A DNA stretch of 50,468 nucleotides. It comes from an uncultured Clostridia bacterium. Its GTDB lineage: Bacteria > Bacillota > Clostridia > Oscillospirales > CAG-272. Below the pieces are notes generated by a model. The model had not been told where the DNA came from, did no database searches, and saw nothing but the letters and a program-made list of their open reading frames with translations. Location: the NCBI GenBank assembly GCA_946404035.1, contig CAMJCC010000003.1, positions 1 through 50,468 on the forward strand, read 5' to 3'. The translations under genes and the position numbers were made by a program. Below are positions 1 through 50,468 of this stretch, piece after piece (position 1 is the stretch's first letter; each line of letters begins with the position of its first letter).

Positions 1-2
1 CG

Positions 3-539
3 ACGGTGACGTCCACGATGTATGATATGTCCCGCGTGGCAGGCAACGGATACTTTGACTCTGCCGACAACGAGGAAGCGCGGCATCAGGCGCGAATTGC
101 TGTCAACGCGCAGCGGACGCAGGACTACAAAACAGGCGAATACGTCAGAGCCGGAGGGGTGGTCGATCCGCTGCCGGATGACGCGCCGTACTTTGTCAAG
201 GACTACTACGCGTATTACAAAACGCCGCGCGGCTATCATCCCCGTTCTCTGAACTCAAACGACGGCTGGACGGCGAGCACCGGTACTTCGCTTATGAATA
301 CTCGGCTGTTCACCTACGCGAAAGAGATCCGCTCCGCCGTGCTGATGATCCACGGCGACAAGGCGCATTCCTGCTATATGAGCCGCGACGCCTACGCCGA
401 TATGGTGAAGGACAGCAAATACGCGGACAACAAAGAGCTGTATATCATCCCCGGCGCGTCGCATACAGACCTTTACGATCAGACGGATATCATTCCCTTT
501 GACAAGATCGAAGCATTTATGAAGGAGAATTTGAAATGA
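3..539 (+). CDS. alpha/beta-hydrolase family protein, C-terminal part (5' end lies outside the window)
   Basis: Frame is open from the window edge. Motifs LMIHGDKAHS and IIPGASHTDLYD (catalytic His region) match YcjY-like hydrolases. Stop overlaps the next start (ATGA). Confidence 0.8.
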   Translation, partial: TVTSTMYDMSRVAGNGYFDSADNEEARHQARIAVNAQRTQDYKTGEYVRAGGVVDPLPDDAPYFVKDYYAYYKTPRGYHPRSLNSNDGWTASTGTSLMNTRLFTYAKEIRSAVLMIHGDKAHSCYMSRDAYADMVKDSKYADNKELYIIPGASHTDLYDQTDIIPFDKIEAFMKENLK

Positions 540-1078
540 GCAAGGTACTTGTAATCACGACCAGTTTGAGAGCAAAGAGCAATTCCGATATCCTCGCCGA
601 GCGGCTGATCGCCGGAGCGAAGGATGCCGGACACGACGTTGAGCTGATCGGTCTTAAGGGTAAAACCGTCAAGTTTTGCATTGGTTGCCTTGCCTGTCAG
701 AAAACGCAGAAATGCGTGCTGAAGGACGACGCGGTTGAGATCGCAGAAAAGGTCAGGAACGCCGACACGCTCGTATTCGTGACTCCGATCTATTATTACG
801 AGATGAGCGGGCAGATGAAAACGCTGCTTGACAGGATGAACCCGCTGTTTTTGTCCGACTATAAGTTCCGCCGGGTGTATCTGCTTTCGGTCGCGGCGGA
901 GGATGAAGAAACCACGCCCGAAAAAGCGGTGAACGGATTGCAGGGCTGGGTGGATTGTTTTGAGAAAGCGGAGCTTGCGGGATCGCTGTTCTGCGGCGGG
1001 ATCACTGACGCCGGCGAAGCAGGCAGTCACCTGAGCAAACTGGAGGAAGCGTATGAATTCGGGAAAAAGCTTTTATAA
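536..1078 (+). CDS. flavodoxin / NADPH-dependent FMN reductase family (iron-sulfur flavoprotein-like)
   Basis: TSLRAKSNS FMN-phosphate loop, CIGCLACQKTQKC Cys cluster, TPIYYYEMSGQMKTLLDR; aaggag RBS upstream. Confidence 0.85.
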   Translation: MSKVLVITTSLRAKSNSDILAERLIAGAKDAGHDVELIGLKGKTVKFCIGCLACQKTQKCVLKDDAVEIAEKVRNADTLVFVTPIYYYEMSGQMKTLLDRMNPLFLSDYKFRRVYLLSVAAEDEETTPEKAVNGLQGWVDCFEKAELAGSLFCGGITDAGEAGSHLSKLEEAYEFGKKLL

Positions 1079-1655
1079 AATCTTTGCCGTCGTGATTACC
1101 GTTTTTACTCTGCTGATCTGTTTTTCCGCCTGTGGCAACCCGAACACAGCGCCGGTATCGGACGACGTTTCACAACCGGAAGCGACTTCACAAAACGCCT
1201 ATGAACAAACCACGGCGGAAACAACTGTACCTCCGGCAGAAAGCAAACCGGAAGAAACGCAGAGTGAAACGAGCAAAGAAACGGAGGAAGAACCTGCAGT
1301 GAAAACGTTGACAATGAAGATCGGCAGCACGACGGTCACCGTTGACTGGGAAGATAACGAATCCGTCGCCGCGCTCAGAGAACTGGTAAAAGATAAACCG
1401 CTGACGGTACAAATGTCAATGTACGGCGGCTTTGAGCAGGTCGGCTCACTTGGAACAAGTCTGCCGAGAAACGACAGTCAGACTACGACCGCCGCAGGAG
1501 ATATCGTGCTGTATTCAGGAAATCAGATCGTGGTGTTCTACGGTTCCAATTCTTGGGCATATACACGGCTCGGACACGTTACCGACAAAACCGCAGCGGA
1601 AATGGCGGAACTGCTTGGCAACGGGAATGTAACGATCGAAATATCATTGACATAG
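1053..1655 (+). CDS. lipoprotein with cyclophilin-like-fold C-terminal domain
   Basis: ggagg RBS, lipobox FSA-C, T/E/P-rich linker, then MSMYGGFEQVGSLG...AGDIVLYSGNQIVVFYGSNSWAYTRLG typical of cyclophilin-like-fold proteins. Confidence 0.8.
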   Translation: MNSGKSFYKIFAVVITVFTLLICFSACGNPNTAPVSDDVSQPEATSQNAYEQTTAETTVPPAESKPEETQSETSKETEEEPAVKTLTMKIGSTTVTVDWEDNESVAALRELVKDKPLTVQMSMYGGFEQVGSLGTSLPRNDSQTTTAAGDIVLYSGNQIVVFYGSNSWAYTRLGHVTDKTAAEMAELLGNGNVTIEISLT

Positions 1656-1657
1656 CG

Positions 1658-1708
1658 TGTATCTTTTACGCGCTTTTAGCTTGGAAATGTATCTTTTGGG
1701 CGCTCTTA
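1658..1708. repeat. imperfect 21-bp direct repeat pair with 30-bp period
   Basis: tgtatcttttacgcgctttta (1658-1678) and tgtatcttttgggcgctctta (1688-1708). Confidence 0.8.
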
Positions 1709-1710
1709 TA

Positions 1711-1758
1711 CAAATGAAGAACGGAGAACCGGCTATGCGGCTCTCCGTTCTTCATTTG
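1711..1758. terminator. long hairpin, probable terminator of the cargo operon
   Basis: Perfect 17-bp arms caaatgaagaacggaga / tctccgttcttcatttg. Confidence 0.65.
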
Positions 1759-1982
1759 GTCTTCTCCTGCAAGTGTAAGGAACCTGCACCGAAAACGCGC
1801 GGCGGAGCCGTGGTTTTCCGGGCGCTTGCGCAAGCATTTTGTTTTTCTTTTTTTCGGGCGAAAAACCGTGTTTTGAATACGAACGCCGGACCGACAGGAT
1901 CGTCGGGCCGGCGTTCGTTTATCGCCTTTCGCCGTTCCACCGCGGCGACTACATAATTTTGCTATTTTGTGATGAAATCCTC

Positions 1983-2011
1983 TTCCATTTTTTTATTTTT
2001 TGTGCTATACT
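1983..2011 (+). promoter_or_regulatory. putative sigma-A promoter of the phosphorelay operon
   Basis: TTCCAT-17-TATACT with TG extended -10, in an AT-rich tract. Confidence 0.5.
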
Positions 2012-2108
2012 TAATATATATATTTTTATTCATTGAATTTTTGCCTTATAGTTTAAGGCAAATTCGTCGTTTTTTGCGGGAAGAGAATGACAGGAGGGCG
2101 GAAGCACG

Positions 2109-4646
2109 ATGAAAAAAAGTTGGGTCATAATCGTCAACGTGATTATTATGATCGCAATGCTGACTTTTGTTGTTCTTTATTCCAACTATGAGAACAAAAA
2201 CGCGACGCAGATGCAGATTGAGCACTTTGAGAATACCACGATCACGATGAAGCACGTGACCGAGAACTATCTGGAGGGCGAACAGCGCATCTGCGACGTG
2301 TGGGCGCGGTATATCAACAGTAAGGATATGACCATCGAAGAGGCGGTCTCGTTCATCCGGATCTCTCACGTTTTGCCGAACGCCTCCGTGCATATCGTGT
2401 ATCTGGATACGCTGTCCGGTCTGTCTACCAAAGCGCGGCAGGACGCGCCCGACAACTTTTCCGTTTCTTACGCGTCGATGGACTTTTTGAAAGACGTGAG
2501 TTGGATCAACGAGATCGGGCAATCCATCAACGTTTCCCGCGCGTATACCAACCCGGTCAACGGGGAACAGTCGATCGCGTTCTGCAATTCGATCACGCTT
2601 CACGATACCGAGACCGGAGATCCCCGGGGCGCCATCCTGCTGCGTGTGCTGCCGATCGCGGAACTGGAAGAAAAATGGATCTTCCCGAAAGAGGAGTTTG
2701 CAAACGCCGAACTCTCGATGATCGACGCGGACGGCGATTATATCATCAAGGGCCATTCCTACAAGAATTCCAATCTTTTCGAGTTTTACAGGTCCTATAA
2801 CGTGATCGATCCCGCCGATGCGCAGGAACTCTTCGGAGAGATCACCTCGTCGACCGGCTCCTGCACGATGAAGAACTCCCGCGGCGAGGAATGTATCCTC
2901 GCCTATACGCCGCTTGCCGCGACCGAGGGATGGACGCTCCTCTGCTTTTTGCCGATAAGAGAGTTGAACGTAAATACCGAAAACTGGCTTCTGATCGGGG
3001 TCGTTTCGGCGGGGCTCGTGATCCTGTTCGTTTTCGACTTGGCGGTGATGCTTCTCTTCAACAAGAAACTCCAGTCGGCGGCAAAGGAAGCGGCGGCGGC
3101 GAACCGAGCGAAAACCGATTTCCTCTCGATGATGTCTCACGATATCCGCACGCCGATGAACGCGATCATCGGGCTTACGACCATCGCGGAAAAGAACATC
3201 GAAGACACGAAATCGGTGCAGGAAAACCTGCGCAAGATCACGCTTGCAAGCAATCATCTGCTTACCCTGATCAACGATATTCTCGATATTTCCAAGGTCG
3301 AGAGCGGAAAACTGAACTTCTGCCCGCAGACGTTCTCCATCGTCGAGACGGCGGACAATCTCGTCAACCTGTCCCACCCGATGATCAAGGAAAAGAACAT
3401 CGAGTTCGATTTCCGCATCGGGCAGATCGACGTGGAGTATATCTACGCCGACCAGCTCCGCCTGAACCAGATCTATATCAATATTCTGTCGAACGCCATC
3501 AAGTACACCGAGCCCGGCGGCAGCATCTGGGTAGATATGCGCGAGGAAGCCAGCGCCAAACCCGGCTGCGTCCGCCTGATCTACGTTGTGGCAGATACCG
3601 GGATCGGGATGTCGCCCGAGTATATGGCGACGCTGTATCAGCCCTTCTCGCGCCAGACCGACAGCCGCGTGAACCGCATTCAGGGGACGGGTCTCGGTCT
3701 TGCGATCACGAAACAGATGGTCGACCTGCTCGGCGGGATCATCGATTGCGAGAGCGAGCAGGGCAAAGGAACGACCTTTACCGTTACGCTCGATCTTCCG
3801 ATCGCGGATCGGCAACGGGATGATATGAAACTCGAGCCGATGGACGTCCTCGTCGTCGACGACGACGAGATCTTCCTCGAAACCGCGGTCGACACGCTGA
3901 CCTCTCTCGGCGTCAACGCCGACCGTGCGGGCAGCGGGCCCGAAGCGATCGGTATGATCCGCCGCCGCCACGAGGCGGGACGCGATTACCGCATCGTGAT
4001 CCTCGACTGGAAGATGCCCGACGTCGACGGCGTCGAGACCATCCGCCGCATCCGCGAGGAGGCGGACAAGGACCTTCCCATTCTCCTGATCTCCGCCTAC
4101 GATTGGTCGGATATCGAGGACGCGGCGAGGGAAGCCGGGGCAAACGGCTTTGTCAGCAAGCCGCTGTTCCGCTCCACGCTGTACGATAAGATCAACGAGA
4201 TCCTCGGAACCACGGCAAAATCCGTCGAGCCGGAGAACGACTATTCCGATCTGCAAGGAATGAACGTACTGGTCGCCGAGGACAACGATATCAACTGGGA
4301 GATCATTTCCACCCTGCTCGGTATGTACGGGATCACGGCCGAGCGCGCCGAAAACGGGCGTATCTGCGTGGAAAAAATGAGATCGGCGGAAAAGGATCGC
4401 TACGATCTGATCTTTATGGATATCCAGATGCCGGAGATGAACGGGCTGGACGCCACAAGAAAGATCCGCGCGCTGGACGACCCGTGGGCGTCCTCCGTCC
4501 CGATCGTTGCCATGACGGCGGACGCGTTCCCCGAAAACGTCACGGAATGTCTTAATGCCGGAATGAACGGACACATCGCAAAACCCATCGACATCAAACT
4601 CGTTACCAAAGAGATCCGCAGAATAAAGGAGGAAAAGAAAAAATGA
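2109..4646 (+). CDS. hybrid sensor histidine kinase (TM, Cache-like extracytoplasmic domain, TM, HisKA, HATPase, REC, REC)
   Basis: H-box FLSMMSHDIRTPMNAIIG; N-box NILSNAIKYT; G boxes DTGIGM and GTGLGL; two receivers (VVDDD..ILDWKMP and VAEDN..FMDIQMP); aggagg RBS. Confidence 0.95.
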   Translation: MKKSWVIIVNVIIMIAMLTFVVLYSNYENKNATQMQIEHFENTTITMKHVTENYLEGEQRICDVWARYINSKDMTIEEAVSFIRISHVLPNASVHIVYLDTLSGLSTKARQDAPDNFSVSYASMDFLKDVSWINEIGQSINVSRAYTNPVNGEQSIAFCNSITLHDTETGDPRGAILLRVLPIAELEEKWIFPKEEFANAELSMIDADGDYIIKGHSYKNSNLFEFYRSYNVIDPADAQELFGEITSSTGSCTMKNSRGEECILAYTPLAATEGWTLLCFLPIRELNVNTENWLLIGVVSAGLVILFVFDLAVMLLFNKKLQSAAKEAAAANRAKTDFLSMMSHDIRTPMNAIIGLTTIAEKNIEDTKSVQENLRKITLASNHLLTLINDILDISKVESGKLNFCPQTFSIVETADNLVNLSHPMIKEKNIEFDFRIGQIDVEYIYADQLRLNQIYINILSNAIKYTEPGGSIWVDMREEASAKPGCVRLIYVVADTGIGMSPEYMATLYQPFSRQTDSRVNRIQGTGLGLAITKQMVDLLGGIIDCESEQGKGTTFTVTLDLPIADRQRDDMKLEPMDVLVVDDDEIFLETAVDTLTSLGVNADRAGSGPEAIGMIRRRHEAGRDYRIVILDWKMPDVDGVETIRRIREEADKDLPILLISAYDWSDIEDAAREAGANGFVSKPLFRSTLYDKINEILGTTAKSVEPENDYSDLQGMNVLVAEDNDINWEIISTLLGMYGITAERAENGRICVEKMRSAEKDRYDLIFMDIQMPEMNGLDATRKIRALDDPWASSVPIVAMTADAFPENVTECLNAGMNGHIAKPIDIKLVTKEIRRIKEEKKK

Positions 4647-5923
4647 AAAAACCGCTCATTACCCTTTTGCTCGTCCTCGCGCTTTTGACGCTGCTTGCCG
4701 CGTGCGGCAAGAACAAGGACGAAGCCTTCGAGCCGGCGCTCGACACCGAAACGAGTTGCAGTATCACCGTCGTCGGAAGTTACGATAACTTCGAGGCGCT
4801 GGAAGCCGAGTTCGATAGATTTAACGTGTTTTATCCCAACGTACGCCTCCGCTACGTGAAGTTGGACGACTATAACAACACGCTCGCCGCGGCGCTGGAC
4901 GGCAACGACAAGCCCAACATCTTCTTCTCAAACGCCGGGATGATCGGGAACGAGAAGTACAACTCGGTCTTCGCGCATACCGAGGACCTTTCCGACCCCG
5001 CCTTGAAACTGGATCTGAACTGCATCCGCTCGGGACTTATCAACAGAGACGCCGACGGCGCCGTCCGGATGGTGCCGGTCTTCTCCCGGACCTACGGGAT
5101 GCTGGTGAACTACGCCCTGTTTGAAAAGGAAGGGCTCTCGGTCCCGACCACGTGGGAAGAGCTGCTGTCGGTCTGTCAGGCGTTCAAGGATAAGGACTAC
5201 GCCAGCCCGATGATGGGGTACAGTCAGAAATCGTCCAGTTGTCTGATGTATACGGTCGCTTATCCGATGTTTGCCGCCGCGCTCGCGGAAAACCCGGACG
5301 TGCTCGCCAAGGCAAACGCGCTTGATCCCGCGGCGGGCGAATATATGCGCACGGCGCTGGAAGCGGTCGATCAACTCGTCAAGTCCGGCTGCGTCGACCT
5401 CAAGGAGTGCAACGAGATCGCGGACAACTATACCCAGGTGATCCTGCGCTTCTTCGAGGGCGACGTGCCGATGATGATCTGCGCCGGGGACACCGTGTCC
5501 GGGACCAAGAAACGGGAAAGCCAGTCCGAGGCGTTCAAGAACGCGCCGTTTGAATACGCTTTCGCGCCGATCCCCCTGACCGCGGATGGCGGGTATTTCA
5601 TCGACAGCCCGTCGGTAGAGTTTTCGGTCAACAAGGAATGCAACGATCTGGAAATGACAAATGAGTTCATGCGTTTCCTGATCTCCAAGAAAGAACTGAA
5701 CGAGATGGCATCCGTAAAGCGTCTGGTGACCCCCACGGCGGACCTGTCATTTGACACGGTGTACGCTCCGTTCGGGAACATCCCCGCGAGCCGCACCATT
5801 TCCCCCGAGGTGATCGGGATCACGGATCCGCTCACGGTACAGATCCGCGTCGCGGCGTTCAAGGTCGGGAAAGGGGATCTGACCATCGACCAAGCCGTCG
5901 AGCAGTACGGAACCTTTAAGTAA
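4643..5923 (+). CDS. extracellular solute-binding lipoprotein (sugar-binding family 1-like)
   Basis: Lipobox LAA-C, YGMLVNYALFEKEGLSVPTTWEELL, FFEGDVPMM; ATGA overlap with the kinase stop. Confidence 0.85.
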   Translation: MKKPLITLLLVLALLTLLAACGKNKDEAFEPALDTETSCSITVVGSYDNFEALEAEFDRFNVFYPNVRLRYVKLDDYNNTLAAALDGNDKPNIFFSNAGMIGNEKYNSVFAHTEDLSDPALKLDLNCIRSGLINRDADGAVRMVPVFSRTYGMLVNYALFEKEGLSVPTTWEELLSVCQAFKDKDYASPMMGYSQKSSSCLMYTVAYPMFAAALAENPDVLAKANALDPAAGEYMRTALEAVDQLVKSGCVDLKECNEIADNYTQVILRFFEGDVPMMICAGDTVSGTKKRESQSEAFKNAPFEYAFAPIPLTADGGYFIDSPSVEFSVNKECNDLEMTNEFMRFLISKKELNEMASVKRLVTPTADLSFDTVYAPFGNIPASRTISPEVIGITDPLTVQIRVAAFKVGKGDLTIDQAVEQYGTFK

Positions 5924-5984
5924 ATAATCCGAATAAAAAAACCGCCGGCGATGCCGGATAAGAGAACAGGTAAGGAGGATCAAA

Positions 5985-7712
5985 ATGACAGCCGAGATCC
6001 GAAACAGCGAACTGCCGTCTGAACCCGGAGCCGATCGGAAACGAAAGATCCTGATCGTCGAGGACGAGTTCGTCAACCGAGAGATCCTGTCCGCGATGCT
6101 TGCAAGCGAATACGAGGTGATCCCCGTCGGGTCCGGCGCGGACGCCGAAGAGGCGCTCCGCCGTCAATTCGGGGAGATCAGTCTCGTTTTGCTCGACCTG
6201 AACCTGCCGGATCGGCACGGTCTTGACATTCTGCGGGAATTGAAGGACGATCCGCGCACGTCAAAGATCCCGGTGATCGTCCTGACCTCCGATAAGGAAG
6301 CCGAGGTCGAGTGTTTGAACGTCGGCGCCATCGACTTTATCCCGAAGCCCTATCCCATCCCGAAGGTCGTGCAGGCGCGCGTCCGCAGGACCATCGAACT
6401 CTCGGAGGATCGCGACCTGATCCGCTATACCGAACGCGATCACCTGACCGGGCTTTATACCCGGGAGTATTTCTACCGCTACGCCGCGCAGTACGACGTT
6501 TACAACAGGGACGTGCAGACCGACGCGCTGGTTCTGGACGTCAATCATTTCCAGATGATCAACGAACGCTTCGGAAAGCAGTATGCCGACGGGGTGCTCG
6601 TCCGGATCGCGCGGGCGATCGTTTCGGCTGTCGGCGCTTCGGGCGGGATCGCCTGCCGCCGCAGCGCCGATATGTTCCTCGTTTACTGTCCGCATCTTTT
6701 GGATTATCAGGCGTTCCTCGACGGGATCGTCACCGCCGCCTGCGGCGAAGACAAGGGACGGATCCGCATCCGTCTCGGCGTTTGCGCGGGGGCGGACAAG
6801 TCGGTCGAGATGCAGACGCGGTTTGACCGCGCGAAGATCGCCGCCGACACCGTCCGGGGCAGTTTCACCGACTGCGTCGCTTTCTACGACAACGCGATGC
6901 ACGAAAAGGAGATCTACGCCGAGCGTCTGCTTGACGAGTTTCAGGCGGCGATCGACGGAAAGCAGTTTTCGGTCTACTTCCAGCCGAAGTTCGACGTGCG
7001 CCCCGAAAAGCCGATCCTCTCCGGCGCGGAGGCGCTGGTGCGGTGGATCCACCCCGAACTCGGCGTCATCTCCCCGGGCGTGTTCATCCCGCTGTTTGAA
7101 AACAACGGCTTGATCCGTATGCTGGACCACTACGTGTGGCAAGAGACCGTCGAGCGGATCGGAGAGTGGAAGAGGAAATTCGGCTGTACCGTTCCGGTCT
7201 CGGTCAACGTTTCGCGGGTCGATATGCTGGACCCCGATCTTGTCGAAACGCTCGTCGATCTGATCCGGGGCGGGGGGTTGGAGTTCTCCGACCTGCACCT
7301 TGAGATCACCGAGACCGCCTACACCGAGGACGCGCGGCAGATCATCTCGACGGTGAACCGTCTGCGCGAGACCGGGTTCGTGATTGAAATGGACGATTTC
7401 GGTTCGGGGTATTCCTCCCTGAATATGATCGCCACCCTGCCGATCGACGTTCTCAAACTGGATATGGCGTTCATTCGGAATGTATTTCGGGAAAACGGGA
7501 ACCTCCGTATGCTGAAAGTGATCGTCGAGATCGCGGAGACTCTATCCGTCCCGATGATCGCCGAGGGCGTCGAAAAAGAGGAGCAGTTGAACGCCCTGCG
7601 CGAGATGGGCTGCGCTATGGTACAGGGGTACTATTTCTCCCCGCCGCTGCCGCCCGGCGAATTTGAAAAGCATATCCGGGAGTGGCTTCCGCAGGGACGA
7701 GAAAAGGAGTAG
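5985..7712 (+). CDS. REC-GGDEF(degenerate)-EAL protein, probable c-di-GMP phosphodiesterase
   Basis: Receiver IVEDE..LLDLNLP..KP; DHLTGLY; GGDEF replaced by SADMF; intact EAL, DDFGSGYSS, KLD, EGVE and QGYY motifs. Confidence 0.92.
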   Translation: MTAEIRNSELPSEPGADRKRKILIVEDEFVNREILSAMLASEYEVIPVGSGADAEEALRRQFGEISLVLLDLNLPDRHGLDILRELKDDPRTSKIPVIVLTSDKEAEVECLNVGAIDFIPKPYPIPKVVQARVRRTIELSEDRDLIRYTERDHLTGLYTREYFYRYAAQYDVYNRDVQTDALVLDVNHFQMINERFGKQYADGVLVRIARAIVSAVGASGGIACRRSADMFLVYCPHLLDYQAFLDGIVTAACGEDKGRIRIRLGVCAGADKSVEMQTRFDRAKIAADTVRGSFTDCVAFYDNAMHEKEIYAERLLDEFQAAIDGKQFSVYFQPKFDVRPEKPILSGAEALVRWIHPELGVISPGVFIPLFENNGLIRMLDHYVWQETVERIGEWKRKFGCTVPVSVNVSRVDMLDPDLVETLVDLIRGGGLEFSDLHLEITETAYTEDARQIISTVNRLRETGFVIEMDDFGSGYSSLNMIATLPIDVLKLDMAFIRNVFRENGNLRMLKVIVEIAETLSVPMIAEGVEKEEQLNALREMGCAMVQGYYFSPPLPPGEFEKHIREWLPQGREKE

Positions 7713-7717
7713 AAACA

Positions 7718-8059
7718 ATGCTGACCGTTGAAAAACTGCGTGCGTTTGGCGCCAACGTGGAGGAGGGTCTTCAAAGGTGCGTCGGGAACGAAACGCTGTA
7801 TCTTGCTCTGGTGAAAAAAGCGATCCGCGATCCCGCGTACGATCAACTGCGGGAGGCGGCGGAAAAAAAGGATCTCGACCGGGGGTTTGAGATCGCGCAC
7901 GCCTTAAAAGGGGTAACGGCGAACCTCTCCCTGACCCCTCTTTGCGATCTGATCTCCGGGATCACCGAACTGTTCCGGCACAAAACCGACGCCGATTACG
8001 TTCCCATCGCCGCGGCGATCATCGCCAAACGCGACGAGTTGACCGCGTTGGATAATTGA
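7718..8059 (+). CDS. Hpt (histidine phosphotransfer) protein
   Basis: AHALKGVTANL Hpt motif; start moved to the ATG at 7718 after an aaggag RBS. Confidence 0.88.
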   Translation: MLTVEKLRAFGANVEEGLQRCVGNETLYLALVKKAIRDPAYDQLREAAEKKDLDRGFEIAHALKGVTANLSLTPLCDLISGITELFRHKTDADYVPIAAAIIAKRDELTALDN

Positions 8060-8089
8060 AAAAAGCGAGGGTAAACCCCTCGCTTTTTT
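8059..8089 (+). terminator. intrinsic terminator
   Basis: aaaaaagcgaggg-taaac-ccctcgctttttt. Confidence 0.85.
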
Positions 8090-8159
8090 CGTTTTGGGTG
8101 GGTCTATCGGGCTTTTGGGACCCGTCTTGCACTTTTTTTCGTTTTTCCGAACTTATATA

Positions 8160-8188
8160 TTGCTATTTTTGCCTTTATATTATATAAT
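8160..8188 (+). promoter_or_regulatory. sigma-A promoter
   Basis: TTGCTA-17-TATAAT. Confidence 0.65.
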
Positions 8189-8191
8189 GAA

Positions 8192-8209
8192 TTGTCAAAC
8201 GATTAACAA
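8192..8209. promoter_or_regulatory. Rex-like palindromic operator
   Basis: TTGTCAA-ACGA-TTAACAA, one mismatch to the clostridial Rex consensus TTGTTAA-N4-TTAACAA; overlaps the predicted TSS. Confidence 0.5.
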
Positions 8210-8252
8210 TTTGAGGTGCTTTGACGTGTTGTCTAACAAAAAGGAGAAAAAC

Positions 8253-10787
8253 ATGCAAAACCGCTCTGTCAAACGGAGAATAACGGTGTCCGTTCTTCTT
8301 GCTTTCGTCTTCCTCGTCATATCCGGCTTGACGCTGTTTTCGCTCTTCGCGTCCGCCGATCCCGTCGACGAGATCCGGGATTTCGGGTTCCAGACGCTGA
8401 CGGGCGACAGTTTGTCGTCGGAGACGACCTCTCTCCGGTTCCTGTTCACGGTCGGTTCGCTCGACTATATTCGCGCGGGGTTCGTCTTTTCAAAGACCAA
8501 CGCGGACCCGACGGTCGGCGGAGAGAATTGCGGCGTTTACGATACGACGGTGGTCCATTCCGCCGTCATCGCCGACGGAGAACGGGTCCCGGCGCCCGAC
8601 GGGCGCTACTGGGTCGCAGTCAAGATGACCCATATCCCGAACGCGGATTTCGACACGCCGATCTACGTCAACGCGTTCGTCGAGGACGGCGAGGGCGTCC
8701 GCTACGCCTCCGTGCGCAACGTCACGGTCCGCCGTGCGTTCGACGACGGCGATTTTCTGCCGGTCTTGCGTTTCGCGCTCACCTCCGACGTCCACACCCG
8801 CGTGATGAACGACGGCGGAGCGAGCGAGGTCGCCACGTCGGACGAGGTCGAGCACTCCGCCCTGATGGCACAGCGGCTCTTCACCTCCTCCTACGCCTAC
8901 GCCGACGGGGAAGAGTACGACGCGCTCGACGCCGTGGTGGTGGTCGGGGACTATACCGACGAGGGGACCGAAAAGCAGTATCAGGCGTTTTTCGGTATCG
9001 TCGACGACAATATGCGCCCGGGCACGACCCTGCTCGCCTGCCTCGGAAATCACGAGTTCCGTTCGCCCCACGAGGACGACGTATCGAACAACTCGAACTT
9101 CTCGACGACCTATACCCGCTTTGAAGACTATTTCGGCTACGATATCGACAACGTTCACGTCATCAACGGCTATACGTTCATCGGCTTCGCCGCCGATTGC
9201 AAAGGCGGTCGCGGCTACACCCTCTCCAAGGCGGAATGGCTCGAGGAGCAGATCCTTGCGGCAATCGCGAGCGATCCGACGGGGAAGAAACCCATCTTCG
9301 TTTTCGGTCACGTCCCGGTCTGGGAGACCTGTCTCGGCAGTATCCGGGAAAACAACTATCCCACCGACGATATCGGCGACGTGCTCGAGAAATACCCGCA
9401 GGTCGTGTACCTTTCCGGGCATACGCACGCTCCGGCTTGCGATCCCGAGTCGATCTGGCAGGGCACCTTTACCGCGATCAACACCGGGACGCTCGCCTAC
9501 GACGACAGCCCGTTCTATACGGGCGACGGTTCGACCCGCGGCAGTTACTTCCGGCGGGATCTGCACGGCGGGTATCAGTACGTGATGCTGGGCAGATACT
9601 TTGAACACGCCGAGTGGTACGCCTCGGTCTATACCATCGTCGAGGTGGACGCCTCCAACCGCGTCCGGCTCCGGTACTACGACGCGGAGGCGGATCGGTT
9701 CATTTTCGATCCGGTCATCATTGATACGATCGGCGAGCCCGAAAACTTCACCTTCACCGCCGAGCGCAAGGCGAGCTCCGAGGCGCCGACGTTCTCCGCG
9801 CCCCTGACCCTGCTTTCGGCGTCCTCCGGGTCGGTGCGCGTTCTGATCCCGAACGCGACCTGCTCCGATTACGTCCGCAGCTACCGTGCCGATCTGATCT
9901 ATAACGGCGACGTCGTCAAGACGGTCTACCGTCAGGCGGGACAGCAGAAATATCCGCTTCCCGACGTTACGGCGTCGTTCTCCGACCTCGACCCGAACAC
10001 CGATTACACCGTCCGGGTCTACGCCTATAACGCGTACGGCGTGATGAGCGACCCCCTCACGCTCGCCGTCCATACTCCCTCCGACAACGGCGGCAACCCC
10101 GCCCCCGACGTTTTCTCGTTCGGGTTCGATAACGAGGGCGTCGCGCGCGATCTGCTCTCCGGCGGGGCGCTGACGCAAAAGGACTATCCGACGGTCACAA
10201 GCGACGGAAACGGCTATTACGCCACCTTCGACGGCAACGACGCCTACGTCTGGAACGGTATTTCCAACTACTACGACGTGTTGGAGACCGGCTTCACCTT
10301 TGAGTGGATCGGTCAGGTCTACGATACGGTGCGCGGAAACGGCGTACTGTCGGGAAGCTACGACGACAACCGATACGTCAACCTCGCGTCCAACCAGGAA
10401 AAGGGCGGAATGGGGCTGGAATACAACGCGGACGGAAAGGCGTATCTCTTCGTCAATATTATGAGCGGCAGCAATAACGACTATTACGGCGCGGGCGCGA
10501 CCATCCCGGTCGGGGAGACCGTCCACCTCGTCGGTACTTACGACGGCAGCGTCATTCGCTTCTACGTCAACGGGGAACTCGCCGCGACCACGAGCAAAAC
10601 CGGCAAGGTCTGGTTCCCGCTGAAAGAGGACGCCCAGTATCTTGTCGTCGGCGGCGATTCGACAAAACTCCCTTGGTGGACCGAGCGCAATATGAACGGT
10701 GAGGTCCGGGCGATGAACATCTATTCGTCGGTGCTCTCCGCCGAAGCCGTCCAAGCCAAGTATCTGGCGTCGGGTCTTGCGGATTGA
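8253..10787 (+). CDS. secreted calcineurin-like metallophosphoesterase with FN3 and LamG/ConA-like domains
   Basis: Start reset to ATG 8253 (aaggag RBS). Signal peptide ending FASA; SDVH, GDYTD, GNHE and GHTH metallophosphoesterase motifs; LDPNTDYTVRVYAYN (FN3); HLVGTYDGSVIRFYVNG (LamG). Confidence 0.85.
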   Translation: MQNRSVKRRITVSVLLAFVFLVISGLTLFSLFASADPVDEIRDFGFQTLTGDSLSSETTSLRFLFTVGSLDYIRAGFVFSKTNADPTVGGENCGVYDTTVVHSAVIADGERVPAPDGRYWVAVKMTHIPNADFDTPIYVNAFVEDGEGVRYASVRNVTVRRAFDDGDFLPVLRFALTSDVHTRVMNDGGASEVATSDEVEHSALMAQRLFTSSYAYADGEEYDALDAVVVVGDYTDEGTEKQYQAFFGIVDDNMRPGTTLLACLGNHEFRSPHEDDVSNNSNFSTTYTRFEDYFGYDIDNVHVINGYTFIGFAADCKGGRGYTLSKAEWLEEQILAAIASDPTGKKPIFVFGHVPVWETCLGSIRENNYPTDDIGDVLEKYPQVVYLSGHTHAPACDPESIWQGTFTAINTGTLAYDDSPFYTGDGSTRGSYFRRDLHGGYQYVMLGRYFEHAEWYASVYTIVEVDASNRVRLRYYDAEADRFIFDPVIIDTIGEPENFTFTAERKASSEAPTFSAPLTLLSASSGSVRVLIPNATCSDYVRSYRADLIYNGDVVKTVYRQAGQQKYPLPDVTASFSDLDPNTDYTVRVYAYNAYGVMSDPLTLAVHTPSDNGGNPAPDVFSFGFDNEGVARDLLSGGALTQKDYPTVTSDGNGYYATFDGNDAYVWNGISNYYDVLETGFTFEWIGQVYDTVRGNGVLSGSYDDNRYVNLASNQEKGGMGLEYNADGKAYLFVNIMSGSNNDYYGAGATIPVGETVHLVGTYDGSVIRFYVNGELAATTSKTGKVWFPLKEDAQYLVVGGDSTKLPWWTERNMNGEVRAMNIYSSVLSAEAVQAKYLASGLAD

Positions 10788-10799
10788 CTGAAACAAACG

Positions 10800-10835
10800 A
10801 AAAAAAGCGGGGGCGTTCGCGCCCCCGCCGTTTTT
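10800..10835. terminator. bidirectional terminator
   Basis: A-run, gcgggggcg-ttcg-cgcccccgc, T-run, between convergent genes. Confidence 0.85.
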
Positions 10836-10838
10836 GGT

Positions 10839-12059
10839 TTACCGTTTTTCGATCGGATAGTACTTTGCCAAGCCGCCCGAGGAGGTCTCGCGATAGCCGA
10901 GCGGAAGATCGGACCCCGTGTTGTACATCGTTTTGACGACGAGATCGAAACTGATCTTGTGCGTATCCGCAAGAAAGTTGGCAAGCGAAAGAGCGTTGAT
11001 CGCCCGCATCGCCGCGACCGCGTTGCGCTCGATGCACGGGATCTGCACCAGCCCCCCGATCGGATCGCAGGTCAACCCGAGATGGTGTTCCATCGCGACC
11101 TCCGCGGCGTAGTCGATCTGATCAAGACCCATTCCGAAGAGTTCGGCAAGCGCCGCCGCCGCCATCGAACACGCCGAGCCGATCTCCGCCTGACAGCCGC
11201 ATTCGGCGCCGCTGATCGACGCGTTGGTCTTGATGATATTGCCGATCACCCCCGCTGCGGCGAGCGCCCGCAGGATCTCTTTATCCGAGAAGCCGCGCGC
11301 CTCCTGCATATAGCGAAGAACGGCGGGAAGAACGCCCGACGAGCCGCAGGTCGGCGCGGTCACGATGACCCCGCCCGCCGCGTTTTCCTCGCTCACGGCA
11401 AAGGCGTAGGACGAGACCAGTCGGTTTTCGCGCGTCTGCGGGGACTCGTCGATATGTTTTTTCTGATAGATGATCTGCGCGCGGCGCTCGGTGCCGAGCC
11501 CGCCCGGAAGCACGCCCGTGACCGACAGTCCGCGTTCGATGGACGCTTTCATCGCACCCCAGACCGTTTCAAGATAAGGGAAGAGCCCCGCGCCCTCGAC
11601 CTCCTCGGCATACTGGGAGAGACGGATATTCCGTTTCGCGCATTCGCGCGAGATCTCCCCGAAAGTCGACAGAGGGTAGATCCCCTCCGCGCCGGGTTCG
11701 TCGTCGGGGAAGATCGCGCCGCCGCCGACGCTCCAGATCCGTTCGGTCGTGAGCACGTTGCCGCGCGAGTAAAGCGTGAAATCCATCATATTCGGATGGC
11801 GTTCGGTGGGCGTTTCCCGGTCGAAGATCACCTCTCCCGTCATAGGAGCGAGCGTTTCGCGGATCACGCGGTCGGTGCCGTGCCCTTTTCCGGTCATCGC
11901 AAGCGAACCGTAGAGGACGACCCGATAGCCGTCGGCGTCGGGATACTTCTTTTTTAATTGCAGACAGGCGCGCTCGGGACCCATCGTGTGGGAACTCGAC
12001 GGTCCGCGTCCGATCCGGTAGATCGCGCGGATGGACGGCATGGTTTTTTCGGTTGGCAT
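10839..12059 (-). CDS. sdaA: L-serine ammonia-lyase, Fe-S dependent, single chain
   Basis: IGRGPSSSHTMGP, VTAPTCGSSG, SISGAECGCQAEIG, HHLGLTCDPIGGLVQIPCIERN. Confidence 0.93.
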   Translation of the reverse strand: MPTEKTMPSIRAIYRIGRGPSSSHTMGPERACLQLKKKYPDADGYRVVLYGSLAMTGKGHGTDRVIRETLAPMTGEVIFDRETPTERHPNMMDFTLYSRGNVLTTERIWSVGGGAIFPDDEPGAEGIYPLSTFGEISRECAKRNIRLSQYAEEVEGAGLFPYLETVWGAMKASIERGLSVTGVLPGGLGTERRAQIIYQKKHIDESPQTRENRLVSSYAFAVSEENAAGGVIVTAPTCGSSGVLPAVLRYMQEARGFSDKEILRALAAAGVIGNIIKTNASISGAECGCQAEIGSACSMAAAALAELFGMGLDQIDYAAEVAMEHHLGLTCDPIGGLVQIPCIERNAVAAMRAINALSLANFLADTHKISFDLVVKTMYNTGSDLPLGYRETSSGGLAKYYPIEKR

Positions 12060-12090
12060 GATCGACCTCTTCCGTTTCGTCGTTGCTTTT

Positions 12091-12119
12091 ATTATAGCAC
12101 TTTCCGCGGCGTTTTTCCA
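12091..12119 (-). promoter_or_regulatory. sigma-A promoter for sdaA
   Basis: Minus strand TGGAAA-17-TATAAT with TG extension. Confidence 0.55.
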
Positions 12120-12212
12120 CCCCCTTTTCGCGTTTGTGCCGCCGTCCCCCTGGATCGCGGCGAAAAACTACCTTTATTCTCGCTTTTTTCTTGATTATTT
12201 TGCTTTTATTGC

Positions 12213-12241
12213 TTGCCTTGTCGAACCGTCTGTGCTATAAT
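12213..12241 (+). promoter_or_regulatory. sigma-A promoter for the SGNH hydrolase
   Basis: TTGCCT-17-TATAAT with TG extension. Confidence 0.65.
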
Positions 12242-12271
12242 TGGAAAAGAATAATCGTTGGGAGGATCACG

Positions 12272-13246
12272 ATGAAAGCGGATCTTGATCTTATCAAAAA
12301 AATCACGGTCGGCGCCGTGCGGATATGGGAGGCGCCCGACGGGGTGCATTTTTCCCGTTTTACCGAGGAAGAGGAGGCGGGATGGTACTCCTGCACGAAG
12401 GTGCTGGGCGACCGTTCCCGGTCGCTGTGCGGCATCCGGCTCGATTTTCTGACCGACGCCGACGAGGTCGCGTTTATGCTCTCTTACGGCAACTCGGTCG
12501 ACGTTTGGCTGAACGGCGTTTATAACCGCTCGCTGAAATTCGCGGATATCCGGGAAGCGGGTGAGAGCGAGATGCGCATCCCCCTGGTCGACCAACTCGG
12601 TACCCCGAACGCCGAGACCCGCGTCACGCTCTGGTTCCCGTGTCACGCCGGGGGCGTGCTCGGGTTCCTTGACGCCGTCGGGGCGACCTACATCCGTCCG
12701 CTCGAGTACCGTCACCGCATCCTTTTCCTCGGCGACTCGATCACGCAGGGGTGGAACAGCGCCCGCGAGTCCATGTCCTTTGCCTCTCGCGTCACGCGCT
12801 TCTACGACGCGGACACGCTGAACTGCTCTGTCGGCGGCGGCTATTTCTCGACCGCGACCATCGGGGAAAACGGCTTTAAGCCCGACGCCATCACGATCGC
12901 TTACGGCACCAACGATTTCACTCGTTCCCAGTCGCCCGAGGAACTGCAGGGTAACTGCACCGCTTACCTCGATAAGGTCAAGGCGCTGTACCCGAACGTG
13001 CCGATCTTCGTCATCACGCCCATCATCCGTCACGACAACGCCGAACGGAAAGCGGGCACTTTCGATTGGGTCAGAAAGACCATCGCCGCGGAGGCAAGCG
13101 CGCGCGGGATGAACGTGATCGACGGGTTTTCGCTGTTCCCGACCGACGAGTTTTACTTCTGGGACAGCGTACATCCGAACGAGGCGGGCTTTGCGGAGTA
13201 CGCCCTCGCCCTGATCCCCCAGCTTCAAAAAGTTCTGAAATGGTAA
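12272..13246 (+). CDS. SGNH/GDSL hydrolase (esterase)
   Basis: Blocks GDSITQG, GG, GTND, DSVHP; start reset to ATG 12272 after ggagg. Confidence 0.88.
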   Translation: MKADLDLIKKITVGAVRIWEAPDGVHFSRFTEEEEAGWYSCTKVLGDRSRSLCGIRLDFLTDADEVAFMLSYGNSVDVWLNGVYNRSLKFADIREAGESEMRIPLVDQLGTPNAETRVTLWFPCHAGGVLGFLDAVGATYIRPLEYRHRILFLGDSITQGWNSARESMSFASRVTRFYDADTLNCSVGGGYFSTATIGENGFKPDAITIAYGTNDFTRSQSPEELQGNCTAYLDKVKALYPNVPIFVITPIIRHDNAERKAGTFDWVRKTIAAEASARGMNVIDGFSLFPTDEFYFWDSVHPNEAGFAEYALALIPQLQKVLKW

Positions 13247-13286
13247 AAAGAGATCCCGCCGGGGGCCCCCGGCGGGATCTTTGTTT
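13246..13286. terminator. bidirectional terminator
   Basis: agatcccgccggg / cccggcgggatct flanked by A and T runs. Confidence 0.8.
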
Positions 13287-14448
13287 AACTTCTGTCGACC
13301 GTCACGACGGCGTAGTAGTTCTTGTGTCGCTCTTTGATCTTTTGGCTGACCGCTTCCTTGATCTCGGAAACGGTCATTTTGTTTTCAAAGGGGACCGCCA
13401 CGTCGAAGATCAGGTTGGTGTGGGTCACGCCCGGCACGATGCGGAAATCGTGGACCGTGATGTTCGGGTCGATCTCGCGTACCAACTCCGCCGTTTCCTC
13501 GCGCAGCTCGGCGGTCAGGGCGTCGTCGGTGTTGATCGGGTCCATGTGGATGGTACAGACGATCGAGAGTTCATCGCAGATCCGCCGCTCGACCTCGTCG
13601 ATCACGTCGTGCACCGCGTACACGTCCTCGGAGCCGTCGACCTCGGCGTGGAAAGAGGCGAAGGTGTGTCCCGGTCCGTAGCTGTGGATCATCATATCGT
13701 GGATGCCGAGGATGGCGGGATAACCCGAAACGATGCGGGCGATGGCGTCGGTCACCTCTTTCACGGGCGCCTCGCCGAGCAGGGAGTTCTTGGTTTCAAG
13801 CAGGATGCGGGCGCCCGCCCAGAAGATGAAGAGCGCTACCGCGATGCCGACCCACGCGTCGATGTCGACCCCCGTAAAGCGGAAGATCAGGGTCGAGATC
13901 AGGACGGCGAAGGTCGAGACGGTATCGGAAAGAGCGTCGACGGCGGTCGCCCGCATCACCTCCGACCCGATCTTCTTGCCCAGCCGGTAGTTGAAGAGCG
14001 CCAGCCAGAGTTTCGCCGCCATCGACACCGAGAGGATGACGACGGTCAGAATGCTGAAGACCAGCGTGAATTCGCGCGAGATGATCTTCTGCACCGAGTT
14101 CGAGATGATCTCAAATCCGACGAGCAGGATGAGGAACGATACGACCATCGAGGCGATATACTCGATCCTGGCGTGCCCGAACGGATGGTCGCGGTCGGCG
14201 GGTTTTGCCGCGATGCGGAAACTGAAAAGCGACACGATGCTGGATCCCGCGTCGGAGAGGTTGTTGAACGCGTCGGCGGTGACGGCGATGGAGCCCGAGA
14301 CCGTTCCGGCGACGAATTTCCCCGCGAAGAGCAGCAGATTGACAAGGATCCCGACGATCCCGGACAGCGTACCGTACGCCGCCCGCACCCTCGGGTCGGA
14401 CGTCTTTTCGTGATCCCGGATGAAAAGCCGGGGAAGCAGGTCGGTCAT
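13285..14448 (-). CDS. cation diffusion facilitator (CDF) transporter
   Basis: SIAVTADAFNNLSD, KPADRDHPFGHARIEY, DALSD, C-terminal dimerisation-type domains. Confidence 0.92.
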   Translation of the reverse strand: MTDLLPRLFIRDHEKTSDPRVRAAYGTLSGIVGILVNLLLFAGKFVAGTVSGSIAVTADAFNNLSDAGSSIVSLFSFRIAAKPADRDHPFGHARIEYIASMVVSFLILLVGFEIISNSVQKIISREFTLVFSILTVVILSVSMAAKLWLALFNYRLGKKIGSEVMRATAVDALSDTVSTFAVLISTLIFRFTGVDIDAWVGIAVALFIFWAGARILLETKNSLLGEAPVKEVTDAIARIVSGYPAILGIHDMMIHSYGPGHTFASFHAEVDGSEDVYAVHDVIDEVERRICDELSIVCTIHMDPINTDDALTAELREETAELVREIDPNITVHDFRIVPGVTHTNLIFDVAVPFENKMTVSEIKEAVSQKIKERHKNYYAVVTVDRS

Positions 14449-14487
14449 TTCATTTTCCTTTCGCTTATCAAAAAACCGTTTTCGGTC

Positions 14488-14516
14488 TTTACAAGTCGGG
14501 GTTTTTCTGGTACAAT
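14488..14516 (+). promoter_or_regulatory. sigma-A promoter
   Basis: TTTACA-17-TACAAT with TG extension. Confidence 0.6.
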
Positions 14517-14546
14517 AGAGGGGAAATACGAGAGGGAGGTCCCGGG

Positions 14547-14879
14547 ATGGAAAAGCGCGCGACGGTCCGGTCGGTCGACACCCGCGAATGCCGGAACGTC
14601 AAATCGGTCGAAAAAGCGATCCTGTTCGCGCTCGCTTCGGCGAGAGCGGAGGGGGACCATATCGTGAAGATCCGGCACAGCGAGCGGCGGATCTCCCAAC
14701 TGCGCCCGTTTTTACGCACGCTGCTCCGGCGCGGGGAGATCCGGCTGTTCATCGAGGGGGAGAAACTCGGGGACGAGAACGACCCCGGATCGCTCTACCT
14801 GATGGCGAATTTTCCCTCCGAGACCGCCGACCCCGCCTTCTTCGAGCGGAGCGCGGAGATCACGGTCGTTTGCGTGTAA
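14547..14879 (+). CDS. small protein resembling a stand-alone clostridial Smr-domain protein (degenerate)
   Basis: Own promoter and ggaggt RBS. Pattern (IVKIRH...LRTLLRRGEIRLFIEGE...EITVVCV) recalls stand-alone Smr proteins but lacks the HGxG loop. Confidence 0.55.
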   Translation: MEKRATVRSVDTRECRNVKSVEKAILFALASARAEGDHIVKIRHSERRISQLRPFLRTLLRRGEIRLFIEGEKLGDENDPGSLYLMANFPSETADPAFFERSAEITVVCV

Positions 14880-14905
14880 AGGGAAGAGAAGACCCCCAAG
14901 GGGTG

Positions 14906-14976
14906 AAAAAAGGGACAACGGTATCGCGGCGGCGATCGCAGGATCGCTTGGCCGGCGCCGGTTGTCCTCTTTTTTT
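14906..14976. terminator. long imperfect hairpin between convergent genes
   Basis: aaaaaagggacaac...gcgatc-gcag-gatcgc...gttgtcctctttttt. Confidence 0.6.
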
Positions 14977-15002
14977 GTCTTAAACGTCTGAAAAGAGCAG
15001 GA

Positions 15003-15227
15003 TCAGCCCTTCTTGCTCTCCAGATAATTGACGATGTCGCCGACGGTCACGAAGTCGTTGACCTCCTCGTCGTCGATCACGATCCCGAAGGTATCCTCGA
15101 AGATCTGGAAGAGATCGGCGATCTCAAGCGAGTTGATGCCGAGATCCTTCGACAACTCGGATTCCGGGGTGATCTCCGCCTTGACGCCCATTTTCTCAAC
15201 GAGAAGATTTTTGACCTGTTCAAACAT
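15003..15227 (-). CDS. acpP: acyl carrier protein
   Basis: 74 aa, acidic, DLGINSLE phosphopantetheine site, TVGDIV. Confidence 0.85.
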   Translation of the reverse strand: MFEQVKNLLVEKMGVKAEITPESELSKDLGINSLEIADLFQIFEDTFGIVIDDEEVNDFVTVGDIVNYLESKKG

Positions 15228-15280
15228 ATTGATAGATCCTTTCTACGTCTCATCAGTTACCTGAAAGAGTTATCTCCTAC

Positions 15281-15309
15281 ATTGTACTGTTTTGAAAGCG
15301 CTTTGTCAA
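15281..15309 (-). promoter_or_regulatory. sigma-A promoter for acpP
   Basis: Minus strand TTGACA-17-TACAAT. Confidence 0.75.
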
Positions 15310-15408
15310 TACCCGAGGGCGATTTTTTGTAAAAAGCGGATGTTTTTTGCCGCAAAACGAACGGAGAGGGCGCGCTTCGCCCCCTCCTCTTTTTCTTTCG
15401 GTTTTTCG

Positions 15409-16896
15409 TTACAGCAGGATGCAGATCAGCCCGCTCGACCCCTCGTTGATGATGCGTTCGAGCGTTTCGGCGAACCGCTCGCGCGCTTCTTCCGGCAGAT
15501 TGGTCAGTTTGGCGTGGATGCCCTCGCTCGTCAGATCGTAGAGCGATTTGCCGAACAGGTTGGTGTTCCAGACGGCGCCGGGATCGTCCTCCATCCCCGA
15601 GAGCAGGTATTTCACCAGTTCCTCGGACTGTTCCTCGGTCCCGACGACCGGGTTGATCTCGGTCTCCACGTCCGCGGAGATCAGGTGGATGGAGCGCGCC
15701 GCCGCGCGTAGCCGCACGCCGTAGCCGCCGCTCTGTTTGACGATCTTCGGGTCTTCCAACCGGAGTTCCGAGGCGTCGGGCAAAACGATCCCGTACCCCT
15801 TCGCCTCGCAGTCGCGGAACGCGGGCGCGACCCGGTCCCAATTCTCCCTTGCGCGGACAAGGTCGGTCAACTCGCGCAACAGGTCTCCCTCGTCGTTTAT
15901 TGCAAGCCCGGTCTTCTCCCGCAGCACGTCGAACCAGACCTCGGAGGGCAGCGCGACGTCGATCTTCGCGCGCCCCGTCCCCGCGTCCTGCTCCGCGACG
16001 GTCCAGGTCGCACCCTCCGCCCCGCCTGGCAAGCGCTCGGCAAACTCTTCAAGGCGTGCGAGGTCGCCCATCCGCACGGTCTCCTCGCTAATCTTTGCCA
16101 CTGCGTCGAACAGCGAATTTCGCAGGGGATGGTCGTCATCGAGCGCCGAGAGCCAGGCGGGGAGCCGGAAGCGGATCTCGGACGCCGAGAACTCTGAGAG
16201 CACAAGTCCGAGGACGTGCGACAGGTCCTCGCGGTCGAGTTTGGTGCAATCGACCAGCGCGACCGGCGCGTTGTACTTCTTTTCAAGGTCGTAGGCGAGT
16301 TTGACCGTCCGCTCGTTCGACGGCTCGGCGGAATTGAGGATGATGGCGTAGGGGCGGTTCCTGCCCGAAAGTTCCGCCGCCGCTGCCTCCTCCGCCGCGA
16401 CGTAGTTCTCCCGCGGGATCTCCCCGAAACTGCCGTCGCAGGTCACCAGCATACAGACGGTCGAGTGGTCCGAGATCACCTTGCGGGTCCCGACCTCCGC
16501 CGCCTCAGCAAATGGAAGCGGCTGCTCCGACCACGGGGTCGATACCATCCGGGGGACCCCGTTCTCCTCCATCCCGAGCACGTCGGAAACGGGGAAGCCC
16601 ACGCAATCGACCAGACGGACGTTCAGGCGCGTCACGCCGTCGGGCGTGATCCCGACCGCCTCGTCCGGGATGAATTTCGGTTCGGTCGTCATGACCGAGC
16701 GTCCGTTTCCCGCCTGCGGCAGACTGTCGAGGGTGCGGAGGCGGTCGCGCTCCTCGCGTATGTTCGGGAGGATCATTTCCTCCGCGAACCGGCGGACGAA
16801 GGTCGATTTTCCCGTCCGGACCGGTCCGACCACGCCGATATAGATATTTCCCCCCGTCCGTTCTGCGATATCCCGGTAGATGGTGTGCTGTCCCAT
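15409..16896 (-). CDS. spoIVA: stage IV sporulation protein A (spore coat ATPase)
   Basis: IYRDIAERTGGNIYIGVVGPVRTGKSTF, MTTEPKFIP, C-terminal GLICILL. Confidence 0.96.
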   Translation of the reverse strand: MGQHTIYRDIAERTGGNIYIGVVGPVRTGKSTFVRRFAEEMILPNIREERDRLRTLDSLPQAGNGRSVMTTEPKFIPDEAVGITPDGVTRLNVRLVDCVGFPVSDVLGMEENGVPRMVSTPWSEQPLPFAEAAEVGTRKVISDHSTVCMLVTCDGSFGEIPRENYVAAEEAAAAELSGRNRPYAIILNSAEPSNERTVKLAYDLEKKYNAPVALVDCTKLDREDLSHVLGLVLSEFSASEIRFRLPAWLSALDDDHPLRNSLFDAVAKISEETVRMGDLARLEEFAERLPGGAEGATWTVAEQDAGTGRAKIDVALPSEVWFDVLREKTGLAINDEGDLLRELTDLVRARENWDRVAPAFRDCEAKGYGIVLPDASELRLEDPKIVKQSGGYGVRLRAAARSIHLISADVETEINPVVGTEEQSEELVKYLLSGMEDDPGAVWNTNLFGKSLYDLTSEGIHAKLTNLPEEARERFAETLERIINEGSSGLICILL

Positions 16897-16946
16897 TGTT
16901 TTCCCCCTTCGGCTGACTTTGGTCCCGCGACTGTTTTTCGTCGTCT

Positions 16947-16976
16947 ATCCTATGCAGAAAAACGGCGGGGTAGAAC
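16947..16976 (-). promoter_or_regulatory. putative sigma-E promoter of spoIVA
   Basis: Minus strand GTTCTA...CATAGGAT resembles the mother-cell sigma-E -35/-10 (CATAnnnT); spoIVA is sigma-E dependent in Bacillus and Clostridium. Confidence 0.5.
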
Positions 16977-16998
16977 CTGCGTTTTTTCTCGCTTTCGC

Positions 16999-17027
16999 TT
17001 GACAGGACGGGAGAAAAAGGATATAAT
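16999..17027 (+). promoter_or_regulatory. consensus sigma-A promoter
   Basis: TTGACA-17-TATAAT. Confidence 0.85.
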
Positions 17028-17068
17028 AGAAAAAAACGGGAGTTTTCCCGAAAACGGAGGAAAACCAA

Positions 17069-17884
17069 ATGAAGATCGGTGTTCAGGTCTATTCGGTGCG
17101 CGACGCCGCCGAAAAGGATTTCATCGGCACGATGAAAGAGATCAAAAAGATGGGGTACGACGGCGTTGAACTCGCCGGGGCGTACGGACTTTCGGCGGAG
17201 GAGATCCGTCGGGATCTTGCCGAGGTCGGACTGACCGCCATTTCGGCGCACGTTCCGATGGTCGATATGTACGGCAAACCCGAGGAGACCTTTGCGTTCT
17301 ATAAGACGATCGGCATCCCCTATATCGCCGTTCCCTATATGTCGAGCGAGTACAGACCCGGCACGGACCGTTTTCCCGAGACCATCGAGATGATCCGCGA
17401 GATCGCCAAGACCGCGAAGAAGAACGGGATGCAGCTCCTCTATCACAACCACGATTTCGAGTTCGTGAAGATCGACGGCAAATACGGACTTGACGTCCTC
17501 TACGACGCGATCCCCGCCGATCTGCTCCAGACCGAGCTCGACACCTGCTGGGTCAAGGTCGCGGGAGAGGATCCCGTCGCCTATATCACCAAGTACGCCG
17601 GGCGCGCCCCGATCGTCCACTTGAAGGACTTCTACAAGGAGGACAGCGCCACGCAGGACGAGATGTACGAGTTGATCGGCATCGCCAAGAAAGCGAAGCA
17701 GAGCTCCGCGTTCGAGTTCCGTCCGGTCGGTCACGGGATGCAGAAATTCCCGGGCATCATCGACGCGGCGGAGGCGGCGGGCAGCCAGTGGCTCATCGTC
17801 GAGCAGGACAGACCCAGTCTGGGTCTTACCTCGATGGAGTCGATCGACCTCTCGCGCAAGTATCTCCGTTCCATCGGTTACTGA
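17069..17884 (+). CDS. sugar phosphate isomerase/epimerase (xylose isomerase-like TIM barrel)
   Basis: GVQVYSVR, GYDGVELA, YHNHDFEF, ELDTCW, VHLKD, IVEQD. Confidence 0.88.
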   Translation: MKIGVQVYSVRDAAEKDFIGTMKEIKKMGYDGVELAGAYGLSAEEIRRDLAEVGLTAISAHVPMVDMYGKPEETFAFYKTIGIPYIAVPYMSSEYRPGTDRFPETIEMIREIAKTAKKNGMQLLYHNHDFEFVKIDGKYGLDVLYDAIPADLLQTELDTCWVKVAGEDPVAYITKYAGRAPIVHLKDFYKEDSATQDEMYELIGIAKKAKQSSAFEFRPVGHGMQKFPGIIDAAEAAGSQWLIVEQDRPSLGLTSMESIDLSRKYLRSIGY

Positions 17885-17897
17885 TCCGAAAAGAATT

Positions 17898-17932
17898 GCA
17901 AGCGTCCGCCCCACGGGGCGGGCGTTCGCTTT
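17898..17932 (+). terminator. probable intrinsic terminator
   Basis: gcgtccgccc / ggggcgggcgt hairpin followed by tcgcttt. Confidence 0.55.
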
Positions 17933-17956
17933 ATCAAAGAAAAATCGCCCAAACGA

Positions 17957-17985
17957 TTGCCAAATCTTTAAAAATAGAGTATAAT
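17957..17985 (+). promoter_or_regulatory. sigma-A promoter for the htpG operon
   Basis: TTGCCA-17-TATAAT; no CIRCE element seen. Confidence 0.75.
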
Positions 17986-18048
17986 ATACTCAAATAACGC
18001 GGGACGCGCTCCCGCGCACCAAGACAACAGGAAAGAAGATGATTATTC

Positions 18049-19911
18049 ATGCCTCAGGAAAACAACGCCCGGAAAGGCGGGATCTCGGTCGAAACGGAAC
18101 ATCTGTTCCCGATCATCAAGAAGTGGCTGTATTCGGAGAAAGAGATCTTTTTGCGCGAGCTGGTCTCCAACGCGGTCGACGCGGTGACAAAACTGAAGCG
18201 GCTCTCCTCGCTCGGCGAGTACGACGCGCCGGATGGAGAGACCTACCGGATCGACGTTTCCTTTGACAAAACGGCAAAGACCCTCTCGATCTCGGACAAC
18301 GGGATCGGGATGACCGAGGACGAACTGGACCGTTATATCTGCCGGGTCGCGCTCTCCGGGGCGCTTGAATTCGCCGAGAAATACGAGGGCAAGGGCGACG
18401 AGGGCGGAAACGGCATCATCGGGCATTTCGGGCTCGGGTTCTATTCCGCGTTCATGGTCTCGGACGAGGTCGAGGTCATCACCCGGTCCTACACCGGCGC
18501 GCCCGCCGCGCGACTGGTCTGCTCGGAGGACGGCGAATATACCGTCTGCACCGACGGGATCGAGCGCGGTCGCGGCACGACCGTCGTTCTGCACGTCAAT
18601 GCAGACGGCGAGGAGTTCCTCTCCGAATGGAAACTGCGCGAGGTGCTCAAAAAATACTGCGCCTTTATGCCGGTCGAGATCTACCTCACAGACGAGGAGA
18701 AAGCCGACGAGAAAAAAGAGGGCGAGGAACCGAAAGAACAGAAGCCCGAAAACGATATCCATCCCCTCTGGCAGAAGAGCGCCGCCGACTGCACCGAAGA
18801 GGAGTACAAGGAGTTCTACCAGAAGGTCTTTTCCGACTATCGGGAACCGCTCTTCCATCTGCACCTGAACGCCGACTATCCCCTCAATTTCAAGGGCATC
18901 CTGTTCTTCCCGAAACTGCGGGAGAACTACGAGAACCTGGAGGGAAAGATCAAACTCTACTACAACCAGGTCTTCGTCGCGGATAACATCAAAGAGGTCA
19001 TCCCCGAGTACCTGCTGATGCTCCGGGGCGTGCTGGATTGCCCCGAACTCCCCCTGAACGTCTCGCGCAGCTATCTGCAGAACAGCGCCTACGTTTCCAA
19101 GGTGTCGACCTATATCGTGAAAAAGGTCGCGGACAAACTCAACTCGATCTTCAAGGACGAGCGCGAAAAATACGAGAAACTGTGGGACGATCTGCGCACC
19201 TTCGTCGAGTACGCCTGCATCTCCGACCCGAAGTTTCTCGAGCGCGTGAGACCGTCGATCCTTTTGCCGCTTGAAAGCGGGAAGAAAGTGACCCTCTCGG
19301 AATACCTCGACGGCGCGAAAGAGAAGAACGCCGGGACTATCTACTATACGACCGACCCGGAACTCCAGGCGCAGTATATCGAGATGTACCGCTCGAGAGG
19401 GATCGAGATCGCCGTCCTGTCGGGTCCGCTCGACGTCCGCTTTGCCGAAACGCTGGAACAGAGCGCAAAGGACGAAGAGAAGATCAAGTTCCTGCGCGTT
19501 GACGCCGACCTTTCGGCGCTCGGCGGCGGGGAAGAGGAAGAGAACGAAAAACTCGCGGCGTACTTCACCGAGGCGGCGGGCGACGGGCTTAAACTGACCG
19601 TCAAGTGCCGTCGGCTCGGAGAGGAGGACGCGCCCGCCGTCCTGACGGTCTCGGAGGAGAGCCGCCGGATGGAAGATATGATGCGGATGTATATGCCCGA
19701 CACGCCCGCCTCCCCGAAAGAGGCGACCCTTGCCCTGAACCTCGCGTCGCCCCTGATCGGGAAACTTGCGGGAGAGGGCGACGAAAAGAGGGCGAAAGAG
19801 ATCGCCTCGTATCTCTTGATGCTGGCGATCCTCTCCAACCGTAAATTCACCGCCGAGGAGATGAAACGCTTCCAGAAAGACAGCGTTTCGCTCCTGAACG
19901 ACCTGCTTTGA
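18049..19911 (+). CDS. htpG: Hsp90 chaperone HtpG
   Basis: LYSEKEIFLRELVSNAVDA, DNGIGM, IGHFGLGFYSAF, LPLNVSRSYLQ. Confidence 0.96.
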   Translation: MPQENNARKGGISVETEHLFPIIKKWLYSEKEIFLRELVSNAVDAVTKLKRLSSLGEYDAPDGETYRIDVSFDKTAKTLSISDNGIGMTEDELDRYICRVALSGALEFAEKYEGKGDEGGNGIIGHFGLGFYSAFMVSDEVEVITRSYTGAPAARLVCSEDGEYTVCTDGIERGRGTTVVLHVNADGEEFLSEWKLREVLKKYCAFMPVEIYLTDEEKADEKKEGEEPKEQKPENDIHPLWQKSAADCTEEEYKEFYQKVFSDYREPLFHLHLNADYPLNFKGILFFPKLRENYENLEGKIKLYYNQVFVADNIKEVIPEYLLMLRGVLDCPELPLNVSRSYLQNSAYVSKVSTYIVKKVADKLNSIFKDEREKYEKLWDDLRTFVEYACISDPKFLERVRPSILLPLESGKKVTLSEYLDGAKEKNAGTIYYTTDPELQAQYIEMYRSRGIEIAVLSGPLDVRFAETLEQSAKDEEKIKFLRVDADLSALGGGEEEENEKLAAYFTEAAGDGLKLTVKCRRLGEEDAPAVLTVSEESRRMEDMMRMYMPDTPASPKEATLALNLASPLIGKLAGEGDEKRAKEIASYLLMLAILSNRKFTAEEMKRFQKDSVSLLNDLL

Positions 19912-20759
19912 CGGCGCGGGATCCCGCCGCCGTCGTTGCCGCCAACGCCGGGGCGCTGAAACGCGAAGAGACCAAACGCGAGGCGGGCGAGCGTCTGCTC
20001 GGGCGCGACGCGGCGACCCTGCTCGTCCCGGACGTGAAGACCGCGTCCGGCGACCCCGCCGCCACGGCGGAGGCGTTGTTTCGCGCGGGACAAACGGCAG
20101 GGCGCGACCTGACCGGTACGGTTTCCCGCGCCGCGTTCGTCCGTACCCTGCTTGAAAAGGCGGAGATCACCGAGACCGATCTGTTTCCCGTCCTTTCGGC
20201 TGTCGACCCCGTCCGCGTGGTCTACGCGCGCGCCGGGGCAGCGGATCGCGCCTACCGGCTCATAGCGGGATTGTTTTCCGATCTGCGCGTCGGGTACGCC
20301 GAGACCAACCGGGACGCCGCCGAGGGGGTCGAGAGCGGGGACGCGGATCTGTTGCTCTTGCCCTACGCCGACGCGGCGGGGAACCCGGTCTTATCGACCG
20401 AGGCGCTCGCCGACACGTACGGGCTGTATCTTTCCGCGCTCGCGCGCGTCAAGGTCGGCGACGGTCTGGTCTACGGGCTCTTCGGGCGGGCGATCCTGCC
20501 CGGCGTTTCGGGACGCGTGACCGTTCATCTGTCAATGCCGACCCCGGACGCCGAAACGCTTGCGGGGATCTACGATTTCGCCCGTCTGACGGGGCTTTCC
20601 CCCGACGGCGCGGCGTTCCCGTCCGGCGGACGGCGGGCGGACTTCGCCCTGTCCGGCAGCAAAACCGACTGTCTTTTTGCCGCTCTTTATTGTCTTGCTT
20701 TCTGTCCCGGGTGCGAACTCCGGGGTTGGAGAGCCGCTCAGCCGCTCTCCGAACGCTGA
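19908..20759 (+). CDS. hypothetical protein with degenerate prephenate-dehydratase-like and ACT-like domains
   Basis: TTG start overlaps the htpG stop. AAEGVESGDADLLLLPY parallels PheA 'AVESGEADYGVVP'; C-terminal LRGW parallels PheA LGSY. Start position uncertain. Confidence 0.55.
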   Translation: MTARDPAAVVAANAGALKREETKREAGERLLGRDAATLLVPDVKTASGDPAATAEALFRAGQTAGRDLTGTVSRAAFVRTLLEKAEITETDLFPVLSAVDPVRVVYARAGAADRAYRLIAGLFSDLRVGYAETNRDAAEGVESGDADLLLLPYADAAGNPVLSTEALADTYGLYLSALARVKVGDGLVYGLFGRAILPGVSGRVTVHLSMPTPDAETLAGIYDFARLTGLSPDGAAFPSGGRRADFALSGSKTDCLFAALYCLAFCPGCELRGWRAAQPLSER

Positions 20760-20786
20760 AATACCTTTCCGAAAGGGGAAAAACAA

Positions 20787-21050
20787 ATGCTGAAACGCTA
20801 TTCCTACACGACCCACGGGACCTGCTCCCGCCAGATCGACGTCACGCTTGACGGCGACGTGATCGAGGAGGTCGTTTTTCACCGCGGGTGTATGGGAAAT
20901 ACGCAGGGCGTCGCCGCCCTGGTCAAGGGAATGAAGGCGGAGGAGGCGATCCGCCGCCTCTCGGGCATCGACTGCGGCGGCAAGGGGACCTCCTGCCCCG
21001 ATCAACTCGCCCGCGCTCTCTCCGAAATGCTGAACGGCGCAGGGGAATGA
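20787..21050 (+). CDS. TSCPD-domain 4-Cys protein (TIGR03905-like)
   Basis: GTCSRQI, GCMGN, IDCGGKGTSCPDQLA. Confidence 0.9.
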   Translation: MLKRYSYTTHGTCSRQIDVTLDGDVIEEVVFHRGCMGNTQGVAALVKGMKAEEAIRRLSGIDCGGKGTSCPDQLARALSEMLNGAGE

Positions 21051-21091
21051 TCCCGACGGCCGCACTACTCTGACGAAGGGGACCGAATACC

Positions 21092-22898
<1,807 letters not shown>

Positions 22899-22906
<8 letters not shown>

Positions 22907-24020
22907 GGGGATCGGCGTCTATCTGCACGTCCCGTTCTGCCTCTCCAAGTGCCCCTACTGCGATTTCTGCTCGTTTCCGGGTTCACGCGAAGAGGACAGG
23001 GAACGCTACGTCGGGGCGGTTTTGCGCGAGATCGCGGAGCGCGAATTCCCGCGCCGGAGCGTAACGTCGGTCTTCTTCGGCGGCGGAACGCCGTCGCTGC
23101 TCTCGACGGCACAGTTCGACGCCCTGCTCTCCGCCCTTTCGTCGCGTTTTTCGATCGAGAGGGACGCGGAGATCACCTTTGAGATGAACCCCGCGACGGC
23201 GGACCGGGACAAGCTGCGCGCGCTCCGTTCGCTCGGTTTCAACCGGGTCAGCATCGGGTGCCAGTCGACCTCCGACGCGGAACTTGCGGCGCTCGGACGG
23301 GCGCACACGGCAGAGGGGTTCTTCGACGCCTACCGGGACGCCGTCGCGGCGGGCTTTTCCAACCTCAACGTCGACCTGATGTACGGCATCCCGCGCCAGA
23401 CGGCGAACTCGTTTGCAAAAACGCTCTCGGACGTCCTTTCGCTCGGTCCGACGCATATCTCCGCCTACGGGCTGATCGTCGAGGAGGGGACCCCGTTCTT
23501 TACCCGGCGTGATACCCTCGGGCTGCCCGGGGAGGACGCTGAGGCGGATCTGTACGCCCTCGCGTCCGAAACGCTCCGTAACGCCGGATACCGGCACTAC
23601 GAGATCTCGAACTACGCGCGCCCCGGCTACGAGTGCCGCCACAACCTGCTGTATTGGCGGCAGGGCGAATACGCGGCGTACGGTCTCTCCGCGTCCTCGC
23701 ACTTCGCCGGCGTCCGGGAGACCAACACCCGCGACCTCTCGGCTTACCTCGCCGCCCCCGCGGCGGCGGTCTCGGAAAGAACGGTCATAAACGGCGCCGA
23801 CGCCGAATATGAATATATCATGCTGGCGCTCCGGCTCTCGGAGGGGATCGACGAAGCCGATTTCCGACGGCGCTTCGGGCATCCATTCCGTGAGACCTAC
23901 GCCGACAAACTGGCGCCGTATATCGCGCGCGGACTGCTCGCGGCGGGAGACGACCGCACGGCTCTGACCGACGGGGGATTGTATCTCAGTTCGGCTCTGC
24001 TCCGGGATCTTCTTCCTTGA
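22899..24020 (+). CDS. hemW: radical SAM heme chaperone HemW
   Basis: [16 protein letters not shown] (CxxxCxxC), GGGTPS, YEISN, HNLLYW (HNxxYW signature); start reset to ATG 22899, overlapping the lepA end. Confidence 0.9.
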
Positions 24021-24040
24021 CGGGAAAACGCTTCTCCCCC

Positions 24041-24069
24041 TTGACAGAACGGGCAAAAAATGATAGAAT
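24041..24069 (+). promoter_or_regulatory. sigma-A promoter
   Basis: TTGACA-17-TAGAAT with TG extension. Confidence 0.8.
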
Positions 24070-24111
24070 AAAACCGAGGGAACAAAGCAAAACTATAAAG
24101 GAGAAAACACG

Positions 24112-24429
24112 ATGGCAGACCTGGAAAACAACCTCCCCGAAGAGGAGGAAGAGGTGGACGTCTTCACCCTGACCGACGAGGAGGGCAACGAGGAGCAGTT
24201 TGAGATCCTCGGCTCGATCGAACTGGACGGCAAGGTGTACTACGCCATGACGAGCGTCGAGGAGAAGAACGACGAGTACGTCATCCTCCGGCTCGAGGGC
24301 GAGGACGGCGACGACGTGACGCTGGTGACGGTCGACGACGACGATGAATTCGACCGCGTTGCCGACGAATTCGAGGATAAACTTTTCGGCGAGATCGACT
24401 ACGACGAAAACGCGTCCGAGGATAAGTAA
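24112..24429 (+). CDS. DUF1292-family acidic protein
   Basis: TLTDEEGNEEQFEIL...YY...LVTVDDDDEFDRVADEF; aaggag RBS. Confidence 0.85.
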   Translation: MADLENNLPEEEEEVDVFTLTDEEGNEEQFEILGSIELDGKVYYAMTSVEEKNDEYVILRLEGEDGDDVTLVTVDDDDEFDRVADEFEDKLFGEIDYDENASEDK

Positions 24430-24440
24430 GTTTTTTTAAA

Positions 24441-24641
24441 CCTGCTTGGTTAGTGATAGACCGGAGTTTGGACCTACAATTCTTTTATGGGAGCCCGGCT
24501 TACCCTGATGGGATGCAGACCTCCCGGCGGGAGCCGACTTGTTCCGCTGCCCGCACGGACGCTGGGAGCAACAAAGTCAGGGACGAAGGCATCCACCCTG
24601 TACTGACAGGGTCAGAATTTCCGGCTACACGGCCCGGCGGG
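24441..24641 (+). ncRNA. ssrS: 6S RNA
   Basis: Terminal stem (cctgct..gtg..tag..ccggag pairs with ttccgg..cta..cac..ggcggg). Central-bubble flanks ttggacctacaatt..gggagc and ggcatccaccctg..gggtcagaa resemble Firmicutes 6S RNA; about 200 nt. Confidence 0.8.
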
Positions 24642-24645
24642 GAAT

Positions 24646-24733
24646 TTACGCCCCGTCTGAAAGACGGGGCGTAACGTTATCCGTTTGGAAATTATGCGGA
24701 CAAAAAAAGACGGAGGAAACTCCGTCTTTTTTT
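24646..24733. terminator. two tandem hairpins, the second a bidirectional terminator
   Basis: ttacgccccgtct-gaa-agacggggcgtaa (24646-24674) and aaaaaaagacggag-gaaa-ctccgtcttttttt (24702-24733). Confidence 0.85.
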
Positions 24734-25595
24734 ATACGCTGCGGAAACCGCGGCCGACGATCTCGCTGGAGTTCAGGATGATGACGAACGCCTTGGGGTC
24801 GATCTCCCGGACCGCGCGGCGGAGCCGGATGCCCTCGATCCGTCGGCAGACCGTCACGAGCGTGGGCTTGGTTTCCTGCGAATAACCGCCTGTCGCGTCG
24901 AGAATGGTGGTCGTGTGACCCATCTTCTCGATGATGTGTCGGTTGATCTCGTCGGGTTTTTCGGTCACGATGAGAAAGCACTTGCAGACCGAAAGCGACT
25001 CGATCACGCTGTCGACCAAAAACGCCTTGGCAAACAGACCGAGGAGAGAGAACAGCCCCGCCGTCACCCCGAAAACGAAGAAGGACGAGCACGCGATGAG
25101 GAGATCGGTGCAGAGCAGGGCTTTTCCGGTATCGAGCCGCGTGTACTTTTTTAAGATCAGCGCGACGATATCGGTCCCACCGGAGGAGGCGTTCACGTAG
25201 AACAGGATCGACGATCCGATCGAGGTGAGCAGGATCGCGTAGACCAGTTCGAGGAACGGCTGCGACGTGATCGGCTGATCGAGCGGGATCCACTTTTCCA
25301 GCCCCAGCGTTTCGAGCGAGAAGAGCAGACTGCAAAAGACCGTGCGGACGCTGAAACTCTTTCCGACGGCGAAATAGCCGACCACGAGCAAAAGGACGTT
25401 GATCGCCGTGATCAGCGTGCCGGGGGTCACGTAGGCGTTCGGGATGGCTTTGCCGAGGACGGTCGAGATACCGCTCACCCCGCCGGTCGAAAAGCCGTTC
25501 GGGATCTTGAAAAAGTACACGCCGACGGCAATCATGGACGAACCGATGACCATCAGAAGAAAACGGAGCAGGAGTTTCCCTTTAGCGGTTTTCAT
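24732..25595 (-). CDS. YitT-family membrane protein
   Basis: FSTGGVSGIS, ASSGGTDIVALIL, C-terminal DPKAFVII..EIVGRGF. Confidence 0.9.
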   Translation of the reverse strand: MKTAKGKLLLRFLLMVIGSSMIAVGVYFFKIPNGFSTGGVSGISTVLGKAIPNAYVTPGTLITAINVLLLVVGYFAVGKSFSVRTVFCSLLFSLETLGLEKWIPLDQPITSQPFLELVYAILLTSIGSSILFYVNASSGGTDIVALILKKYTRLDTGKALLCTDLLIACSSFFVFGVTAGLFSLLGLFAKAFLVDSVIESLSVCKCFLIVTEKPDEINRHIIEKMGHTTTILDATGGYSQETKPTLVTVCRRIEGIRLRRAVREIDPKAFVIILNSSEIVGRGFRSV

Positions 25596-25599
25596 AGCG

Positions 25600-26523
25600 T
25601 CATTCCTCTTTGGTATCTTCCTGCCGCTCGTGGATCGCTTCCGCCGTCGGACGCGGCGGGTCGGCGGTCACGGTGGAAAAACCGTTTCCGTGTACGTCGG
25701 CGACCGAGTGCACGATGGTGAACGCGGTGGGGTCGATCTTTCGGACCAACTGCTGTACGCGGTAGAGCTGGCGCGGCGAGACCACCGTCATCACCAGGTC
25801 GCATTCGCGCTGCAGATACCCGGTCTTGCCGTGCAGGAGCGTCACGCCCCGGTTCATCTCGGAGATGATCGCCTCGGTCAGATCGTGCGGCCTGTTGGTG
25901 ACGATGGTCACCTGCATCTTCTGCCGCCCGACCAGCAGGACTTTGTCGATCAGGACGGTGTAGATCAGGACCAGGATCAGACCGTAGAGCACCTGTTCCT
26001 TGCTCGACCAGAACGCCTGCAGGATCAGGATCAGAACGTCGAAGACCCAGATCGCGAGCGAGACCGGAACGTGCAGGTACTTGTTGGCGATCAGCGGCGG
26101 GATGTCGGTGCCGCCGGTCGAGGACCCGCAGCGAAGAACGATCCCGACCGACAGCCCGATGAGCAGTCCGGCGTAGACGGTCGCCAGCATGACGTTGTCG
26201 GTCAGCTTCACGTTCAAAAGGTGCGGCTCCAGGATGGTGTAGAACAGGGGATAGCTGACCGAGCTGACCAGGGTGGTCAGCGAAAAACGCCACCCGAGGA
26301 AGATCAGCCCGACGACGAACATCGCGGCGTAAAAGACGTTGGTAAAGGCGGCGATCGGAAAACCGCTGACCTTATTGATAAACAGCGCGATACCGTTGGT
26401 CCCGCAGGTGATCAGCCCGTTCGGGTTGACGAAAAGGGCGTTGGTCGCGGCGTAAAGAGCGTTAGCCAGAACGATGGCGAGGATCTCGCACGTCAGCCGC
26501 AGTTTCGGATATTTTAAGAACAC
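25600..26523 (-). CDS. YitT-family membrane protein
   Basis: GLITCGTNGIA, SSTGGTDI, RGVTLL, DPTAFTIV..DVHGNGF; GTG start after aaggag. Confidence 0.9.
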   Translation of the reverse strand: MFLKYPKLRLTCEILAIVLANALYAATNALFVNPNGLITCGTNGIALFINKVSGFPIAAFTNVFYAAMFVVGLIFLGWRFSLTTLVSSVSYPLFYTILEPHLLNVKLTDNVMLATVYAGLLIGLSVGIVLRCGSSTGGTDIPPLIANKYLHVPVSLAIWVFDVLILILQAFWSSKEQVLYGLILVLIYTVLIDKVLLVGRQKMQVTIVTNRPHDLTEAIISEMNRGVTLLHGKTGYLQRECDLVMTVVSPRQLYRVQQLVRKIDPTAFTIVHSVADVHGNGFSTVTADPPRPTAEAIHERQEDTKEE

Positions 26524-26611
26524 TTGATGCTCCTTTTCCCGAATGAGGACCGGGCGGCAGGTCGTCGCGTCGCGCTTTCTCTGCCGCCCGGATGGTTTTT
26601 CGGGTATCTAC

Positions 26612-27217
26612 TTACTTTTCGATTTTCGCAAGGATCTTTTCAAGCAGTTCGGTCTGCTTGGCGCTGGTTTCGTAGAACGCCTTAAGCTGTGCCTCTTTCT
26701 CGGCGACGGCTGCGGCGGCTTCCGCGTCGGCTTTCGCCTTGGCTTCGGCGGCGAGGGCGGCTTCCTCTTCGGCTTTCTTCTTCGCTTCTTCGGCTTTCGC
26801 TCTCTCGCGGTACGCAAAACGCTCCTGCGACTTGCGGATCAGGCGGACGACCACGAAAATGGTCAGCGCGATGATCAGGAAGTTGACGATCGCCTGGAGG
26901 AACAGACCGTACTGGATGTGCCCGGCGCCGGTGCCCTCGACGATCACTTTCTTGCCGTTCTCGATCAGGAACTCGCCGTTTTCGTCCAAGACGTAATCCG
27001 GCGCCTTGACCCATGCGTCAAGGTCGGCAAGCGACGCTTTGCCGGTGAGAAGACCGACCAGCGGCATGATGATGTTGTTGACCAGCGAGGTGATGATGGC
27101 GTTGAACGCGCCGCCGATGACGACCGCAACGGCCAGGTCCAGGATATTGCCTTTGGTAATGAACGCTTTGAAATCGGCCCAGAACGAGCTCTTTTTCTTT
27201 TCCTTGTTCTTTTTCAT
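26612..27217 (-). CDS. mscL: large-conductance mechanosensitive channel, elongated variant
   Basis: DFKAFITKGNILDLAVAVVIGGAF, IIMP, YGLFLQAIVNFLIIA, ELLEKI. Confidence 0.92.
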   Translation of the reverse strand: MKKNKEKKKSSFWADFKAFITKGNILDLAVAVVIGGAFNAIITSLVNNIIMPLVGLLTGKASLADLDAWVKAPDYVLDENGEFLIENGKKVIVEGTGAGHIQYGLFLQAIVNFLIIALTIFVVVRLIRKSQERFAYRERAKAEEAKKKAEEEAALAAEAKAKADAEAAAAVAEKEAQLKAFYETSAKQTELLEKILAKIEK

Positions 27218-27276
27218 TTCCGGGGGAAACTCCTTTCGTTTTTTCGTTTCGCGCGGGTCTTGTGTTTCCTATACTA

Positions 27277-27305
27277 AATATACACCAAAAAAAGAAAAAA
27301 GTCAA
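27277..27305 (-). promoter_or_regulatory. sigma-A promoter for mscL-yitT-yitT
   Basis: Minus strand TTGACT-17-TATATT. Confidence 0.6.
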
Positions 27306-27417
27306 CCCCGTGACCAGAAAAGCGTCCCGGTTTTCAAGCGATGCGTAAAAAGTCCGTTTTATTGAACGTACCTTGCCGTAGAATAAGGTCGAAAACAGGA
27401 AAACGGAGGGACCAAAA

Positions 27418-27705
27418 ATGAAAAAGAAGACCCAACCCAAAACGAGAAGAAGCTATCGGCTGATCGGCGTGACGACCTTTCTTTCGCTGGTGATCTCGGT
27501 CCTTTGCGGCGTGTTCGTTTCGTTCGACGCATGTTTGTCCGCCGTGTTCGGCGGGATCACGGTCATCACGCTGGGCGCGATCCTCTCTGCCGGGCTCGAG
27601 AGCGCGGCAGAGATCCGGCGCGAGCGGAACGAGGCGGGCGGGTTCGGCGTCGTTTCGGGGGAAAAAACCGCAACGCTCTTGACAAAACGCGCAAAAAGAG
27701 TATAA
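27418..27705 (+). CDS. small hypothetical membrane protein (2 TM)
   Basis: ggagg RBS, basic N-terminus, two hydrophobic segments; no family recognised. Confidence 0.6.
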   Translation: MKKKTQPKTRRSYRLIGVTTFLSLVISVLCGVFVSFDACLSAVFGGITVITLGAILSAGLESAAEIRRERNEAGGFGVVSGEKTATLLTKRAKRV

Positions 27706-27706
27706 T
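27679..27706 (+). promoter_or_regulatory. sigma-A promoter for asnA
   Basis: TTGACA-16-TATAAT inside the 3' end of the upstream ORF. Confidence 0.75.
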
Positions 27707-27758
27707 TATTACATTCTGTTTTCCATAGGAGGTCGCCGGTTTTTCCGGTGAAAACGGT

Positions 27759-28763
27759 ATGTCAAGTTGTCGTATTCCCGACGGTTACGTTTCTCCCCTG
27801 ACCCTGCGCCAAACCGAGAACGCCATTAAAAAGGTCAAGGACTTTTTCGAACGCGATCTTGCGATCCAACTGAACCTGACGCGCGTTTCGGCGCCCCTTT
27901 TCGTGTCGCGCGACAGCGGGCTGAACGACAACCTGAACGGCGTTGAACGCCCCGTTTCCTTCGACCTTTCGACCGGCGGGACCTTTGAGATCGTCCATTC
28001 GCTTGCCAAATGGAAGCGCCAGGCGCTGAAGACCTACGGTTTTTCGGCGGGCGAGGGGCTCTACACCGATATGAACGCCATCCGCCGCGACGAGGACACG
28101 GACAACCTCCATTCGATCTTCGTCGATCAGTGGGATTGGGAAAAGGTCATTCGCCGCGAGGATCGCACGCTCGACACGCTGAAAAAGACCGTCAAGCTGA
28201 TCTACGCCTCGCTCCGCCACACCGAGATCTACATCGCCGACGACTACAAGTTCATCGACCGTCTTCTCCCCGAGAAGATTACGTTCCTTTCGACCCAGGA
28301 ACTCGAGGACCGCTATCCCGACGCCACCCCGAAAGAGCGCGAGTATTTCGCCGCCAAGGAGTACGGCGCGATCTGCCTGATCGGCATCGGCGGGAAACTG
28401 AGATCGGGGATCAGACACGACGGGCGCGCGCCCGACTACGACGACTGGTCGCTGAACTGCGACATCATCGTCTACTATCCCGTGCTTGACGTCGCGCTCG
28501 AACTCTCCTCGATGGGTATCCGCGTGGACGAGGAGGCGATGAAGCGCCAGCTTGCAGAGGCGGGATGCCCCGAACGGGCTGAGCTGCCGTTCCACCGCGC
28601 CCTGCTCGCCGGGGAACTCCCCTACACGATCGGCGGCGGGATCGGACAGTCCCGGATGTGCATGTTCTTCCTCCGGAAAGCGCACATCGGAGAGGTACAG
28701 TCCTCCTATTGGGACGAAAAGACCCGCGCGGAGTGCGCGTCTCACGGCGTGGAACTGCTCTGA
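27759..28763 (+). CDS. asnA: aspartate--ammonia ligase
   Basis: RVSAPLFV, DNLNGVERPV, EIVHSLAKWKR, HSIFVDQWDWEK, RAPDYDDW, TIGGGIGQSR. Confidence 0.97.
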   Translation: MSSCRIPDGYVSPLTLRQTENAIKKVKDFFERDLAIQLNLTRVSAPLFVSRDSGLNDNLNGVERPVSFDLSTGGTFEIVHSLAKWKRQALKTYGFSAGEGLYTDMNAIRRDEDTDNLHSIFVDQWDWEKVIRREDRTLDTLKKTVKLIYASLRHTEIYIADDYKFIDRLLPEKITFLSTQELEDRYPDATPKEREYFAAKEYGAICLIGIGGKLRSGIRHDGRAPDYDDWSLNCDIIVYYPVLDVALELSSMGIRVDEEAMKRQLAEAGCPERAELPFHRALLAGELPYTIGGGIGQSRMCMFFLRKAHIGEVQSSYWDEKTRAECASHGVELL

Positions 28764-28810
28764 AAAACAAATACGGGGCGACCGTTTCGGTCGCCCCTCT
28801 TTTTTGTTTT
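28764..28810. terminator. bidirectional terminator
   Basis: ggggcgaccg-ttt-cggtcgcccc flanked by A and T runs. Confidence 0.85.
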
Positions 28811-30408
28811 CAGGAGAAATGCAAAAGGTAATAGGACGAAAACTTGCGGATCTCGGTCTCCAGCCATTCGTAGCCGTATTCCTCTGCGAGCGTCGGCTGA
28901 TCCGAGAAGAGATCGACCCCGAGCCCCAGCCGGTCGCCCTCGATTTTGAACCCCATAGCCGCCAGAACGGTGGGGAAGAGGTCAAAGGCGGTGAAGACCC
29001 GCCCCTCGGTCGGGCGCGCGGGGGTCGCCGCCGCGTTGACAAAGCAGTTGTAGATCGACGGCTGCCGCGTTTTTGCGGGGTCGGCAAGCGCCGTGTCCAT
29101 CCGGGGATGGTCGCCCGTGATCACGATCAGGGTATCGTCGAAAAAGTCCTGCTCTGAGCACCACGCAACGAAGTCCGCCGCCTGACGGTCGGCGCAGGAG
29201 ATCACGCGCTCGATCCGCGGCGCGTCGCTGTCCTCGCAGCAGGGGCAGAGATGCCCGTAGGAATGGTGCGTGTCGACGGTGAGGAACGTGAAGTTGAACG
29301 GTTCCCCTGTTGCGGCGAGCGCAAGGATCTCGCTCTTCGCGATCTCGTAGAGCATATAGTCTTCCAGCCCCCACCACCCGTCGTAGTAATCGGGGGCGAC
29401 GGCTCCGGTCTTGCGCGCGGTGTAGAGGTCGTAGATCTTGAAGTTCCCGTGCTGGGTAAAGTAGAGATCCCGCCCGGCGAACCGCACGTCCGAGCCGCAG
29501 AGGAACTCCTGGCGGTACCCTTTCCGTTCAAGGATATCTCCGAGCGTCGTTAATCCCGCCGCGAACTTTTGACGATAGATCATATCGTTGTGACCGTTGT
29601 CGCCGAGTTCAAAGGAGAACGGGACGCCGGAGGTGGTCGCCAGCAGCGCCGCGATGGTCCACCCGGTCCCGATCGGGCTGTAAAACCCGCCGAGTTTACC
29701 GTCGGTCTGGTCGGAGAAATAGAGATTGCTCCGCGCAAGAGCGGTCAGGTTCGGCATCAGGTTGGTATTCTTGATCCCGCCGTCGGACTTCGACGCGGCG
29801 GCGGTCTCCATACTCTCGATATAGAGCCAGATGATATTTTTGGTTTTGCCCTCGGCTTCGATCGTCACGTCGTCGGGCGAAACGTAATGATCCTCATAGA
29901 TGGTGGTTTTCTGTTTGAGCAGCGTAACGTATTCGGGGATCCCGAGTACAAAGACCGAAAAGACGAGAGAAGAGATCAGGAGCAGAACGATCGCCGTTCC
30001 GCCGATCCGCCGCCAGATCGCCTGGCGCCGGTACTGCGCCGGGCGGCGCTCGTCGTTTGTTTCCCAGTCCTCGCGCTCGACCCGGTATAGGAACCGGTTT
30101 TTGCGCCGGGTCTTGCAATCGCGGAAAAAGCGCCACACAGGTCCCGACGCGAACAGGGGGATGCAAAGCAAAGCGTAGAGCACGCCCCCGACGATCAGGT
30201 AGACCAGCGCGGCGCCGACGATCTGTTTCACCGTGCCCTCTCCGGTCCCTTTCAGGGGCGAGAGTACGGTATAGATCAGTTCCTTGAACGAAACCGAAAA
30301 GTTCAGTTTGTACCAGACGGCAAGCGAAAGGATCGCGATACCGAGAAGAAACAGTATCCCGAACAATATGGCGAAAATGATCTTGCCCTGTTTCGGTTGC
30401 TTTCTCAA
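28810..30408 (-). CDS. LTA synthase / phosphoglycerol transferase (sulfatase-like) membrane protein
   Basis: N-terminal TMs, NIIWLYIESME, GWTIAA (catalytic Thr), TVDTHH, ITGDH, LGLGVDLFS; TTG start. Confidence 0.85.
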   Translation of the reverse strand: MRKQPKQGKIIFAILFGILFLLGIAILSLAVWYKLNFSVSFKELIYTVLSPLKGTGEGTVKQIVGAALVYLIVGGVLYALLCIPLFASGPVWRFFRDCKTRRKNRFLYRVEREDWETNDERRPAQYRRQAIWRRIGGTAIVLLLISSLVFSVFVLGIPEYVTLLKQKTTIYEDHYVSPDDVTIEAEGKTKNIIWLYIESMETAAASKSDGGIKNTNLMPNLTALARSNLYFSDQTDGKLGGFYSPIGTGWTIAALLATTSGVPFSFELGDNGHNDMIYRQKFAAGLTTLGDILERKGYRQEFLCGSDVRFAGRDLYFTQHGNFKIYDLYTARKTGAVAPDYYDGWWGLEDYMLYEIAKSEILALAATGEPFNFTFLTVDTHHSYGHLCPCCEDSDAPRIERVISCADRQAADFVAWCSEQDFFDDTLIVITGDHPRMDTALADPAKTRQPSIYNCFVNAAATPARPTEGRVFTAFDLFPTVLAAMGFKIEGDRLGLGVDLFSDQPTLAEEYGYEWLETEIRKFSSYYLLHFS

Positions 30409-30459
30409 ACCGCGACCCTTTCCAAAAAAGAAATTGGTGGGGATACGAGCGTGGAACGG

Positions 30460-30804
30460 TCAGAAATTGGCGCCGTTCCAGCCCCAGTACGCGATCTCCT
30501 CGTACTTGACGTAAACGCCCTCTCCGGGGATCCCGGCGACCCGTTCCATAAGGTCGGTCAGATCGCGGGTGACGGCGGCGTAGGCGTCGGGGGTGGACGA
30601 ACCGAGCAACTCGACCTCGATCATAGCGAGCGGCTCGTCGCTCTTTCCGGCGAGCGAAAGGGCGCAATCCCCCTCGCAGTCGGTCATCAGCCAACGCTCG
30701 GTCTTTCCGGGGAAGAGCGCGATGGTCTTACCGAGTTCCTTTTGAAGCTCGGAGACGGTCTCCTTGGAGAGCGGACGGTTGCAGCGAACGCGGATATACG
30801 GCAT
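30460..30804 (-). CDS. MIF / phenylpyruvate tautomerase-like protein
   Basis: 114 aa, N-terminal Pro after Met (MPYIR), PGKTERWLM, C-terminal WGWNGANF. Confidence 0.88.
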   Translation of the reverse strand: MPYIRVRCNRPLSKETVSELQKELGKTIALFPGKTERWLMTDCEGDCALSLAGKSDEPLAMIEVELLGSSTPDAYAAVTRDLTDLMERVAGIPGEGVYVKYEEIAYWGWNGANF

Positions 30805-30815
30805 ACTTTTTTACC

Positions 30816-31679
30816 TCACACGCCCGAGTAGGCGGAAAAACCGCCGTCGATCGGGAGAATAACCCCGGTCACGAAGCCGGATGCGGCGTTGTCCAGGAAG
30901 AAGAACAGACCGCCGAGAAGCTCGCTTGCCTCTCCGAAGCGGCGCATCGGCGTGCCGGCAAGGATCTTGCCGGTCCGCGCCGTGGGGGTGCCGTCCTCTT
31001 TGAAGAGGAGGGCGCGGTTCTGGTTGGTCACGAAGAACCCGGGGGCGATGGCGTTGACGCGGACGCCGGTCTCGGCAAAATGGACGGCGAGCCACTGGGT
31101 AAAGTTCGAGACCGCGGCTTTCGCGGCGCTGTACGCCGGGATCTTGGTCAGGGGACGGTAGGCGTTCATCGAGGAGATGTTCACAATGTTCCCGCCCTTG
31201 CCCGACTTCGCCATATCGAGGGCGAAGACCTGGGTGGTAAGAAACGCCGCCGTGACGTTCAAGTCAAAAACGAAGCGCACGCCGTCGGGCGAGATCGAGA
31301 AGAACGACTGCTTGTCCGGGTCGGAGAGGGTCGCCTCGTTGAAGGTCTCGTCAAAGGTCGTGGCGCGGGGATTGTTCCCGCCCGCCCCGTTGATCAGGAT
31401 ATCGCAGGGACCGAATTTTTCGTCGACGATCGCCTTTGCCGCTTCGAGCGACGCTTTATCCAGGCAGTTTGCCTTGATCGCGATCGCCTGTCCGCCGTCG
31501 GACTTGATCTCGTCGGCGATCTTCTCCGCCACCGCGTCGTTGATGTCGAGCAGGGCGACCTTTGCGCCGCACTTGGCGAGCGCGCGGGAGAAATCCGAGC
31601 AGAGCACCCCGGCGGCACCGGTCACGACGGCGACCTTGCCGGAGAGGTCGAGCGCGTAGGGAAGTTTCATTTCACTCAT
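30816..31679 (-). CDS. uxuB: D-mannonate oxidoreductase / fructuronate reductase (SDR type)
   Basis: VTGAAGVLC, NGAGGNNPRAT, NISSMNAYRPLTKIPAYSAAK, DGGFSAYSGV; adjacent to uxuA. Confidence 0.85.
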   Translation of the reverse strand: MSEMKLPYALDLSGKVAVVTGAAGVLCSDFSRALAKCGAKVALLDINDAVAEKIADEIKSDGGQAIAIKANCLDKASLEAAKAIVDEKFGPCDILINGAGGNNPRATTFDETFNEATLSDPDKQSFFSISPDGVRFVFDLNVTAAFLTTQVFALDMAKSGKGGNIVNISSMNAYRPLTKIPAYSAAKAAVSNFTQWLAVHFAETGVRVNAIAPGFFVTNQNRALLFKEDGTPTARTGKILAGTPMRRFGEASELLGGLFFFLDNAASGFVTGVILPIDGGFSAYSGV

Positions 31680-31697
31680 GGAAGATACCTTCTTTCG

Positions 31698-32762
31698 TTA
31701 TTTGCGGGGGAGCGTCTTTTCCAGCGCTTCCCATACCCCGGAGAGATAGACCGCGCCGAGCGCCCGGTCGTAAAGCCCGTAGCCGGGTTTGCCGTGCTCG
31801 CCCCAGATGTTCCGGCCGTGGTCGGGACGGATATAACCATCGAAGCCGTTTTCGTACAGGGCGCGCAGGATACCGTAGATATCGAGCGAGCCGCATTCGG
31901 TGGGGTGCGGGCTCTCGTGGAAGAAGAGTTTGCCGTCCCCCTGCTCGACGAACTTGATGTTCCGCGCGTGGACGAAATGGACGCGTCCCATCGCGGCGTA
32001 TTTGCCCGCCATTTTCACAAGGTCGTTGTTCTTGTCGGCGCCGAGCGACCCGGTGCAGAGCGTGATGCCGTTTTCCGGCTCGTCGACGGCGGAGAACAGA
32101 CGGTCGATCCCCTTTTCGCCCGAGATGATGCGGGGAAGACCGAAGAGCGACCAGGGCGGATCGTCCGGGTGCACCGCCATCTTGATCCCGCTCTCCTTGC
32201 AGGCGGGCATCAGCGCGGTCAGGAAGTACACCATATTCTGAAAGAGTTGTTCGGCGTCCACCGCCTCGTAGCGGCGGAGCAGGGTCGCCAGCTGTTCACG
32301 GGTGTAACTCTCGTCCCAGCCGGGAAGCGAGAGCGACTGTTTGCGGGGATCCAGCGCGTCGACCGTGTGCTGATCGTAGGCGAGGCAGTTGGAGCCGTCC
32401 GCGGTCTTGAACGCGAGTTCCGACCGCACCCAGTCAAAGACCGGCATAAAGTTGTAGCAGATCACTTTCACGCCAGCACGGCCGAGGTTACGGATGGTCG
32501 TGATATAGTTGTCGATCAGTTTGTCGCGGGCGGGGGAGCCGAGTTTGATCTCCTCGTGCACCGGGACGCTCTCGATCACTTCCATCTCGAGACCCGCGTC
32601 GTTTGCGAGTTTCTTTTGCTTCAGGATGCTGTCCAGGTCCCAGCTCTCCCCGACGGGGATCGAGTAGAGGGCGGTCACGACGCCGCTCATCTTCGGGATC
32701 TGACGGATCATTTCCAGGGTGACGGGGTCTTTTTCCCCGTACCAGCGAAAGGTCATTTTCAT
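31698..32762 (-). CDS. uxuA: mannonate dehydratase
   Basis: MKMTFRWYG, VIESVPVHEEIK, CYNFMPVFDW, HPDDPPW, RPDHGR, PGYGLYDRALG; start reset to 32762. Confidence 0.96.
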   Translation of the reverse strand: MKMTFRWYGEKDPVTLEMIRQIPKMSGVVTALYSIPVGESWDLDSILKQKKLANDAGLEMEVIESVPVHEEIKLGSPARDKLIDNYITTIRNLGRAGVKVICYNFMPVFDWVRSELAFKTADGSNCLAYDQHTVDALDPRKQSLSLPGWDESYTREQLATLLRRYEAVDAEQLFQNMVYFLTALMPACKESGIKMAVHPDDPPWSLFGLPRIISGEKGIDRLFSAVDEPENGITLCTGSLGADKNNDLVKMAGKYAAMGRVHFVHARNIKFVEQGDGKLFFHESPHPTECGSLDIYGILRALYENGFDGYIRPDHGRNIWGEHGKPGYGLYDRALGAVYLSGVWEALEKTLPRK

Positions 32763-33781
32763 TTGGCGTTCTTCCTTTCTTGTTTGATCATGACCGGGTC
32801 GCCCCGTTGGGAGGAGAGGTACGCGGCGAAGAGGACCCGGAGAGGGACGGCGGCGGACGAGAGGGTCACCGGCATCGGGTCTCCCGTCTTCAGCGCCTCG
32901 TAGAAGCGGCGGATCAGCCGGATGTGTCCCGCGCCCCAACATTCCTTGCCGGGCGACGAATGTCCGTCGCCGGGAACGTTGAACGGCTCTCCGTCGAGAT
33001 ACAGCCGGTCGCCGAGCAGCGAGATGCGCTTTCCGTTGCGGCAGAACAGTTCGTTGAAGTTGGGCGCGTCGCACCCGAACGCGGTGGTCGCGGTAAAGAA
33101 CCCGGTCGCGCCGCCATCAAACCCGATGAGCAGCTCCGCCGTGTCCTCGACGTCGATCACGCCGACGTGACGGTGGTTTGCGACCCGTGCCGCGACGTTG
33201 AGGGGCGTTCCGAGAAACCCGATCATAAGGTCGAGTTCGTGGATCGCCTGGTTGATGAGCACGCCGCCGCCCTCGGTTTTGGCTTTTCCGCGCCATTCTT
33301 CCGAGCGGTAGTACGCCTCGTCCCGGTTCCAGGTGACCGACGCGCGGGCGGAGACCACCCCGCCGAAGCGGTCGGCAAGTTCGTGCGCCGCGATCACCGA
33401 GGCGTTCAGACGGTTCTGGAAGCAGACCGAGATCTTTGCGGAACTGGTCTTTTCCGCTTTCAGCAGGCGGTCGAGTTCGGCTTCGGAGATGCACGCCGGC
33501 TTTTCAAGAAAGACGTGGATCCCCCGGGCAAGCGCCTCGCACGCCATCTCGCAGTGGAGGTAGTGCGGCGTTGCGATATGGACGACGTCGGGCTTGACCT
33601 CGTCAAGCATCTTTATGTAATCGGTATAGACCCGGGCGTCCGGAGCGTACTTGTTCCGCGCCTCCTCGGCTCTTTTTGCGATCACGTCGCAGAGCGCGAC
33701 CACCTTGACGTCGGGCAGTTTCCCGATCGCGACCAGATGGTTGCCGGAGATCGCCCCGCATCCGATAAGTGCTGTTTTCAT
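32759..33781 (-). CDS. Gfo/Idh/MocA family oxidoreductase
   Basis: IGCGAIS, ATPHYLH, LEKP, FQNR, GGGVLINQAIHELD. Confidence 0.92.
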   Translation of the reverse strand: MKTALIGCGAISGNHLVAIGKLPDVKVVALCDVIAKRAEEARNKYAPDARVYTDYIKMLDEVKPDVVHIATPHYLHCEMACEALARGIHVFLEKPACISEAELDRLLKAEKTSSAKISVCFQNRLNASVIAAHELADRFGGVVSARASVTWNRDEAYYRSEEWRGKAKTEGGGVLINQAIHELDLMIGFLGTPLNVAARVANHRHVGVIDVEDTAELLIGFDGGATGFFTATTAFGCDAPNFNELFCRNGKRISLLGDRLYLDGEPFNVPGDGHSSPGKECWGAGHIRLIRRFYEALKTGDPMPVTLSSAAVPLRVLFAAYLSSQRGDPVMIKQERKNAK

Positions 33782-33786
33782 AGACT

Positions 33787-34665
33787 TTACTTGCTCCAGA
33801 AAGGACCGTTTTCCGTGTACCCCTCGCTACGGAGCAGGTTTTTGAGCGACGAAACGGCGCAGTCGAACGCTTCGTCGGAGGTGGCAAAGGTATGGCGCCC
33901 CCTCAGTTTGTGCTCGTCAATGGACGCGTACGCCGAGAACAGGCGCAGGTGAGGTTCCACCGAAAGGAAGACGGCGTTGTTTGTGTGCCGGTCGATCTTG
34001 GCGATCGCCTCTGCGATCTTGCCCTCGCCCTCGCCCGCCGGCACGATCGCCTGCTCGGAGAAGATCGCGTCCTTGACGTGCATATAGCGGAAAGAGGGAA
34101 GCGTCGCGTCGATGCCCTCGGCGGCGTCGGCGCCGTTCATCCGGTAGTTCGCGGGGTCGAAGATCCCGCAAAGGTCGGGAAGCGTGCGAAGCAGGTCCGC
34201 GACCTCGTTCGGCATCTGACCGTAGATCTTGCTCTCGTTTTCGTGGCAGAGCGTGATCCCCTCGGCTTTCGCCATCTCGATCATCACCGAAAGGCGGTCC
34301 ATCACTTCGTTCCGGCATTCGGCAAGACGCTCCTGCGGGACGAAGAAACTGAACATCCGGATCTGGTTTGTGCCGAGGATGTGGGACGCGTTGATGGCGC
34401 GTTTCAGATCCTCAAGGTGCGGTGCCAGCGGTTCGTCGATCGAGTATTTCCCGATGGGCGAACCGAGCGAGGAAACGCGGATCCCGCCGTCGTCAAGCCC
34501 CCGCCGGATCTCTTTCAGTTCGGCGTCGGTCTTCTTGATCACGTTCTTCTTGTCGACCGCACGGGGCTCGACGTAGCCGATCCCGTTGCGCTGGAGCGCG
34601 GCGATCTGAGCGGCGAGCGTGTCGCCCGCTTCGTCTGCAAAGGCAGACAGTATGAATTTTGCCAT
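33787..34665 (-). CDS. sugar phosphate isomerase/epimerase (TIM barrel)
   Basis: SAFADE, SSLGSPIGK, IRMFSFF, CHENE, FDPAN, MHVKDA, SVEPHL. Confidence 0.88.
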   Translation of the reverse strand: MAKFILSAFADEAGDTLAAQIAALQRNGIGYVEPRAVDKKNVIKKTDAELKEIRRGLDDGGIRVSSLGSPIGKYSIDEPLAPHLEDLKRAINASHILGTNQIRMFSFFVPQERLAECRNEVMDRLSVMIEMAKAEGITLCHENESKIYGQMPNEVADLLRTLPDLCGIFDPANYRMNGADAAEGIDATLPSFRYMHVKDAIFSEQAIVPAGEGEGKIAEAIAKIDRHTNNAVFLSVEPHLRLFSAYASIDEHKLRGRHTFATSDEAFDCAVSSLKNLLRSEGYTENGPFWSK

Positions 34666-34680
34666 CTTCTCTCTCCCGTC

Positions 34681-35430
34681 TTATTTGATAAGTGGACGAA
34701 GTGTTTTGTAGCTGATCTCCATCTGCCCGAACGGATCGGGGAACTCGGAGGCGTTGTCCTGCTCGACCTGCACGTACTTGACGCCGGCTTTTTCACACGC
34801 GGCGATCAGCGGCTTGAAGTCGAGGACGCCGTTTCCGCAGGCGCACATCGGATGCTTTTCCTCGGGGGACAGATCCTTGAAGTGGACGTTGGTCATCCGC
34901 CCGGCGAGCCGCGGGATGTAATCGAGCGGATCTTTCCCCGCGAAAGTCGCCCAGTACACGTCGTGGATAAAATCGAACTCGGACTGTTCGATCAGGATAT
35001 CGTAGGGGGTGATCCCGCCGAGATCGACGAACTCGAAGTCGTGGTTGTGGTAGGTCAGCTGCATTCCGGCGGCGTGGATCTTCTTGCACGCCTCGGCGTA
35101 AAGTGAAATAAACGCGTGCGTCCCCTCGACCGAGCCGCGGTATTTGACGTCGGGAAGACCGATCCCGATGCTGTTGCACCCGTAGATCCTGTGTTCCGCG
35201 ATCAGCTTGTCGGTATCGTTCAGGATCCGGTCGACGGGGGAATGGGTACAGGTGATCGGAAGCGAGAATTCCTCCGAGATATCGCGGAGACGTTCGGGTT
35301 CGATCGGTCCGCAGCCCGAGACCTGAACGACCTCGTACCCGAGTTCCTTCACGCGGCGGAAGGTCTCGCGGATACCGTCCGGGGTCCGGCAAAAGGTGCG
35401 GAGCGAGAAGAGTTGTGCGCCGAGTTTCAT
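34681..35430 (-). CDS. sugar phosphate isomerase/epimerase (TIM barrel)
   Basis: GAQLFSLR, GYEVVQVSG, YHNHDFEF, VHFKD, VEQD; start reset to ATG 35430. Confidence 0.88.
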   Translation of the reverse strand: MKLGAQLFSLRTFCRTPDGIRETFRRVKELGYEVVQVSGCGPIEPERLRDISEEFSLPITCTHSPVDRILNDTDKLIAEHRIYGCNSIGIGLPDVKYRGSVEGTHAFISLYAEACKKIHAAGMQLTYHNHDFEFVDLGGITPYDILIEQSEFDFIHDVYWATFAGKDPLDYIPRLAGRMTNVHFKDLSPEEKHPMCACGNGVLDFKPLIAACEKAGVKYVQVEQDNASEFPDPFGQMEISYKTLRPLIK

Positions 35431-35464
35431 AGGCAAAGCCCTCACTTTAAATTGATACGTTATC

Positions 35465-35553
35465 ATTATACCATACGCGCGAGCGAATTTCCATTGTGTT
35501 TTTTGCATTCTTTTGAAAAAAGGATTGCAAAAATTGACCTCGTGTGCTATCAT
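35465..35553. promoter_or_regulatory. divergent promoter pair
   Basis: Minus strand TGGAAA-17-TATAAT with TG extension (35465-35493); plus strand TTGCAA-17-TATCAT (35525-35553). Confidence 0.6.
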
Positions 35554-35606
35554 AATCTACGATACGTCGCGACCGGGCAGATCCCGGCGCGGGAAAGGAG
35601 TTCCCG

Positions 35607-36413
35607 ATGGACCGGACCTTCGAGTTGACGCTTCCGATCTTTCTCGGATACCATCACCGGCGCGAAGTGATGACGGACCCCAGCGCGTTTGCCCGCCACT
35701 GCCACGACGGTTACGAACTGATCTACATCGCCGAGGGGCGAGGCAGGTTCATCGTGGAGGGCGCGGGGTACGACGTCCGTCCCGGCACCGTCCTTTTCTT
35801 CCGTCCGCACGAGTATCACTACGTCGATATACGACCCGGAGAACCCTACGAGCGGCAGGTCTTCCATTTCAGCCGCGAGAGCGTCGACCAGGGCGTCGGG
35901 ATCTTTCTCGATCTGCTCGACGCGCGTCCCCTCGGAGAGGGGAACTCTTACGCCGAAAGCGATCTTCCGCACGAGTTCACGGCGTTGCTCCGCGGCTTCG
36001 ACGCGGTACAGAGGCTGCCGGAGGCGCAGCAGACGGTGTTCTGCCGGACGCGGCTCGCGGATCTGATCGTGATGCTGGCGACCGCGCACTCGCGGTCGGG
36101 AAACCCGATCACCGAGCGGCTCGGGGGACGGGTGGTCCGCTACCTGAACGAACACATTGACACCGACGAAACGCTGGACGACCTTGCCAAACGGTTTCTG
36201 GTCAGCAAATTCTATCTGTGCCGATCTTTCAAGGAACACAACGGGATCTCGATCCACGGTTATCTGACGCGGAAACGCGTCATGATCGCCAAGTCGCGCA
36301 TCGAGGACGGGGTCTCGGCGGCGAGCGCCGCGTCGGAGGTCGGGTTCGGCGACTACTCCGCGTTCTTCCGCGCCTACCGCCGGATCGTCGGTCACTCTCC
36401 CAGAGAAAAATAA
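35607..36413 (+). CDS. AraC-family transcriptional regulator
   Basis: Cupin HCHDGYELIY..PHEYH; HTH LDDLAKRFLVSKFYLCRSFK..VGFGDYSAFFRAY; divergent from the uxu operon. Confidence 0.93.
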   Translation: MDRTFELTLPIFLGYHHRREVMTDPSAFARHCHDGYELIYIAEGRGRFIVEGAGYDVRPGTVLFFRPHEYHYVDIRPGEPYERQVFHFSRESVDQGVGIFLDLLDARPLGEGNSYAESDLPHEFTALLRGFDAVQRLPEAQQTVFCRTRLADLIVMLATAHSRSGNPITERLGGRVVRYLNEHIDTDETLDDLAKRFLVSKFYLCRSFKEHNGISIHGYLTRKRVMIAKSRIEDGVSAASAASEVGFGDYSAFFRAYRRIVGHSPREK

Positions 36414-36433
36414 GAAAGCCGGTTTAACTTCAA

Positions 36434-38311
36434 ATGAACGATACGCCGATCCTTGATCGGATCACAAGCCCGGAGGACCTCCGGGAGATACCTGCAAAAG
36501 AGATCCCCGCGCTCGCCCAAGAGATCAGGGAATTCCTGATCGACAAGGTGACGAAAACGGGGGGACATCTCGCGTCCAATCTCGGGGTCGTCGAACTGAC
36601 CCTCGCCCTGCACCGCGTGTTCCAAACGCCAAACGACCGCCTGATCTTCGACGTCGGACACCAGAGTTACGTACACAAACTGCTGACGGGCCGGCGCGAC
36701 GGTTTCGACCGGCTGCGCACTCCTGGCGGACTTTCGGGTTTCACCCGCCGCGAGGAGAGCGAATACGATCCTTTCGGCGCGGGGCACAGTTCGACCTCCA
36801 TCTCCGCCGCACTCGGGTTTGCCCGGGCGGACCGGCTGTTTGGGCGCGAGAACTATACCGTCGCCGTGATCGGGGACGGGGCGTTCACCGGCGGGATGGT
36901 CCACGAGGCGCTGAATAACTGCGCAAAGGACCTGAAACTCATCATCGTCCTGAACGAAAACGAGATGTCGATCTCGCGCAATATCGGCGCGCTCGCGCGT
37001 CATCTTGCGAAGATCCGTAACTCCAAACGCTACCGCCGCGCAAAACGCGACACCGGCTCGATCCTGCGGCACATCCCGTTGCTCGGAAAGGGGATCTATC
37101 ACGCTGTTCGCGGGGTCAAGAAAGCGGTCAAGACCCTGCTTTATTCCTCCAACTATTTCGAGGAACTCGGGCTGTATTACGTCGGTCCCGTGGACGGCAA
37201 CGACTACGGCGAGGTCGAGCGCGCCCTGACCGCCGCAAAGGAGCAGGGCGAGCCGGTTTTGGTCCACGTCCGCACCGTCAAGGGAAAGGGATATCCCCCG
37301 GCGGAGAGCGACCCGCGCTCCTACCACAGCATCCGTCCCGGAGCGACCCCCGCGCGCACGTTCAGCGACGTGTTCGGAGAATGGCTGACCCGGGAGGGAG
37401 AAAGAGATCCCAAGATCGTCGCCGTGACCGCCGCGATGGGCGTCGCCACGGGGCTGGAACCGTTCGCCGCGCGTTTCCCGGAACGCTATACCGACGTCGG
37501 GATCGCGGAGGAACACGCCGTCACCTATTCCGCCGGACTTGCGGCGGGCGGGCTTTCGCCCTACGTGACGGTCTACTCCACGTTCTTACAGCGCGCCTAC
37601 GACAGCGTTCTGCACGACGTGGCGCTTCAGGAGTTGCCCGTCCGGATCATCATCGACCGCGCGGGACTAGCGAAGTCCGACGGTCCCACCCACCACGGGA
37701 TCTTCGACGTGGCGTTTTTGTCCCACATCCCGGATATCCGCCTGTTCGCCCCGATCACTTTTCAGTCGCTGGAAGCGGTGCTCGAGGCGACCAAGGACGA
37801 TCCCGGACCCGTGGCGATCCGCTACCCGAACAGCGGGGAGGACCCCGTCGTCGTTTCGACGTTCTATCCCACGGGAGAATACGGCGAACCTTTCGTACGG
37901 TCGGACAACGTGATGGATCCCGTCGCCGTGATCGTTACTTACGGCGGGATCGTTTCCGAGGCGCTGAAAGCGAAAGAACTGCTGAAAGAAAAGGGGATCA
38001 CGGTCTCCGTGATCCTTGTGGAAGAACTAAAACCTTACGATCAAACGGCGGCGATGATCGCCTCGCAGATCCCGGACGGCGTCCCGATCGTTTTCGTCGA
38101 GGAGGGGATCTACGACGGCGGCGCCTCGATGATCTTATCCGAACGGCTGTCCGAACATTTTGAAACTCCGCCGCCCACCCGCATCCTTGCGATACCGGAT
38201 CATTTTGCTTCCCCGAAGTCGCCCTGCGATCTGCTCGGCTGGCTTCGTCTTGACGCCGCCGGGATCGCGAACGAGGTCACGTCGCTGCTTGACGAGATCG
38301 CGGAAAACTGA
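36434..38311 (+). CDS. dxs: 1-deoxy-D-xylulose-5-phosphate synthase
   Basis: GGHLASNLGVVEL, DVGHQSYVHK, GHSSTS, GDGA..LNEN, GIAEEHA, DRAG, DGPTHHG. Confidence 0.96.
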   Translation: MNDTPILDRITSPEDLREIPAKEIPALAQEIREFLIDKVTKTGGHLASNLGVVELTLALHRVFQTPNDRLIFDVGHQSYVHKLLTGRRDGFDRLRTPGGLSGFTRREESEYDPFGAGHSSTSISAALGFARADRLFGRENYTVAVIGDGAFTGGMVHEALNNCAKDLKLIIVLNENEMSISRNIGALARHLAKIRNSKRYRRAKRDTGSILRHIPLLGKGIYHAVRGVKKAVKTLLYSSNYFEELGLYYVGPVDGNDYGEVERALTAAKEQGEPVLVHVRTVKGKGYPPAESDPRSYHSIRPGATPARTFSDVFGEWLTREGERDPKIVAVTAAMGVATGLEPFAARFPERYTDVGIAEEHAVTYSAGLAAGGLSPYVTVYSTFLQRAYDSVLHDVALQELPVRIIIDRAGLAKSDGPTHHGIFDVAFLSHIPDIRLFAPITFQSLEAVLEATKDDPGPVAIRYPNSGEDPVVVSTFYPTGEYGEPFVRSDNVMDPVAVIVTYGGIVSEALKAKELLKEKGITVSVILVEELKPYDQTAAMIASQIPDGVPIVFVEEGIYDGGASMILSERLSEHFETPPPTRILAIPDHFASPKSPCDLLGWLRLDAAGIANEVTSLLDEIAEN

Positions 38312-38358
38312 AAAGAAAAAGCCGCTTGCAAAAACCTTGCAAGCGGCTGATTTTATTT
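38312..38358. terminator. bidirectional terminator
   Basis: agccgcttgcaa / ttgcaagcggct flanked by A and T runs. Confidence 0.8.
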
Positions 38359-38922
38359 GGTTGCCGGACGGTTCTTTTCGTGCCGGAGCAGGATGCGCAT
38401 CTCGGGGTTCTTGCGGCGCAGGAACATCAGAAACGCAAGTTTCTGTTCGACAGAAAGCGTCGATTTGTCCATCGGGACCGACACGGGGGAAAAGGACTTG
38501 TCCCCGATCACCAGGGTCAGGAGGTTCTCCGACTCGATCAGGGCGGAGATCGACGTGAACGGAAGAAAATGCGATCTCCCGTCGATGCGGATATCGAGCG
38601 ACGCCTCGGAAAAGAGCGTGTTGAACTCGATCATCCCCTTGTCGGAATGGGGACTGCATCCCTCGATCGCCCGTCGGAGTTTCAGCATCGGGATCCTGTA
38701 GGAGAGCAGGGCGTACCCGACGAAGAAGACGGCGAGAACGTACGGAATGAAAAAGTACCAGATCCCGCGGATAAGAAAACCCGTCCCCCAGATCAGGCAC
38801 AAAACGGAGAGGATAGCGACGGGGATATCGAGGTTCCGGCGACGGAAACGGAGCGCTGCCCGGACGCTTTCCAGCATGACGGAGCGGTCTGCGTTTACGG
38901 TGTTGACGAAAACGGGTGTCAT
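38353..38922 (-). CDS. YcxB-like membrane protein (2 TM plus soluble C-terminal domain)
   Basis: Two TM helices, then FSEASLDI..LPFTSISALIESENLLTL. ATG 38922 chosen for its gagga RBS; own promoter upstream. Confidence 0.6.
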   Translation of the reverse strand: MTPVFVNTVNADRSVMLESVRAALRFRRRNLDIPVAILSVLCLIWGTGFLIRGIWYFFIPYVLAVFFVGYALLSYRIPMLKLRRAIEGCSPHSDKGMIEFNTLFSEASLDIRIDGRSHFLPFTSISALIESENLLTLVIGDKSFSPVSVPMDKSTLSVEQKLAFLMFLRRKNPEMRILLRHEKNRPATK

Positions 38923-38952
38923 AGCTTTCCTCACATTTTACGGTTTTTACAT

Positions 38953-38981
38953 ATTATATCATAAGCCCCGACGATTGTCAA
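38953..38981 (-). promoter_or_regulatory. consensus sigma-A promoter
   Basis: Minus strand TTGACA-17-TATAAT with TG extension. Confidence 0.85.
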
Positions 38982-39056
38982 CAATTTTTGCTCCGTCGAA
39001 TGCGCCGCCAGGTGGGTTGATAGTCGCTTTCTTTTTGCCGGTTTCTCATTTTTCTG

Positions 39057-39085
39057 TTGCTTTTTGGCGAAGGATGTGCTATAAT
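39057..39085 (+). promoter_or_regulatory. sigma-A promoter
   Basis: TTGCTT-17-TATAAT with TG extension. Confidence 0.7.
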
Positions 39086-39165
39086 CATAATTGCTTGTCC
39101 CGGAAAGACGAACTGTTCGTATGGTCGAAAAGACCAAATGAAAATAATACGAAGGAAAAGATTGT

Positions 39166-41034
39166 ATGAATATCATAGCCCAGCTTGGCAAGGGCAGAAA
39201 ACGATGGGTCTTTGCCGCATTGGATGTGATCCTTCCGTTCTTGGTCATCCTCGTCGTCGATCTGATCGGGGTCTCTCCGATCTCGGAGATCGGGCAATTC
39301 CTTGCGGAGCATTGGTACGTCATCCTGATCCAGGGGGCGGTCTATCCGATCGTGTTCCTGATCTTCCGGATCTATCGCATCAACTGGGTCTTCTGTAACG
39401 CTTGGGAGTGCGTCCGCCTGATCGCCGTCAGCGGCGGTTGCGCGGTCGGCGGTTTCTTCGCCGCCGTGATCTTTTTCCCGGGCGATCATCTGTTTTTGAA
39501 ACTCACGCTTTCCTCCGGGATCATCGTTTTCGGCTGCCTGATCGGGAGCCGCCTGCTTCTCGGGATCCTTTACAAGATCATGGTGGAGCGGCAGAAGGAG
39601 CAGTACAACCGTCCGAAACGCACGCTGGTCATCGGCGCCGGATCGCTGGCGGTCATCCTCCTCCGGGACAATTCCTACAATGAACGCATCAACTATAAGA
39701 TCGTCGGTCTGATCGACGACGATCCCGCGAAACTGCACCAGAAGATCCACGGTGCGACGGTCCTCGGCGGCCGCGACGACATCGAGCGGATCGTCAAAGA
39801 GAACCACATCGAACTGATCATCTTCGCGATCAGTACGATCGACCAGAAGAACAAGTCCGAGCTGCTTTCGATCTGCAGTAAGACGCGGCGCCGCGTGCTG
39901 ATCCTGAAAGGCGTCGAGGAGTCCCTCGTCAAGGAGGGCGGCGCGCCGGACAAGCTGCTTCGCAACGTCGAGATCGAGGACCTCCTCGAGCGCGAGCCCA
40001 TCCGTCTGAACAACAGTCTGATCGGCGAGGAACTGACCGGCAAGGTCGTGCTCGTCACGGGCGGCGGCGGATCCATCGGTTCGGAACTCTGCCGTCAGAT
40101 CCTGCGCTTCAATCCCGCGCATCTGATCATTCTCGATATTTACGAGAACACCACCTACGAGGTCCAGAACGAACTGGAAGAGAAATACCCGGATCAAAAG
40201 ATCACGGTCCTGATCGGATCCGTCCGCGAAAAGGCGCGGATCGACGAGATCATGGAGCAGTACAAACCCTGGATCGTTTTCCACGCCGCGGCGCATAAGC
40301 ACGTTCCCTTGATGGAATACAGCCCCGCCGAGGCGATCAAGAACAACGTGTTCGGTACCTACAACACGGCGCGTTCCGCCGCCGAACACGGCGTCCGTCG
40401 TTTCGTGATGATCTCGACCGACAAGGCGGTCAACCCCACCAACGTGATGGGCGCATCCAAGCGGCTTTGCGAGATGGTCGTGCAGACCATGCAAAAGTGT
40501 TCGGACACCGAGTTCGTCGCGGTCCGGTTCGGCAACGTGCTCGGATCTCACGGCTCGGTCATCCCGCGCTTCCGCAAGCAGATCGAGCAGGGCGGTCCCG
40601 TCACCGTCACGCACCCCGATATCACCCGGTTCTTTATGACCATTCCCGAGGCGGCGCAGCTGGTCCTTCAGGCGGCGTCCTACGCCAAGGGCGGCGAGAT
40701 CTTCGTCCTCAACATGGGCAAACCCGTCCGGATCTGCGATCTGGCAAAGAAGATGATCTCGCTCTCGGGTCTTCGTCCCGACGAGGATATCAAGATCGTC
40801 TTTACGGGTCTTCGTCCCGGCGAGAAACTCTACGAGGAGTTGCTGATGGACGAGGAGGGTCTGACCAAGACCGCGCACAGCAAGATCTTCATCGGCCGTC
40901 AGATCGACATCACCGAGGAAGAACTGAAAGAAAAGCTGGCGAAACTCGAAACGGTACTGCACGCCGATCCCGAGACCGTCAAGAATATGATGGAAGAGGT
41001 CGTTCCGACCTACAAACGCAACAGACAAGATTGA
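39166..41034 (+). CDS. membrane-bound UDP-GlcNAc 4,6-dehydratase (CapD/PglF/WbpM family)
   Basis: 4 TMs, IGAG CoA-binding-like domain, VTGGGGSIGSEL, HAAAHKHVP, STDKAVNPTNVMGASK, GLRPGEKLYEEL. Confidence 0.92.
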   Translation: MNIIAQLGKGRKRWVFAALDVILPFLVILVVDLIGVSPISEIGQFLAEHWYVILIQGAVYPIVFLIFRIYRINWVFCNAWECVRLIAVSGGCAVGGFFAAVIFFPGDHLFLKLTLSSGIIVFGCLIGSRLLLGILYKIMVERQKEQYNRPKRTLVIGAGSLAVILLRDNSYNERINYKIVGLIDDDPAKLHQKIHGATVLGGRDDIERIVKENHIELIIFAISTIDQKNKSELLSICSKTRRRVLILKGVEESLVKEGGAPDKLLRNVEIEDLLEREPIRLNNSLIGEELTGKVVLVTGGGGSIGSELCRQILRFNPAHLIILDIYENTTYEVQNELEEKYPDQKITVLIGSVREKARIDEIMEQYKPWIVFHAAAHKHVPLMEYSPAEAIKNNVFGTYNTARSAAEHGVRRFVMISTDKAVNPTNVMGASKRLCEMVVQTMQKCSDTEFVAVRFGNVLGSHGSVIPRFRKQIEQGGPVTVTHPDITRFFMTIPEAAQLVLQAASYAKGGEIFVLNMGKPVRICDLAKKMISLSGLRPDEDIKIVFTGLRPGEKLYEELLMDEEGLTKTAHSKIFIGRQIDITEEELKEKLAKLETVLHADPETVKNMMEEVVPTYKRNRQD

Positions 41035-41040
41035 GTTTTC

Positions 41041-41082
41041 GATCGCTCCCGACCGCCGTCGGGAGCGATTTTTCTTTTTTTT
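41041..41082 (+). terminator. intrinsic terminator
   Basis: atcgctcccgac-cgcc-gtcgggagcgat followed by a T-run. Confidence 0.85.
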
Positions 41083-41105
41083 CCTTGAAAAAGGGGCGTT
41101 TGCCC

Positions 41106-41134
41106 TTGTAAAAAGAGGGAAAAGGTGTTATAAT
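41106..41134 (+). promoter_or_regulatory. sigma-A promoter for metG-tatD
   Basis: TTGTAA-17-TATAAT with TG extension. Confidence 0.75.
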
Positions 41135-41181
41135 ACTCAAAAGTGACCCGTAAAGGAAAAGACAGGGCACGGAGGTACGCC

Positions 41182-43128
41182 ATGGCAAAAGAAAAGTTCT
41201 ATCTGACTACCGCGATCGCATACGCGTCGCGGAAACCGCATATCGGGAATACCTATGAGATCATCATGTCCGACGCCGTCGCGCGCTTCCGCCGCCAGAC
41301 CGGCTACGACGTGTATTTCTGCACGGGTACCGACGAACACGGTCAGAAGATCGAGAACTACGCAAAAGAGGCGGGGCAGACCCCGCAGGAATACGTTGAC
41401 CGCGTCGCGGGCGAGATCAAGGGCGTGTGGGATTGTATGGGGACGAGTTACGACCGCTTCATCCGCACGACCGAACCCGGACACGTCCGCGCGGTGCAGA
41501 AGATCTTTCGCCGGTTCTACGAGCAGGGCGACATCTATAAAGGGTACTATGTGGGCTGGTACTGCACCCCCTGCGAGTCCTTCTTTACCAATACGCAGGT
41601 CGTGGACGGCAAATGCCCCGACTGCGGCGCGCCCGTCGTGCAGGCAAGGGAAGAAGCGTACAAATTCAAAATGTCCGCCTACGCCGACCGGCTGATCAAG
41701 TACATCGAGGATCACCCCGGCTTCATCGAGCCCGAAGCCCGCAAGAACGAGATGATGAACAATTTTCTCAAGGTCGGGCTGCAGGATCTTTGCGTTTCAC
41801 GCACCAGTTTCAAGTGGGGGATCCCGGTCGACTTTGACGACAAGCACGTCGTTTACGTCTGGCTCGACGCGCTTTCCAACTATATCACCGCGATCGGCTA
41901 CGACCCCGACAAGAGTTACGAGGAGCAGTCCGAGCAGTTCCGGCGGCTCTGGCCGGCGGACGTGCACGTCATCGGCAAGGATATCCTGCGTTTCCATACG
42001 ATCTACTGGCCCATCTTCCTGATGGCGCTCGACCTGCCGCTCCCGAAAAAGGTGTTCGGGCATCCGTGGTTCAACTTCGGCACCGATAAAATGTCCAAAT
42101 CCAAGGGCAACGTGGTCTACGCCGACGAACTTGCCGAGAGCTTCGGACGCGACGGCGTGCGCTACTACGCGCTCGCCGATATGCCCTACGCCAACGACGG
42201 CAGCGTGACCTATCAGAACGTGCTGAACCGCTATAACCAGGATCTTGCCAACAACCTCGGCAACCTGGTCAGCCGGACGCACGCGATGACCAAAAAGTAT
42301 TTCGACGGCGTCGTCCCGACCCCCGCGGGCGAGGAGGGACCCGACGCCGAACTGAAAGCGACGGCGCAAAAGGCGAAGGACGCGTCGTTCGAGTTGATGA
42401 ACGACTACCACATCGCCGACGCGCTGGAGGAGATCTTCGCGCTGTTCAGCCGGGCGAACAAGTATATCGACGAGACCATGCCGTGGGTGCTTGCCAAGGA
42501 TGAAAGCAATCGCGCGCGCCTCGGGACGGTGCTTTACAACCTGCTGGAGGCGGTGCGCTACGGAGCGGTGCTCCTGACCCCGTTCATCCCCGACACGGCG
42601 GACAAGATCTTCAACCAGCTCGGCACCGATAAGACCGACTACGCGTCGATCTCCTCGTTCGGCGCGCTGGAAAGCGGCAAACCGCTCGGCGAGGCGTTCA
42701 CGCTCTTCGCCCGGATCGACGAAGCAAAGTTCCTTTCCGAGATCGAAGCAAAGCAAAAGGCGGCGGAGCAGAACGCGCAAAAAGAGACCCCGGAACCCGA
42801 ACACGAGCCCGAGATCAAGATCGATGCGTTCAAGGGGGTCGAACTCCGCTCGGCAGAGATCCTCACCTGCGAGCCGGTCCCGAAAGCCAAGAAACTCTAT
42901 CGGATCGAGGTCGATCTCGGCTTCGAAAAACGGCAGATCGTTTCGGGCATCGCCAAGTACTATCAGCCCGCCGACCTGATCGGCAAAAAGGTGATCGTGG
43001 TCGCCAACCTCGCGCCCGCCACGCTCTGCGGCGTGGAGAGCAAGGGGATGCTTCTCGCATCTGGCGAGGAGGACGTCCGCGTGGTCTTTTTGGATCCCGC
43101 GACCAAAAACGGCGAACGGATCCACTGA
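41182..43128 (+). CDS. metG: methionyl-tRNA synthetase with C-terminal tRNA-binding domain
   Basis: PHIGN, GTDEHG, CTPC..CPDC knuckle, YVWLDAL, KMSKS, RQIVSGI; start reset to ATG 41182 after ggaggt. Confidence 0.97.
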   Translation: MAKEKFYLTTAIAYASRKPHIGNTYEIIMSDAVARFRRQTGYDVYFCTGTDEHGQKIENYAKEAGQTPQEYVDRVAGEIKGVWDCMGTSYDRFIRTTEPGHVRAVQKIFRRFYEQGDIYKGYYVGWYCTPCESFFTNTQVVDGKCPDCGAPVVQAREEAYKFKMSAYADRLIKYIEDHPGFIEPEARKNEMMNNFLKVGLQDLCVSRTSFKWGIPVDFDDKHVVYVWLDALSNYITAIGYDPDKSYEEQSEQFRRLWPADVHVIGKDILRFHTIYWPIFLMALDLPLPKKVFGHPWFNFGTDKMSKSKGNVVYADELAESFGRDGVRYYALADMPYANDGSVTYQNVLNRYNQDLANNLGNLVSRTHAMTKKYFDGVVPTPAGEEGPDAELKATAQKAKDASFELMNDYHIADALEEIFALFSRANKYIDETMPWVLAKDESNRARLGTVLYNLLEAVRYGAVLLTPFIPDTADKIFNQLGTDKTDYASISSFGALESGKPLGEAFTLFARIDEAKFLSEIEAKQKAAEQNAQKETPEPEHEPEIKIDAFKGVELRSAEILTCEPVPKAKKLYRIEVDLGFEKRQIVSGIAKYYQPADLIGKKVIVVANLAPATLCGVESKGMLLASGEEDVRVVFLDPATKNGERIH

Positions 43129-43131
43129 TCC

Positions 43132-43920
43132 GTGAAATACTTTGATACGCACGCCCACTACTGGGATGCGGCATTCACGCAAAACGGTGAGAGCGCCGAT
43201 CAACTGATCGACGCTCTCCTCTCGCGCGACGTCGCCGGCATCGTCAACGTCGGGACCTCCTGCGAAACCTCGCTCCTCGCAAAAGAACAGGCGGAAAGAC
43301 ACCCGGGGATGGAGTACGCCGCCGGGATCCACCCGACCGACGCGCAGGGGCTGACCTGCTCTTTGGAGGACGCGATCGACGCGATCCGCGCGCTGTTCAT
43401 GTCCCCCGAGGGCAAACGCCCGGTCGCGCTCGGCGAGATCGGTCTTGATTACCACTACGACGACACCGACAAGGGGTTGCAGGCGGCGTTTTTCGACGCG
43501 CAACTGTCGCTTGCCGAGGAACTCTCCGTCCCGGTCGTCATCCACGACCGCGACGCGCACGCCGACGTGTTCGACGCGTTGGCGCGGCATCCCCGCGTCA
43601 CGGGGGTGATGCACAGTTTTTCCGGCAGCGCCGAGATGGCGGCGGATTACGCGAAGCGCGGATGGTACATCTCGTTTTCAGGCACCGTTTCGTTCAAAAA
43701 CGCCCGCAAGGTGGTCGAGGCGGCGGCGGTCGTACCGAGCGACCGCATTCTGATCGAGACCGACGCGCCCTACCTTACGCCCCACCCGTTCAGGGGACAA
43801 CGGAACCACTCGGGCTTCCTTTCCTACACCAACGCCGCCCTTGCCGCGGCGCGGGGCGTATCTCCCGAGGAAACGGCGGAGTTGACCCTCGAGAACGCAA
43901 AGCGCCTGTTCCGTCTGTAA
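43132..43920 (+). CDS. tatD: TatD-family nuclease/hydrolase
   Basis: FDTHAH, GIHP, GEIGLDY, IHDRDAH, HSFSG, ETDAPYL; follows metG as in Bacillota. Confidence 0.93.
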   Translation: MKYFDTHAHYWDAAFTQNGESADQLIDALLSRDVAGIVNVGTSCETSLLAKEQAERHPGMEYAAGIHPTDAQGLTCSLEDAIDAIRALFMSPEGKRPVALGEIGLDYHYDDTDKGLQAAFFDAQLSLAEELSVPVVIHDRDAHADVFDALARHPRVTGVMHSFSGSAEMAADYAKRGWYISFSGTVSFKNARKVVEAAAVVPSDRILIETDAPYLTPHPFRGQRNHSGFLSYTNAALAAARGVSPEETAELTLENAKRLFRL

Positions 43921-43925
43921 AAAGC

Positions 43926-43970
43926 AAAAAAAACGGGGGACCCGGTTTCGGGTCCCCCGTAATGTTTTTT
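43926..43970. terminator. bidirectional terminator
   Basis: acgggggacccg-gttt-cgggtcccccgt flanked by A and T runs. Confidence 0.85.
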
Positions 43971-44893
43971 CAGGCAAGTTCCATCATCTTGTCGATACAG
44001 ACTTTCGCGTCCCGGAGAGTCGCCTCGTCAAGGACAATCTCCTCACCGCCGGTGCCGTTGATCGCGGCAAGAACGTCGGGGAGGGAAGTCAGGCGCATAT
44101 TCCGGCAGACCAGGTTTTTGGTCAGGGGATAGAACTTCTTATCGGGGAAGCGGTAGGAGAGGTGCCAGACCACGCTGAGTTCGGTCCCGATGATAAACTC
44201 TTTGTCGGGCGACTTGGCGGCGTAGTCGATGATCCCGGTGGTCGAGCCGATATAGTCGGCAAGGGCGGTCACGGCGGGGGTGCACTCGGGGTGGACCAGC
44301 AGTTTTGCGCCGGGGTGCCGGGCGATCGTTTCTTTGGCTTCTGTGACCGAAACCCCCGCGTGGATGGGGCATCCGCCGCGCCAGAGCGTGATCTTGCGGT
44401 CGGGGTAAGCCGCGGCGACGTAGGCGCCGAGGTTGCAGTCGGGGATGAACAGGATCTCGCGGTCTTTCGGCAGTTTCCCGACGACCGAGAGCGCCGACGC
44501 GGAGGTGACGCAGACGTCCGAAACGCATTTCAAATCCGCCGTCGTGTTGACGTAGGCGACCACGATCACGTCGGGGTGATCCGCCCGGTAGTCCTCGATC
44601 TCCTCGCGCACAAACTGTTCCGCCATCGGGCATCCGGCGTCGGGAGCGGCAAGGATCACTCTCTTTTCGGGGGATAGCAGTTTTACGGTCTCCGCCATAA
44701 AGCGGACCCCGCACATCAGAACGTTCTTTTCGGCGATGCCCATCGCCTTTTTGCTGAGCGCAAACGAGTCCCCGACGAAATCCGCGATCTCGACGATCTC
44801 GGGGGATTGGTAAACGTGGGCGAGGATGGAAAAACCGCGCTCCTTCTTGGCTTTCAGGACGGCGTCCTGGTATTCGCGGACGGTGGTCGGCAT
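43970..44893 (-). CDS. nadA: quinolinate synthase
   Basis: AHVYQ, VGDSFAL, CGVRFMAET, AGCPMA, YVNT, GCPIH, HPEC, VCRNM (three Fe-S Cys). Confidence 0.95.
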   Translation of the reverse strand: MPTTVREYQDAVLKAKKERGFSILAHVYQSPEIVEIADFVGDSFALSKKAMGIAEKNVLMCGVRFMAETVKLLSPEKRVILAAPDAGCPMAEQFVREEIEDYRADHPDVIVVAYVNTTADLKCVSDVCVTSASALSVVGKLPKDREILFIPDCNLGAYVAAAYPDRKITLWRGGCPIHAGVSVTEAKETIARHPGAKLLVHPECTPAVTALADYIGSTTGIIDYAAKSPDKEFIIGTELSVVWHLSYRFPDKKFYPLTKNLVCRNMRLTSLPDVLAAINGTGGEEIVLDEATLRDAKVCIDKMMELA

Positions 44894-44932
44894 ATTCGGT
44901 CCTTTCTCCGGCTTCGCCGGACTGGTTCGATT

Positions 44933-45703
44933 TCAGAATGCGTTGCGCGGGTAATACTTGTATTCGTCGTAGGTGTTGTCGTAGTATTGCTCCTCGGGGT
45001 CGGTATGGACCGTCGGACCGGGATCGGTCTTCGACGTGCGGATCCAGTAGCGGTCGGCGTCCCCGTTGACGATCTTGCGGTGGACGGTCTCCGTCGCCTT
45101 TTTGTTGATGCGGGAAACGATGATCTTCAGCGCGTTCCTCGTTTTCTTCCGGCCCGGGGGCGCGGCGCGCGTTTGCAGCTCCGCGATCGGGACAGGGTCT
45201 GGAAAGGCGAGGATCAGCGCGCGCAGAAACATCCGCTCGCAGCGGGTGAACTTGACGGAGGTGCCGTAGACGGTGTGGTCGGCGTATTCGATGCGGTCGC
45301 GGACGCCGCCGGCGATCCTGTCCCACGGATCGGTCTTTCCCCTTGCAACGAAGAGTTTTGCGATCTCGCGCAGGATCGCCCGGTCGGTCAGGCTGCGGGC
45401 GAGCAGGAGTTCGGGCGCGTCGCCCTTTTCCGTTGTGGTAACCGTCCCGTCACACCCGAGCACCACGACCGGGCAGTCGGTCTTGTGGCGGATGGTCTTG
45501 TAAAACTGAGGGGGACGGGCGGGATCGTCGGGACGGAGCAGGAGCAGAAAGGTGATCCGGTCGCTGATCCGCTCGGACGAGAGCCGGTTGCGGAGCGAGG
45601 CGTAGGTCGTGACGTCGGACAGCAGATGCAACTCCCAGAGGTGCCGTTGCATCGCTTCGCCGCGTTTCCTGTCGCCGTCCAGGATCAGGATCATGGATGT
45701 CAC
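44933..45703 (-). CDS. pseudo-receiver plus winged-helix (OmpR-like) putative transcription regulator
   Basis: ILILDGD beta-1 but no Asp at the end of beta-3 (FLLLLRP); wHTH-like KFTRCERMFLRAL..LKIIVSRINKK; GTG start after ggagg; own promoter. Confidence 0.6.
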   Translation of the reverse strand: MTSMILILDGDRKRGEAMQRHLWELHLLSDVTTYASLRNRLSSERISDRITFLLLLRPDDPARPPQFYKTIRHKTDCPVVVLGCDGTVTTTEKGDAPELLLARSLTDRAILREIAKLFVARGKTDPWDRIAGGVRDRIEYADHTVYGTSVKFTRCERMFLRALILAFPDPVPIAELQTRAAPPGRKKTRNALKIIVSRINKKATETVHRKIVNGDADRYWIRTSKTDPGPTVHTDPEEQYYDNTYDEYKYYPRNAF

Positions 45704-45720
45704 CCCTCCGTTTTTGTCAT

Positions 45721-45804
45721 ATTATATCACAGGGAATTTGGAAATGCAAGGTTTTTCCCGAAAGACGCCGTTCGCTTGACAGATAAAACAAGGTATGCTA
45801 AAAT
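45721..45804. promoter_or_regulatory. divergent sigma-A promoter pair
   Basis: Minus strand TTGCAT-17-TATAAT (45721-45749); plus strand TTGACA-17-TAAAAT (45776-45804). Confidence 0.75.
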
Positions 45805-45833
45805 GGACGAAGAAATCGAAACGGGGTGACGGT

Positions 45834-46571
45834 ATGGAAAGTACGGCATTTTCGGGAAAACGGGTGATCGTGACCGGCGGGTCCAGGGGGATCGGCGCGG
45901 AGATCGTCCGTTCATTTGCGCGCGAGGGTGCGAAGGTCGCCTTTCTCTATCATAACTCTGTCGAAGCCGCCCAAAACGTTGCGAAAGAGACCGGGGCGAC
46001 CCCGATCCGATGTGATCTTGCAGACCCCTATGACGCCGAACGCGCGATCCAAGAGGCGGAAACGGCGCTCTCGGGGGTCGATATCCTGGTCAACAACGCC
46101 GGGATCGCGGCGTCGGGGCTTTTGCAGGATCTGTCCCAGAAAGAGTGGGACCGTCTTGTCGCGGTGGATCTGACCTCGGTTTACGTCTGTTGCCGTCTGC
46201 TTATTCCGGAAATGGTCCGGCAGGGGTACGGGCGGATCGTCAATATCTCCTCGATCTGGGGGATGGTCGGCGCGTCCTGCGAGGTGGCGTACTCCGCCGT
46301 TAAAGCGGGCGTGATCGGGTTTTCCAAGGCGCTTGCCAAGGAACTCGGTCCCTCCGGGATCACGGTCAACTGCGTCGCGCCCGGCGTGATCGACACGGAT
46401 ATGATGAACGGTTACGACGAGGAGACAAAGCGCACGCTTGCCGAAGATACGCCGCTCGGGCGGCTCGGTACGCCCCGGGATATCGCCGCGGCTGTGCTCT
46501 TCCTTTCGGGTGACGGCGGGTCGTTCATCACGGGGCAGGTACTTTCCCCGAACGGCGGGTTCGTGATTTAA
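45834..46571 (+). CDS. FabG-like SDR, YmfI type (EF-P 5-aminopentanone reductase-like)
   Basis: TGGSRGIG, NNAG, ISSIWGMVGASCEVAYSAVK (YmfI-like signature), SPNGG; start reset to 45834. Confidence 0.8.
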   Translation: MESTAFSGKRVIVTGGSRGIGAEIVRSFAREGAKVAFLYHNSVEAAQNVAKETGATPIRCDLADPYDAERAIQEAETALSGVDILVNNAGIAASGLLQDLSQKEWDRLVAVDLTSVYVCCRLLIPEMVRQGYGRIVNISSIWGMVGASCEVAYSAVKAGVIGFSKALAKELGPSGITVNCVAPGVIDTDMMNGYDEETKRTLAEDTPLGRLGTPRDIAAAVLFLSGDGGSFITGQVLSPNGGFVI

Positions 46572-46590
46572 AAAAAGTTTTCGTCGGTAC

Positions 46591-46619
46591 TTGCTTTTAC
46601 TATTTCTCTATGTTATAAT
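46591..46619 (+). promoter_or_regulatory. sigma-A promoter for SRP RNA
   Basis: TTGCTT-17-TATAAT with TG extension. Confidence 0.75.
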
Positions 46620-46663
46620 ATCTGTCGGAACACGGTGCGCCGTGATTCCGGGTGTCGGACGGA

Positions 46664-46933
46664 GTCATACTATCCGGGGAGGCAGCGGTGCCCTGTACCC
46701 GAAATCCGCTTTAGCGGGGGTGAATTCCGATCCCGAGGGATACTTCTGTATAGTCTGCGCCGTTTCGAGTTGCGTTGAACGATGGGTCTTCCGCAATCGG
46801 CGGCTGTGAACCATGTCAGGCGGGGAACCGAGCAGCATTAAGCGGTTTGTCCGATGTGCCGGAAGGGCGCCTGTCCGGAGCAGCGAGGGCGGTTAACGTA
46901 TGTAGGAGCATTCTCGACGGAGCGGTGTATGGC
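46664..46933 (+). ncRNA. ffs: large bacterial SRP RNA (scRNA, with Alu domain)
   Basis: ggggaggcagcggtgccctgtacc..aatccgct..agc Alu region; helix 8 gaaccatgtcagg..ggaa..agcagc; terminal gtcatac/gtatggc stem; located upstream of dnaX. Confidence 0.93.
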
Positions 46934-46969
46934 TCTGTCCGACGTCCGGAATCTGCCGTCCGGCAGATC

Positions 46970-47019
46970 GGGGTCGTCGCATTTTCGGTCTCGATCCGAT
47001 GCGACGCCCCTTTTTCTTT
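46970..47019 (+). terminator. terminator after SRP RNA
   Basis: ggggtcgtcgcat..atgcgacgcccc followed by tttttcttt. Confidence 0.75.
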
Positions 47020-47047
47020 GTTTCAATCCCGTGAAAGGAGACCGAGA

Positions 47048-48634
47048 ATGTACCGAGCCCTGTACCGTAAGTGGCGCCCTGCGATCTTCGACGACGTGGT
47101 GGGTCAGCCCCAGGTGACCGATATCCTGAAATATCAGGTGGCGGAAAACCGCGTGTCGCACGCGTACCTCTTCTGCGGCTCCCGCGGAACGGGGAAGACC
47201 ACCTGCGCCAAGATCCTGGCCAAGGCGGTCAACTGCCTGCATCCCGTGAACGGCAACCCCTGCAACGAATGCGAGGCGTGCCGGTCGATCGACGCCGGGG
47301 TCGCCACCGACGTGATCGAGATGGACGCCGCCAGCAACAACGGCGTCGACAACGTCCGGGATATGAAAGAGGAGATCGTCTTCACCCCGGCGGAACTGAA
47401 ATACCGCGTCTACATCATCGACGAGGTCCACATGATGAGCGGCAGCGCGTTCAACGCTCTGCTCAAAACCCTGGAAGAGCCGCCCGCCTACGTTCTTTTT
47501 ATTCTGGCGACTACCGAACTGAACAAACTGCCCGCGACCATCGTTTCGCGGTGCCAGCGTTTTGATTTCCGTCGCATCTCGTCCGAGGGGATCGTCGGGC
47601 ATCTTTCCAAGATCGCCAAAGCCGAGGGGATCGAACTCTCCGACGGCGGCGCGCGCATCATCGCGCGGATGGCGCTGGGCGGGATGCGCGACTCGATCAG
47701 TTTGCTGGAACTCTGCGCCGGGACCAACGAACCGGTAAACGAGGAACTGGTGACCCGCGTCCTCGGCGTCGGGAGCCGCGAACTCCCGGGGCAGATCGTG
47801 GACGCCGCGTCCGACCGCGATTACCCGACGCTCTACCGGCTGGTGTCCGACGTCGTCAACTCGGCGCAGGACCTGACCGTCTTCTTTACCGAACTGATCT
47901 CCTATTACCGCGATCTGACCGTCGCCAAGACCCTCGGGGACGGCGCGGCGACCTATCTCGATCTGTCCGACGCGGCGTTCCGTTCGCTTTCCGAGCGCGC
48001 GAAACGCATCCCGCTCGGTCGCTTGCTCTATCAGAGCAAATTGCTCGAAGATACGCTCGAGACCCTCCGCCGCGGAAGCGGGGATCGCCGCGCGACGGCG
48101 GAACTTGCCCTGACGCGCCTTGCGGAGCCGCGCCTCTCGACCTCGCCCGACGCGATGCTCGCGCGGATCGAGGAACTTGAAAAGCAGGTCGCGCTCCTGC
48201 GTACCGGTGCGACCGTTCCGAAACCGCAGGAAAAGAAAGCGAAGCAGGAAACGCCTTCCGCGGAGGTTAAGGAAGAACCGAAAGAAGAAGTCAAACCGAA
48301 AACCGAGGAAACGCCCGCCGCTCCCGAAAAAAAGGAGCCGAAAAAGAGCGCGGACGCTCCCGGACCGATTGCCAAATGGAACCTGATCCTGGACGAGTTC
48401 GGTCGGATCAAACCGGCGCTGTTGCCGTTTATGCGCGGATCCTCCGCGACGGTCTCGGACGGGGTCGTGACGGTCGCGCTCACGGTCGGGATGTTCCTTT
48501 CGCTTGTCGACGGGGACGAAACGGCGAAGACCGTTTTGCTCAGTTTGCTGACCGAGCACGGCGTTCAGGCAAATTCGGTCCGGTTCACCTCCGGGGCGCA
48601 AAAGAAGAATAACGACGGTCAGATCGAGTTCTGA
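47048..48634 (+). CDS. dnaX: DNA polymerase III subunit gamma/tau
   Basis: MYRALYRKWRP, GSRGTGKTT, CNECEAC, IDEVHM, NALLKTLEEPP, SRCQRF; start reset to ATG 47048. Confidence 0.97.
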   Translation: MYRALYRKWRPAIFDDVVGQPQVTDILKYQVAENRVSHAYLFCGSRGTGKTTCAKILAKAVNCLHPVNGNPCNECEACRSIDAGVATDVIEMDAASNNGVDNVRDMKEEIVFTPAELKYRVYIIDEVHMMSGSAFNALLKTLEEPPAYVLFILATTELNKLPATIVSRCQRFDFRRISSEGIVGHLSKIAKAEGIELSDGGARIIARMALGGMRDSISLLELCAGTNEPVNEELVTRVLGVGSRELPGQIVDAASDRDYPTLYRLVSDVVNSAQDLTVFFTELISYYRDLTVAKTLGDGAATYLDLSDAAFRSLSERAKRIPLGRLLYQSKLLEDTLETLRRGSGDRRATAELALTRLAEPRLSTSPDAMLARIEELEKQVALLRTGATVPKPQEKKAKQETPSAEVKEEPKEEVKPKTEETPAAPEKKEPKKSADAPGPIAKWNLILDEFGRIKPALLPFMRGSSATVSDGVVTVALTVGMFLSLVDGDETAKTVLLSLLTEHGVQANSVRFTSGAQKKNNDGQIEF

Positions 48635-48651
48635 CCGGGGAGGAGAAAGAT

Positions 48652-49017
48652 ATGAAAGTCAGACTTCCGCAGGGGAACGGCGGCGCCGGGAATATGCAGC
48701 AACTGATGAAGCAGGCGCAGCAGATGCAGGAGGATATGGCAAACCTGCAGGCGGAACTGGAGACCCGTGAATACGAGGTCTCGGCGGGCGGCGGAGCCGT
48801 CACGGTCAAGATCAACGGGAAAAAGGAGATCACGGGGCTGGAGATCGACCCCGAGATCGTCGATCCCGACGACATCGAGACGATGTCCGATATCATCATC
48901 GCCGGCGTGAACCAGGCGATCCGCACGGTCAGCGACACCGAGAAAGCCGAAATGGACAAGATCACGGGTCAGATGCCGGGTCTCGGCGGCGGGCTTGGCG
49001 GAGGTTTCGGTTTCTGA
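48652..49017 (+). CDS. ybaB: YbaB/EbfC nucleoid-associated protein
   Basis: MQQLMKQAQQMQ, SAGGGAVTV, DPDDIE; lies between dnaX and recR. Confidence 0.93.
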   Translation: MKVRLPQGNGGAGNMQQLMKQAQQMQEDMANLQAELETREYEVSAGGGAVTVKINGKKEITGLEIDPEIVDPDDIETMSDIIIAGVNQAIRTVSDTEKAEMDKITGQMPGLGGGLGGGFGF

Positions 49018-49619
49018 TGGCGGAGTATATCGCGCCGCTCCAACGGCTGATCGACGAGTTCCGGCGTCTGCCCGGTATCGGGGGAAAGACGGCGGTCCGC
49101 CTTGCTTTTTCGGTCATTGCGGGGACCGACGAGGCGGCACAGAGTTTCTCAGATGCGATCCTTCGCGCCAAACGCGAGATCAAGACCTGTTCGCGGTGCT
49201 GTAATATGTCGGAGGGCGACCTTTGTCCCGTCTGCTCCGATCCCGACCGCGACGGGGGTCTTGTCTGCGTCGTCGAGGACGCGCGCGACGTGATGGCGAT
49301 GGAGCGCGTGCGCGACTATCGCGGGACCTACCACGTTCTCGGCGGGGCGCTCTCTCCGATGAACGGTATTGGACCCGACGCCCTTCATATCAAGGAGTTG
49401 CTTGCCCGGATCGAAAACGAGGAGATCAGGGAAGTGATCCTTGCCACCAACCCGACGGTGGAGGGTGAGGCGACCGCGATGTATCTGGCGCGCCTGCTGG
49501 CACCCACGGGGGTCAAGGTGACGCGTCTTGCCTACGGGATCCCCGTCGGGGGAGACCTGGAATACGCCGACGAGGTCACGCTGCACCGCGCGATGACCGG
49601 CCGTCAGGCGATCGATTGA
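49017..49619 (+). CDS. recR: recombination protein RecR
   Basis: LPGIGGKTA, CSRC..CPVC zinc finger, CVVE, ATNPTVEGEATA, GIPVGGDLEYADE. Confidence 0.97.
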   Translation: MAEYIAPLQRLIDEFRRLPGIGGKTAVRLAFSVIAGTDEAAQSFSDAILRAKREIKTCSRCCNMSEGDLCPVCSDPDRDGGLVCVVEDARDVMAMERVRDYRGTYHVLGGALSPMNGIGPDALHIKELLARIENEEIREVILATNPTVEGEATAMYLARLLAPTGVKVTRLAYGIPVGGDLEYADEVTLHRAMTGRQAID

Positions 49620-49644
49620 ACGTCCGAAAGGAAGTAGTATTCGT

Positions 49645-50082
49645 ATGCCCGTTTATATGCCGTATCTTTGGCTCGGCGTCGTGTTCTGCGCCGCGATCGC
49701 GGAGGCGATCGGACGCCGAATGATCGCTCTTGCCCTTGTCCCGGGCGGGGTGGTCGCGTCGGTTTTCGCGTTTCTTCATTTGCCCGTGTGGGCGCAGATC
49801 CTTGCGTTCGTCTTCGTATCCGTCGCGTGCGGGTATCTCTTCTTCCGCCTTTTGCCCCGTCAAAAGTCCGGTTCCCGCCGGAATATCGGGGCGGAAGATC
49901 TGATCGGCGAGAGCGGGACGGTGATCGATCAGATCGACAATCTCGCCGGCTGCGGGCTGGTTTCGGTGAACGGCGAGGAATGGGCGGCACGCTCGATCGA
50001 CTACGACGGGATCATCGACGAGGGGGCGACTGTCTCGGTCGTCGCCGTCGAGGGCGTACGGTTGATCTGTCGGCAGATCTGA
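49645..50082 (+). CDS. NfeD-family membrane protein (short form, OB-fold C-terminus)
   Basis: Hydrophobic N-terminus, LIGESGTV, VSVNGEEWAARS, VVAVEGVRL. Confidence 0.88.
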   Translation: MPVYMPYLWLGVVFCAAIAEAIGRRMIALALVPGGVVASVFAFLHLPVWAQILAFVFVSVACGYLFFRLLPRQKSGSRRNIGAEDLIGESGTVIDQIDNLAGCGLVSVNGEEWAARSIDYDGIIDEGATVSVVAVEGVRLICRQI

Positions 50083-50153
50083 CCGTCCCGATGACCCCCG
50101 TCGGAACGCTCTTTTCACGGCGGTTTTTTCCCGTTTTTATTTTGCAAAACCAC

Positions 50154-50182
50154 TTGACAAAGGAAACCCGATTTGTTATAAT
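50154..50182 (+). promoter_or_regulatory. consensus sigma-A promoter for the tRNA pair
   Basis: TTGACA-17-TATAAT with TG extension and an upstream AT-rich tract. Confidence 0.88.
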
Positions 50183-50202
50183 AATTGTCGTTTCACGGAA
50201 AT

Positions 50203-50279
<77 letters not shown>

Positions 50280-50285
50280 CGGTAC

Positions 50286-50363
50286 GGAGGATGTAGCTCA
50301 GTTGGTGGCAGCGCCAGGTTGTGGCCCTGGAGGTCGTGGGTTCAAGTCCCATCATTCTCCCCA
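50286..50363 (+). tRNA. tRNA-His (GTG) with encoded G-1
   Basis: G-1:C73, acceptor gaggatg/cattctc, anticodon arm ccagg-ttGTGgc-cctgg, TTCAAGT T-loop, CCA. Confidence 0.95.
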
Positions 50364-50412
50364 ATAACAAGACCCGCGCCCTTTGTGGCGCGGGTCTTGT
50401 TATTGGGGAGAA
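50355..50412. repeat. perfect 26-bp inverted repeat that includes the tRNA-His 3' end
   Basis: ttctccccaataacaagacccgcgcc-ctttgt-ggcgcgggtcttgttattggggagaa. Confidence 0.9.
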
Positions 50413-50434
50413 CCCGGTCCTGCTTGAACCCACC

Positions 50435-50463
50435 GAGTTTTCGCCACAGAGTGGCGAAAACTC
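50435..50463. repeat. 13-bp hairpin at the window end
   Basis: gagttttcgccac-aga-gtggcgaaaactc. Confidence 0.85.
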
Positions 50464-50468
50464 TAAAC

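Follow-up and report, generated by a model that had tools for sequence, protein, structure and literature searches.

The initial annotation placed a four-gene operon on the + strand at 2109–8059, and the open reading frame list and translations return the same coordinates within the window, by which we mean the whole stretch of DNA analysed (50,468 bases, the entire contig). The operon encodes a hybrid histidine kinase (845 aa; 2109–4646), a solute-binding lipoprotein (426 aa; 4643–5923), a response regulator of REC-GGDEF*-EAL architecture (575 aa; 5985–7712) and a stand-alone Hpt phosphotransfer protein (113 aa; 7718–8059), and Pfam domains agree with this gene list as first given, including the two receivers of the kinase. 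GC content falls to 0.47 over 1501–2500. In the AT-rich leader (1950–2100), a possible extended −10 element (TGcTATACT; 2003–2011, + strand) can be read by eye, a position at which a promoter scan made no call, and a ribosome-binding site (AGGAGG; 2092–2097, + strand) can be read 11 nt 5' of the kinase ATG. The kinase stop and the ATG of the binding protein overlap as ATGA (4643–4646), and 61 nt separate the binding-protein gene from the response-regulator gene. While the longest Hpt frame opens at a GTG (7682), an alternative ATG at 7718 is preceded by AAAGGAG, and from this start the 113-aa frame lies 5 nt from the regulator gene and ends at 8059. An intrinsic terminator follows (8057–8091, + strand; 15-pair stem, then a T run), and the other terminator-like sites on this strand within the operon have stems of just 5–6 pairs; over 9.7 kb, the scan returned 24 sites compared with 10.7 ± 4.0 in shuffled sequence. 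Every feature behind the single-operon claim, namely the ATGA overlap, the gaps of 61 and 5 nt and one strong terminator, was found. In one sheep-gut metatranscriptome library, contigs match 28 of 30 bins across 1500–8700 and span all three gene junctions (18 matched pieces, 13 at least 99% alike and 5 95–99% alike); this coverage lends the operon weak support, with carry-over of DNA possible. As previously noted, there is no DNA-binding domain in the four operon proteins by Pfam search and no BPD_transp_1 permease match on the contig. A SpoIVA gene lies elsewhere in the window (15409–16896, − strand), consistent with a spore-forming Firmicute.

The kinase consists of a transmembrane segment, an extracellular domain, a second transmembrane segment and a cytoplasmic series of Pfam matches: HisKA (residues 334–400; E = 3.3e-16), with H344 as the H-box histidine, HATPase_c (448–564; E = 6.6e-27) and two Response_reg stretches (E = 3e-48), which correspond to receiver 1 (3846–4193, + strand) and receiver 2 (4266–4616, + strand). 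The extracellular sensor domain (residues 26–291; 2184–2981, + strand) matched no Pfam family at E ≤ 0.01. Its predicted structure (pLDDT 85.9) retrieved dCache ligand-binding domains as almost all of the Foldseek matches listed, at E values of about 1e-9, and as modelled the sensor is a double-Cache fold. A review assigns this fold class to LuxQ, VirA, MbaA and further receptors that depend on binding proteins (PMC8050422).

The second gene product is a lipoprotein whose lipobox ends at C21 (A20 and C21 at least 90% conserved across 77 rows), and which matches SBP_bac_8 (E = 5.3e-19) and SBP_bac_1 (E = 4.7e-17) and no other Pfam family. Its nearest structures are RafE, MsmE and GacH, placing it in the CUT1/oligosaccharide-binding fold at 14–18% identity. 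The carbohydrate-like ligand of the initial annotation comes down to this fold similarity at 14–18% identity, which points to a ligand that is probably an oligosaccharide. The genome holds three SBP_bac_8 genes, and the operon copy is the only one without neighboring permeases.

We surveyed gene neighborhoods at the 80 loci from public genomes that are most closely related to ours, with binding proteins 69–87% identical. Two gene orders were found: in type A (58 of 80 loci), a kinase 60–92% identical to ours ends at the binding-protein start, and in type B (18 of 80), a kinase 35–38% identical starts just 3' of the binding-protein gene. A further locus carries a partial kinase at a contig edge (L037), and two were excluded as uninformative because their contigs start inside the binding-protein gene (L010, L017). 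A hybrid kinase thereby adjoins the binding-protein gene in 77 of 78 informative loci, L063 being the sole exception, and one same-genus genome (L003) carries a more distant pair in which both proteins are 36–39% identical. In 21 of the 80 loci, the pair is adjoined by the EAL gene, the Hpt gene or both; of the 27 type A loci whose flanks extend at least 2.8 kb in each direction, 8 contain the EAL gene and 7 Hpt. Judged from these neighborhoods, the conserved unit is the pair of kinase and binding protein, not four genes. Of the self-contained circuit first proposed, the pairing of the kinase with its binding protein is supported and the four-gene unit is not. The sensor pair is recurrent and unusually conserved in many ruminant-gut bacteria, and the host of the operon is a rumen bacterium.

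The initial annotation had named orthologues that usually sit with ABC permeases as evidence against a signaling role for the lipoprotein. We found an adjacent permease in none of the 80 loci; permease-like matches occurred in the flanks of 5 but never adjoined the gene, and no ABC family match was present among the 51 flanking ORFs scanned at 12 loci. The lipoprotein might nonetheless serve primarily as the transport component of an ABC permease encoded elsewhere, with kinase signaling as a side function, as for ChvE, GltB and a chitin-binding protein. Its fold and its nearest solved relatives, all sugar-binding proteins of ABC transporters, would fit such a role, as would the CUT1-type permease pairs of the genome (contigs C1 and C16), and dual-function binding proteins are on record in the accessible text of PMC8050422. 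However, the 11 permease matches of the genome all lie on other contigs, where both permease clusters adjoin a binding-protein gene of their own (the remaining two SBP_bac_8 genes), and the ATGA overlap couples translation of the lipoprotein gene to that of the kinase. With no adjacent permease at any surveyed locus, we regard a primary role in transport as quite unlikely.

Complex modeling of the binding protein with the kinase sensor domain, which the initial annotation had proposed, was carried out on residues 28–426 and 26–291, respectively. The ipSAE was 0.77 (0.80, 0.76 and 0.77 in separate runs) versus 0.00 for the best of three controls, a score that is the model's own confidence; contacts agreed by at least 90% between runs, and partner pLDDT was 86. 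The ipSAE mark is attained by 116 of 157 solved complexes versus 2 of 215 mismatched pairs, counts that are only approximate for this complex since the alignments were our own. Conservation of at least 90% holds for 15 of 28 interface residues on the kinase side, compared with 56 of 238 in the rest of the domain (Fisher p = 0.0014), and this enrichment spans types A and B, between which the sensor domains are just 39–44% identical. On the binding-protein side, conservation within the interface (12 of 25) does not exceed that of the remainder (210 of 374). Types A and B are not told apart by any interface column, and there is consequently no co-variation signal. In this model, the binding protein appears to dock on the extracellular domain of the kinase, residues 26–291 being the predicted docking surface. 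Together with the survey, the model supports the view of the lipoprotein as a kinase partner without a transporter.

The alternative to such docking is direct ligand sensing by the kinase, in its dCache pocket, with the binding protein in an unrelated or accessory role. Among the matches listed, the closest structural relatives of the sensor are dCache domains with small ligands of their own (PctA, Mlp24/37, TlpA), and the CuaDSR kinase alone also perceives cellobiose, according to the portion of that study available (PMC10384115). Against this stand the adjoining of kinase and binding protein at nearly every informative locus, in two different gene orders, and the modeled complex, which scores above controls and whose predicted kinase contacts include the invariant loop 146–154. 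Direct sensing by the kinase therefore seems very improbable to us, and we retain docking of the binding protein as the preferred reading.

The response regulator matches Response_reg (E = 3.3e-21; 6048–6374), GGDEF over profile positions 3–93 of 161 only (E = 5.5e-13; 6435–6704) and EAL (E = 9.3e-60; 6936–7646). Active EAL phosphodiesterases carry the motifs EAL, N, ExxE, DDFGxGYSS, KxD, EGVE and QG. Here, E349-A-L, N408, E440, E443, D470, D471, K491, D493, E527 and Q547 are kept in all 18 family rows, and E530 in 17. With its catalytic and metal-binding motifs intact, the EAL domain is a predicted c-di-GMP phosphodiesterase. The receiver residues D71, T101 and K121 are likewise kept in 18 of 18 rows. 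Phosphorylation in vitro has little effect on certain EAL response regulators. The GG[DE]EF motif is absent, the site reading S-A-D-M-F here and [SEVN]-A-D-[TMVN]-F across the 18 rows, so that by its motif the GGDEF site is degenerate.

The Hpt protein matches PF01627 (29.9 bits; cut-off 24.6) and carries the H-x-x-K-G motif, with H73, K76 and G77 invariant in all 31 rows. No second PF01627 match was found in the 1.74 Mb genome, and the operon kinase is the only open frame in the genome with both HATPase and REC matches. All four residues of a relay are present: kinase H344, a kinase receiver Asp, Hpt H73 and regulator D71. In all 20 genomes whose pair stands alone, an Hpt homologue occurs elsewhere (18 at E ≤ 1e-23). 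At the 12 unlinked Hpt loci, a REC-GGDEF*-EAL gene lies directly upstream in 5 and a GGDEF protein is the neighbor in 4; at one of the 12, L092, there is a second hybrid kinase, and 2 have unrelated neighbors. Pfam found no receiver in the GGDEF proteins beside those 4 Hpt genes, even at E ≤ 1, so linkage of Hpt to a c-di-GMP enzyme does not always mean transfer from Hpt to REC. Type B kinases have a fused Hpt, and in 14 of 18 a REC-HD-GYP protein comes next (the Lachnospiraceae variant), HD-GYP being a second type of c-di-GMP phosphodiesterase. Output modules thus vary, yet appear to keep pointing to c-di-GMP. The genome holds 7 further GGDEF and 3 further EAL matches and a single c-di-GMP-I riboswitch (59.1 bits), followed by ORFs of 345, 261, 329 and 3476 aa, and on these parts it is predicted to have a working c-di-GMP system.

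These data also bear on where the relay ends. The Hpt could mainly feed a different regulator, one with a role in transcription or sporulation; alternatively, the EAL protein could be a c-di-GMP sensor or a phosphate sink rather than an enzyme. Three of the 8 receiver domains of the genome lie in the operon, and the five other receiver proteins could accept phosphate as well; the EAL gene is unlinked to the pair in most type A loci, some unlinked Hpt genes have unrelated neighbors, and the kinase carries a second receiver. In contrast, a c-di-GMP enzyme is the neighbor of the Hpt gene at 9 of 12 unlinked loci and the EAL gene is its neighbor at linked ones, type B employs an HD-GYP regulator, and the catalytic EAL motifs are almost without exception invariant. 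On balance, we think it unlikely that the relay ends elsewhere. The relay to c-di-GMP hydrolysis that was first proposed thus gains from the sole Hpt and hybrid kinase found, the intact EAL motifs and the HD-GYP variant, and is weakened by the linkage of EAL and Hpt genes to the pair in only a minority of loci.

By analogy, each element of the operon has precedent, in CuaDSR, in NspS-MbaA and in Roc, with which we group VieSAB of V. cholerae as a presumably similar system. The description "LuxP/LuxQ/LuxU-like" in the initial annotation does not hold by descent. Membership of the LuxP/LuxQ family was rejected: SBP_bac_1/8 is not the LuxP class (Peripla_BP_4, ribose-binding-protein fold), and the LuxQ equivalog NF041947 scored 317.8 bits against a cut-off of 1200, matching only residues 309–695, the kinase core. 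The likeness is architectural and extends to the presence of a stand-alone Hpt. In the Lux relay, phosphate goes to a stand-alone Hpt, LuxQ has one receiver and the output is a transcription factor, whereas the operon has two kinase receivers and a c-di-GMP enzyme as output. As described in PMC8050422, in LuxP-LuxQ-LuxU (Vibrio, autoinducer-2) a free binding protein docks on a hybrid kinase at its dCache-like periplasmic domain, as is predicted for the operon.

CuaD-CuaS-CuaR of Ruminiclostridium cellulolyticum (PMC10384115) and XylFII-LytS of Clostridium beijerinckii (PMC8050422) offer clostridial sugar-binding proteins encoded beside, and binding, a sensor kinase for signaling rather than transport. 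They differ, as far as the available parts of these sources describe them, in being classical two-step systems whose regulator activates transporter and catabolic genes, without a hybrid kinase, Hpt or c-di-GMP output. In NspS-MbaA (Vibrio cholerae) and ScrB-ScrC (V. parahaemolyticus), a free binding protein (NspS being SBP_bac_8) and a dCache-like periplasmic domain control a GGDEF-EAL enzyme and c-di-GMP, but the sensor domain is fused to that enzyme, and the accessible text describes no intervening kinase, Hpt or receiver (PMC8050422). The Roc network of Pseudomonas aeruginosa (RocS1/S2 to RocR; RocS4 via HptA to RocR3) has an SBP-type periplasmic domain on the kinase and a His-Asp-His-Asp relay, one branch of which runs through a stand-alone Hpt, ending on a REC-EAL phosphodiesterase (bioRxiv 10.1101/2024.10.18.618891). 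In the sections of this preprint available, Roc differs in that an SBP_bac_3 module is fused into the kinase in place of a separate lipoprotein, with no dCache domain described, RocR lacks a degenerate GGDEF, the hosts are proteobacterial, and the network also drives DNA-binding regulators.

Taken together, the computed domain architecture, intact motifs, gene linkage, modeled complex above controls and a genome search that yielded no second Hpt or hybrid kinase make it reasonably probable that the operon is a binding-protein-dependent phosphorelay controlling c-di-GMP breakdown. The membrane-tethered lipoprotein would bind a soluble ligand outside the cell, probably, from its fold, an oligosaccharide, and would dock on the double-Cache domain, shifting the kinase/phosphatase balance. 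Phosphate would then pass from H344 to a kinase receiver Asp, to Hpt H73 and to D71 of the REC-GGDEF*-EAL protein, whose EAL domain would hydrolyze c-di-GMP with the degenerate GGDEF as a regulatory module, not a cyclase. The resulting c-di-GMP level may act on effectors elsewhere, such as the single c-di-GMP-I riboswitch ahead of the giant surface-protein cassette. Within this scheme, we infer what class of ligand is bound, the sign of every step, phosphotransfer, enzyme activity and the link to adhesion.

More tentatively, the pair could have spread horizontally as the receptor of a single cue common to the rumen, whether a particular plant-derived oligosaccharide or a sugar-like signal made by the community. 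The binding protein keeps its high identity (about 69–88%) over genomes labeled as different families, even phyla, and the partner sensor domain is about 40% identical between the two gene orders. Such a receptor, a possibility to which we give limited credence, would always direct its signal to c-di-GMP turnover, via EAL, HD-GYP or GGDEF modules. If this were so, the system would decide between attachment to and release from plant fiber, and in the genome of the operon it would do so via the riboswitch-gated giant surface-protein cassette.

The four plus-strand genes constitute a real, well-formed operon. The first encodes a hybrid histidine kinase of 845 aa (2109-4646; HisKA, HATPase_c and two Response_reg domains by Pfam), preceded by an AGGAGG site 11 nt upstream of its start, and its stop overlaps as ATGA the start of a 426-aa binding lipoprotein (4643-5923; SBP_bac_8 and SBP_bac_1). 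After a gap of 61 nt follows a 575-aa response regulator (5985-7712) with a Response_reg domain, a full EAL domain and a partial GGDEF match truncated to profile positions 3-93 of 161; we refer to it as REC-GGDEF-EAL, its GGDEF domain being degenerate. The longest frame of the stand-alone Hpt protein runs from a GTG at 7682, and an alternative ATG at 7718, with AAAGGAG upstream, leaves a gap of 5 nt. A terminator with a 15-pair stem lies at 8057-8091. The frames, the overlap, both gaps and the terminator thus agree with the layout and coordinates of the initial annotation. A -10-like TGcTATACT was read by eye in the AT-rich leader and was not called by the promoter scan. The contig, which is the whole window, held no ABC permease match; it encodes SpoIVA, which marks a spore-forming Firmicute, and the assembly (1.74 Mb in 132 contigs) is 97.6% complete.

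The product of the first gene past the terminator (8094-10787, plus strand) is large and combines Metallophos, fn3 and lectin-like Laminin_G_3 domains; it is possibly a secreted or surface phosphoesterase, and a promoter-like site at 8160-8188 belongs to this gene. We set aside composition as an argument for horizontal transfer, the difference between operon (GC 0.572) and genome (0.607) being too small. Synteny within the genus was set aside as an argument for insertion, the upstream flank gene (1053-1655) matching in just 2 of 40 same-genus genomes, too few for a comparison.

We scanned one genome per species for relatives of the binding protein, confirmed at least 514, and took loci for the best 80 (69-87% identity to the window protein), which were searched with the four window proteins by tblastn. 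In 58 loci, termed type A, a full-length kinase 60-92% identical to that of the window ends at the binding-protein start, and in 18 loci, termed type B, a kinase 35-38% identical begins just past the binding protein. One locus (L037) has an incomplete kinase at a contig edge, two (L010, L017) start within the binding-protein gene and are uninformative, and one (L063) has no kinase on either flank. A hybrid kinase hence adjoins the binding protein in 77 of 78 informative loci among the best 80 of at least 514 relatives. Five of the 80 loci showed permease-like matches in their flanks, none of them adjoining the binding-protein gene in these best 80 of at least 514, and 51 flanking ORFs from 12 scanned loci gave no match to ABC transporter families. 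In the window's genome, the other two SBP_bac_8 genes adjoin permeases, but that of the operon does not. With a kinase at 77 of 78 loci and a permease never adjoining (0/80), the objection that orthologues usually sit with permeases therefore falls away, and the initial annotation's transporter-less binding protein stands. Its four genes did not hold together as a conserved unit: where type A loci have full flanks, 8 of 27 carry the EAL gene and 7 of 27 the Hpt gene. The conserved unit is the pair of kinase and binding protein.

Two loci differ in their surroundings. L063 (binding-protein gene at 7001-8287), the sole informative locus of 78 without a kinase within 7 kb of this gene, has an HD-domain protein and zinc-ribbon proteins as neighbours, and in L044 a second hybrid kinase (8469-10781, minus strand; HisKA, HATPase, two receivers) is convergent to the type A pair.

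A direct contact between the two members of the pair is supported by structure prediction. The N-terminal sensor region of the kinase has no Pfam match; its model (pLDDT 85.9) consists of a long helix, two alpha/beta modules and a second membrane helix, and nearly all listed Foldseek matches are double-Cache ligand-binding domains from chemoreceptors and kinases, at E about 1e-9. Unannotated dCache-like domains of this kind are listed for LuxQ, VirA, MbaA, ScrC and others in a review on signalling through binding proteins (PMC8050422). We modelled residues 28-426 of the binding protein with residues 26-291 of the kinase and obtained a score of 0.77 (runs 0.80, 0.76 and 0.77), the best of three controls reaching 0.00; the mark for this score was reached by 116 of 157 solved complexes and by 2 of 215 mismatched pairs, a calibration that is only approximate because our own alignments were used. 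The runs share at least 90% of contacts, with a partner pLDDT of 86, and the lowest-error contacts join kinase residues 146-152, 219-221 and 257 to binding-protein residues 48-58 and 72-84. The model thus supports a predicted binding of the lipoprotein to the kinase sensor domain. Complex modelling had been put forward in the initial annotation as a check on this contact; the score came out in its favour (0.77 vs 0.00), and its calibration stays approximate.

Conservation of the predicted interface was asymmetric. Among the kinase residues at the interface, 15 of 28 are conserved at 90% or more, compared to 56 of 238 elsewhere in the domain (p = 0.0014), and the sensor domains of type A and type B kinases are just 39-44% identical. 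On the binding-protein side conservation was not enriched (12/25 vs 210/374), because the whole protein is highly conserved, its alignment columns averaging 78% identity. Between types A and B the binding proteins share about 71% identity, and only one column tells the two types apart. Co-variation was tried and rejected as an indicator, since this lone column (T150S) lies outside the interface (0/25 vs 1/374). Across loci L006-L085 (protein alignments A1 and A2), conservation is far lower in the sensor domain than in the binding protein that is predicted to contact it.

The initial annotation had proposed a carbohydrate-like ligand, and our best guess is an oligosaccharide. The binding-protein alignment profile matched solved sugar-binding proteins weakly, RafE best (E 2e-9), followed by xylo-oligosaccharide, MsmE and arabino-oligosaccharide binders, and the binding-protein model (pLDDT 88.8) resembles RafE, MsmE, GacH, chitin-oligosaccharide and maltodextrin binders at 14-18% identity.

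We then considered what the pair is joined to. A REC-GGDEF-EAL gene, an Hpt gene or both adjoin it in 21 of the best 80 of at least 514 loci, lying downstream as in the window in 12 and upstream in 9; L077 has its Hpt upstream of the pair and an EAL gene downstream on the opposite strand. (The linkage counts for type A use the 27 loci with at least 2.8 kb on both sides.) All 20 genomes with a stand-alone pair have an Hpt homologue elsewhere, 18 of them at E <= 1e-23. Among 12 such unlinked Hpt loci that were fetched, a REC-GGDEF-EAL gene lies directly upstream of Hpt in five, a GGDEF protein of roughly 450-500 aa with no receiver by Pfam is present at four, another hybrid kinase at one, and the neighbours are unrelated at two. 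In the four with a GGDEF protein (L088, L090, L091, L094), the Hpt gene is directly 3' of it and its first ~300 residues lack a Pfam match or recognisable receiver; in L092, Hpt sits between the other hybrid kinase and a dCache protein. Two Hpt homologues (G064:C11:54424-54744, in L093, and G079:C1:43911-44234, by genome and contig) are each interrupted by an in-frame stop codon, a TAA in one case and a TGA in the other, which may reflect gene decay or faulty sequencing.

In type B the kinase carries a single receiver and a fused Hpt, and in 14 of 18 loci a REC-HD-GYP protein is encoded after it; no HD-GYP gene lies downstream at L050 and L072, and L060 and L073 end too soon to judge. Often a 257-aa protein, with 130 unannotated N-terminal residues and a C-terminal receiver, stands between kinase and REC-HD-GYP (L029:11131-11904, L069:11196-11966 and 9 other loci). 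That two unrelated phosphodiesterase families are joined to one sensor pair is the strongest comparative argument that the pathway would control c-di-GMP hydrolysis. We infer an output of c-di-GMP turnover through exchangeable modules, and likewise its biochemical steps.

The window's genome leaves little choice in how the relay is wired. It has a single Hpt match, the operon accounts for three of its eight receiver domains, and HATPase and receiver matches occur together in just one frame. Type B likeness did not decide which kinase receiver is the intermediate one, the type B receiver being 31.5% identical to the first (REC1) and 29.1% to the second (REC2). The H-box histidine of the kinase is H344, the Hpt motif H73-x-x-K76-G77 occurs in all 31 rows of its alignment, and D71, T101 and K121 of the regulator receiver are invariant across the 18 rows of the regulator family. 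In the same rows the EAL motifs are invariant (18/18; E349-A-L, N408, E440, E443, D470, D471, K491, D493, E527 and Q547) and 17 retain E530. At the cyclase site they show [SEVN]-A-D-[TMVN]-F, and the degenerate GGDEF domain has N193, R195, G197, D202 and D229 as invariant residues. GTP-activated phosphodiesterases exist, such as Caulobacter PdeA, and this analogy suggests a nucleotide-binding regulatory role for the domain. Outside the operon the genome has seven GGDEF and three EAL matches, and its only c-di-GMP-I riboswitch (contig C2, 12892-12966; 59.1 bits), followed by ORFs of 345, 261, 329 and 3476 aa to C2:26301, is likely an effector of whatever sets c-di-GMP levels.

RNA-library contigs lend weak support to expression of the operon; they show neither strand nor level, and DNA carry-over is possible. 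In one sheep-gut metatranscriptome library, contigs cover 28 of 30 bins of 1500-8700, with 13 of 18 pieces at least 99% alike and the other 5 95-99% alike, and pieces span the kinase/binding-protein (4446-5034), binding-protein/regulator (5200-6103) and regulator/Hpt (7277-8141) junctions. Runs X2, X3 and X5 were left out, their pieces being mostly 95-99% alike, mostly over the kinase core and probably from relatives. At 7762, inside the Hpt gene, one contig of run X1 (depth 6.4) is a base short relative to the window, possibly because of misassembly or strain variation.

With few exceptions, the best 80 of at least 514 relatives come from ruminant-gut genomes, and cultured type B carriers include Butyrivibrio sp. 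MB2005 and Lachnospiraceae AB2028, RM5, P6A3 and P6B14. Closer to the window, a match was found in 1 of 36 genomes of the same genus (38% identical, likewise beside a kinase) and in 2 of 24 from other families of the order (one 67%, one weak). When the class was sampled evenly, a match at E <= 1e-60 (53-72% identity) turned up in 6 of 398 other genomes, with two more left unscored, compared to many carriers in the ruminant gut; the module is therefore rare class-wide and common in that habitat, and with this skew looks like an accessory, habitat-linked signalling module. In a quick, unrooted IQ-TREE analysis, type B binding proteins grouped in a single clade (SH-aLRT 93), whose short stem arises within a star-like radiation of type A, and family labels were intermixed, MAG labels and binning being unreliable, above all for the single Sphaerochaetaceae and Flexilinea contigs. 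The mixed labels and patchy occurrence fit horizontal spread, for which we claim no donor or direction.

Each element of this system has precedents, namely binding-protein co-sensors, relays from hybrid kinase to Hpt, and REC-EAL phosphodiesterases. The likeness to LuxPQ-LuxU lies at the input, where a free binding protein and a dCache-like hybrid kinase are followed by a stand-alone Hpt; it is limited to this architecture, and the system is not a member of the LuxPQ-LuxU family. Among clostridial systems, CuaD-CuaS-CuaR comes closest as a precedent for a sugar-binding protein dedicated to signalling, and its output is transcription (PMC10384115). NspS-MbaA couples an SBP_bac_8 protein directly to a GGDEF-EAL enzyme (PMC8050422). 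In the Roc network (bioRxiv 10.1101/2024.10.18.618891), SBP-domain kinases act on REC-EAL phosphodiesterases, and one branch runs from a hybrid kinase with a stand-alone Hpt to a REC-EAL phosphodiesterase. In full-text literature searches, we found no described system that combines a free orphan binding protein and a dCache hybrid kinase with an Hpt and a c-di-GMP phosphodiesterase, and no description of this combination in Firmicutes or of the rumen family itself. Conservation and an association with the ruminant gut make the sensor pair notable, and it is not restricted to one genome. It offers a concrete entry to the question of which external cue controls c-di-GMP in fibre-associated rumen Firmicutes, where such control would bear on adhesion and biofilm.
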